DNA of 64,000 nt from Eledone cirrhosa. Lineage: Eukaryota. Position 1 is the first letter of the stretch, and each line of letters opens with the position of its first letter. This document shows positions 1-64,000 of this stretch, piece by piece. The stretch covers positions 23,312,001 through 23,376,000 of the forward strand of contig OZ024748.1 of NCBI GenBank assembly GCA_964016885.1, read 5' to 3'. Both the position numbers and the translations under genes were made by a program. Below the pieces are notes generated by a model that did no database searches, was not told the DNA's origin, and saw only the letters and a program-made list of their open reading frames with translations.

Positions 1-225
1 CAAAAACAAAGCAAAGAGTGCAGTACACACTGTTAGTATTATACGCTTATATATATATACGTGTGTGAGTGTTGACGATGCTGAAAATGATAGTTCTCGT
101 GGAAACGAAGAGCTATTTCGTGCGTAAAGGGTTTTTTAAAGAATTCAAAAGGAGTACACAAAAAGTATTTATACCCGAATAAAATATTCTTTGGTACAGC
201 CAAAACAGAAGCTTGGCCACACAAA

Positions 226-283
<58 letters not shown>

Positions 284-287
<4 letters not shown>

Positions 288-486
288 CGTACTCCTGCAG
301 ATGAGGGTTGCACATTTTTTCGGGGGTATGTGTTACCCATATAAACTGTCTCCCCCTATTGGGGAAAATCGACTAACTTTTTAAATTGCATTTGTGATAA
401 CATTTTACACGTTTTTATTGTATGTAAACTTCCCCCTTTGTATTTGTCCCCTTCTTTTGTGCCCCTGTGGCTAATAAAGAAACATA
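284..486 (+). mobile_element. 3' UTR fragment of an L1-Tx1-like LINE embedded in (TCTA)n
   Basis: Near-identical to 46174-46376. Ends in AATAAA followed by (TATC)n and is preceded by (TCTA)n. Confidence 0.65.
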
Positions 487-549
487 TCTAACTATCTATC
501 TATCTATTTATCTGTGTGTGTGTGCGTGCGCACGCACGATCTATTAACG

Positions 550-757
550 CAGTGGTTCTCAGCCTTATTTTGCCAACGGCACACCTTGGAACACATGAAA
601 AAATAGCGGTACACCTGGCTAAATATATATGAAAAATATTTGAATTTTACAAAATAAAAATTGGGATCACGTGGTTTTTCGCATTTTCTTAGTGTGCAGT
701 TCAAAATTTCGCGGCACACTTAGGAAGATCTCGCTGCACACTGGTTGAGAATCACTG
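550..757. mobile_element. hAT (Charlie-like) MITE
   Basis: TIRs CAGTGGTTCTCA / TGAGAATCACTG. 8-bp TSD tattaacg (542-549) / cattaacg (758-765). Confidence 0.8.
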
Positions 758-1927
758 CATTAACGTATACGTGTATGACCTCGATATCGCAACATTTCTC
801 GCATAAGTTAAATATTTTTTTTAATCTCATTTAGAGATGAGATCTGATCGACGTAGCTGACGTGTCAATATGCACGAACATTCAAATTGCAACCTTGAAA
901 CATTTGCAGTTCCCGATACATTCTAACTATAAATTAGATATTCAAACCCGTGAGGGGCTCACAGCAGAGAAACCCGACACGCATAGCAAAATGCACATAT
1001 GAAACAATCCTTCGCTTTTTTCGTATATCTTTTCCACATTCCTCTATCCACGTGTGGATCAATTGCGCATAAATAGATCGGGTAGTTGCAGATTACAGTG
1101 ACCCACCCTTCGTTCATTTAATACCGCGTACCTCCTTCACCAGTTGAATCGGTTACACAAGAATTGATCTAGTTATATGCAGACAGTGAGGCCGTATATC
1201 ATGTCTAGTATCGTACTTAAATAATTTTTCAGGGCCGTTAATGCCTAAATACTCCTTGAACGGATTAGTTACTTTCATATGGATCGATGTTATACACATC
1301 AACAAGAGAGACGCAAAGGATTTGATAAAGAACGTAAGATTCGCAGGCAGAATATTAAATGAACGATTAGATCCGACTCTATTATTGAGATGGGCTTAGC
1401 CAGGTTTCAAAATATTCCCAAGAAAAGCCATATGTCACTGTGACGCCTCTACAAGTTACGGGTAAAAGAGAGAGAAATATATACTTGATAGCATATGGTT
1501 ATCTATTCTTTCTCTTTTACTTTTCATAGACATGAAATCTTAGGATTCTATGGCTATTAACACTTATGCCAAGTATCTTGTTATTTTGCAGCTACAGAAG
1601 TAATTTTGGATCTCTGAGCTTTACAGAATCTTTCTTGTTTTGATAGGCATAACATTTTACTATCTGAGTAAAAAGTATTATTTCCTCGCTATTTTCTTTA
1701 GCATTAAGAGATATATCACATGCTGTGACAAAGATACTATGTAGTGGAGTGTTGATATACTTGTATAAGTATCCTCTCTCTAGGTCTGAGTAAACAGAGA
1801 GAGAGGGGGAGAGAGAGAAAGAGAGAGTGTGAGAGAGGAGGGTAAGAGAGAAAGAGAGAGTGTGAGAGAGAGAGAGGGAGAGAGAGAAGAAGAAAAGATA
1901 TAGAAGAGTCGAGCCGACTCCAATACT

Positions 1928-2113
1928 GGACTGGGCAGTATCGGTAGAGCGTCAGACACCATGCTTTGCAGCATAGAGTTATGACCCTTTACCTTCTGAG
2001 TTCAAATCCTGTCGAGGTTAACTTTGCCTTTCATCCTTGCGGGGTCGATAAAATAAAGCACCAGTAATGCACTGGGAAAAATTGCTGGCCTTGTGCCAAA
2101 ATTAGAAACAATT
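1928..2113 (+). mobile_element. tRNA-derived SINE with Nin/Deu-type domain
   Basis: A-box-like ggcagtatcggtagagc, B-box gagttcaaatcc, domain gcctttcatcctt-cggggtcgataaaat. About 10 homologous copies occur in the window. Confidence 0.85.
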
Positions 2114-2129
2114 ATTTTTTTCGGCTTCG

Positions 2130-2228
2130 AAAGAAAATTTTGACATCAGTGAAGTTTGAACCCAGTGTGGGAAGAGCCGGAACAAAGCATTCTATCTGAT
2201 GTTCTAACAACTCTGCCAATTCACCACT
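2130..2228 (-). mobile_element. Diverged tRNA-SINE head
   Basis: Reverse complement reads gtggtgaattggcagagttgttagaac...gggttcaaac, similar to 44820-44900. Confidence 0.55.
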
Positions 2229-2696
2229 TCGACCACGCTATATAAATGACTTAATTCTATTTACCGTAGACTTAATCTTCAATTACATTTTCAAATATAC
2301 TACAGAAATATCAACAGTAGAGTGTAGGACTAAATACCGGATACATTGTGATTTTAAATCTTGTTGGCATTTACGTTTCTGCATGATGAAACATACTGGG
2401 CTCGATTTAGTTCACCAAACCATCTCACTTCAATATTTCGCTTCCTACGATGTAGAAATTAATCGATATTAACATGCCCGAATATTTTATCGATCAATCG
2501 ATGCTAGTATTGGAAATGAAAAGGGGTTGGAACCTAAATGTAACAAGCCTATAGTAGTTTCTAGCTCACACAGGAATAATAAAGTTACTGGTAATAGTGA
2601 AGAGGCTGGAGAAGCTTGTATCATAGACACAATTATAGGGAAACAGCATTGATAACAACTTGGTACTTTCTAATACTACGGTAAATACATACATAA

Positions 2697-2791
<95 letters not shown>

Positions 2792-2856
2792 GAAACACAC
2801 TTGTACGTGCACAGACGCACATATATATGCTGTATACACACATATACTGTATAAAT

Positions 2857-3227
<371 letters not shown>

Positions 3228-3336
3228 GCCGAGGAAGAATAATTGTGTCTGTGTGTCTTAGTATATATTATGTGGATAATGGTAAATAAACAAGTTCACA
3301 CACGAACACATCGTAAATATATATATACATATATAT

Positions 3337-3367
<31 letters not shown>

Positions 3368-3934
3368 AATACATATACATATATATATATGTATGTGTGC
3401 GTGTGTCTGTCTGTATGTGTGTGTGTGTGTCTGTCTGTCTGTCTGTATGTGTGTGTGTATGAATGTGTGTATGTGAGTGTGAGTGTTACACATGTTCCTA
3501 TATGTGAATTGTTGCACGAAATACCATTATCCTCTAATGGATAACATCACCTCTCTATCATTCTTATATTCTACTCTGCTTCCTTTCTCTCTTTCCCGCC
3601 ACCTTTTCTTCATTCTCTTTTCCATATTCGCCCATTCTGATATTCCGAAATTGCTCTCTAATTTTAATTTCGCTAGATCTCTTAGTGAGGTCATATAACT
3701 GACCCTTTCACTCGGATATTAAAATGTCAGCGGCTTAAGCTACCACTCAGCCGTCATGTACAACCCTCTACAAGTACTTGTAATATACGTTTATCAACAG
3801 AAACCTCAAAAATATTCTTCAACAACCTAGATTAATTTAACACCTGAACGCCCCCCCCCCATTGGGGGGGGGGGGGGTGCATCCCATCTGAGAATGGATC
3901 CTTGTGAAGTAGAGTGGCTGATGCAGTGGATGTC

Positions 3935-4630
3935 ACCGGCTGTTCTCCGCCATTTTGTCCACGGGGTAGCAAGATATCATGTCTGGGCTGGAGTGTAAAA
4001 TCAGCCGTCTGTTCTCCGCAATTTTGTCCACAGAGTACCACCAAGATATCCTGTCTGGGCTGGAGTGTTAAATCAGCCGTCTATTCTCCGCCATTTTGTC
4101 CACAGAGTACCACCAAGATATCCTGTCTGGGCTGGAGTGTAAAACAGCCGTCTTTTCTCCGCCATTTTGTCTACAGAGTACCAAGATGTCCTGTCTGGGC
4201 TTAAGTCTAGAATCTGCTGTCTGTTCTCCCCCATTTTGTCCACAGAGTACCAAGATATCCTGTCTGGGCTGAAGTCTAGAATCTGCTGTCTGTTCTCCGC
4301 CATTTTGTCCACAGAGAACCAAGATATCCTGTCTGGGCTGAAGTCTAAAATCTGCTGTCTGTTCTCCGCCATTTTGTCCACAGAGTACCAAGATATCCTG
4401 TCTGGGCTGAAGTCTAGAATCTGCTGTCTGTTCTCCGCCATTTTGTCCACAGAGTAGCAAGATGTCCTGTCTGGGCTGAAGTCTAGAATCTGCTGTCTGT
4501 TCTCCGCCATTTTGTCCACAGAGTACCAAGATATCCTGTCTGGGCTGAAGTCTAGAATCTGCTGTCTGTTCTCCGCCATTTTGTCCACAGAGTACCAAGA
4601 TATCTTGTCTGAATTGAAGTCTAGAATCTC
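3935..4630. repeat. ~69-bp minisatellite, ~10 copies
   Basis: Unit ctgttctccgccattttgtccacagagtaccaagatatcctgtctgggctgaagtctagaatctgctgt. Produces the 23-aa period in ORF 4068..4640. Confidence 0.95.
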
Positions 4631-4679
4631 GTACTTTCACTATATATTTCTTCTTTTTATTTGTTGCTTTTTAAATGGT

Positions 4680-5765
4680 AGTGGTGATGTTGTGTTGATG
4701 GTGGTCGTTATATTTGTGTTGTAGTGGTGGTAGATTGTAGTGTGGGTTATGGTAGTCGTTGTGGTTGTGATAGTGGTTGTGGTTGTGATGGTGGTTGTGG
4801 TTGTGGTAGTGGTTGTGGTTGAGGTAGTGGTTGTGGTTGTGATAGTGGTTGTGATGGTGGTTGTGGTTGTGATGGTGGTTGTGGTTGAGGTAGTGGTTGT
4901 GGTTGTAATGGTGGTTGTGATGGTGGTTGTGGTTGTGGTAGTGGTTGTGGTTGTGATGGCGGTTGTGGTTGAGGTAGTGGTTGTGGTTGTGATGGTGGTT
5001 GTGATGGTGGTTGTGGTTGTGGTAGTGGTTGTGGTTGTGATGGTGGTTGTGGTTGTGGTAGTGGTTGTGGTTGAGGTAGTGGTTGTGGTTGTGATGGTGG
5101 TTGTGGTTGTAGTACTGGTTGTGGTTGAGGTAGTGGTTGTGGTTGTGATGGTAGTTGTGGTTGTGATGGTGGTTGTGGTAGTGGTTGGGGTTGTGATGGC
5201 GGTTGTGGTTGAGGTAGTGGTAGTGGTTGTGGTTGTGATGGTGGTTGTGGTTGTGGTAGTGGTTGTGGTTGAGGTAGTGGTTGTGGTTGTGATGGTGGTT
5301 GTGGTTGTGATGGTTGTTGTGGTTGTGATCCTGGTAGTGGTTGTGGCAGTAATGGTGGCTGTTGTGTGTTGATGGTGGTGGGTGTGGTTGTAGTAGTGAT
5401 TGTGGTAGTGGTTGTTGTGTGTTGATGGTGGTGGTAGATTGTAGTATGGGTTTTACTAGTGGTTGTGGTTGTAATGGTGGTTGTGGTTGTGGTAGTGATT
5501 ATCGTTGTAATGGTGGTTGTTGTGTTCTGTTGTGGTAGTGGTCGTGGTGGTAGTAGTGGGGTTGTGGTGGTGGAGATAGTGTAGGTGGTGTCTGTGTAAA
5601 GGTGATGTTTTTGTATTGTTGTGGTGGCTGTAATGGTGGTGGTGACTGCGGCAGTGATGGTGGTTGTTGTGGTCCTGATGTCTGTATAATGGTGATTGTA
5701 GTTGTGATGGTACTGGCTGATGTATTTGTTGTGGTAATATGTGTTGTAGTTGTTTTAGTTGTCAT
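4680..5765. repeat. GTG/GTT/ATG trinucleotide-mosaic low-complexity block
   Basis: Direct inspection. Confidence 0.9.
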
Positions 5766-5774
5766 GTCTCTATA

Positions 5775-6145
5775 GTGGTGACGTGTGTATGTTGTGACGT
5801 GTGTCTGTTGTGACGTGTGTCTGTTGTGACGTGTGTATGTTGTGACGTGTGTCTGTTGTGACGTGTGTCTGTTGTGACGTGTGTCTGTTGTGACGTGTGT
5901 ATGTTGTGACGTGTATGTTGTGACGTGTGTCTGTTGTGACGTGTGTACGTTGTGACGTGTGTCTGTTGTGACGTGTGTATGTTGTGACGTGTGTATGTTG
6001 TGACGTGTGTCTGTTGTGACGTGTGTATGTTGTGACGTGTGTATGTTGTGACGTGTGTATGTTGTGACGTGTGTCTGTTGTGACGTGTGTATGTTGTGAC
6101 GTGTGTATGTTGTGACGTGTGTCTGTTGTGACGTGTGCCTGTTGT
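5775..6145. repeat. 16-bp minisatellite (tgtgacgtgtgtMtgt)n
   Basis: Direct inspection. Confidence 0.95.
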
Positions 6146-6712
6146 GATGGTGGTTGTTGTGATTGTGGTGATGGTGGTGTTTGTAGTAGTGGTGGTGGTG
6201 ATGGCGGTGTTGGTCGTTGTCTGTCTCTCTAGTGATGATGTGTGTATGTTGTGACGGGTGTCTGTTGTGATGGTGATGTTAGTAGTAGTAGTAGTAGTAA
6301 TGGCAATGGTGGTGGTGGTGGTGGTGGTGGTGGTGGTGGTGGTGGTAGTGGTGGCGGTGGTGGTGGTGTTTGTAGTAGTAGTAGTAGCAGTAGTTGTTGT
6401 GGTGGCGCCTGTGGCGGGGGGAGACGACAGTAAGCAAGCAGTGTATAAATAAGGTAACACAATGGAAGTGTGTAGAAAGATGAAGGAATGTGAAGTATTC
6501 TGTTAGTGTTTACCTGTGTGAATACCTGTCGACCTGTATCCCCACCCACGCTTGGCAGTCAGCCAGCCATACCTTCGGCACCACCATCTCCACATCTACA
6601 ATCCTCCGCCCTTCCCTACCATGCCGCCATATTTATCAGCATTTGCTACATAAGTCAGACGATGTTTATGTAAGTTTAGATTCTGGGAGCCAACATTTTT
6701 GTCACCGGGCCA

Positions 6713-6953
6713 ATGGTGTTGTTGCTGTTGCTGTTGCTGTTGTTGGTGGTGGTGTTGTTGTTGTTGTTGTTGGTGGTGGTGTTGTTGTTGGTGGTGGTGG
6801 TGTTGTTGTTGTTGTTGGTGTTGTTGTTGGTGGTGGTGGTGGTGGTGTTGGTGGTGGTGGTGGTGATGTTGTTGTTGTTGGTGGTGGTGTTGTTGTTGTT
6901 GTTGGTGGTGGTGGTGGGGGTGGTGATGGTATTGTTGTTGTTGGTGGTGATGG

Positions 6954-6984
<31 letters not shown>

Positions 6985-7318
6985 GTTGTTGTTGGTGTTG
7001 TTGTTGGTGGTGGTGTTGTTGTTGTTGGTGGTGGTGTTGTTGTTGTTGTTGGTGGTGGTGGTTTTGGTGGTGGTGGTGGTGATGTTGTTGTTGTTGGTGG
7101 TGGTGGTGTTGTTGTTGTTGTTGGTGGTGGTGTTGTTGTTGTTGGTGTTGTTGTTGGTGGTGGTGGTGGTGATGTTGTTGTTGTTGTTGGTGGTGGTGTT
7201 GTTGTTGGTGGTGGTGGTGATGTTGTTGTTGTTGTTGGTGGTGGTGGTGTTGGTGGTGGTGGTGGTGATGTTGTTGTTGGTGGTGGTGGTGTTGTTGTTG
7301 TTGTTGTTGTTGGTGTTG

Positions 7319-7350
<32 letters not shown>

Positions 7351-7388
7351 GGTGATGGCGTTGTTGATGTTGTTGTTGGTGGTTGTGA

Positions 7389-7419
<31 letters not shown>

Positions 7420-7424
7420 GATGG

Positions 7425-7455
<31 letters not shown>

Positions 7456-7460
7456 GATGG

Positions 7461-7491
<31 letters not shown>

Positions 7492-7496
7492 GATGG

Positions 7497-7527
<31 letters not shown>

Positions 7528-7640
7528 GATGGTGTTGTTGTTGTTGTTGTTGGTGGTGGTGGTGATGGTGTTGTTGTTGTTGTTGGTGGTGGTGGTGTTG
7601 TTGTTGGTGGTGGTGGTGATGTTGTTGGTGGTGGTGGTGA

Positions 7641-7671
<31 letters not shown>

Positions 7672-7676
7672 GATGG

Positions 7677-7710
<34 letters not shown>

Positions 7711-7750
7711 GATGGTGTTGTTGTTGTTGTTGGCTGTGGTGGTGGTGGTG

Positions 7751-7782
<32 letters not shown>

Positions 7783-8110
7783 GGTGGTGTTGTTGTTGTT
7801 GTTGGCTGTGGTGGTGGTGGTGGTGTTGTTGTTGTTGTTGTTGTTGGTGGTGGTGGTGTTGTTGTTGGTGGTGGTGGTGATGTTGTTGGTGGTGGTGGTG
7901 ATGTTGTTGGTGGTGGTGGTGATGTTGTTGTTGTTGTTGGTGATGGTGGTGTTGTTGTTGTTGGTGGTGTTGTTGTTGGTGGTGGTGGTGGTGTTGTTGG
8001 TAGTGGTGGTGTTGTTGTTGGTGGTGGTGGTGTTGTTGGTGGTGGTAGTGGTGGTGTTGTTGTTGTTGTTGGTGGTGGTGTTGTTGGTGGTGGTGGTGGT
8101 GGTGGTGGTG
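6713..8110. repeat. (GGT)n/(GTT)n mosaic microsatellite
   Basis: Direct inspection. Stop-free in several frames by composition. Confidence 0.95.
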
Positions 8111-8399
8111 TGTCACCCCGGGTGTCAATTACTATAACAATGGCTTGACTCTTACCTTGGAAGCCTGTCAAATGGACTGTACCTGCAATTTAAAGGGCTA
8201 GCCAGGTTACAGAATGTGTCATGCTGAATCTCCCTTAGAATTACGTTGTCGGTACACGTGTCTGTGAAATGTTCAGTCACTTACGCGCTAATATCCTTTG
8301 TTGACTGACCAACTAAAACACTCATTGGATGAGGATCCAGTTCATTAGCGGCGGTGGGGTGGGGTGGGGTGAATTTTAGAAGTTTTGGAGAGGAAGCAC

Positions 8400-8660
8400 C
8401 ATAGTCAGATGGTTTAGAAGTTAACCTCAGGTCCCGTATTCGATCTTAATGTGTGGTATCTTGGGCAAGTATCCCAAGATCTGTGAGCGAAATTGGGTAG
8501 ACGGAAACTATGCAGAAGTCCATCGAATGAACTGTACCTGTAATTGAAAGGATCAGTCTTTTAACACAGTGCCCCGCTGGAGTTGCACGAGAACTGTGGA
8601 GCACTCAGCTACATACACGTTGATTCAATGAACAGATAGTTCAGTTGATCGAACAACTAT
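8400..8660 (+). mobile_element. Diverged CORE-type SINE (octopus OR-like) plus a 3' segment related to 8160-8320
   Basis: ttgggcaagt core and tgtgagcgaaattgggtagacggaaact motif. The tgtacctg-aatt-aaagg segment is shared with 8175-8200. Confidence 0.5.
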
Positions 8661-9689
8661 TAATTTTTAGTAATAAGTACTTATGTTGTAATGGTAGCAG
8701 AAAGGCGTTCAAGAGAGATTCACAATGGTACAATTGATGAAGGTAGCAATTGGATGCTGGACTGATATGTTAGTAGAGATTACCACTTCAGGAAAACAGA
8801 GATCTAATAATGATGTACATATTCCATGGTAGCTGAAAAGATCAGAAGGCATATTTCAAAAAATAATAAAGATTTATTTTCTTCTTCATATTAGTACAAT
8901 GCGAGTGGAGAGCTGCAAACGTATCGCATAATCAAGTTGAATGAGAAATGTAATTCTCCACAGAGTTATATATCGAGATTAACCTCGGCTTTAGAGGGCA
9001 AGATCAAGAAAATCAGGAAGCGAGTTACATGGTACTGCTCAGTAGAAGATCCCGAACGTAACTGTGGGAGAATTGATAAGTAGGCGCGAAATCGACTGCT
9101 GGGCGGAAGTCGTTCTTAGTATTCCTACGCCACCAACTCTAAGGGCTGGCGACTGACCAAACAAGACAAAATTATTCCGCCACGATAAAGTAGTGCCATT
9201 GCTTGCTACAAATTAATACTCGTCGTCAAAATCGACGGAGATCCATTTATTTATTACTTGTACTTTTACAGCAGAGTGATTCAGATAGGACGAGAGAGTG
9301 ACTATGGGTGAAATGACAGATGGAATAGAGGGTAGATAGAATCAGAAACCATGGTATAAATAGCGAAAGAGATCAGATGATACTGTTTTATGATGTGAAA
9401 ATATATTATATGTTGATAATGAGTAAAGCTTATCCATTTGATGCTAACTACTTTATATGTAGTTAGAGATTTATGAGAATTCTATTACTGACATGGTTAT
9501 AGAGTTGTTAAGGACTGAGTTATATTTTTATGTTGAACAGCATAGGCACAGTCCGAACACCTTCTGATAAGTTCTCATTTATATATACACACACGAATAT
9601 GTACATATATACACATACGTATATATATATATGTGTTTGTGTATATATACATATATGTATGTATATGTGTATATGAATATGTATATTTG

Positions 9690-9725
<36 letters not shown>

Positions 9726-9904
9726 CAAATATACATATTCATACATACATATATGTGTATATATATATGCAGAGGTTATATTTAATTTGTTGGGATTCAA
9801 CAAGCTTAAACATTTTTATAACTGATATAAAGCACTCAACAAGTAAGTGGAGTAAATACACAATATATTAATAAATGGAAACTATATTTATAAAACCATA
9901 TTTA

Positions 9905-9966
9905 TTTTATTATACATATTTCAAGGGCAACCAAGGCAAATTATGGTGCGCTTTCATCAGATAAAA
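9905..9966 (-). ncRNA. Type I hammerhead ribozyme
   Basis: ttttat-CTGATGA-aagcgcacc..ggttgccctt-GAAA-tatgta-TA/ataaaa. The host element ends at ~9769 in (TA)n. Confidence 0.75.
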
Positions 9967-10135
9967 TACAGATTTGTTTTATAAATAAATATTGACATAC
10001 CCGGAAAAAAGACAACCTTAATGGTTGGGGCTTCCTGGATAGTGGAGATAGTACATTTATTGAGGGTAATACAAAGTTATGAGTGAGTATGCAAATGAGT
10101 GTCCGAAAGGTTGAAAAGATAACGGTTTATTCGCT

Positions 10136-10400
10136 GAAAACAGGAATGACTAGGCAGGAAGAATTGGTCAGAAGGAGGAAATTTATTGAGAGTTCATTCC
10201 TTAACATGTGTTTCTGTACAATATCAGTCTACAAGCGCTGACTGCATGGTCCTATGCTCAATCGCAAGCATTGCGTAAAGATAGACTGATATTGTACAGA
10301 AACATGTTAAGGAATGAACTCTCAATAAATTTCCTCCTTCTGACCAATTCTTCCTGCCTAGTCATTCCTGTTTTCCCTGGTACTATACTATACGTATTAC

Positions 10401-10405
<5 letters not shown>
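10136..10405 (+). mobile_element. PLE-type fold-back element (arms 10136-10231 / 10282-10375) with HHR 3' half
   Basis: ~95-bp inverted arms, GAAAC-(ac)at-GTT-aagg, ends in (TA)n. Confidence 0.6.
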
Positions 10406-10481
<76 letters not shown>

Positions 10482-11111
10482 GGTGTGTGTGTGTGTGCGT
10501 ATATATATATATATATTATTGCACACAGAAGAAACTCCAGAGAAACAATACCTAAATTTGGGTTTAATAAAGAAAATATTAATATCTATTGTGGCATTTA
10601 GCACCCAATCTCACAACCGAGAATAACGCTTTTGGTTAAAATTAGTTATACAGTATAATCATCATTTCTCAATCGCCAAGTCAGCTCACTGTCTCACACC
10701 GTCACAATCTATCTACACATATCGCTAAACATTTTTTTTCTTTCACTTATTAGATAAACACTTTCCGAAGAATCAAATATAAAATTTCTACTAGAAATAA
10801 CGTTAAGTTTAGCGTCAGCTGAACAACACAATTTCGTAAGAGAAATAGCTAACATAAAAAATCTTAAACAACTATTTACATGAATTATTTCCCGCTTATG
10901 TAGCTGGAATTACCAATTAGATCACTCGCGTCTTGCGAAATGGATAATTATTGTGCAAAAGAATTTATAGCTGATAATTCACTTTCCAAAGACTATTGAA
11001 TTAATTGAAAATGAAGTTAAACGGCGATTTAAGCAGCATCAATATTTTGTCAGAAATCCGGAAAGATCTTTGGACACAAGCTCAGCAAAATATATTAGGT
11101 CTTTAAAATAT

Positions 11112-11301
11112 AATTGTTTCTACTTTTGGCACAAGGCCAGCAATTATCCCAGTGTATTACTGGTACTTTATTTTATCGACCCCCTAAGGATGAAAGGCAA
11201 AGTTAACCTCGACAGGATTTGAACTCAGACCGTAAAAGGCCGTAACTCTTTGCTGAAAAGCATGGTATCCGACCCTCTACTGACACTGCAAAACCCCCAC
11301 C
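11112..11301 (-). mobile_element. Nin/Deu-domain tRNA SINE
   Basis: Homologous to 48832-49020. Confidence 0.85.
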
Positions 11302-11869
11302 AAAATAATGGTAAGAACTATTATATAGTTTGGAATATACTATTGCAACATACGAAGTCTTATATAGAGGATAACAATATATTCACTTTTAGAGAAAATG
11401 AAATACTATTTTAGAAGGTGTTCCATTTTTAAGACCCGTTCAGAGTTAACATTTTTGATCGTCACAAATCAAAATACTAAAATATATACTGAATAACCGA
11501 ATTGTCGCATAATACATTATTCCATGCTCTAAAAAAATATCAAAACTTTTCTTTAGTGAATGTGAATTTTAAAAATCATTATTTTTGTCGTAATATATCA
11601 TCAAACAGATAAGTAGGCAAACTACTGATAGCCTTATACAAAACGTTATAACTACATCAAAAGCTTTAATAATATTTATAACCTCATCCAAAGCTTTCTA
11701 TAATTTATTGGCGTATAAGATACAGAATTGTCTCATTTATTATGTTGACTGCTTCAAAATCGGTAAAACGTGAAACTAATAGTCCAAATGAAAGTAATCT
11801 CTGCTTTAAACTAAATTTATAACCTACTCTGGAACCTCGTATTAACTATACTTCACAACTGGACCACTT

Positions 11870-11946
<77 letters not shown>

Positions 11947-12070
11947 GGTGTGTATATATATATATATATATATGTATGTATACATAATCTTTTCATACTA
12001 TACCAAGCTTTAAACTAATATATATTTTCATTGTCCTCTATTGCTTACTTTTTGTTCCCGTTTACTTTTC

Positions 12071-12116
<46 letters not shown>

Positions 12117-12148
12117 GTGTGTGTGTGTGTAAAAAGATATACTTTTCG

Positions 12149-12195
<47 letters not shown>

Positions 12196-12439
12196 GTGTG
12201 TGTGTGTGTAAAAAGATATACATTCTAACGAGTAGTGTAGTGAGATAGTGTCAATCACAAAACCCATGGAGAGAAGCAAACAGCCCCTAAAAGTACACAC
12301 CACCCTCTCTGTACAGAGAATTGTGTGGTGTTAAGGCCCTGTTTAGTGAGAATAGGGGGCTGGGGTAAAGATTGACACAGAAAAAAAAAACGGTTTTGGT
12401 GATTACATCACATGATTATCTCTCTAAGTAGATTCAACT

Positions 12440-15110
12440 TGTGTGGTGGTGGTGGTGATGGTGGTTGTGGTGGTGGTGGTAATGGTGGTGGTGGTGGTGG
12501 TGGTGGTTGTGGTGGTGGTGGTGGTGGTGGTGGTGGTGGTGGTGGTGGTGGTGGTTGTGGTGGTTGTGGTGTTGGTGGTGATGGTGGTGATGGTGGTTGT
12601 GGTGGTGGTGGTGGTGGTGGTGATGGTGGTGGTGGTGGTGGTGGTGATGGTGGTTGTGGTGGTTGTGGTGTTGGTGGTGATGGTGGTTGTGGTGGTGGTG
12701 GTGGTGGTGGTGGTGGTGGTGGTGGTTGTGGTGTTGGTTATGATGGTGGTGGTGGTGGTGGTGGTGGTGGTGATGATGGTGGTGGTGGTGGTGGTGGTGA
12801 TGGTGGTTGTGGTGGTTGTGGTGTTGGTGGTGATGGTGGTTGTGGTGGTGGTGGTGGTGGTGGTGGTGGTGGTGGTGGTTGTGGTGTTGGTGGTGATGGT
12901 GGTTGTGGTGGTGGTGGTGGTGGTGGTGGTGGTGGTGGTGGTGGTTGTGGTGTTGGTGGTGATGGTGGTTGTGGTGGTGGTGGTGGTGGTGTTGGTGGTG
13001 GTTGTGGTGGTGGTGGTGGTGATGGTGGTTGTGGTGGTGGTAGTAGTGGTGGTGGTGATGGTGGTTGTGATGGTAGTGGTGGTCGCCGTGGTGGTGGTGG
13101 TGGTTGTGGTGGTGGTAGTAGTGGTGGTGGTGATGGTGGTTGTGATGGTAGTGGTGGTCGCCGTGGTGGTGGTGGTGGTGGTGGTTGTGGTGGTGATGGT
13201 GGTTGTGATGGTGGTGGTGTTGGTGGTGATGGTGGTTGTGGTGGTGGTTGTGGTGGTGGTGGTGTTGGTGGTGATGGTGGTGGTGGTGGTGGTGGTTGTG
13301 GTGGTGATGGTGGTGGTGGTTGTGGTGGTGGTGGTGTTGGTGGTGGTGGTTGTGGTGGTGATGGTGGTGGTGGTTGTGGTGGTGGTGGTGGTGATGGTGG
13401 TTGTGATGGTAGTGGTGGTCGCCGTGGTGGTGGTGGTGGTGGTGGTTGTGGTGGTGATGGTGGTTGTGATGGTGGTTGTGGTGGTGGTGGTGGTGGTGGT
13501 GGTGGTTGTGGTGGTGGTGGTGTTGGTGGTGATGGTGGTTGTGGTGGTGGTGATGGTGGTTGTGGTGGTGGTAGTGGTGATGGTGGTTGTGGTGGTGGTA
13601 GTAGTGGTGGTGGTGATGGTGGTTGTGATGGTAGTGGTGGTCGCCGTGGTGGTGGTGGTGGTGATGGTGGTTGTGGTGGTGGTGGTGGTGATGGTGGTTG
13701 GGGTGGTGGTAGTAGTGGTGGTGGTGATGGTGGTTGTGATGGTAGTGGTGGTCGCCGTGGTGGTGGTGGTGGTGATGGTGGTTGTGGTGGTGGTGGTGGT
13801 GATGGTGGTGGTGGTTGTGGTGGTGATGGTGGTGGTGGTTGTGGTGGTGGTGGTGTTGGTGGTGGTGGTTGTGGTGGTGATGGTGGTTGTGGTGGTGGTA
13901 GTAGTGGAGGTGGTGATGGTGGTTGTGATGCTAGTGGTGGTCGCCGTGGTGGTGGTGGTGGTGGTGGTGGTGGTTGTGGTGGTGATGGTGCTTGTGATGG
14001 TGGTTGTGGTGGTGGTGGTGGTGGTGGTTGTGGTGGTGATGGTGGTTGTGATGGTGGTTGTGGTGGTGGTGGTGATGGTGGTTGTGATGGTAGTGGTGGT
14101 CGCCGTGGTGGTGGTGGTGGTGGTGGTGGTGGTGGTGGTGATGGTGGTTGTGGTGGTGGTGGTGTTGGTGGTGGTGGTGTTGGTGGTGGTGGTGGTTGTG
14201 GTGGTTGTGGTGGTAGTGATGGTGGTTGTGGTGGTGGTGGTGGTGATGGTGGTTGTGGTGGTGGTGGTGGTGGTGGTGGTGATGGTGATGGTGGTTGTGG
14301 TGGTGGTAGTAGTGGTGGTGGTGATGGTGGTTGTGATGGTAGTGGTGGTCGCCGTGGTGGTGGTGGTGGTGATGGTGGTGGCACTGGTGGTGGTGGTGAT
14401 GATAGTGGTGGTCGCCGTGGTGGTGGTGGTGGTGGTGGACATGGTGATGGTCTTGGTGGTGATGGTGGTTGTTGTGGAGTGGCTGCGTTGGTGGAGGTGG
14501 TGGTGGTGGTGGCTGTGATGATGGTGGAGGCAGTGATGGTGATAATGGGGATGGAGGTAATAGTGGAGTGTGGGTGGAGGTGATGGTGGAGGTGATGGCG
14601 GAGGTGATGGTGGAGGTGAGGGTGGAGGTGGTGGAGATGATGGTGGAGGTGAGGGTGGAGGTGGTGGAGGTGATGGTGGAGATGAGGGTGGAGGTGTTGG
14701 AGGTGGAGGAGGAGGTTGAGGTGATGGTGGAGAATGTGGAGGAGATGGTGGAGGTGGTGGTGGAGGTGGTGGAGATGATGGTGTGATGGAGGAGGTGATG
14801 GGGATAGAGGTGATGGTGATGGAGGTGATGTGGAGGTGATGTGGAGGTGATGGCGGTGGAGGTGGTGATGGAGGTGATGGTGGTGGAGTTGGTGACGGAG
14901 GTGATGGTGGTGGAGGTGGTGATGGAGGTGATGGAGGTGATGGAGGTGATGTCATAGTGAAGATCTGGTGTGTTGTTGTTGGTGGTTGTGGTGGTGGTGG
15001 TGGTGGCGGCGGCCGCGGCGGTAGTGTGATAATGATGATCTGGTGTGTTGTTGTTGTTGGTGGCGATGGTAGTGGTGATACTGATAGTGGTAGTGTCATA
15101 GTGGTGGTGG
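12440..15110. repeat. (GGT)n-based mosaic with recurrent ggtcgccgt module, grading into GGAGGT repeats
   Basis: Direct inspection. Confidence 0.95.
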
Positions 15111-15399
15111 TAATGTTATAATGTTGTTGCTACGGTGGTAGTGTTGGGGCGTCTGTTATAGTTGTGTAATTGTGAAGATGTTGTAGTGTTGTTAGTAGTG
15201 ACGCCATTAGTTTTATAGTGGTGGTGGAGGGGGGGAGGCGTCTTCATAATTCAATGTATCCTTCCTTTTCTAACACGAGAGTGTAATTTGATTGAGATTT
15301 GACTGCTATTTCATGCAAATCTAACAACTACTTGGTGATGCCCTTATTGACTCAACTAAAGCGTTTTGTTTATTTGTTGTTTTCTTTGGAGAGGAGAGT

Positions 15400-16300
15400 A
15401 AGGAGGGTGAGAAATGGGAGGAGTTTGAGAAAGGGGACGATGTGAGGAAGAGGCAGAGTAAGAGGATAGAAAAGAGGATGGACGGAAGGTGGGGTAAGAG
15501 GCGGAGCAAGATGTGAGGCGAGAGGCGGGACATAAGGTGGGGCAAGAGGCATGGTATGAGGACAGAGAAGAGGCGGGGTATGAGGATAGAAAAGAAGTGA
15601 GACAAGAGGATGCACAAGAGGCGAGGGTATGAGGATGGAGAAGAGCTGGCGTAATAGGCGAGGCATGAAGATAGACAAGATGTGGAGCAAGAGGCGGGGC
15701 AAGAGGCAGCGCAATAAGATAGATAAGAGGTGGAGCAAGAGGCGGCGCAATAAGATAGACAAGAGGTGGAGCAACAGGATAGACAAGAGGTGGAGCAAGA
15801 GGCGTCGCAATAAGATAGACAAGAGGTGGAGCAAGAGAATAGACAAGAGGTGGAGCAAGAGGCGGCGCAATAAGATAGACAAGAGGTGGAGCAAGAGGAT
15901 AGACAAGAGGTGGAGCAAGAGGCGGCGCAATAAGATAGACAAGAGGTGGGGCAAGAGGCGGGGCAAGAGGCGGCGCAATAAGATAGATAAGAGGTGGAGC
16001 AAGAGGATAGACAAGAGGCGGAGTAAGAGGCGGGGAAAGAGGCAGCGCAATAAGATAGATAAGAGGTGGAGCAAGAGGATAGACAAGAGGCGGGGCAAGA
16101 GGCGGCGCAATAAGATAGACAAGAGGCGGAGCAAGAGGATAGACAAGAGGCGGAGTAAGAGGCGGGGAAAGAGGCAGCGCAATAAGATAGACAAGAGGCG
16201 GAGCAAGAGGTGGAGCAAGAGGATAGACAAGAGGCGGGACAAGAGGATAGAGAGAAGAGGTGACGCAAGAGGTGGGGCAAGAAGTGGGGCAAGAGGAGTG
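15400..16300. repeat. Complex purine-rich minisatellite of ~12-bp AAGAGG-N6 modules
   Basis: Variants of aagaggcggcgc / aataagatagac / aagaggtggagc. Confidence 0.9.
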
Positions 16301-16559
16301 ACAAAGTGGCGGGAGGGGGGAACAAGAGTAGTGACAAAGTCGGGGGGTGGCCAAGAGGAGGGACAAGTGAGTGCAGGCATGTCTAATATTTGTGGTGTGT
16401 AATTGAAACAACAGTTATTGGGGGTGAGGGGTTATGGTGTTGTGACGGCGGCAGGGGGAGAAGCGGCAATGGAGGGGTGGGGTAAGAGAGAAAGTCGGTC
16501 AAAGAGAGTTTTGTGAACTGTCGGGTGGGGTGCACGGTTGACATCTGTAGAAATAATGG

Positions 16560-17680
16560 TGGGGTGGCGGCGGGTGGCGGTGGTGGTGGGGTGGTGTAGT
16601 GGTGGGGTAGTGGTGGTGGGGTGGTGTGGTGGTGGGGTGGAGGTGGTGGTGGGGTGGGTGTGGTGGTGGGGTAGTGGTGGTGCTGCGTGAATTCTTTGAA
16701 GGAAGGTGGTGTTTTTGTTATTGAATTAATGGAGTTGGAAGTGATGTTGAGGGTTACGTCGCTGCTCTGTTGACTCGGTTGGTGGTGGTGTGGTGGTGGT
16801 AATGGTGGTGGTGGTGGTGGTGGTGTGGTGGTAATGGTGGTGGTGTGGTGGTGATAATGGTGGTGGTGGTGGTGGTGTGGTGGTGGTGTGGTGTGGTGGT
16901 GGTAATGGTGGTGGTGGTGGTAGTGGTGGTGGTGGTAGTGGTGGTGGTGGTGGTAGTGGTGGTGGAGGTGGTGGTGGTGTGGTGGTGGTGTGGTGGTAGT
17001 AGTGGTGGTGGTAGTGGTGGTGGTGGTCGTGTGGTGGTGGTGTGGTGTGGTAGTGGTGGTGTTGTGGTGGTGTGATGGTGGTCTGGTGGTGTTTTGATGC
17101 TGGTGGTGGTGTGGTAGTGTTGTGGTGGTGGTGGTGTGAGTGTATGGTGTTATGGTGGTGTGGTGGTCTGGCGGTGTGGTGGTATGGTGGTGTGGTGATG
17201 TTGTGGGGTTGTGGCGGTGTGGTCGTGTGGTGGTATGGTGGTATGGTGGTGTGGTGTTGTGGTGGAATGGTGGTATGGTGGTGTGGTGGTGTGGCGGCTT
17301 GGTGTTGCGGTGTTGTGGTGGTGTGGTGGTGTGGTGGTGTGGCGGTGTATGGTAGTGGTGGTGGTGTGGTGGTGGTGGTGTGGTGGTCTATGGTAGTGGT
17401 GGTGGTGTGGTGGTGTATAGTAGTGGTGGTGTATGGTAATGTTGTGGTGTTGTTGTCGGTGTTGGTGTTGTTGTTGTGGTGTTGATGGTAGTGGTGGTGG
17501 TGGTTGCACAGGGTAGTGGTGGTGGTGGAACAGTGTAGTGATGGTGGTGATGGTGGTGGGACAGTGTAGTGATGGTGGTGGTGGTGGTAGAGTGTAGTGA
17601 TGGTGATGGTGGTACAGTGTAGTGGTGGTGATGATGGTGGTTGAGTGTAGTTGTGGTGGTGGTACAGTGTAGTGATGTGC
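16560..17680. repeat. GT-rich low-complexity block
   Basis: Direct inspection. Confidence 0.9.
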
Positions 17681-17863
17681 AACTATGAATAAGAAGGAGA
17701 AAGCCAGAGAGGAAGTGAATGTCGTGAAATCCTTTTCCTGTCACACACACACACACACATACATACATACACACACACACATACACACACATACAGAGAG
17801 AGAGAGTCTTTCAGTATGTTCAGGATGACAGACATAATACAGTTAAGTAATAACCTACCCAAT

Positions 17864-18008
<145 letters not shown>

Positions 18009-18132
18009 TGTAGTGTTATAGCTTCACTTCTAGAAAAATACTATTATGTTCTAATTTAAAATACTTTAATTAGTCATTTTTACATACTTTTATATAAATC
18101 CCTTGGTTCGGAACACTAAAATGTTTAAGTCC

Positions 18133-18175
18133 ATCATACACGTTTCTAGACTTTTATAGTCTCATCATCAGGCTG
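18133..18175 (-). ncRNA. Degenerate minimal hammerhead motif
   Basis: CTGATGA-t(g)agact-ataaa-agtcta-GAAAC-gt-GTA. Stem I does not pair. Confidence 0.4.
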
Positions 18176-18329
18176 TGAAACTGTTGGCTTCTGCATTGAC
18201 TTTTTATAGTAGGCCAATATAATTTCAATAGAATCTACCGCCAAGATTTGACTGTTAGATTTATACCTTACCTATCATAATTAGCCGTCTACCTTTGCAG
18301 GGAATTCTATATAAGGTGGTAAGGTATGG

Positions 18330-18964
18330 CATGGTATGGTATGGACCTGTAACTTCTGATGGAGTCGTAGTGGCGCCATATTGGCATACGGCGTTTCTAA
18401 GGCATTTTAAAAACCTGTGGAGGCCGTCTCCTCTCCAGGCTTGAATACAGTAGATTTCTTCCAGAGAAGGATAGAGAGAAAGAGATATAGAAGAAGAATC
18501 GACCCCTATTAATTGTTTCTACTTTTTGACACAAGGCCAGCAAATTACCCAGTGCATTACTGGTACTTTATTTTATCGACTAAGGATGAAAGGCAAAGTT
18601 AACCTCGGCGGTATTTGAACTCAGACCTCTACCGATACTGCCAATCTACCGCATTTTTTATTGACTACTAATGGATAAAAGACAAAGTTGACCTCGACGG
18701 AATTTAAACTCAGACAGCAGAGAGCCGAAATGAATACTACAAAACATTCTATCTGACGTTCTAACGACTCTGCCAACTCGCCGCCTCTACTTTTGGCACA
18801 AAGCCAGAACTTATCCCAGTGCGTTACTGGTTCTTTATTTTATCAACCCTGTAAGGATGAAACGCAAAGTTAACCTCGGCGAGATTTGAACTCGGACTGT
18901 AAAGGGACGTACGTAACTCAGACCGTAGAGAGACTTATCTACCGATACTGCCAAACCTACGCCC
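18330..18964 (-). mobile_element. Cluster of four nested or adjacent SINE pieces (18330-18507, 18511-18652, 18655-18785, 18786-18964)
   Basis: Repeated aggatgaaaggcaaagttaacctcggc / tttgaactcag segments. The tail segment is shared with 44990-45145. Confidence 0.8.
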
Positions 18965-19308
18965 TTTATAAAATTGTAAACATTTTAATTTTAACAGAGT
19001 CTTCCTGTCTTCCTTCGGTTGCAACGTTTTTTGAAATATTTACTTTTGCGTTCACAGATTGACTTTGTTAGTTTCAGAAGCTCCCGTTAAGGGTGAAAGC
19101 AGCGATTCTTTGCTTAAACTTTAATCTGTTATTTTAATAAATATTTGCTCTACGGTTCTTATATATTTGATATATACTTATCCTTAGCGAGCCCTCTTTG
19201 GATTTTTTTAGTCTTCAAATTTATTATTATTACTATATATATATATATATATAAATATATATATGTGTGTGTGTGTGTGTGAGACAGAGAGAGAGATAAA
19301 TATAGATA

Positions 19309-19359
<51 letters not shown>

Positions 19360-19415
19360 TTATAATTGAATATAAAAGAAAGACGAACACAGATATCTAC
19401 ATATATGTGTTCAAG

Positions 19416-19536
<121 letters not shown>

Positions 19537-19716
19537 TATATACATATATGTGTACGGCTCGGAAACATCTCTTTCCTAGAGCTATCTTATTGTAAGAGAC
19601 TATTTTGAGTTTCTAACTCAATATATACCTTTGATATATATATATATATATATATAGAAAGAAAGGGAGAGAGAGAGAGAGAGAGAAATATATAGATGCG
19701 TGTGCATGTGTGCGTG

Positions 19717-19789
<73 letters not shown>

Positions 19790-19797
<8 letters not shown>

Positions 19798-19959
19798 AAT
19801 GGCTTCTACAGGACTAGAACTGTTTCATTCTTTCTGAAGATTTCCTCCGAATGAAACATTTCTAGTCTTGTAAAAGCCATTTCTATATTAAATTACTTTT
19901 ACTCTGCTATGTATTGAGTACCTTACTTACTGTGGTTATCTCCGATTTAACCCGGGATC

Positions 19960-19962
<3 letters not shown>
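19790..19962 (+). mobile_element. Short PLE-type element with inverted 5' arm in (TA)n
   Basis: 19790-19830 is an inverted copy of 19849-19887. Contains an HHR and TTGAGTACC near the 3' end. Confidence 0.7.
19830..19876 (+). ncRNA. Type I hammerhead ribozyme
   Basis: cttt-CTGAAGA-tttc-ctcc-gaat-GAAAC-a..t-GTA/aaag. U-U mismatch at the base of stem II. Confidence 0.65.
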
Positions 19963-19990
<28 letters not shown>

Positions 19991-19993
<3 letters not shown>

Positions 19994-20532
19994 CAAGGTT
20001 TAGCAAATAAGATAAAGTTTCAAAATAAATTTTAAAAAATTAACTGTACTTACTATGGTTACCTTTACCGAGTCGGTTTCGATTCTCAAAAATAAACGGA
20101 GTCCATACGGCCTTCGTTGCAAAGAAAGAATCTCGTCAGAAGGATCTTTTCATTCGGAGAATATAAAATTCTCGAATTCAAATTACGAACTGGCGCTATT
20201 CAAAATTGTTCCCGAGATGAGAGTAAATGAAGTGGAATCAATTTTTTCAAGGGCCGAGTGTAAAGATAAAGGCAGAGGCAGAGAGGTCAGATGGCTACTG
20301 CTATAACTAACAGCAGTCAGAACGACCAAATTTTTCTCAACATAGAGGAGTATAGTAATAATAGGATATGTGTTCCTACACGCACAAGGCGCTAAGGGAC
20401 ACATGTATTGTCCAACCATATGCCAATGTGGTTCAATGGCAGGTTAATAAATTAACGAGCCAGAACATATATAATCAAGGTTTAGCAAATAAGATAAAGT
20501 TTCAAAATAAATTTTAAAAAATTAACTGTACT

Positions 20533-20538
<6 letters not shown>
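19991..20538 (-). mobile_element. Non-autonomous HHR retroelement (retrozyme-like): 482-bp monomer plus 66-bp terminal redundancy
   Basis: Identical direct repeats 19991-20056 / 20473-20538, (TA)n flanks, intact HHR. Confidence 0.8.
20062..20143 (-). ncRNA. Type I hammerhead ribozyme (intact core)
   Basis: cctt-CTGACGA-gattct...agaatc-GAAAC-cg-act-cg-GTA/aagg. Predicted cut between 20066 and 20065. Confidence 0.9.
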
Positions 20539-20588
<50 letters not shown>

Positions 20589-20595
<7 letters not shown>

Positions 20596-21290
20596 TAAAC
20601 AAATAATGAATAAAACAATGAAACAGTTCCTTATATTAAACAAAAAAAGTTCATTATTTAACGATCGTTTCTAGGATATATATGTGTTAGAATTGGCATG
20701 CATATTCAACAGATCTATGTACAAAATTATACAAAATTATACAAACTATCAAGATTAAATATACATACCAACACATATATACGCCGTCTTCTGAAGACGG
20801 CGTATATATGTGTTGGTATGTATATTTAATCTTGATAGTTTGTATAATTTTGTATAATTTTGTACATAGATCTGTTGAATATGCATGCCAATTCTAACAC
20901 ATATATATCCTAGAAACGATCGTTAAATAATTGTTTCTACTTTTGGCACAAGGCCAGCAATTATCCCAGTACATTACTGGTACTTTATTTTATCGACCCC
21001 GTAAGGATGAAAGGCAAAGTAAACCTCGGCGGGATTTGAACTCAGATCGTAAAGGGACGTAACTATGCTGGAAAGCATGGCGTCCGACCTTCCACCGATA
21101 CTGCCAATCCACCAAGGAACTGTTTCATTGTTTTATTCATTATTTGTTTAATATTTTATCTTGACTCTGTATACCGTTTATCTTTCACCGAAAGTGATTT
21201 TTCATTACATCTCTTCTTTCCATGATATCCGGAATACATTGAGTTCTTCATACGGATTGGACACTACCGTAAACTCTTGGTAGATTTATC

Positions 21291-21293
<3 letters not shown>
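20589..21293 (+). mobile_element. PLE-type fold-back element with perfect palindrome centred on 20792, interrupted by a SINE
   Basis: Arms 20653-20791 / 20793-20931, outer arms ~20589-20632 / ~21114-21157. CTGAAGA...GAAAC-gatc-GTT motif, (TA)n flanks. Confidence 0.8.
20929..21113 (-). mobile_element. Nin/Deu-domain tRNA SINE
   Basis: Full-length match to the family. Confidence 0.9.
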
Positions 21294-21343
<50 letters not shown>

Positions 21344-21554
21344 AAACAAACAAATGCAAATCTATATTCATGGATATATTTTTAAAAACAAATAATTATC
21401 TTCACCATGACCAATATACTCATATAACTGTACACGTGACCAAGGCGTCAACCAATGAAATGACAGTTCTATGAACTAAATAGAATCTGTTGGTGAGTCT
21501 GGCTATTTCATTAGCTAATATAAAGGTCAGATTTAGATGTGGGTATTGACATTG

Positions 21555-22753
21555 AGACATATACACATACATATACACACACACATATATATGTATGTGT
21601 ATGTGTATATGTGTATATGTGTGTATGTATGTGTGTGTATGTCTGTGTTATGTCAGTGTGTGAGTTATGTCATATATGTGAGTTCATATATGTATTTGTG
21701 TATGTGTGTATATGTATGTATGTATGTCTATATTATGTATGTATTTGTATGTATGTATGTGTATGTGTGTATATGTATGTGTATGTATATACTTGTGTAT
21801 ATGTATATATGTATGTGTGTATGTCTATGTTATGTCGGTGAGTGTGAGTGTATATGTATGTGTGTATATGTATGTGTATGTATGCCAATGTTATGTCGGT
21901 GAATGTGAGTGTATATGTATGTGTGTGTGTATGTATGTGTGTGAGTATGTCAATGTTATGTTAGTGTGTGTGTTATGTGAGGGTGTTTGAAAAAAAGATA
22001 AAAAGAGCGACATAGCTGTGCGTGTCCCACACTCTATATGTGTGTGTATATATGTGTGTGTGTGTCTGTGTATATATATGTGTGTATGTGTGTGTATATA
22101 TGTGTATGTGTGTTTATACGTGTCTCTGTGTGTGTATGTGTGTGTATGTCTGTGTATATATATGTGTGTGTATGTGTGTGTATATATGTGTATGTGTGTT
22201 TATACGTGTCTCTATGTGTGTATGTGTGTGTAAGTCTGTGTGTATATATATGTGTGTGTATGTCTGTGTATATATATGTGTGTGTATGTGTGTGTATATA
22301 TGTGTATGTGTGTTTATACGTGTCTCTGTGTGTGTATGTGTGTGTATGTGTGTGTAAGTTTGTGTATATATATATGTGTGTGTATGTCTGTGTGTGTAAG
22401 TCTGTGTGTATATATATGTGTGTGTATTTCTGTGTATATATATGTGTGTGTATGTGTGTGCACGTTTATTTGTTCGTGTGCACGTGGAATTTTGTATGTA
22501 TGTGTATGTGCGCATGTGTGTCTGTGTTTGTGTATGAGTATGTCTGTGTGCGTATGTTTATGTGTGTCTATGTGTGCACATGTGTGTATGTGTGCACATG
22601 TGTGTCTGTGTGTGTCTGTGTATGTGTATGCGAATCTGTATGTGTGTGGGTGTATGTATGTGAATGTGTGTGTGTCTGTGTATATGTATGTTTATGGTTA
22701 TGTGTGTGTATGTGTTTATGTGTATGTGTGTGGTTATGTGTATGTGTATGTGG

Positions 22754-22785
<32 letters not shown>

Positions 22786-22988
22786 GTGCATGTGTATGTG
22801 TGTGTGTGTGTATGGTTATATATGTGGGTGTGCATGTGTATGTGCATGTGTATGCGCATGTGTATGCGTCTGTGTGTGTATGTGTATGGTTATGTGTATG
22901 TTTATGTGTATGTGTATGTGTATGTGTGTGTATGTGTATGTGTATGGTTATGTATGTGTGTGTGTATGTGTATGTGTATGGTTATGTA

Positions 22989-23025
<37 letters not shown>

Positions 23026-23090
23026 GTGTGTGTATGCGTATGTGTGTGTGTATGTGTATGGTTATGTATGCGTGTGTATGTATACGTGCG
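21555..23090. repeat. Degenerate (TG)/(TA)/(TATG) microsatellite field
   Basis: Direct inspection. Confidence 0.9.
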
Positions 23091-23269
23091 CGCTTACATA
23101 AGATTTCGGCGCGAAAGCAGTTTTTGCTGATGTAGGTTATTTGATACACAGCAGCTGTTTGGTGACTGCCCGCATTCTGTAAGACAAACACAACCACTAA
23201 TACCATTGTTATCACTAGTCAGCCATACACCCACACATACACACATACACACATACACACATACACATA

Positions 23270-24775
23270 CACAACCACGACCACAACCACCACCACCACA
23301 ACACCACCACCACAACACCAACACCAGCACCACCGCAGCACCACCAAGCACCACCACGACCACCACCACCACAACCACCACCAACACCAACACCACAACA
23401 ACACCACCACCACCTCGACCACCACAACCACCACCAACACCACCACAGCACCACCACCACACCATCACAACCACAGCAGCAGTAAACACCATCGCCGCAA
23501 CTATTACACCCATTACAACCAACACCACCATCACCACCACCACCACCACTAACACCATCACCAGCACCAACACCACCATCATCACCACCTCAGCACCACC
23601 ACCACCACCACCACCACCACCACAACACCAACACCAGCACCACCACAACCCCAACACCACCACCACCACCGAACCACCACCAACACCATCACCACCACAA
23701 CACCACCACCACAACACCAACACCACCACCACCACCACCACCAACACCACCACCACCACAGCACCACTACCACCACCACTACAACAACAGCAGCAGCAGT
23801 AAACATCATCGCCGCAACTATTACACCCATTACAACCAACACCAACACCAACACCACCACCAGCACCAACACCACCACCAACACCACCACCAGCACCAAC
23901 ACCACCACCAACACCAACACCAGCACCAACACCACCACCAACACCACCACCAGCACCAACACCACCACCAACACCACCACCAGCACCAACACCACAACCA
24001 GCACCAACACCACCACCAACACCAACACCAACACCAACACCAACACCACCACCAACACCACCACCAACACCACCACCAACACCAACACCAACACCAACAC
24101 CAACACCACCACATACACCACCACCAACACCACCACCAACACCAACACCAACACCAACACCACCACCAGCACCAACACCACCACCAACACCACCACCAGC
24201 ACCAACACCACCACATACACCACCACCAACACCACCACCAACACCAACACCAACACCACCACCAACACCAACACCAACACCACCACCAACACCACCACCA
24301 ACACCGACACCAACACCACCACATACACCACCACCAACACCACCACCAACACCAACACAAACACCACCACCAACACCAACACCAACACCACCACCACCAC
24401 CAACACCAACACCAACACCAACACCAACACCAACACCAACACCACCACCAACACCACCACCAACACCACCACCAACACCAACACCAACACCACCACATAC
24501 ACCACCACCAACACCACCACCAACACCAACACCAACACCAACACCAACACCAACACTACCACCAACACCACCACCAACACCACCACCAACACCAACACCA
24601 ACACCACCACCAACACCACCACCAACACCACCACCAACACCACCACCAACACCACCACCAGCACCAACACCACCACCAACACCAACACCAGCACCAACAC
24701 CACCACCACCACAACAACAACAACAACAACAGCAGTAAACACCATCGCCGCAACCTACCACCGCCGCAACTATTG
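23270..24775. repeat. CAC/CAA mosaic with a thrice-repeated anchor gcagtaaaca(c/t)catcgccgcaac
   Basis: Anchors near 23478, 23796 and 24732. Confidence 0.9.
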
Positions 24776-24789
24776 CGCCATTACAACTA

Positions 24790-27010
24790 TCACAACCACC
24801 ATCACTACCACCACAACAGCCACCATCACCACCATCACTACCACCACAACAGCCACCACCACCACCATCACTACCACCACAACAGCCACCATCACCACCA
24901 TCACCACCACCACTACCACCACAACAGCCACCATCACCACCATCACTACCACCACAACAGCCACCATCACCACCATTACTACCACCACAACAACCACCAT
25001 CACCACCATCACTACCACCACAACAACCACCATCACCACCATCACTACCACCACAACAGCCACCATCACCACCATCACTACCACCACAACAGCCACCATC
25101 ACCACCATCACCACCACCACTACCACCACAACAGCCACCATCACCACCATCACTACCACCACAACAGCCACCATCACCACCATCACTACCACCACAACAT
25201 CCACCATCACCACCATCACTACCACCACAACAGCAACCATCACCACCATCACTACCACCACAACAACCACCATCACCACCATCACTACCACCACAACATC
25301 CACCATCACCACCATCACTACCACCACAACAGCCACCATCACCACCATCACTACCACCACAACATCCACCATCACCACCATCACTACCACCACAACAGCC
25401 ACCATCACCACCATCACTACCACCACAACAGCCACCATCACCACCATCACTACCACCACAACAGCCACCATCACTACCACCACAACAACCACCATCACCA
25501 CCATCACTACCACAACAACCACCATCACCACCATCACTACCACCACAACAACCACCATCACCACCATCACTACCACCACAACAGCCACCATCACTACCAC
25601 CACAACAGCCACCATCACCACCATCACTACCACCACAACTGCCACCATCACCACCATCACTACCACCACAACAACCACCATCACCACCATCACTACCACC
25701 ACAACAGCCACCATCACCACCATCACTACCACCACAACATCCACCATCACCACCATCACTACCATCACAACAGCCACCATCACCACCATCACTACCACCA
25801 CAACAGCCACCATCACCACCATCACTACCACCACAACAGCCACCATTACTACCACCACAACAACCACCATCACCACCATCACTACCACAACAACCACCAT
25901 CACCACCATCACTACCACCACAACAACCACCATCACCACCATCACTACCACCACAACAGCCACCATCACTACCACCACAACAGCCACCATCACCACCATC
26001 ACTACCACCACAACAACCACCATCACCATCATCACTACCACCACAACTGCCACCATCACCACCATCACTACCACCACAACAGCCACCATCACCACCATCA
26101 CTACCACCACAACAACCACCATCACCACCATCACTACCACCACAACAGCCACCATCACCACCATCACTACCACCACAACATCCACCATCACCACCATCAC
26201 TACCATCACAACAGCCACCATCACCACCATCACTACCACCACAACAGCCACCATCACCACCATCACTACCACCACAACAGCCACCATCACTACCACCACA
26301 ACAACCACCATCACCACCATCACTACCACAACAACCACCATCACCACCATCACTACCACCACAACAACCACCATCACCACCATCACTACCACCACAACAG
26401 CCACCATCACTACCACCACAACAGCCACCATCACCACCATCACTACCACCACAACAGCCACCATCACCACCATCACTACCACCACAACAACCACCATCAC
26501 CACCATCACTACCACCACAACAACCACCATCACCACCATCACTACCACCACAACAACCACCATCACCACCATCACTACCACCACAACAGCCACCATCACT
26601 ACCACCACAACAGCCACCATCACCACCATCACTACCACCACAACAGCCACCATCACCACCATCACTACCACCACAACAACCCCCATCACCACCATCACTA
26701 CCACCACAACAACCACCATCACCACCATCACTACCACCACAACAGCCACCATCACCACCATCACTACCACCACAACAACCACCATCACCACCATCACTAC
26801 CACCACAACAGCCACCATCACCACCATCACTACCACCACAACATCCACCATCACCACCATCACTACCACCACAACATCCACCATCACCACCATCACTACC
26901 ACCACAACAGCCACCATCACCACCATCAGTACCACCACAACAGCCACCATCACTACCACCACAACAGCCACCATCACCACCATCACTACCACCACAACAG
27001 CCACCATCAC
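24790..27010. repeat. 33-bp minisatellite (caccatcaccaccatcactaccaccacaacagc)n with 24/30-bp variants
   Basis: 11-aa period [11 protein letters not shown] in ORF 24773..27055. Confidence 0.95.
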
Positions 27011-27204
27011 CACACTAAGTTCCTCTTCTTAATTATCATACCTAGAATCTTATGAAAGAATACAACAACACTAAGAAAGAGTTGACACGTTGTCTTGTAG
27101 CAAAGTTCTAGATACATTGCCCGAAATAAAGGTATCGATACATAGATATTTAACGATCTTTTTCTGAATAAAAAAAATGCTAAATGCATATGTGTGTGTG
27201 TGGT

Positions 27205-27452
27205 AAGGTATGGTATGGTACGATAACTGCTCATGGAGTCGTATGGTCGCCATGTTGACATAAGCGTGTGGCGTTTGTTGGGCATCTTTAGCTTGGTGGA
27301 CCCCTCCATCTCCGGGCCTCAGTATAGCAGATTTCTTTCAAGATAGAAAGTAAGAGAGATGAGGCGAAAAAGTAATATAGAGGAAGAACCGACCCCAGCA
27401 TTTGACTGGTACTTTTTTTTATCAACCTCGAAAGGATGAAAGTAGACCTCGT
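27205..27452 (-). mobile_element. Long-tailed SINE variant, 3' portion
   Basis: Homologous to 44910-45145 and 18330-18507. Confidence 0.65.
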
Positions 27453-28116
27453 TCCAGCAAATTCAACCATTTATCATTGGGTGAAACAATTCAAAGATGA
27501 CAGTAGATCATCATTTATTGATACTCCTCATTCTGGCCATTCTTGCATAACCACTATTCATGCCAATGTTCAACTCATTCAAAGTATCATTGATGCAGAA
27601 CCAAAACAATCATTGCGTTGCATTGCACATGTTAATGGAATAAACAGAGAAATGGAATAAACAAAGAAAATTTTCTTTCGCTTCATTAGAAAAGGTGACG
27701 GATGAATCGTTGCACTGATTTCGACAATTGCCGAAAGAACGGTTCCAGAAAGAGTTAAATGCTTTGCATAAGCTCTGTAAATATGTTATTACATTCAATG
27801 GAGATTGTGTTTTGCAGAATAAATACATTTTAGTTTCAATATCTTGTGCATTTTCATTTAAAGGGTTATTCTAAGGACTTTAAGCACTGTAAAGATATTA
27901 TTGCATTCAATGGAGATTGTGTTTTGCAGAATAAATACATTTTAGTTTTAATATTTTGTGTATTTTCATTTAAAGGGTTATTCTAAGGACTTTAAGCATT
28001 GTAAAGATATTGCATTCAATGGAGATTATGTTTTGCAGAATAAATAAATTTTAGTTTCAATATGTTGTGCATTTTTATTTAAAGTGTTATTCCAAGGACT
28101 TTATTGCAACACCAAG
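27452..28116 (+). mobile_element. Internally deleted mariner transposon relic
   Basis: N-terminal HTH STIYHWVKQFK..RSS..D.PHSGHS..T joined to C-terminal FASLEKV..*FRQLPKERFQKEL..L...C..VI..NGD. TIR-like end ggactttattgcaacaccaag followed by TA. Confidence 0.8.
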
Positions 28117-28370
28117 TATATATCGATAAATATAACATCAAATTGAAAATAATATCAGAGATCTCGCAATGTGTTCCTTTCGCCATGTTTGTTATCTTAC
28201 CTGTTAGATTGTGTTTGTTGTCAAACTGTCTTTGATAATACTTAATGTTGTTGTTACTTTTGTTGTTGTCATCGTCGTTGCTCTTCATGCTTCTCTCCTT
28301 CTTCTTGTTGTTGTTCTCGAGGATACTCTTGTTGTTCTTCTGGTTTCGTTGTTGTTGTTGATGCTATCGT

Positions 28371-28408
<38 letters not shown>

Positions 28409-28602
28409 CTACTGTTGTTGTTGATGTTGTTGTTTAGCACTAGACAACAAAAACATTTCGATTTTCAAAGACGTTCCTGTCACGATTTCCCCATATTCTT
28501 TCAGGCTTAGTATATCGACATGTCCTTCTTTGAAGGTGGTAATTGTGTGAGGTTTCAGCCAGATTTGGCTGCAATTTCTTGCCGATTGAGCAAATATTTA
28601 CA

Positions 28603-28645
<43 letters not shown>

Positions 28646-29176
28646 CCCTTCTCTCTCTCTTTCTCCGCCTCTCTCTCTCTCCCACTCTCTCTCTCCTTCA
28701 ACCCCCCCTCCTCTCTGTCTCTCTCTCTCTTGCTGTTTGTTCTCACATGTCTTATATTTCTGTTTCGTTAAATTGTCATTTTGTACGGTGAGAAACTAAT
28801 ACATATGTGTGCATGCATTTGTCTGCGTTTGCGTGTGCGTACGTGTGAGTGCGTGTGTGTGAACGTGCAGGGGCCAGAATGTGCAGTATACGCGCGTATT
28901 TATGCGTCTATACGTGTGTGTTTGCACGTGCATGCTAACACTTCCATGCATCCATTTCCACACATAAACAATCAAAATAAATAAATATATGTATATGTAC
29001 AGAGAGACCTATATGCATACATACACGCACACACACATAAACGCCCCCCCCCCATATATATATATATATATTATATATATACACATACATATACATATAT
29101 ATTTACATATATATATATATACACAGATATATATGTATACATTTATATACATATATACACATATATATATATATGT

Positions 29177-29215
<39 letters not shown>

Positions 29216-29621
29216 TATATATGTAGATATATATACTCTATATATTCATACATGCATTCACATACATATATATATATATACATATATATGAATATATGTC
29301 TATGTGTGTATGCGTGCGTTGATCTGTACGTATGTGTACGGAACCATTCTTCAATACACGTTAATTCAGTACATGTAAATACAGATACACATAGGTACAT
29401 ATAAGTACATGCATACACACATATATGTTTCTACATAATTATGTGTGTGTGCGTTTACGTATCTGAATGTATGTGTGTCTGTATATGCGTGTGAATGCGT
29501 ACGCCTATCTATGTTATAACTGAACTGAGTAGAATATAGCCCTGGTTTCTTTTTCTCGTGGGATATATATTTCACATGGGGCTGGGAAAGATATATGTAT
29601 ATATCTGTGAATATAGCTATG

Positions 29622-29655
<34 letters not shown>

Positions 29656-29710
29656 TATATGCATAAATGTACACACACACACACACACACATACATATAT
29701 ATGCATAAAT

Positions 29711-29808
<98 letters not shown>

Positions 29809-29974
29809 AAATGTACTAGTAAAGTTTGTTTTAATAGATAAGTGTACAAACAAAAATAAAACAAATAAGATTGCTTACCAAAGTATTTTTCTGAACATGG
29901 TTTCTTATAGGTTACAGTAATATAAGAGGGATCAGATTATAATATCCAGGTGGAAGATCATGGATCATTAATAT

Positions 29975-30445
29975 TTTTAAATGTATAGGAAAAATAAACA
30001 CTAGGCGTGAAGTATAGCAAAAAGTGAAGAATTTTAACAAAAGTTCCTTCTTTAACATATGTTCCAATACAATATAAATCTACATTAGTGCTGGTTACAT
30101 AATAATATTATTAATATGCCCATTCACTAGCAATACATTAAATATAAGTGGAGATATTTCTACTGCTATCTGCTGTGAATAAAAGGCAACATTCACAGCG
30201 GATAGCAGTAGAAATATCTTTACTGCAAGATGAGACAAACTTACCTTATACTTTGAAATCTTTTTGAAATCTTTCTGAAGAAATGTAATATTTAATGTAT
30301 TGCTAGTGAATGGATATAATAATATTATTAATATAGAACCAGCACTATGTAGACTTATATTGTATTGAAACATATGTAAAACTTTTGGTAAAATTCTTCA
30401 TCTTTCTTTACTTCGTCTAGTATTTGGTTTTCCTATACATTAAAA
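29975..30445 (+). mobile_element. PLE-type element with diverged inverted arms (~29975-30145 / ~30288-30445)
   Basis: Inverted repeat, internal HHR, 3' end in (TA)n. Confidence 0.7.
30272..30381 (+). ncRNA. Type I hammerhead ribozyme with long stem II insertion
   Basis: ttt-CTGAAGA-aatgtaatat...atattgtatt-GAAAC-atat-GTA/aaa. Confidence 0.75.
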
Positions 30446-30546
30446 TATATATATATATAAAGATATATATATGTATGTATATATATATATATCTTTATAT
30501 ATTTTCATATATACACACACGTGCACACACACATATATATATATGC

Positions 30547-30592
<46 letters not shown>

Positions 30593-30612
30593 AGATAGAT
30601 ATATGTATGCAT

Positions 30613-30679
<67 letters not shown>

Positions 30680-30772
30680 ATAATAATAATAATAATAATA
30701 AACAAGAAAGACTGATTTGTTCGTGCATCCCTATTTATTTTATTTTACGTATTTCAAAGACGTTTAGATAAA

Positions 30773-31138
30773 AATATTGTTCATGAATGTGAAGTAGAAA
30801 CGAGTAGTAAGAACTATAGATATATTGGTGCCACTTCTACTAGATTTAAGGAAAGGTGGTACAACCATCACCACTGAGCTGATAAAAGATCTAGCACAGC
30901 CCTGGCGGAACTGATTTGGTCGCTAAAAGGTAAACAAATGGAATACTCCCTTCCTTGGTCAAAACTCTCGCATGCTTTTCTATATATAAATGGATCTATA
31001 TCTAGGAGGTGTGACCTCTGTACTACTTAGACTTTACATGTCATAAATAGTAGGAATAACATTACTAACAAACGCTCTGATATTTTTAATTCTTGTTTAC
31101 ACAAAATGAATAAGACATTTCGTCAAGTATATAGTTAA
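30773..31138 (+). pseudogene. PLE GIY-YIG endonuclease C-terminal domain, 2 in-frame stops
   Basis: NIVHECEV..YRYIGATSTRFKERWYNH..STALAELIWSLK..W..RRCDLCTT*..NKRSDIFNSCLH. Stops at 30875 and 31028. Confidence 0.9.
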
Positions 31139-31492
31139 AACGTCTGTAAAAAATGTTAAACAGACCACCAAATAACCATTCATTATAACATTCATTATAA
31201 CATCAACATCAAAATACAAATATCTAAGATTAGAATTAGTATCTAACTGAATAAAATCTAGTATAAAAAAAAAAAAATATACTAACAATTCATACAGGCC
31301 TTACTATGAGTCAAGCTACAAATCTGGCAACTTGATACCCTAGACAGTTTACAATCAGCAACGCCAATTGGGACAACTCTCTCCCACACATATAAGAACT
31401 TGAGAATTTCGGACATATGCTTACTCGTCGGCGAAGGGAATAACACGTATGACCAATAACATATCAATGGAACTTTACATCTCGTTTTGATA

Positions 31493-31562
31493 TTTGTCTG
31501 AAAAGAACACGTAAGGTAGTTGTTGTACAACTGCCTTACGTGTTTGAAACACGTATAACAAA
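31493..31562 (+). ncRNA. Decayed type I hammerhead in PLE pLTR
   Basis: tttgt-CTGAAAA-18-bp stem II-GAAAC-acgt-ATA/acaaa. G8A change and a stem III mismatch. Confidence 0.7.
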
Positions 31563-31809
31563 ATAAATAGAGATGTACGAACAAAACCGTCTTTCTTGTT
31601 TATTATTATAATAAAACTCCGGATGAACAAAAACTGTGCAGTGCTTTACATTTGTTCAGAAAATGTTGGCAGATTTTCAATCAACCAACTTTCTTCAATT
31701 GAATATATATGCATATATATGTGTGTATATATATATACATAGACACATATATCATATATATATATATTTATACTTTTATATATATATAATACATATAATA
31801 TATGTATAT

Positions 31810-31851
<42 letters not shown>

Positions 31852-31854
<3 letters not shown>

Positions 31855-31957
31855 CGAAGGAAATGTGGTAAGGAACCAGATGGACCATAAAGCACCAAAG
31901 TACTCAATACTCAATACTCGAAACGGCTTGAGCTCAGCCGTCGGGGTCCTACTCGTT

Positions 31958-31962
<5 letters not shown>
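31852..31962 (-). mobile_element. Member of the 2977-family: 3' tail plus an inverted arm beginning at GAAAC
   Basis: Matches 3113-3172 (reverse) and 3050-3093 (forward). (TA)n flanks. Confidence 0.75.
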
Positions 31963-32048
<86 letters not shown>

Positions 32049-32051
32049 TAA

Positions 32052-32130
<79 letters not shown>

Positions 32131-32151
32131 ATATATGTATATATATATATG

Positions 32152-32217
<66 letters not shown>

Positions 32218-32227
32218 ATATAATATA

Positions 32228-32289
<62 letters not shown>

Positions 32290-32442
32290 ACATTAACAGA
32301 GAAAGCTTTAAGCTATACTCTGACTGGCTTCCATCTCACTCAACAAACATTAGGATATACCTTAGTATAATCCCAATTTTACGTTTGGGGTGCTAACTAT
32401 ATGTATTTTGCGGAAAGCCAGTTGTATTATTTTATATGAGAC

Positions 32443-32479
<37 letters not shown>

Positions 32480-32713
32480 TTAGAAACACACAGATACATG
32501 CGGACACACACATATATACATGAATGCATCCGCACCCAACTGTGAGTTAAGGGTGCCAACTTCACCGATGTTGCTCAATGAATGACTGGGACAGACCAAT
32601 CCAGTTTGAACCAGACTGAACCAGTATCAGAGTTAAAAATACATTATGAAGAGAGAAGAAACATTTAGATATAATTAGTAATAAAATGTATCATACCTAA
32701 ACTGCTCCTAAAT

Positions 32714-32801
32714 TCCTCGACTACGTAGTTTCGTGGCATAAACAAAAACAATATATCAAAGATATAGAGTCCTTGCGAGGTCTGCCAACTTATCAAGAGG
32801 A
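32714..32801 (-). ncRNA. Type I hammerhead, U3-A8 core variant (unit 1)
   Basis: tcctc-TTGATAA-gttggca...tgccac-GAAAC-tacgta-GTC/gagga. Predicted cut between 32719 and 32718. Confidence 0.85.
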
Positions 32802-33304
32802 TACCTCATTTTACTAGTCTCAAGAACGCGTCTACACGACGTGAGAAAGAATCCCAAAAGGCGGAGGGGGAGATAGTCACGCGATATAACGGTCGAAAAA
32901 CAGAGCTAAGCCTCTTATAACCACGAAGAAAATACCACGGAGGCGGAGGGGGTATTCATATCGAGGCCGTAGAAGAGGTAGTGAAGAAGGCGAGAAGTAT
33001 GAGTAATGGAAGCTTTCCAGTTGTCCCCACACTTCAAAGATTGCTCGACCAGAGGGAGTTATTAATATATTTAGAAACACACAGATACATGCGGACACAC
33101 ACATATATACATGAATGCATCCGCACCCAACTGTGAGTTAAGGGTGCCAACTTCACCGATGTTGCTCAATGAATGACTGGGACAGACCAATCCAGTTTGA
33201 ACCAGACTGAACCAGTATCAGAGTTAAAAATACATTATGAAGAGAGAAGAAACATTTAGATATAATTAGTAATAAAATGTATCATACCTAAACTGCTCCT
33301 AAAT

Positions 33305-33392
33305 TCCTCGACTACGTAGTTTCGTGGCATAAACAAAAACAATATATCAAAGATATAGAGTCCTTGCGAGGTCTGCCAACTTATCAAGAGGA
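33305..33392 (-). ncRNA. Type I hammerhead, U3-A8 core variant (unit 2)
   Basis: Same sequence as unit 1. Confidence 0.85.
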
Positions 33393-33895
33393 TACCTCAT
33401 TTTACTAGTCTCAAGAACGCGTCTACACGACGTGAGAAAGAATCCCAAAAGGCGGAGGGGGAGATAGTCACGCGATATAACGGTCGAAAAACAGAGCTAA
33501 GCCTCTTATAACCACGAAGAAAATACCACGGAGGCGGAGGGGGTATTCATATCGAGGCCGTAGAAGAGGTAGTGAAGAAGGCGAGAAGTATGAGTAATGG
33601 AAGCTTTCCAGTTGTCCCCACACTTCAAAGATTGCTCGACCAGAGGGAGTTATTAATATATTTAGAAACACACAGATACATGCGGACACACACATATATA
33701 CATGAATGCATCCGCACCCAACTGTGAGTTAAGGGTGCCAACTTCACCGATGTTGCTCAATGAATGACTGGGACAGACCAATCCAGTTTGAACCAGACTG
33801 AACCAGTATCAGAGTTAAAAATACATTATGAAGAGAGAAGAAACATTTAGATATAATTAGTAATAAAATGTATCATACCTAAACTGCTCCTAAAT

Positions 33896-33983
33896 TCCTC
33901 GACTACGTAGTTTCGTGGCATAAACAAAAACAATATATCAAAGATATAGAGTCCTTGCGAGGTCTGCCAACTTATCAAGAGGA
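33896..33983 (-). ncRNA. Type I hammerhead, U3-A8 core variant (unit 3)
   Basis: Same sequence as unit 1. Confidence 0.85.
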
Positions 33984-34486
33984 TACCTCATTTTACTAGT
34001 CTCAAGAACGCGTCTACACGACGTGAGAAAGAATCCCAAAAGGCGGAGGGGGAGATAGTCACGCGATATAACGGTCGAAAAACAGAGCTAAGCCTCTTAT
34101 AACCACGAAGAAAATACCACGGAGGCGGAGGGGGTATTCATATCGAGGCCGTAGAAGAGGTAGTGAAGAAGGCGAGAAGTATGAGTAATGGAAGCTTTCC
34201 AGTTGTCCCCACACTTCAAAGATTGCTCGACCAGAGGGAGTTATTAATATATTTAGAAACACACAGATACATGCGGACACACACATATATACATGAATGC
34301 ATCCGCACCCAACTGTGAGTTAAGGGTGCCAACTTCACCGATGTTGCTCAATGAATGACTGGGACAGACCAATCCAGTTTGAACCAGACTGAACCAGTAT
34401 CAGAGTTAAAAATACATTATGAAGAGAGAAGAAACATTTAGATATAATTAGTAATAAAATGTATCATACCTAAACTGCTCCTAAAT

Positions 34487-34574
34487 TCCTCGACTACGTA
34501 GTTTCGTGGCATAAACAAAAACAATATATCAAAGATATAGAGTCCTTGCGAGGTCTGCCAACTTATCAAGAGGA
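34487..34574 (-). ncRNA. Type I hammerhead, U3-A8 core variant (unit 4)
   Basis: Same sequence as unit 1. Confidence 0.85.
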
Positions 34575-34892
34575 TACCTCATTTTACTAGTCTCAAGAAC
34601 GCGTCTACACGACGTGAGAAAGAATCCCAAAAGGCGGAGGGGGAGATAGTCACGCGATATAACGGTCGAAAAACAGAGCTAAGCCTCTTATAACCACGAA
34701 GAAAATACCACGGAGGCGGAGGGGGTATTCATATCGAGGCCGTAGAAGAGGTAGTGAAGAAGGCGAGAAGTATGAGTAATGGAAGCTTTCCAGTTGTCCC
34801 CACACTTCAAAGATTGCTCGACCAGAGGGAGTTATTAATATATTTAGAAACACACAGATACATGCGGACACACACATATATACATATATAAC

Positions 34893-35161
34893 AGGCTTAG
34901 CTCTGTTTTTCGACCGTTATATCGCGTGACTATCTCCCCCTCCGCCTTTTGGGATTCTTTCTCACGTCGTGTAGACGCGTTCTTGAGACTAGTAAAATGA
35001 GGTATCCTCTTGATAAGTTGGCAGACCTCGCAAGGACTCTATATCTTTGATATATTGTTTTTGTTTATGCCACGATACTACGTAGTCGAGGAATTTAGGA
35101 GCAGTTTAGGTATGATACATTTTATTACTAATTATATCTAAATGTTTCTTCTCTCTTCATA

Positions 35162-35167
<6 letters not shown>
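34893..35167 (+). repeat. 275-bp inverted partial copy of the 591-bp unit, with its HHR (35005-35092) mutated GAAA>GATA
   Basis: Reverse complement of 32639-32913, with T at 35076. Confidence 0.9.
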
Positions 35168-35207
<40 letters not shown>

Positions 35208-35313
35208 AGGATGTGAGTTTTATTGTAGTACAATAAAGCAATGCAGATATCGGATATGTTGATTTAAAACTGCACTATCCACAAGTGTTTTTAACCTTCA
35301 TATCATCTCTTCC

Positions 35314-35384
35314 TATTTTATCTGATGAAAACACAAATGTTATTGCATGATGATATTTGTTTTTGAAATGCGCATAATAAAATA
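35314..35384 (+). ncRNA. Type I hammerhead ribozyme (intact)
   Basis: tattttat-CTGATGA-aaacacaaatgtta..tgatatttgttttt-GAAA-tgcgca-TA/ataaaata. Lies within element ~35203-35422 between (TA)n runs. Confidence 0.9.
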
Positions 35385-35414
35385 CATGGAACTCTTTTAA
35401 CCATCTTTTGATCT

Positions 35415-35460
<46 letters not shown>

Positions 35461-35842
35461 ATACACATATATATGCATACATAAATTCATACACGTATAC
35501 ATGGATATATAGCGAGATATCTGCCTGTCTTCCGACCTAGATACGATTGAGGTGGGTTGATTTGGGTCCTGTTAGCTGAGCATAAGGTTACAGTTGAAGT
35601 TTTGGAGGAGAACGAATCCACATAATTCATAAACAAGCGATAATCTGCGATATCTGGGTCAATACAATTATATAAGACCTTCTTAAAATTAAATGGTGAA
35701 TGGTTGTGCAAAAGAGGATGAAAAGAACTAGAAGCCGACACTAGCTAACCGTATTTTGTATTGTTCCTTGACAACCTTGCCACTGAGCAGGTGGCCGCTC
35801 AAAATAAACTAGAAAACTACAATAAAAAAAAGGAAAGCATAA

Positions 35843-35881
<39 letters not shown>

Positions 35882-35957
35882 CATGCATATATAGATACAT
35901 ACATACGTACATATGTAGCTAAAGACACAAACATACATAGACACACATATATTATCT

Positions 35958-36026
<69 letters not shown>

Positions 36027-36827
36027 TATATTTCTTTATTAGCCACAATAATGCCTAGACACATATATGCATTCATAGATACATACATACATACATACAT
36101 ACATACATAAATGCATATGTAGATAGATATATGCATGCATAGATAGATACATGCATACGTACATACGTAGATACACACATACATACATACATACATACAT
36201 ACATAGAGACATCCGTCCATCAATCTATCCATCCATGCATGCATACATACATACATACATACATACATACATACATACATACATTCTGCATACATACGTA
36301 CGTTCATACATACATACTACATACACATATACGAACATAGCTGCATATATATACACAGATAAGCGTGAATGGTTGCGCAAAGGATGACGAAAGGAATAAT
36401 GCCAACCCCCCCTCCCCACCCGCTACCCCCCCCCCCCCCCCCCCTCCTCGTCCTCCTCACTTTCCTTTGTATCGTTTCTTTACAACTTTTTTCCACTGAG
36501 GCAGGTGGCCCACTCAAAATAAGCTTTAAAACTCCAATCACACATACAAACATAAATATATGTGTGTGTGTATACTCGTGTGTGTGTGTGTGTGTGTGTG
36601 CGTGTGTATATGTGGACGTGTTTATTTGCGTGTGTGTGTTGTATATAAACATATATATATATATATATATATATGTGTATGTGTGTGCGTGCGCATGCGT
36701 GGGTGTCTGTGTGTGAGCTGTCCTTCATTTCGACATTGGGGGATATCCGTACTTTCATCTGGGTACCAGCTCCAAAACATTTGCTAAGGGGCTAAGTAAA
36801 GAAAGACTAAAATGGCTGTATTATTTG

Positions 36828-37043
36828 GGCGGTAGATTGGCAGTATCGGTAGAGCGTAGGACATCCTGCTTCGTGGCATAGAGTTACGGCTCTTTACGTT
36901 CTGAGTTCAAATCCCGCCGAGGTTAGCTTTGCCTTTCATCCTTACGGGGTCGATAAAATAAAGTACCAGTCACACACTGGGGTCAATTTAATCAACTTTC
37001 CCATCTCCAAAAATTGCTGGCCTTCTGCTTAAACCAGAAACCG
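36828..37043 (+). mobile_element. Nin/Deu-domain tRNA SINE
   Basis: Full-length, TSD ttatttgg. Confidence 0.9.
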
Positions 37044-37516
37044 TTATTTGGATAAATACTAAAAACAAAACATAGTTTTTTAAAGAAGATTGTATCAACG
37101 ATGAAGCTGAAAAATCAAAGTGATAAATATCATGCTATGGCATGACTAGAAACCCGAGTTGGCTATCGAATGTTGCAGAACCATCAGGAGAAATTCTAAC
37201 GGACTTCTGTGTTAAATCTAAATGTACCAATTCTACAAAAATGTTAAAGGAGACCTCCATCCTATCTGTTGACTGAAGAGGACGGAGATCTGTTGGGATG
37301 TAAAATAACTAGATTACTTATATTTCGGTGAAAAGGAATTGTACCAGCAAGCTATGTAAGAATATGCTGCTCTTCCGTTAACAATACACCCAAATAACAG
37401 TAGAGTCTGCCTTCGGAAAATTCCTGAAAAGATGATCCCCTATCAAAACAAAAACGAAATATCAGATGTCACCTGTTGGAGATGTGAGGGAACCCAAACA
37501 ATTCTCTGATTCTTTC

Positions 37517-37978
37517 CATGGGCACACCATGGGCTCATCATGGGCACACCATCAGCACACCATGGGCACACCATGGCACACCATGGCACACCATGGCACA
37601 CCATGGCACACCATGGCACACCATGGCACACCATGGCACACCATGGCACACCTTGGGCACACGAAGGGTACACCATGGGCACACCACGGCACACGATGGG
37701 CACACCATCAGCACACCATGGGCACACTATGGGAACACCATCAGCACACCATGGGCACACCATGGCACACCATGGGTTACATCATGGGCACACCATCAGC
37801 ACACCATGGACACACCATGGGTACACCATGGGCACACCATAGGCACACCATCAGCACACCATTGGCACACCATGGGCACACCATGGACACACCATGAGCA
37901 CACCATGGGCACATCATGAGCACACCATGGGCACACCATGGGAACATCATGGGCTCACCATGGGCTCACCATGGACAC
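37517..37978. repeat. 10/11-bp minisatellite (catgg(g)cacac)n
   Basis: Direct inspection. A shorter inverted copy lies at 42985-43075. Confidence 0.95.
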
Positions 37979-37979
37979 A

Positions 37980-38320
37980 AACTAACTCCTTCTCGTGTCA
38001 CCATATCAAACGCATTGGTTTTCTTTTCAGATGTCCTCACTTGTAAAAAATACATTCTATCAACATCCTTACTGTTCACGACTGCCTCTTGGATGAGAAA
38101 GCCAGAAGTCAGACTTGAAACGTTAACCAAAATCTGCTTCCATATTGAAAAATCTGAATTACTACTTAAACTGATATTTTAGTTCGGCTATTTCCATTGT
38201 CAATATCCAATGGTTATTGGATAGTCGCAGAAAGTATTTTCATATGAAACAATTTCCAAGATAAGGGAATCATCTGAAAAAAAAATCAACAACAACTTTT
38301 CCTAAATGAAAAAAGCCGCG
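37980..38320 (-). repeat. Segment duplicated in inverted orientation at 42643-42985, containing exon-like block 38041-38273
   Basis: High similarity by eye, AG/GT borders. Confidence 0.75.
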
Positions 38321-38420
38321 ATAATAAAGATTTGGCAGCCCCACGTTCTGGTGTTGGTAGCTTAGAAATAAATAGAAATAATTAAAACATACAGTCACAG
38401 AAGCGATCAACCAAAATATT

Positions 38421-38602
38421 AATTGTTTCTACTTTAGGCACAAGGCCAGCAATTACCCAGTGCATTACTGGTACTTTATTTTATCGACCCCGTAAGGATG
38501 AAAGGCAAAGTCAACCTCGGCGGGATTTGAACTCAGATCGTAAAGGCACGTAACTATGCTGGAAAGCATGGCGTCCGAACCTCTACCGATACTGCCAATC
38601 CA
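38421..38602 (-). mobile_element. Nin/Deu-domain tRNA SINE
   Basis: TSD-like gatcaaccaaaata at 38405 and 38609. Confidence 0.9.
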
Positions 38603-38807
38603 CATATTGATCAACCAAAATAATAATAATATCCGATTTAGGAATAAGAAAATCGATCAAATTGATGTATCATTGGTTATTTATTTTATCGAGTTCGCAA
38701 AGAAATAAAGCAAAGTTGACTTCGGCGGGATTCGAACTCAGAACGTAAAAAGCCACATCGTCGATACGAGGCTAATAATTAAATTACCAGTCCCATACTA
38801 ATATTCG

Positions 38808-38838
<31 letters not shown>

Positions 38839-38988
38839 TCTCTCTCAGACACACAAAAACACACATGCAAACACGCATACCCTTACACAAACACACACGC
38901 ACACTCACACACACACATACACACATATGCAAACACGCATACACATGCACATACACCCACCCACATAGACACACACACACAGGCACAG

Positions 38989-39026
<38 letters not shown>

Positions 39027-39128
39027 ATGCAAACACACCCATGCAAACACGCATACAGATACACATGCACACACACACACATACACATACACACACGCAC
39101 ATACACATACACACACATATATATATAC

Positions 39129-39251
<123 letters not shown>

Positions 39252-39409
39252 ATGAGAATGTTATAATGCATGTTGCATGTACAGTGGAGCATATGCAAAT
39301 TTTGGAGATGGAGCATGTGAGAAAATGGGAGCAAGCTTATGCATTACTGCCACTTACACACAACATCACACACAAACGTTCGCACCATCACACACACACA
39401 AACACACCG

Positions 39410-39487
<78 letters not shown>

Positions 39488-39622
39488 GTGCGTGTGCGTG
39501 TGTCTGTGTGTGTGTGTGTGTGAGTGAGTGTGTATGTGTGTGTATGTATATACACATATATATATATATATATACACATACATATATATATGCATACATA
39601 TATATGCACATACATATATACT

Positions 39623-39673
<51 letters not shown>

Positions 39674-39716
39674 CATATATATATGCATACATATATATGC
39701 ACATACATATATACTG

Positions 39717-39753
<37 letters not shown>

Positions 39754-39757
39754 CTAT

Positions 39758-39789
<32 letters not shown>

Positions 39790-39812
39790 CTATAGATATA
39801 TATAGATATATA

Positions 39813-39853
<41 letters not shown>

Positions 39854-40010
39854 CACACACACAGATATATATATATATATATATATAGCTATAGATATAT
39901 ATAGATATATAATAGATATATATACACACACACACACGCACACACACAGATATATATATATATAGCTATAGATATATATATATATAGCTATAGATATATA
40001 TAGATATATA

Positions 40011-40088
<78 letters not shown>

Positions 40089-40349
40089 GTGTGTATATAT
40101 ACAGGCATAAATGTGAACAAATAGAACTGTACGTTCGCATAGTTCAGTGCTTCATAAGAACAGAATGGAATTTCCGATGGCCGTTTGCCAAGCTTGCAAT
40201 TTTTACTGGTGTTTTTAATGAATATACACGCATATAGATATACTCGCTGACATATAAACATACGCATATATACGCGCGTATATACGCATACAAATGCATA
40301 CTAACATGTACATGTGAGATATTGTATGCATATATAAATATTTACATAC

Positions 40350-40445
<96 letters not shown>

Positions 40446-40447
40446 GC

Positions 40448-40507
<60 letters not shown>

Positions 40508-40564
40508 ACATGCGAGTGTGTAAATATATATGTACATATACATAAACACGCATACACCCTCACA

Positions 40565-40614
<50 letters not shown>

Positions 40615-40649
40615 TACATGCATGTGTGTAAATATATATGTGCACATAC

Positions 40650-40726
<77 letters not shown>

Positions 40727-40798
40727 AATACGCACACACATACACTCCCATTTATACATATATACATACATATATATGCATATGCATGTATATACATA

Positions 40799-40831
<33 letters not shown>

Positions 40832-41375
40832 CCTACACATTTATAAAAACACTAGAAGCTTCAGGCAATTCAGTGGAGGTGTACTTTTGATGCCAAAAAT
40901 ACACATTAGTGCGCATGTGTCGATTGATCGCTTCCGAAATTGGCAAAGTTCTGAACAATCGTGCAGTCTGTCAGCTTTCTTAGTTATTGGCCTTTGAGCT
41001 TTTATAATTCCCAGGGTACACCGCGGCTGACGTCACACTTAGTGTCGCCCTGCTGTCGGCAAACCAGAAGAAATAAAATGACAATTACATAAAAAAATGA
41101 AGATATAACAAAAAATAGGTTGAAAAAGCATAAAGTCATGCTTGAATAAATACTTTGTGTAGCTATATATAAGTCTGTGTGTTTATGTTTATATATTGCA
41201 AGGTTTATGAATATGTAAGTATTTCGACATTTACTTGTGTGGGTTAGTGTATGTATGTATATTTTCAATAGTTCTTCTCTGTCTCCTAGAGTGTCTTGGT
41301 AATCCTAGCTACGATGGTTGTGTACGAGTATGAACATGCTTTCCATGCGTACGTTTGTACTAATCTTTGAGTGCG

Positions 41376-41448
<73 letters not shown>

Positions 41449-41463
41449 GTGTGTGTGTGTGCG

Positions 41464-41583
<120 letters not shown>

Positions 41584-41889
41584 CATATAGATACAGTAAG
41601 ACACACGTATAGAAAGACAGACACACATCCCAGCTGAAAACCCGTACTCTTAGACATCACACTATCATGCATGAATACATACACCCCTACAGCCCTACTC
41701 ACTTCACTCCTCCTGATAAGCCCTTTCATTTTCACTATCCTGATAAAGGACAATCGTCCGATATGTTGAAACGGCCTTTTTTTTCTTTCTCCTTTTCCCA
41801 GAAGCATGAAACTAATAATATTACGTGCGTGCATAAAATTTGATAAACATAAATATACGAAAACACAAACATATGCACAAGCTTATGCG

Positions 41890-41964
<75 letters not shown>

Positions 41965-41991
41965 TATGCATATATATATATATATATATTA

Positions 41992-42049
<58 letters not shown>

Positions 42050-42106
42050 GCGTATATTTATTTATCTATCTGTGTGGGTGTGTTTACACCACACCATACA
42101 CACACA

Positions 42107-42153
<47 letters not shown>

Positions 42154-42642
42154 ACACACACATATGTATATAGTTAAATAGCACGTATATTCATGTGTTA
42201 GTTTGTGCAGATAAATGTGGGCATATATGTATTTTTACATTTAGACGTAAATACATATTTCCTCTCTAAGTTCCTCCTCTTTCTCTTTTTCTCTCTCCCT
42301 CTCCCCCTCTCTCTCTCTCTTCCCCCTTTCTCTCTCTCTCTCTCTTCCCCTTTCTCTCTCTTTCTCTCTCCCTTACTCTAAATGCATTCAGTTATTCCAA
42401 TTGTTTATTTTTCATTTTCTCTCGATTTATTTACTTATTGTTTCCTGTTTCCACTCGGAAATCTAAAACATCTTCATCTACCATCCGTTGCCCTTTAACC
42501 TCGACATCTTCTCTCTGTGACGTCATTACCAACAACCAATCAGATGTCGAAACCTTGTTCTACAAAGTTATCTGTCACACAACAGCATGTGTATCTTAAA
42601 ACGGGTGGGCGAACACAAAATCTATCATATGGCCACGGTGTC

Positions 42643-43075
42643 CGCGGCTATTTTCATTTATGAAAAGTTGTTGTTGACTTTTTTTTACAGATGATTCCCT
42701 TATCTTGGAAGTTGTTTCATATAACAATACTTTCTGCAACTCTGCAATAGCCATTGGATATTTACAATGGAAGCAGTCTAACGATAATATCAGTTTAAGT
42801 CGTAATTTTTCAATATGGAAGCAGATTTTGGTTAACGTTTCAAGTCTGACTTCTGACTTTCTCATCCAAGAGGCAATCCTGAACAGTAAGGATGTTGATA
42901 GAATGTATTTTTTACAAGTCAGGACATCTGAAATGCTGCCATGGAAAAGAAAACCAATATTTTTGACACGAGGAGTTAGTTTGTACCCATGGAGTGCCCA
43001 TGGTGTGCCCATGGTGTGCCCATGGTGTGCCCATGGTGTGCCCATAATGTGCCCATGATGTGCCCCTAGTGTGCC
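42643..43075 (+). repeat. Inverted paralog of ~37900-38320, with exon-like block 42691-42917
   Basis: ttttttttacag/ATGATT...TTACAA/gtcagg, open frame. Confidence 0.7.
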
Positions 43076-43076
43076 A

Positions 43077-43592
43077 CGGACAGGACATATTGTCCGCATG
43101 AAAGGTAGCGGGATCCCGAAGCAACTGTCTCGAGGTGAGCTCCATATTAGAAAAAGGCCTCAACACAAACCGAAAATGAGGTACAAGGACAGCATCAAGA
43201 ACAACCTCATATAGCTGGCATTTGATATAGACAACTGGGAGGAGATAGCTCTAAATAGGGCTGAGTGGAGAAAGTGCATAAAGGGCAGTTGCAAAATGCT
43301 TGAAGAATGTCGCCTAGAACATAAACAACTGAAACGTCAGCTCCGGAAGGGTTATGCTCACAGTCTTAATGAATTCATCAGTAGTTGGACATGCAAGTTC
43401 TGTCAGCGTGTACTCCTCTCAAATGCTGGTTATATTAATCACCTGAAGTCACATGAAAGGAAAACCACCTGCAACACCACTCGACAAAGATCTGGTGAAA
43501 CAACGTGTGATACGCAACAAAGTGTATAGAACTAGTTCCGGGCTAAAAAACAATAGGAGGAGGCAAACATCTGTGAAGACGCTGCAATCCTC
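43077..43592 (+). mobile_element. 3' end of an RTE-clade LINE with (TATG)n tail
   Basis: GHIVRMKGSGIPKQLSRGEL..KRPQHKPKMRYKDSIK..WEEIALNRAEWR..CKFCQRVLLSNAGYINHLKSH (C2H2). One in-frame stop. Confidence 0.9.
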
Positions 43593-43631
43593 ATGTATGT
43601 ATGTATGTATGTATGTATGTATGTATGTATG

Positions 43632-43662
<31 letters not shown>

Positions 43663-43712
43663 CATGTATTCCAGTACAACCTGTCCCATGGTCGGGTCGT
43701 TGGCGACTATGT

Positions 43713-44320
43713 GTCAGGTCACCAGTTGGTGCTACTGATAACATGTATTCCAGTACAACCTGTCCCATGGTCGGGTCGTTGGCGACTAAACTGGCAACCC
43801 CACCAAGGTTCCTTGGTGAGAAGGGTGACTTTGGACATCCTGCAGGACTAAAAACAAAACCTGTCAAAGGGCAAAGAAGCTCTTAAGAGTCAATGGTCAT
43901 CCAAAATCACCGGGAGAGATGACCCCTTAGCCTTTGTCAAGGCAGAATTCTAGGAGAAGGAAAACTCTGATATAACACCTGCAACCCTGATGGTATCCAA
44001 AGATGTTGACTTGTTCTTCTTTTTGGTAAATATCATCTTGGTTAAGAGAGTGGGACTGGCTTTGTGCAGTGCTTTTGCTCACTATAAAAGCTTCACGGCA
44101 CAGGCATTGCTTTGTATCTGGAGATCTCTCTGCACTTGTCGTCACATGGTACCATGGGCCCAGCACTATGTGTCAATAATTGTCACAGGTGTAGTGTTTG
44201 TACCAGAGTTTTCAAGTCGCTGGCTGGACTAAAAAGTCACACTTGTTCAGCGCATCGGTAGGGCTTCTCCTACATGGATATAAAGTAGTGGCCGTACTCG
44301 AAAACGTGTTGGCAGCCACC
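43713..44320 (+). mobile_element. 608-bp non-autonomous bipartite RTE derivative
   Basis: RTE-like leader (ggagaaggaaaactctga) plus terminal C2H2 remnant CSVCTRVFKSLAGLKSH and a (TATG)n tail. Confidence 0.75.
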
Positions 44321-44419
44321 ATGTATGTATGTATGTATGTATGTATGTATGTATGTATGTATGTATGTATGTATGTATGTATGTATGTATGTATGTATGT
44401 ATGTATGTATGTATGAATC

Positions 44420-44730
44420 TGTAACTCCCGAAGGAGTTGTAGAGTGCTATTATGACATACTGCATGTTTTAAGCACTTTATACCTGGCGAAGTCCATCTC
44501 TTCCCCGGTAAAAACACAACCGATACTTTTCCAGAGAAGGAAAAGAGACATGAGAGCTAAAGTGAGAAAGGGGTATAAATGAAGAATGGATGCCTGTGAT
44601 ACTTCTGCTATAAACCCCGAAAGGATGAACTAAAGATTGACCGTGCGGTAATTTGAACTCTGAGCACAAAAAGTCGGAACGAATACCGCAAATTATTCTA
44701 CCTGACATTCTAACGACTCAGCTAATTCGA
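44420..44730 (-). mobile_element. Diverged long-tailed SINE
   Basis: aaggatgaa / tttgaactctg / ttctaacgactc segments. Confidence 0.6.
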
Positions 44731-44817
44731 TGAGGATGTCACCTTAACTATTGATGAAACAATGTCCGTAGCTCTTAAAGAAATACGATTCTGGAGGACA
44801 TATATACGAGAAAGTCT

Positions 44818-45147
44818 GCGAACTGGCAGAGTCCTTAGAACGTCGGATAGAATGCTTTATGGTATTGATTCCGGCTCTCAGCTCTGGGAGTTAAAATCCT
44901 GCCATAGTCAACTTTGCTTTTCATCTTTTTGAGGTCAATAAAAAAGTACCAGTCCAGTACTGGGGTCGATTCTTCCTTTATATCTTTTTCTCATTTCCCC
45001 TCTCTCTCACTTTCTATCTTTCTCTGGAAGAAACCTGCTGTACTCAGGCCTGGGGAGGGATGGTCTCGGCCAGGTTTAAAATGTCCAAGAAACGACATAT
45101 TTCAATATGGCGCCCCTATGACTCTATCGGGAATTACGGGGCCATAC
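44818..45147 (+). mobile_element. Long-tailed tRNA/Nin SINE variant
   Basis: tRNA-like head, Nin-type domain, tail shared with 18330 and 27205. Confidence 0.75.
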
Positions 45148-45484
45148 ATGTAAGAGAAATAACTCCAAGCGACCACTGAATATAACTCTTCATATATAAA
45201 ACTTTTGTTTCTAGTCTTGTATCTCTATTTTATAACTATGTATATTTTTATAGGCGTGTGTATTACTTAGCGTTTCAGAGAGGAGGAATTTGTGCATAAA
45301 CAACGTAGCATTAAACATCTGGAAAGGAATCAGGTACATACTTTTCCGCTACTTCTCACCGAACTGTAACACACGGCCTAATGTTCGTAAAACACAAGCT
45401 CACTCCCCACCCCAAGCCTACCTTCTCAAAAAACAACTACATACACACACATGCACACACACACGCGCATATGTACGTATGCAC

Positions 45485-45520
<36 letters not shown>

Positions 45521-45542
45521 TCATTAAAATAACAGATTATTT

Positions 45543-45573
<31 letters not shown>

Positions 45574-45705
45574 ATATATATATATATATATGTGCGTGTG
45601 TGTGTGTGTTTGTGTTGCTAATTCTTTGACTATATATATATACGTATATCGAAGAAGCGCCAGCGTTATAAGAATCAAGCTCGGCCTTAATGAACAATAT
45701 ATATG

Positions 45706-45797
<92 letters not shown>

Positions 45798-45997
45798 TAC
45801 CATTTTATATATACACACATAGTTTTTGTATTTACATACAAAGAGGGTGAGTAGAAAGTCGTAAATAAACATAAACTATATGTTAAATAGTTCATGCAGA
45901 GTCTGTAGATATCATGCTGTGGGAAATTGTTGAGCTATAGTACACATGTACTTATAGTATGTTATGTGGCATGTATATCTATCTATCTATCTATCTA

Positions 45998-46376
45998 CTT
46001 TTTTTCAAATACCACTTTGGAAGAAGAATCAGGATGGAGAGAGAGGTGCTGTACCCCAGCAAGTTTTATGAAAGGTGGGTGAAAGTGGCGAGAATGGCCC
46101 GAGTGAATGGGCCTTCTCTCTATATCAGCCTGTAGGTTGAGGAAAAGGAGGAGGAGAGGAAAGGAGTACAAGCTCTTCGTACTCCTGGAGATGAGGGTTG
46201 CACATTTTTTTTCGGGGGTTATGTGTTACCCATATAAACTGTCTCCCTCTATTGGGGAAAATCGACTAACTTTTAAATTGCATCTGTGATAACATTTTAC
46301 ACGTTTTTATTGTATGTAAACTTCCCCCTTTGTATTTGTCCCCTTCTTTTGTGCCCCTGTGGCTAATAAAGAAATA
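45998..46376 (+). mobile_element. 3' end of an L1-Tx1-like LINE in (TCTA)n
   Basis: FFKYHFGRRIRMEREVLYPSKFYERWVKVARMARVNG..L* (stop 46133-46135), 3' UTR, AATAAA, (TATC)n on both sides. Confidence 0.7.
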
Positions 46377-46406
46377 TATCTATCTATCTATCTATCTATC
46401 TATCTA

Positions 46407-46750
46407 ATAAAGAAGAAATTAAAAGATGGTTAAAAGAGTTCCATATATTTTATTATGCGCATTTCGAATACAAAATCATCCTGGGACAAAAATTGTGTTC
46501 TCATCAGATAAAATACGGTATCATGATATGAGGCATAATAGCACTTGTTTACAGGAAAGTGGTAAGTTTACATATGTAGACGATGATTTTGTATTCGAAA
46601 TACACATAATAAAATATATGGAACTCTTTTAACCATCTTTTAATTTCTTCTTTATTATATATACTCCAGTTCTACCATCTGTTGAGTGCTACTTATCTGA
46701 TATATGCATAGTTTTATTGTTCTACAATATTACTCACCTTCTACATTATC
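46407..46750 (+). mobile_element. PLE-type element: inverted arm with intact HHR plus a 5'-truncated sense copy
   Basis: 46407-46480 inverted versus 46582-46656. Same family as 35203-35422. Confidence 0.8.
46446..46515 (-). ncRNA. Type I hammerhead ribozyme (intact)
   Basis: tattttat-CTGATGA-gaacacaa...ttgtattc-GAAA-tgcgca-TA/ataaaata. Confidence 0.9.
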
Positions 46751-46779
46751 TATATATGTGTATATGTGTGTGTGTGTGC

Positions 46780-46894
<115 letters not shown>

Positions 46895-47102
46895 TGTGTA
46901 TTAGAAAGAGTCGAGTCCTGACGGCTGAGCTCTTGCCATTTCAACAGCTAGTTTCAGACCTAGACTTCGAGTCTTGAACATTTGAGAAAGAAATGTTGAA
47001 GATTCGAAGGTGATCAGAGCCTCAAGTCTTGAACTTTTCTCTCTGCTTTTTAGCCTCTTGGATTGTGTTTACCATTATTCCTTTAATATATAACTATTAT
47101 TA

Positions 47103-47170
47103 AATAAACACCTGATGATGTTACCAGGATCCTACGGAACCTGGTCATTGAAATGTGCATAGTGTTTGTT
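47103..47170 (+). ncRNA. Type I hammerhead ribozyme
   Basis: aataaacac-CTGATGA-tgttaccagg..cctggtcatt-GAAA-tgtgca-TA/gtgtttgtt. Base of stem II is imperfect. The element ends at ~47339 in (TA)n. Confidence 0.8.
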
Positions 47171-47335
47171 ATAATAAATCTTTGAAGGAATTTCATCAGT
47201 CCAGCCTCCTGTCATTTTACTTAATAATAATTACTAAGATGGATGAGTTGCATAACGTCGAGTGCTTTTCCTAATATTGCATCACGGTTGACTATACGGA
47301 ATGATCAGTTCTATCCAGTGGTTAACCAACAAACC

Positions 47336-47386
<51 letters not shown>

Positions 47387-47567
47387 CTGTGTGTCTGTAT
47401 GTGTGCGTGCGTGTGTGTGCATGTATGTGTGTGTATCTATGGTATATATATATATATATATATATAAGTGTGTGTGTGTGTGTGTGTGTGTAAAGATACA
47501 TAGGTATATGTGTGTACATACATACATATATACATATGTATGTGCGTATGTGTGTAAAATATACAAT

Positions 47568-47700
47568 AATTATTTCTACTTTAGGCTCAAGGCCAGCAAT
47601 TACCCAGTGCATTACTGGTACTTTATTTTATCGACCCCGTAAGGTTGAAAGGCAAAGTCAACCTCGGCGGGATTTGAACTCAGATCGTAAAGGGACGTAC
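47568..47700 (-). mobile_element. 5'-truncated Nin/Deu SINE
   Basis: TSD tacaataat. Confidence 0.85.
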
Positions 47701-47985
47701 AATAATGGGGCATCTAAATGGCTTTAGCTGAAGAGAAGCGATGGGTAGGTTCAAAATTATGTAAGGCAAATAGCATATGCACATAGACTGATGATTGATG
47801 AATCGTCAGTTGGGTCACTTGGACGAGGGTATATGTAGTAAAATGACCTGATACATCCCCTAACTCCGAGATACAAGACAGATAATGTAGCCAATCCACT
47901 ATAATAAAGGAAGGTCTGCGGGATTGCGTACGGTTTATTTTTTTTTATCCCGTTTGTAAAATAAGTTGGATTACTTTGAATAAAT

Positions 47986-48062
47986 AATTGTTTCTACTTT
48001 TGGCACAAGGCCAGCAATTACCCAGTACTTTATTTTATCGACCCCAAAAGGATGAAAAGCAA
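47986..48062 (-). mobile_element. SINE 3' fragment
   Basis: Matches the family tail. Confidence 0.75.
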
Positions 48063-48194
48063 ATAATGAATGAATATTACATAATTTATCTACTCAATTT
48101 CGTAAACAAAAATAATTTCGTAAAAATAAATAATTTAAAATTGACTTCTTTTCAAAATTGCTCTTCCGGTATATCGTCGCCACCACTTCAACTA

Positions 48195-48499
48195 CCATAT
48201 ATATATAGAAAGAGAGAGTGTGTGATGTCAACACTTCCGGTAGCGATCGTTTAAATAAACATACTAATTTTCTCCTAATGCAGTTTATATATAATATCGT
48301 CTTTTTTAATGTATCATGGATTACGTTACTGATTACATAAGACAGTGTAACGCAGTCTTCGTTCAATTTCTGTGTATATTGTCAATTACGATTTTATTTG
48401 ATGTATCATATCTACATGTATATATACCTGCGTATAATATCAATATACACACTACACATGCTGGGCAGAAAACCCCCCGTCGGGTGGTTTTTCTGCTAG
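48195..48499 (+). mobile_element. Possible non-autonomous Helitron (3' end)
   Basis: GC-rich hairpin gcagaaaacc..ggtttttctgc ending in CTAG/T. The 5' boundary is uncertain. Confidence 0.4.
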
Positions 48500-48831
48500 T
48501 TATTTTAAATGTGAAACATCCAGTGACTCCAGGATACAGCACTGATGATGTGTCTAGGGTGTTGTATTGGTGGATGTGTCACCTCGATAACGGTGTATTG
48601 CTGTAAACGTGAAACATCCAATGACTCCAGGTTACAATAATGATGATGTGTCTAGGGTGTTGTATCGGTGGATGTGTGAAGGAGAGCCAATAATCAGCGA
48701 CCGCATGCGAGCCATTGCGACCAACAGGGCAGCCTTAGTGACCTCAAGACCTCAATATCCCTCCTCGTTAAAATGAAATTTAATCATCCACTGTAACCAC
48801 TCACTATATAAGTGATATTATAATGAACCAT

Positions 48832-49020
48832 GGCGGTGGATTGGCAGTATCGGTAGAGAGTCGGACGCCATGCTTTGAAGCATAGAGTTACGTACCTTTA
48901 TGATCTGAGTTCAAATCCCGCCAAGGTTAACTTTGTCTTTCATCCTTACGGGGTCGATAAAATAAAGTACCAGTAATGTACTGGGTAATTGCTGGCCTTG
49001 TGTCAAAAGTAGAAACAATT
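48832..49020 (+). mobile_element. Full-length Nin/Deu-domain tRNA SINE
   Basis: 16-bp TSD attataatgaaccatg (48817-48832 / 49018-49033), A/B boxes. Confidence 0.92.
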
Positions 49021-49098
49021 ATAATGAACCATGTCTAATTCCACTGTAGATTGCTAGTGACGATTGCAGATGGCTAAGTTTTGGGTGTGACTTGGTAT

Positions 49099-49137
<39 letters not shown>

Positions 49138-49779
49138 ATATATATATATATATATACTATATATATATATATACCATCCTCTTACGCCATCACCTATATA
49201 ACTCACCCACACACACACCCCAAAAAAATTTTTTTTCTCCACACGCCACCCACACCTACAACACGCTTAAACCACACACACGTGCTTCCCACCACCTATT
49301 TACACCCTCAGCCCCCTGATTCCTCTCCCCCCACCCCCTATCCACACACGCACAGACACTCCGACCCACAAAAACACCCCCCACACACACCTCTTCCTGA
49401 ACATGCAACCCCGTTCTTCCCCCAACCCTCATTTTCACATACACACACACACACACACACACACGCACACCTAACCACACACACCACCTTCAGCCCTCCC
49501 CGCTCGGACACCCCGTCTCCCTCTCCCCACTCCACCCGCCACCACCCCATCTCACCCCACACCCTTCCACCACTTGTTTACCCCCCTTTTAATTTCAGTT
49601 TATTTTGATCATGCCTTTATTTTTAAATTTTCTCATTCCTTGTATTTTGATCATGCTTTATTTTTATTTATTATATTTTTTGTCTTTATTTGTTAATTTT
49701 TCATTCGCACCGTTTCCTTTCGCTATATGTCTCTCCACCACTCCCCTACACACCTTTTGAACTCTGTTCCCACACACTT

Positions 49780-49818
49780 CTCACCTGAAGAAGGGCGTAT
49801 GCCCGAAACGTCGTCCCC
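49780..49818 (+). ncRNA. Minimal PLE-type hammerhead
   Basis: CTGAAGA-a-gggc-gtat-gccc-GAAAC-GTC with weak stem I. Tail to ~49905 is shared with the 50324 copy. Confidence 0.6.
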
Positions 49819-50323
49819 CACCTACCCCCCACTCTCCTGAGCGTGAATTTAATAAACATTTATTGTACTGCCTCTCTGTTCTGTCCCTGTTCAAATTTTT
49901 CATTATATATATGTAATTAGGATTTATCTTCATGCATAGCTGTATGTATTGGAATTTCGTATTTCTAAAGAAATACTGTGTGTTTATAGATAAACATTTA
50001 GAAAGCCGTAGCTATGCAAAACACCGAGGCTGTCGCCCTCTGGTGGTGTCCAGCAGAAGCAAGGAAATTCTAATACATATCTGTATACAGCTATGCATGA
50101 CCCACCGAAAGTATAATATCTGTTTCAATACACGTTTTCAGATAAGAAATCTTGCAAAACAAATTCAAAAACGAAGTGTACATACATATTTATATATATG
50201 TCTGTACTTCTAAAAAAAAATCGTTTTGCCCCCTTTTCTCCCCCCCCCCCCCTATTTTAAAAAAAATATCTTTCCACCACTCCCCCCCCCCATACGCCCT
50301 CGGAACTCTCTTCTTACCCACTT

Positions 50324-50360
50324 TTCTCCTGATGAAGGGCTTATGCCCGAAACGCCCCCC
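50324..50360 (+). ncRNA. Degenerate minimal hammerhead, same family as 49780
   Basis: CTGATGA-a-gggc-ttat-gccc-GAAAC-GCC. Shared tail gcgtgaa..taataaa..tgtactgcctctctgtt. Confidence 0.5.
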
Positions 50361-50442
50361 CCCCACACTCTCAAAAGCGTGAACCTAATAAACCAATATT
50401 TGTACTGCCTCTCTGTTTTTGTTCCTGTCTAATATTTAACCA

Positions 50443-50669
<227 letters not shown>

Positions 50670-50717
50670 CATATTTCGTTTCTGAATTTGGCAACATGAC
50701 CCTCCCAAAGTATAACA

Positions 50718-50808
<91 letters not shown>

Positions 50809-51082
50809 CCAAGCAATACATATATACATAAACACACACACATGCATACTACGTATATATATATATGTATATATGTATATATACATACATACAAGTACAC
50901 ACGTACATACATACACATACACACATACATACATACATAAATAAAAACATGCATTCTCACATGCTTATAAAACTCTCATTAGAACATTTCCAATCAGTAA
51001 TAAGGACAGCCAGAAGGTAGGTTCTCGTAGTAATCGATTTTCTCAATTAAACTGGAAACCAATAAGCATCCTGATTCCAACA

Positions 51083-51152
<70 letters not shown>

Positions 51153-51237
51153 GTATATATATATATGTATATATGTATATATATGTATATATATACATGT
51201 ATATATATATATGTATATATATATATGTATATATATG

Positions 51238-51270
<33 letters not shown>

Positions 51271-51315
51271 GTATATATATATATGTATATATGTATATAT
51301 ATATATGTATATATG

Positions 51316-51367
<52 letters not shown>

Positions 51368-51371
51368 CATA

Positions 51372-51402
<31 letters not shown>

Positions 51403-51433
51403 ATATATGTATATATATATATGTATATATGTG

Positions 51434-51515
<82 letters not shown>

Positions 51516-51831
51516 TACATACATACATAGACATATGTTCCCTGTCCAAATTCTCTACATTCCAGAACTCACTCTCATTACATTCCTCTACTCATAAATT
51601 CATCCTCACTTCGTATACTCAGAAATATTGAACTAAGGTTGTAGTTATACGGGTTCGATATCCTAGTCGGTATATTCCATCACGAAAAACTAACAAGTAT
51701 ATCTCTAGGGGTATTTTACCCGATGCTCTCAGCTATTATCTATAGCGATCTGTTATTATAGCTATTTTCTTCCAGCGTGATGCTCACATTTTCAAATTTC
51801 AAATCTCCAAGTGCTTTGTTAATACATAAGG

Positions 51832-51870
<39 letters not shown>

Positions 51871-51873
51871 AGA

Positions 51874-51955
<82 letters not shown>

Positions 51956-53326
51956 TATATAGATATATATTTATATATATATATGCATATATCGGTATGA
52001 GATCTAGGAATTATAGAGAATAGCGCTTTATGGTTTCATTACAACATAAATTGACAGTAAGTTGCAGATAACTGACACTCTGGATCTCAACAATATCCAT
52101 AAGAAGGGAACTTGGAGCAATATTCACTGTTTGGAACACTCTGATTGTCACTCTGCTGGAATATTGCTTTTAGTCTTGATCCCTTTCTTTTGCCAAGTAC
52201 ACTGGAAGGAATCCAGCTGGCATGCACAAATACGTTAGCTTCTATTTACATTGTCAACTACACAGAGTAACTAAATGTTGTAAGGTTAGATTTCCTAGAA
52301 CAAAAGATATATGTATATATTTATATACGACCATTTAAGCCAGTAATTGGAAAACTGCAGTCTGCTAGGCGCGTGCGACCCGTTTGGCTTTCTGAAAGGC
52401 TCGCTTAATTTCAAAGTTGCCTTGAATTTTTTTAGTAATTACGCCCTGCCATGTGATGAACCACATCCTATACGGCCCACTGCTCCAAAACATTTGCCCA
52501 TGTTTGATTGAGATTTATAAATCATAGAGACATTGAGAACTCTAATGCCGGACGCTATTGTTTAATACTCAAAATATGATCGCAAATGCGATCTAGATTC
52601 TGCAAGGTAATGTTTAATATTCAGTCAAACAATATATAAAATCTACATGTACAACGCTCATCTTACATTTGATCAACCTTCGTTGCTACCTCCACTCAGG
52701 CACTGCCAATTCCGGCATCTTTTCTCGCATCCTCAATGTGTTGTCCTATATAACAGCCATTGTACTAAGTATTAAACCTATTCTCTCCTCCCCCAGAACG
52801 CCGGCCTCTGGAATTCTGGCCCTACATACACCTCTCCTGCAAATTAAACGGAAATTTAACAACATTAAATTCACTAATCCCGAAGGAACTGCAAAGTTAC
52901 TACGCACTGCATCTTATACCATATCTAGCAAATAAAAAAACATACATATTTGCAATGGCCTCGTCCTATCGACGGAAATATACTTTCCCCTACAGTAGAA
53001 TATTGCCATAGTCCCCACCGGTGGTATATGGGTCTCACCTCAAATACAATTAAGATCAGATACACCTAACATGTGAACTTATTCAGATTTAGGAACAGAA
53101 AGAAGTCTAACTCTTTATCGCAATACATTTGGAAATTAAAGGATATGAGAATCGAAAGTATCTCCATAATAGGGAACGCCCAATACAAAGTAGCCCTATA
53201 CACTAAGGTAGTTAGTAGATAGAATGATCGTCTGCTATTACAATGTTTTTTTGTGTTTGGGGACAGTCACATTTTCACTCCCAATACTTTCATAATTCAT
53301 CAGGTTTGTTTACATCCAGCTGTATT

Positions 53327-53935
53327 CTAGTTCCAAGTTTTACAGTATAACATTTTAAAAAAAACAGCAAACAGTGTTTGTCGCCCTCTAGTTCCAAGTT
53401 TTATTGTATAACATCGTACAAAAGACGGGGAACAGCGTCAGTCGCCCTCTAGTTCCAAGTTTTATAGTATATGATCTTTAAAAAGACAGCAAACAGTGTT
53501 TGTCGCCTTCTAGCTCGAAGTTTTATAGTATAAGATCTTTAAAAAGACAGCAAACAGTGTTTGTCGCCTTCTAGCTCCAAGTTTTATAGTATAAGATCTT
53601 TAAAAAGACAGCAAACAGTGTTTGTCGCCTTCTAGCTCCAAGTTTTATTGTATAAGATCTTTAAAAAGACAGCAAACAGTGTTTGTCGCCTTCTAGCTCC
53701 AAGTTTTATAGTATAAGATCTTTAAAAAGACAGCAAACAGTGTTTGTCGCCTTCTAGCTCCAAGTTTTATTGTATAAGATCTTTAAAAAGACAGCAAACA
53801 GTGTTTGTCGCCTTCTAGCTCCAAGTTTTATAGTATAAGATCTTTAAAAAGACAGCAAACAGTGTTTGTCGCCTTCTAGCTCCAAGTTTTATAGTATAAG
53901 ATCTTTAAAAAGACAGCAAACAGTGTTTGTCGCCT
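53327..53935. repeat. 61-bp minisatellite, ~10 copies
   Basis: ctagctccaagttttatagtataagatctttaaaaagacagcaaacagtgtttgtcgcctt. Confidence 0.95.
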
Positions 53936-53961
53936 GTATGTATGTATGTATGTATGTATGT

Positions 53962-55456
53962 ATGACCCCTTAGCCTTTGTCAAGGCAGAATTCTAGGAGA
54001 AGGAAAACTCTGATATAACACCTGCAACCCTGATGGTATCCAATGATGTTGACTTGTTCTTCTGTTTGGTAAATATCATCTTGGTTAAGAGAGTGGGACT
54101 GGCTTGGTGCAGTGCCTTTGCTCACTATAAAAGCTCCACGGCACAGGCATTGCTTTGTATCTGTAGATCTCTCTGCACTTGTCATCACATGGTACCATGG
54201 GCCCAGCATTATGTGTCAATAATTGTCACAAGTGTAGTGTTTGTACCAGAGTTTTCAAGTCGCTGGCTGCCTAAAAATTCACACTTGTTCAGCGCATCGG
54301 TAGGGGTTCTCCTACATGGATATAAAGTAGTGGCCGTACTCGAAAACGAGTTGGCAGCCACTATGTATGTATGTATGTATGTATGTATGTATGTATGTAT
54401 GTATGTATGTATGTATGTATGTATGTATGTATGTCAGGTCACCACTTGGTGCTACTGGTAACATGTATCCTAGTACAACCTGTCTCATGGTCGGGTCGTT
54501 GGCGACTAAACTGGCAACCCCACCAAGGTTTCTTGGTGAGGAGGGTGACTTTGGACATCCTGCAGGACTAAAAACAAAACCTGTCAAAGGGCAAAGGAGC
54601 TCTTAAGCGTCAATGGCCATCCAAAATCACTGGGAGAGATGACCCCTTAGCCTTTGTCAAGGCAGAATTCTAGGAGAAGGAAAACTCTGATATAACACCT
54701 GCAACCCTGATGGTATCCAATGATGTTGACTTGTTCTTCTTTTTGGTAAATATCATCTTGGTTAAGAGAGTGGGACTGGCTTATTGCAGTGCCTTTGCTC
54801 ACTATAAAAGCTTCACGGCACAGGCATTGCTTTATATCTGGAGATCTCTCTGCACTTGTCGTCACATGGTACCAAAGGCAAAGCACGATGTGTCGATAAT
54901 TGTCACAAGTGTAGTGTTTGTACCAGAGTTTTCAAGTCGCTGGCTGGACTAAAAAGTCACACTCGTTCAGCGCATCGGTAAGGGTTCTCCTACATGGATA
55001 TAAAGTAGTGGCCGTACTCGAAAACGAGTTGGCAGCCACCATGTATGTATGTATGTATGACCCCTTAGCCTTTGTCAAGGCAGAATTCTAGGAGAAGGAA
55101 AACTCTGATATAACACCTGCAACTCTGATGGTATCCAATGATGTTGACTTGTTCTTCTTGTTGGTAAATATCATCTTGGTTAAGAGAGTGGGACTGGCTT
55201 ATTGCAGTGCCTTTGCTCACTATAAAAGCTTCACGGCACAGGCATTGCTTTATATCAGGAGATCTCTGCACTTGTCATCACATGGTACCATGGGCCCAGC
55301 CCTATGTGTCAATAATTGTCACAAGTGTAGTCTTTGTACCAGAGTTTTCAAGACGCTGGCTGGACTAAAATGTCACACTCGTTCAGCGCATCGGTAGGGG
55401 TTCTCCTACATGGATATAAAGTAGTGGCCGTACTCGAAAACGAGTTGGCAGCCACC
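53962..55456 (+). mobile_element. Three tandem copies of the bipartite RTE derivative (53962-54362 short, 54433-55040 full, 55057-55456 short) separated by (TATG)n
   Basis: Homologous to 43713-44320. Confidence 0.85.
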
Positions 55457-55647
55457 ATGTATGTATGTATGTATGTATGTATGTATGTATGTATGTATGT
55501 ATGTATGTATGTGTGCATGTGTTTGTGTGTTTGTGTGTATGTATGGACGTGTGTATGGGGTGGGAGGGTGTATTCTTTTACCGGTTTCAGTCATTAGCAG
55601 CAACCATGCATATTTTATAATTTCGTGAGCTTAGAAATAAAATCCTT

Positions 55648-56283
55648 ACAACTACAACCACCACCACCACTACCACTACCACCACCACCACCACCACCAT
55701 AACCACCACCACCACCACCACTACCACCCCCACCACAACCAACACCACCACCACCACCACCACCACCATAACCACCACCACCACCGCAACAACCACCACC
55801 ATCACAACCACCACCACCACCACCGCCACTACTACCACCACCATAACCAATACCACCACCACCACCACCACCACCACTACTACCACCACCACAACCACCA
55901 TAACCACCACCACCACCACCACTACTACCACCACCATAACCACCACCACTACCACCACCATAACCACCACCACTACCACCACCATAACCACCACCACCAC
56001 CACCACCACTACTACCACCACCACCACCACTACTACCACCACCACAACCACCACCACCACCACCACCACCACCACCACCATAACCACCACCACCACCACC
56101 ACCACCACAACCACCATAACCACCACCACCACCACCACTACTACCACCACAACCACCACAACCACCATAACCACCACCACCACCACCACCACCACCAACA
56201 CCACCATAACCATCACCACCACCACCACCACCACCAACACCACCATAACCATCACCACCACCACCACCACCATTATTACCACC
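55648..56283. repeat. (CCA)n mosaic
   Basis: Direct inspection. Confidence 0.95.
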
Positions 56284-57243
56284 TTCTCCGATGGCCTTTC
56301 GTTGACCAGGCTTATGACTTTTTACTGGGAAATTATCTGTCGTTCCTGCTTTCATGGCTAACAGAGGCTAAGGTGGCTGAACAATTTTGTGGCTGAGTAA
56401 TCTTCAACATAATGGTGAATAGCTGATAACTTTGCACCGAGTACATCTATTGTATTGATAGATTGAGAGGGGGTGGGTGGAGTGGGAGGGGAGGGGTGGG
56501 GTGATGGAGAAGAGGAAAGGTAGAGAGAGAGATAGGGGAAAGGGAGGGGGAGAGAGAGAGGGAGTGGGAGAGAGGGCGAGAGAGAGAGGGAGAATGAGAG
56601 GGAGAGAGAAAGAGAGAGAGAGGGAGAATGAGAGGGAGAGAGAGGGGAGAGGAGAGGGGAAGAGTGGTGGAGGGGAAGAGTGAGAGAGGAGGAAAGGGAG
56701 AGAGAGAGGAAGAGGGAATAAAAACAATGGCTAACGTGCTCAAGTAGTGATAAGGGAGGTAACTGTATCGTAGGTACATTATGTCATCCATTTCTATTTG
56801 ATATCATTTAAACATAGTTTAAATATTAGTATTAAATAATATTATTGTGATAATATCACGTGTCAAAAGAACGAATGGAATGGATCTTCGTCGGATTCGA
56901 TGATGATCTGAATGTTTTGAATCTAAGGTGTAAATAAAGATTTTTGATAATTTCTTGTTTTAAGGGTTAGGTTAACGAGAAACTGAATTGAGCGAACCTC
57001 TGTAGAATTCGCACATTGATTGTTTATCCAGTCTTATTCACAAGTCATGCGTTGACACGGCAAATTTCACTCACCCGAGATCTATGTGTATGTGGACCCA
57101 CACACACATACATGCACACACACATATCCACATCCATCACACCCACATCCACATCCACTCACACACACACACACATATATATATATATGTGTATCAATAA
57201 AAGATCTGAAGCCATGTTCAGTTGGTTCAGGTTTATTTAAAAT

Positions 57244-57305
57244 CCGTTACATATATTTCACTGAGGACTATCTATCAGTTATGACAGCCTGAGCTCTTCA
57301 GACGG
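57244..57305 (-). ncRNA. Type I hammerhead ribozyme
   Basis: ccgt-CTGAAGA-gct..aggctgtc..gatagtcct..agt-GAAA-tatat-GTA/acgg. Lies between TA/TG microsatellites. Confidence 0.7.
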
Positions 57306-57425
57306 CAGAACCATAAAACAATGAACCATTTATACAGGTTGCTGAGCGTTTCCTTTTATCTACTTCACAACCAACAGACCATAATGTGGTCCACACATCC
57401 CTATTTGGCTAACTATATATATATA

Positions 57426-57526
<101 letters not shown>

Positions 57527-57637
57527 AAATAATGAAAAGAATGACTTCACTTGTAATTCTAAACAATTTAATTTAATTTTATAATGTTATGATTTTACAG
57601 TTAGGTTTTGTATCTACAAGGATTTCACACATTTTCC

Positions 57638-57721
<84 letters not shown>

Positions 57722-57722
<1 letters not shown>

Positions 57723-58190
57723 GGAAGTACCAGCAAGGATCTTCCCTGCTCTCCTTACTCAGATGTTCATTGAAGTTCCCCAGGATGTTGTGAGCTTGAG
57801 TGGTGTTGACAGCTCTACACACTTCCTCATGGAACTATTCCACACTCACATCACTGTCTCCCTCGGTTGGACTATAGGCTGAGATGACTGTCAGTCTTGG
57901 GTTACCATTGAAGGTCACCCTCAACAGTCGCGGGGAGACAGGCATTATTTCCCTCACCAATAGACTGGTTTTTGTGCTGAAAACAAAACCCACTCCTCCT
58001 ACTGCAGCATTGGTCCTTTTCCTCACTGCCGATGTGGTGATGAGCTGGCTCAACTTCCCAATCCTCACACTCCCCACTGGCTCATTGTGTAGGATCCTGT
58101 GTTCTTGAACCGCAAGTATCTATATACCACTAGTCCTGCATACCATTAGTCCGAATAGTCCTCACATTCAGAGTGCCCATTTTAATGGCT
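57722..58190 (-). pseudogene. APE endonuclease fragment of an RTE-type LINE
   Basis: GTLNVRT..ILAVQEHR..AAVGGVGF..VSPRLLRVTFNGNPRLTVISAYSPT..HNILGNFN, with stops and a frameshift. Confidence 0.85.
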
Positions 58191-58593
58191 CTTATTCATG
58201 ACCAAACTAAACTCTTTACATTTGTCTCATTATCCACTTCCATAACAACATCAACCGAAATGGAAGACTACTGAGAGACACCCGGATTTGTTGGTTTTCA
58301 TTTCAATTTATTATACATTTCCGGCTGGTTGGTTGGTTCGATAACCGGATGGTTATTTATATATTGTCAAAGCTCTTTCGTCACACATTTTGTGGCCTAC
58401 TCAGTGACTGAGTTTTTATTTTGTGTAGCTCCTTTGTCTGTCCTACACCATCAAGAGGTGTTTGGAAGGAATGGACGCGGCCAGGATCAACACAGAATTT
58501 TGTCAACGGGTGGCGATCTCTCTTTATATATATATAAGCGTGATACTAATAAGAATTTTTTTTTTTGCTTCCCAGTGTTTGTGTTGCAATTTC

Positions 58594-58624
<31 letters not shown>

Positions 58625-58626
<2 letters not shown>

Positions 58627-58760
58627 CAAAAGGAAGTGTGGTAAGATACCAGGTCGACCATAACGCACCAGAATACTCGATATTTAGGGTTGTAGAGTGG
58701 GTAATAGGAAAAGAGTCAGGACCCCGACGGCTGAGCTCCGATATATCGCTATTTCAGAGC
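58625..58760 (-). mobile_element. Diverged 2977-family PLE tail
   Basis: Reverse match to 3040-3172, abuts (TA)n. Confidence 0.7.
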
Positions 58761-58883
58761 ACTAATCCTAATACCTAATTTTTGCTGGACCGGCAGTCGT
58801 TCTGTATAATTAACTCCTGATTATTACTGGAATTCTAAAAGAATCCAGCTTCTATAATTTTCGGCGTACGCAGTGGAGTGCGT

Positions 58884-58926
58884 GGCTCTGATGAATGCCA
58901 GCCAGCGTGAAACAGACTGTCAGATT
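58884..58926 (+). ncRNA. Minimal type I hammerhead
   Basis: ct-CTGATGA-atgc-cagcca-gcgt-GAAAC-agact-GTC/ag. Stem I is only 2 bp. Confidence 0.6.
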
Positions 58927-59052
58927 CTCTCCCTTATTTCGCCGAAAAGAAGTAAGTGACATAGTCACTACTTTAAAACTGATAACGTATGGTCTTCTAA
59001 ATGTTTTTAATTAAACATATGGTATATTGCCAAATATACTATACATACATTC

Positions 59053-59164
<112 letters not shown>

Positions 59165-60057
59165 GTGTGTCTGTCTGTCTGTCTGTATGTATGTCTGTGT
59201 ACATATATTCTCCTCTGAAAAGAATGATGTTCTCAGAACTAATGAGATTTTGTCGTGAACTGCCACAGTTAACCTGAAATTCTACGTAATATAGTGAAGC
59301 ACACACATCACCTAGAATAGCCAATGAAATCGATATAACCTGGTGCCATCCCGGATTTGTTTGAATGTTTCATTGTTGTTGTTGTTGTTGTTGTGGTTGT
59401 TGTGGTTGTTGTTGTTGTTGTTGTTGTTTGGTTTTGAATAGAAGAAAACTCGTCGTGTGGAAATTGGGGAAAATGACGCAAAAGGCGTCAGCCGAATATA
59501 TTAGATAATTATACTTTACAACATGTAGCCGGTAAATCTTCTTCCTTCTCTTATAAAAAAATGTGTGTAGCATATAGTCACACACATACACATACACACA
59601 CAAACAGGCATACATGCATATATAAATATACATATATATATATATATGTGTGTGTGTATGTGTACGTGTGTGTGTACATATATACATATGTGTGGGTGTA
59701 TATATATATGTATGTGTATGTGTGTGTGTGTGTGTGTGTACATATATATATGTGTGGGTGTATATATATATGTGTGTGTGTGTGTGTTGAACAAAGAAAA
59801 TAAAACAAAAATTGAAGATAGATTCTTAATTAGTTCATTGTTTTACGATTGTTTCTGGCGGTTGATTGATCATGAAAAATCGATATATTGACTAATAGAC
59901 AGTGGTTATGTCACCACCACTATTCCCGATATCCTAGATCGATATCTTCAAGACTGCATGGAGTCCTAACAACGTCATTGGCCCTACCATAAACAGGTGG
60001 ATACCAGTTTACACACACACAAAACACATATATATATTTATATATACATACATACAC

Positions 60058-60129
<72 letters not shown>

Positions 60130-60132
<3 letters not shown>

Positions 60133-60198
60133 GGAAAAAGTATGACCCCGACGGCAGAGCTCAAGCCGTTTCGACGGCTATTTCTGGACTAAATTAGA

Positions 60199-60200
<2 letters not shown>
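60130..60200 (-). mobile_element. 2977-family fragment (HHR 3' half) in (TA)n
   Basis: Identical to 2979-3034 over most of its length. Confidence 0.75.
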
Positions 60201-60233
<33 letters not shown>

Positions 60234-60437
60234 TATATCATTTATTTTGTTTGACCTGTTTAGCTTGACCTGTTTTTTGGCTTAGGTGGTTAATGCCTTC
60301 TTGACCACTTTTCAGTTTGTATGGCGTTTTAACATATTGTTTAGCTCTAGTTTTTCTTAACTATTGGAGCGCTTGCCACCATTTCTACGATTTTGCGTTT
60401 CGTTTCGCTTTTTCTACCAGCCGAAATACGATTCTCG

Positions 60438-60494
<57 letters not shown>

Positions 60495-60530
60495 TCACAG
60501 GAATCAAAGTTATGTTCAAACCATTTATTA

Positions 60531-60575
60531 GCTTACAATTGTTTCATCCAAACCGAGGCTTGGAGTCTTCGGAGC
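60531..60575 (-). ncRNA. Degenerate hammerhead (U4C)
   Basis: gct-CCGAAGA-c-tccaagcc-tc-ggtttgga-t-GAAAC-aatt-GTA/agc. Lies between (TA)n runs. Confidence 0.55.
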
Positions 60576-60637
60576 ATTTTTCAATGTTTGTATACATACA
60601 TGACCTCCTTTCCAAAGCAAGAGACATACAGATACAC

Positions 60638-60712
<75 letters not shown>

Positions 60713-60809
60713 TATATATATATTTAGTTGAAAATGACAAACAAACAAACAAACGCAGGAGTCAATGGTACATAGTGTTATTAGCTTCACGCTTGGTGAG
60801 AATGGTGGA

Positions 60810-60848
60810 GGTTACGATGTTTCAGACATAAGTTCTTCATCGGGAGAG
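60810..60848 (-). ncRNA. Degenerate hammerhead-like motif
   Basis: CCGATGA-aga-acttatg-tct-GAAAC-atc-GTA. No stem I. Confidence 0.35.
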
Positions 60849-61386
60849 TAGCGACGAACTCCGAGAGGGACTGAAGAGGGGAGCTTTAATCCTATAAATT
60901 GATAATACAACAGTAGTAAGGTGTTCAGATATTTATCTAAAGCTCCAATGAGGTTTATTTTATATCCAGATTAGTGAGAGGTATTTCTGAAGTAAATCTA
61001 GTTGGTACACTTCCGGTCATCTTAGATTTATAATCACATATTCATACATATAAACATATATCCAAATACACATACATACATACACAAATACAGGTAATCA
61101 TCTACAACGGCATATAACTACAGACATTTATACATTCATACGTCTCTGTCCACCCACACAATGCGAAAGTACACGCAATATATATACACTTAGACATATG
61201 TATACTCTTTTACCTACTACATGTAAGTTCCACGGGTGGACATCCCGTCAACATTATGGCCCACAATACGGAATATTCAAATCAAAAGGAAGAGAGAGTA
61301 ATATGGTCAGTGCGACTGAGTATCATAAGCTAAAGAGACGGGATACTCAATTTGTGTATATGTTGAATATCTAATTACAATGGATC

Positions 61387-61605
61387 AGGTATCGGTCGCT
61401 CTCCGACAGGTTTGCGGTTGTACCCCTGGCAGGGAAGACTTCTGGCGTCCTCGGCCCTAGGGCTACCTCCCTACTCACCACCATAGGCGCTGAGCTGGCC
61501 AGCCGCAGGTGTGAGCCCCGCGAGTTGGAGAGGCTTTTCCAGCGCGTCTCCCTGGCCGTCCTCCGGGGAAACGCCTTCTCCATTCTGACCGCCAAGGCTG
61601 TAGCG
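61387..61605 (+). mobile_element. C-terminal restriction-like endonuclease region of a CRE-clade non-LTR retrotransposon
   Basis: RYRSLSDRFAVVPLAGKTSGVLGPRATSLLTTIG..EPRELERLFQRVSLAVLRGNAFSIL. GC-rich island. Confidence 0.8.
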
Positions 61606-61967
61606 GGGCGGGGGGGGGGGGGGCATTGTGTATCATTCCATATTTAAGTATGGTCGTATATGCCTCCCTCACAGTGTTATCCTCCAATTATTAGTTTTAT
61701 ACTAGAGTGAAAAGTGTGTGTAAAATGGAAGAAACAGACGACTATCTTGAATGGATCAGGTTCAAGTGTCTTATAAAAGAATGAGTGAAATGTTCTATGT
61801 GGACAAGAAGGTATAATTTCGTTTCTAGAGTTGACGAGGTAATTTTAGTGGTTATTATTCCCAATGCTCCGTCAAGCAAAGATTACATTTCTCTATAAGA
61901 GTATTGTAAATGACATCTGTAGAGAATGAAACATGTGTAGATCAAATAAATAATGTATTAATTGTTG

Positions 61968-62061
<94 letters not shown>

Positions 62062-62067
62062 GGTGTG

Positions 62068-62181
<114 letters not shown>

Positions 62182-62516
62182 CAGGAATAAAGAACAGCGC
62201 CATCTTGTGTAACAATATTTTACTAACTGTTCTTGACTCACGAGCCGTCACCACCATCACAAGGTGGGGTAAGGCGGGGGCGGGAGAAAGTATTCTTATC
62301 AGTTTCTTAGTTCATTCACACAAAGCTGAATACAGCAAAAGATGGAAGGCAGCCATTTTCTTTCTGAATTTCTTTCCTACTCATTTCATCAGCTTTGTTT
62401 TTATTTCTACACAGATTGCAATAACTGAATTTAGAGTAACTAAGTGCATTTCTGATAAAGGTGTGTTAGTATTGCACCCCCCCCCCCTCCCGCGCACACA
62501 CACACACACACACACA

Positions 62517-62597
<81 letters not shown>

Positions 62598-62759
62598 GCC
62601 GAGAGACATATGCATTACACTAGTGTGCGTGTATATATAGGTATGTGTGTATGTATGTATGTATGATGTGTGATTATATATTAATTTATACGTATATATA
62701 GATATAGAAGATGGCCAGGATTATTTGAACTTACACACACGCATATATGTAAGTATATG

Positions 62760-62848
<89 letters not shown>

Positions 62849-62877
62849 GTATATATATATATATATTTATATATAAG

Positions 62878-62965
<88 letters not shown>

Positions 62966-63015
62966 CGAATATATATATATATATATTTATATATACGTAT
63001 ATACACACACACACA

Positions 63016-63096
<81 letters not shown>

Positions 63097-63404
63097 CCAT
63101 TAGCATCTAAAATACGGGGTTAATAACTTTAACAGGGAAGAAAAAGAAAAACAGTACAGGCATTCTTTTGATTAGTATTTAGTGTTGGTTTGGTTAAAGG
63201 GTCATTAGGGGCGGAAGAGGATAGGTAGGAGGAGGCAGGAGAAGGAAGAAAATAGGGGGTTTATGGTTTAGGGAGCAGACCGACATACTGATTACCTTCA
63301 GTCTATTGAGAAAACACAAGTTGGGTGGTATTTCACAACAGTATTATATTATCGCCTCACAACACCGACTTTATACATGTAATGCAATCTTTCGCTATCA
63401 TCAT

Positions 63405-63846
63405 CTATGTCACCACCAACACCCCCCCACTGCAACCATCAGCGCCTTCTACGTCACCACCACCACCACTACCACTGCAACCATCACCACCGCCTTCTAC
63501 GTCACCACCACCACAACTGCAACCACCACCGCCATCTATGTCGCCACCAACACCACCACTACCACCACCACCACCACCACTGCAACCATCACCACCGCCT
63601 TCTACGTCACCACCACCACCACCACCACCACCACCACCACCACCACTGCAACCACCACCGCCGCCATCTACGTCGCCACCAACACTGCAACCATCAACGC
63701 CATCTATGTCACCACCACCGCCGCCACTGCAACCATCAGCGCCATCTACGTCACCACCACCAGCACCACCACTGCAACCACCACCGCCATCTACGTCACC
63801 ACCACCACCACCACCACTACTACTACCATCACCAACACATCCCCCC

Positions 63847-63883
<37 letters not shown>

Positions 63884-63949
63884 GACCACCACCAACACAT
63901 TACCACCACCATCACAACCACCACCACCACCACCACCACTACTACTACT

Positions 63950-64000
<51 letters not shown>
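63405..64000. repeat. CAC-rich minisatellite (cgccWtctaYgtcaccaccac..tgcaacc) grading into (CTA)n
   Basis: Direct inspection. Confidence 0.9.

What the first reader, a model, noticed from the sequence alone, without database searches (positions are those of the whole stretch)
32714..32801. Hammerhead core with compensated U3-A8 pair (UUGAUAA instead of CUGAUGA)
Seen: the core reads TTGATAA while stems I (tcctc/gagga), II and III, GAAAC and GTC are all intact. Known: C3-G8 is a tertiary Watson-Crick pair in the active fold, single changes impair catalysis, and the U3-A8 swap retains activity. Inference: two changes hitting exactly the paired positions indicate selection for cleavage. The variant is invisible to CUGANGA motif scans, which could explain why the family might be overlooked.
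Basis: partly seen in the sequence, partly recalled or inferred. Interest (0 to 1): 0.75.

Follow-up and report, generated by a model that had tools for sequence, protein, structure and literature searches.

The report
U3-A8 hammerhead in Penelope-copied retrozyme
This is a real hammerhead-shaped RNA motif, predicted to cut itself only when two copies pair, inside a non-coding 591-base jumping repeat with about 7,300 copies in this animal genome; its swapped core pair has been published since 2011, so it is an ordinary new example.

Summary
About 7,300 copies carry U3-A8. It fits a non-LTR retrozyme likely copied by Penelope-like (PLE) enzymes: 29 of 33 two-armed insertions pair two fixed 3' ends, 165 nt apart. 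U3-A8 is published in nature (2011) and in PLE hammerheads (2014). Selection is only partly supported. The core did not change while subfamilies diverged about 25% (0 of 16 versus 144 of 493 columns, P=0.004). But the swap is inherited: no C3-G8 copy of this family was found, single changes at 3 or 8 occur at the neutral rate, and several other families share UUGAUAA. One coding PLE lineage among them also spread with a mismatched C3·A8 core, so an intact pair is not needed for that lineage to spread. Folding predicts an active dimer, not a monomer. Cleavage is untested, and 5' ends do not pile up at the cut site. The scan found this family, and the mismatched PLE lineage, before on other DNA of this genome.

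The parts
32714..32801 (-). Type I hammerhead motif, U3-A8 core (copy 1 of 4 identical); core 32790-32796, predicted cut 32719/32718
32790..32796 (-). Core UUGAUAA (U3 = 32796, A8 = 32791)
32733..32789 (-). Stem II domain, 57 nt: G10.1-C11.1, U-A, bulged pyrimidine, 4 more pairs, then a long extension hairpin
32720..32729 (-). Stem III, 10-nt palindrome; predicted to pair between two copies; A-U to G-C double change in the oldest subfamily
33305..33392 (-). Hammerhead copy 2 (identical)
33896..33983 (-). Hammerhead copy 3 (identical)
34487..34574 (-). Hammerhead copy 4 (identical)
32472..34885 (-). Long arm: 4.1 head-to-tail 591-bp units without a long ORF, 100% identical; 3' end at fixed site A (unit position about 48), next to (TA)n
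34887..35167 (+). Inverted short arm (281 bp, 99.3% identical); 3' end at fixed site B (unit position 474), next to (TA)n
35005..35092 (+). Fifth hammerhead copy in the inverted arm, with GAUA for GAAA (core broken)
32448..32479 (.). (TA)n target, left side
35165..35203 (.). (TA)n target, right side

Best explanation
The motif is a type I hammerhead with the known U3-A8 core, carried once per unit by a non-coding 591-bp tandem repeat (a non-LTR retrozyme) that is likely pasted into (TA)n by a Penelope-like reverse transcriptase-endonuclease, and it is predicted to cut slowly and only as a dimer. Shown: the motif, about 7,300 copies, (TA)n flanks, two fixed 3' ends, two-armed inverted insertions, and an unchanged core across subfamilies. 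Predicted by folding: one copy misfolds, while two neighbouring copies pair through the palindromic stem III. Inferred: read-through transcripts of tandem units are cut to monomers that may circularise; a PLE protein nicks both strands of (TA)n and starts reverse transcription at site A on one strand and site B on the other, on a circle or an uncut multimer. U3-A8 was most likely inherited from a wider PLE-related group of hammerheads, not selected anew in this family.
For: Copy counts with reversed controls. 89 of 91 outer 3' ends at two sites and 29 of 33 two-armed insertions with one of each, among loci at least 90% identical to the unit; this is the PLE 'tail' pattern (PMC11167929). Core and adjacent pairs: 0 of 16 columns vary among subfamily majority sequences versus 144 of 493 overall, P=0.004. 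94.7% of cells paired against 31-58% for slid controls; stem III keeps its palindrome through a double change in 3 rows. P(active monomer) 0.004; two copies fold at -59.7 against -46.8 kcal/mol; trans stem III probability about 0.68 in a natural two-motif stretch. UUGAUAA sits between complementary stems of different sequence in several other families (1,184 hits against 114 control), including the pseudo-LTR of a decayed coding PLE. U3-A8 active in vitro per PMC3088659 (citing a paper I could not read).
Against: No cleavage measured. 5' ends of arms show no peak at the cut site: 4 of 89 within 7 nt, 2.3 expected, P=0.19; 9 of 89 within 15 nt, P=0.04. A coding PLE lineage spread with C3·A8. 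Other parts of the unit are also conserved (GC-box-like repeats, the run before site B), so core conservation could reflect protein binding. Covariation in the 19-row alignment barely exceeds the shuffle control (10 of 500 for the score; 148-480 of 500 for the other four measures). No coding partner sharing this unit's sequence was found. In a PLE tested in vitro, hammerhead mutants did not affect insertion, and 8 of 9 frog retrozyme dimers did not cleave.
Confidence: 0.7

Rival explanations
1. The hammerhead fold is kept as a structural or protein-binding element of the PLE-type RNA end and rarely or never cuts in the cell; insertions are copied from uncut multimeric transcripts.
For: No significant pile-up of 5' ends at the cut site; 40 of 99 arms cross the cut site twice or more; a C3·A8 PLE subfamily amplified; hammerhead mutants did not affect insertion in vitro in another PLE; low or no activity of many PLE and retrozyme hammerheads.
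Against: Catalytic nucleotides, not only stems, are unchanged across about 25% divergence; in this family no mismatched core amplified among about 7,300 copies; a circular template would also give arms that cross the cut site.
Confidence: 0.22
2. One reading: C3-G8 changed to U3-A8 within this family under strong selection for efficient cleavage, and the motif is a fast monomeric ribozyme.
For: C3-G8 dominates in the genome (66 of 75 strict hits in 1.39 Mb of evenly spaced samples), so U3-A8 is the minority state.
Against: No C3-G8 member or close sister; U3-A8 already present in the oldest subfamily and in more distant relatives; the monomer is predicted to misfold.
Confidence: 0.06
3. An ordinary satellite with a chance resemblance to a hammerhead, spread by DNA-level amplification.
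For: Tandem units in the window are 100% identical; Rfam finds no hammerhead.
Against: Thousands of dispersed short arrays in (TA)n with fixed ends and inversions; conserved core and stems.
Confidence: 0.02

Closest known systems
U3-A8 minimal hammerheads of Cercyon PLEs, Schistosoma mansoni (Cervera and De la Pena 2014, PMC4209133; parts 1-2 of 4 read)
   Same: Type I, U3-A8 core, short stem I, long stem II, G10.1-C11.1, palindromic stem III region, proposed dimer activity, missed by the standard descriptor; a bulge inside helix II was described there for Drosophila virilis.
   Different: [quoted passage not shown]
Natural U3-A8 core variants (Perreault et al. 2011, PMC3088659; section 8 and passages read)
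   Same: Same covariation, stated to occur in several natural hammerheads and to be active in vitro.
   Different: Those are scattered examples; this is a high-copy animal repeat.
Metazoan non-LTR retrozymes (Cervera and de la Pena 2020, PMC7229834, parts 2-3 of 6; Li, Clavereau and Pollet 2026, 10.64898/2026.07.22.740005, parts 1-3 of 5)
   Same: Non-coding tandem units with one type I hammerhead each, thousands of copies, GC under 50%, self-paired predicted circle (z -5.8), proposed PLE-driven mobility.
   Different: 591 nt is above the 150-450 nt of the 2020 paper though inside the 51-972 nt of the preprint. Circular RNA is not shown here. The parts I read do not describe (TA)n-targeted two-armed insertions with fixed ends for retrozymes.
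Penelope-like elements: tail and inverted arm (Frangieh et al. 2024, PMC11167929, parts 1-2 of 4; Craig et al. 2021, PMC8557442, passages and section 11)
   Same: Partial tandems, inverted 5'-truncated arm, a tail on one end that reflects two start sites of reverse transcription, (TA)n targeting (Hydra, Naiad).
   Different: No ORF; the two ends are 165 nt apart against the 30-40 bp tail described; no coding partner identified by sequence.

Membership tests
Type I hammerhead ribozyme | Three stems around the core, closed at stem I | tested here: met
   (94.7% of cells paired; slid controls 31-58%)
Type I hammerhead ribozyme | Conserved core with a Watson-Crick 3-8 pair, GAAA and a UH cut triplet | tested here: met
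   U3-A8, GAAA, GUC; unchanged in subfamily majority sequences, U3 column unresolved in one group picked for position-3 variants
Type I hammerhead ribozyme | Match to an Rfam hammerhead model | tested here: not met
   the five C3-G8 motifs in the window were missed at the gathering score too
Type I hammerhead ribozyme | Self-cleavage after C17 | not testable with these tools
   indirect test by 5'-end pile-up not significant
PLE-type dimeric hammerhead | Short palindromic stem III that pairs between copies | tested here: met
   prediction only; palindrome kept by a double change
Non-LTR retrozyme | Non-coding tandem units, each with a type I hammerhead, many dispersed loci | tested here: met
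Non-LTR retrozyme | Expressed as monomeric linear and circular RNA | not testable with these tools
   no run on record as RNA was listed; contigs cannot tell circle from tandem
Non-autonomous PLE derivative | PLE insertion footprint (inverted arm, tail at one end, microsatellite target) | tested here: met
Non-autonomous PLE derivative | Sequence shared with the pseudo-LTR of a coding PLE | tested here: inconclusive
   no blastn hit to the one coding U3-A8 PLE family fetched; no PLE ORF remnant overlapped or directly abutted a family unit in the loci checked; other PLE families not surveyed
Autonomous PLE | ORF with RT and GIY-YIG | tested here: not met
   longest open frame in the array is 88 codons

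The most novel reading that the evidence does not exclude
This genome holds a natural series of hammerhead cores (C3-G8, U3-A8, amplified C3·A8) in PLE-type elements, in which non-coding retrozymes keep the 3-8 pair because they must cut and circularise, while coding PLEs can lose it because they are copied from uncut RNA. The 591-nt retrozyme would be copied as a circle from two start sites 165 nt apart, a tail four to five times longer than described. That would make testable what PLE hammerheads are for.
Probability: 0.25. Interest if true: 0.55.

Novelty: new member of a known kind. Interest (0 to 1): 0.22.

Why it matters
The U3-A8 swap itself adds nothing new. Two side points have some value. 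About 7,300 copies here and at least 1,000 more in other families are invisible to CUGANGA descriptors, so hammerhead counts in such genomes run low. And the contrast between a retrozyme lineage that never amplified a mismatched core and a coding PLE lineage that did bears on the open question whether PLE hammerheads need to cut at all.

Tried and rejected
Rfam at gathering score and at E up to 10: no hammerhead. Search for C3-G8 members or sisters: 0 with identical flanks; the two C3-G8 hits were not this family; 2 hits without resemblance to the family with the same stem II frame; the 99 listed hits with the same stem III and a shorter stem II were nearly all truncated or deleted copies of this lineage and showed no other family (read by eye). 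Coding partner: none found; Pfam gave one sub-threshold RT hit among 7 PLE-like fragments. Expression: no RNA holder listed, which is no evidence either way; 620-621-nt contigs in two runs fit a tandem or a circle equally. Cleavage scars: no significant peak. Circle versus multimer: insertion-private variants were shared by 22 of 126 same-arm and 15 of 123 opposite-arm copy comparisons, which does not separate a circle from an unsampled source array. RNA-editing signature: 7 A>G against 6 T>C among 26 shared private variants, so none claimed. Misfolding idea: U3-A8 lowers the gap to the active monomer fold (1.9 against 5.0 kcal/mol for a modelled C3-G8), but all forms are predicted inactive as monomers, so I do not use it. 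Primary kinetics papers (Przybilski and Hammann 2007; Nelson and Uhlenbeck 2008; Lunse et al. 2017) were not held, so rates for U3-A8 and C3·A8 rest on secondary statements. Supplements of the papers were not read and may list cephalopod or mollusc hammerheads of this kind.

Full report
Observation. On the minus strand, 32801-32714 reads as a type I hammerhead: stem I TCCTC/GAGGA, core TTGATAA, a 57-nt stem II domain opening with G10.1-C11.1, GAAA, an 8-nt palindromic insert, and GTC. Four identical copies lie 591 bp apart in an array at 32472-34885; an inverted 281-bp arm follows at 34887-35167, and both ends abut (TA)n. The fifth motif, in the inverted arm, has GAUA for GAAA. The array has no open frame over 88 codons. 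Rfam reports no hammerhead, but it also misses five C3-G8 motifs that my scan found in the window, so the miss is not due to U3-A8 alone.

Family size. An exact 25-mer over the core has 758 copies, control 0. A looser pattern for the U-bulge form gives 915, control 19, and the C-bulge form 6,442, control 3: about 7,300 motifs in 3.0 Gb. In 139 evenly spaced 10-kb samples, 66 of 75 strict hammerhead-like hits were C3-G8 and 1 was U3-A8, with 9 hits in the reversed control. C3-G8 families therefore dominate this genome.

Insertion anatomy. I merged 124 overlapping loci and the window into 73 sites. Among those at least 90% identical to the unit, 89 of 91 outer 3' ends fall at two positions, A (about 48) and B (about 474), and 29 of 33 complete two-armed insertions have one of each. 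The sites lie 165 nt apart across the unit junction, 80 and 245 nt downstream of the predicted cut. Inverted arms, a tail on one end and (TA)n targeting are PLE features (PMC8557442 and its preprint), and the tail was traced to two start sites of reverse transcription (PMC11167929). The described tail is 30-40 bp.

Position 3: 24 hits, 19 in the family (10 C, 5 A, 4 G; 3 at truncation or inversion junctions), all with A8. Position 8: 21 hits, 15 in the family (8 G, 5 U, 2 C), all with U3. No C3-G8 copy. The private-variant rate is 0.30% at A/T sites (slightly inflated because some loci were picked for variants), which predicts about 22 singles per site and well under one double. So the singles are decay after insertion, none amplified, and the young family can neither show nor refute covariation.

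Selection across subfamilies. Relatives range from 100% to about 73% identity. Among majority sequences of six groups, 0 of 16 core and core-adjacent columns vary against 144 of 493 overall (P=0.004); the U3 column was unresolved in one group because its members had been fetched as position-3 variants, and 20 of 20 copies fetched without regard to the core were U3-A8. In a 19-row alignment 94.7% of cells pair, against 31-58% when slid; stem III keeps its palindrome by an A-U to G-C change in 3 rows, and the bulged base varies freely. Against: the shuffle control is passed only by the covariation score (10 of 500), 4 rows there were picked as mismatches, and other stretches of the unit are conserved too.

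Folding. One copy is predicted to misfold (active fold probability 0.004). Two copies gain about 13 kcal/mol and form a 10-bp stem III between them; in a natural 730-nt stretch with two motifs that helix has probability about 0.68. This is the dimer design described for PLE hammerheads.

Origin of U3-A8. No C3-G8 sister was found. A pattern that excludes this family gave 1,184 further UUGAUAA hits, control 114. Eighteen fetched places show several families with different, mostly complementary stems: some homologous to this unit (L322, L309, L310 at 69-88% to older subfamilies), some not. One (L307, L308) is a decayed coding PLE with RT and C-terminal GIY-YIG, pseudo-LTRs 3.6 kb apart, and DKT and CxCX5C motifs like the Hydra clade (clade not tested by a tree). 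It shares no detectable sequence with the 591-bp unit. In that lineage, loci not picked for their core are 4 U3-A8 and 6 C3·A8, and one distant copy is C3-G8. With positions 3 and 8 masked, five C3·A8 copies and one U3-A8 copy form a supported branch (100/99; 17 rows, L109 not included); the root rests on one long branch, so the order of changes is open. A mismatched core therefore did not stop that coding lineage from spreading.

Cleavage in the cell. 5' ends of arms show no clear peak at the cut site (4 of 89 within 7 nt, P=0.19; 9 of 89 within 15 nt, P=0.04), and 40 of 99 arms cross the site at least twice (loci were chosen for holding the core). Templates were circles or uncut multimers; I cannot tell which.

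Literature. Natural U3-A8 covariation: PMC3088659 (section 8 and passages). U3-A8 in PLE hammerheads, about 1,300 hits, missed by the first descriptor: PMC4209133 (parts 1-2 of 4). Retrozymes: PMC7229834 (parts 2-3 of 6) and 10.64898/2026.07.22.740005 (parts 1-3 of 5). PMC6765202 and PMC7151607: passages. Searches for 'U3-A8', 'C3U' with 'G8A', 'C3-A8' (0 occurrences in the 10 listed) and octopus with hammerhead and Penelope did not show this family or an amplified C3·A8 lineage in print; supplements were not read.

Earlier scan notes. The same 591-595-bp family, a 320-bp U3-A8 family and the C3·A8 PLE subfamily were reported on other DNA of this genome. I had the two fixed ends and the C3·A8 copies before reading the notes on them, and the Hydra label followed leads from notes.

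Verdict. A real, conserved, probably dimer-acting hammerhead of a published variant, in a retrozyme of a known kind. Interest 0.22.

Noticed in passing
window 31853-31960: A roughly 100-bp two-armed remnant of the end of the coding U3-A8 PLE family (3' half of its hammerhead), between (TA)n runs, 500 bp from the array. Similar remnants near 3050, 17058 (minus-strand count), 3828 (minus-strand count) and 60981 (minus-strand count).
   Followed up: partly
window 35314-35384 (+), 46445-46516 (-), 9903-9968 (-), 57244-57305 (-), 20062-20143 (-): Five C3-G8 type I hammerhead-like motifs of other families, most with short, near-palindromic stem III; none reported by Rfam.
   Followed up: no
window 30716-31030 (+): Broken GIY-YIG endonuclease remnant of a Penelope-like element (38-63% identity to other PLE remnants).
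   Followed up: partly
L307 (G000:C1:92451500-92457000), L308: Decayed coding PLE, Hydra-like motifs, with a U3-A8 hammerhead with a long stable stem III in each pseudo-LTR; L308 is a two-armed insertion in (TA)n with two different ends.
   Followed up: partly
L066, L109, L118, L167, L211, L215: A subfamily of that PLE with a mismatched C3·A8 core at six independent loci; one U3-A8 copy (L324) nests inside it, and L086 is a distant C3-G8 relative.
   Followed up: partly
L313, L314: A 522-bp tandem family with UUGAUAA and GAAAC whose stems I and III I did not resolve.
   Followed up: no
L037, L046, L206; L193, L196: Two C3-G8 retrozyme-like tandem families (310-bp and about 467-bp units); up to 11 units of the 310-bp family seen in L206.
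   Followed up: no
591-bp unit, upstream of the hammerhead (window about 32856-32955): Two GC-box-like repeats conserved across all subfamilies, a possible internal promoter (function recalled, not tested).
   Followed up: no
runs X4, X5: 620-621-nt contigs about 99% identical to the unit in runs with two other organism labels; run type not on record.
   Followed up: no
L116/L117, L121/L122: Two insertions in which two tandem copies share the same position-8 change, so a mismatched core was either copied from the template or spread between neighbours after insertion.
   Followed up: partly
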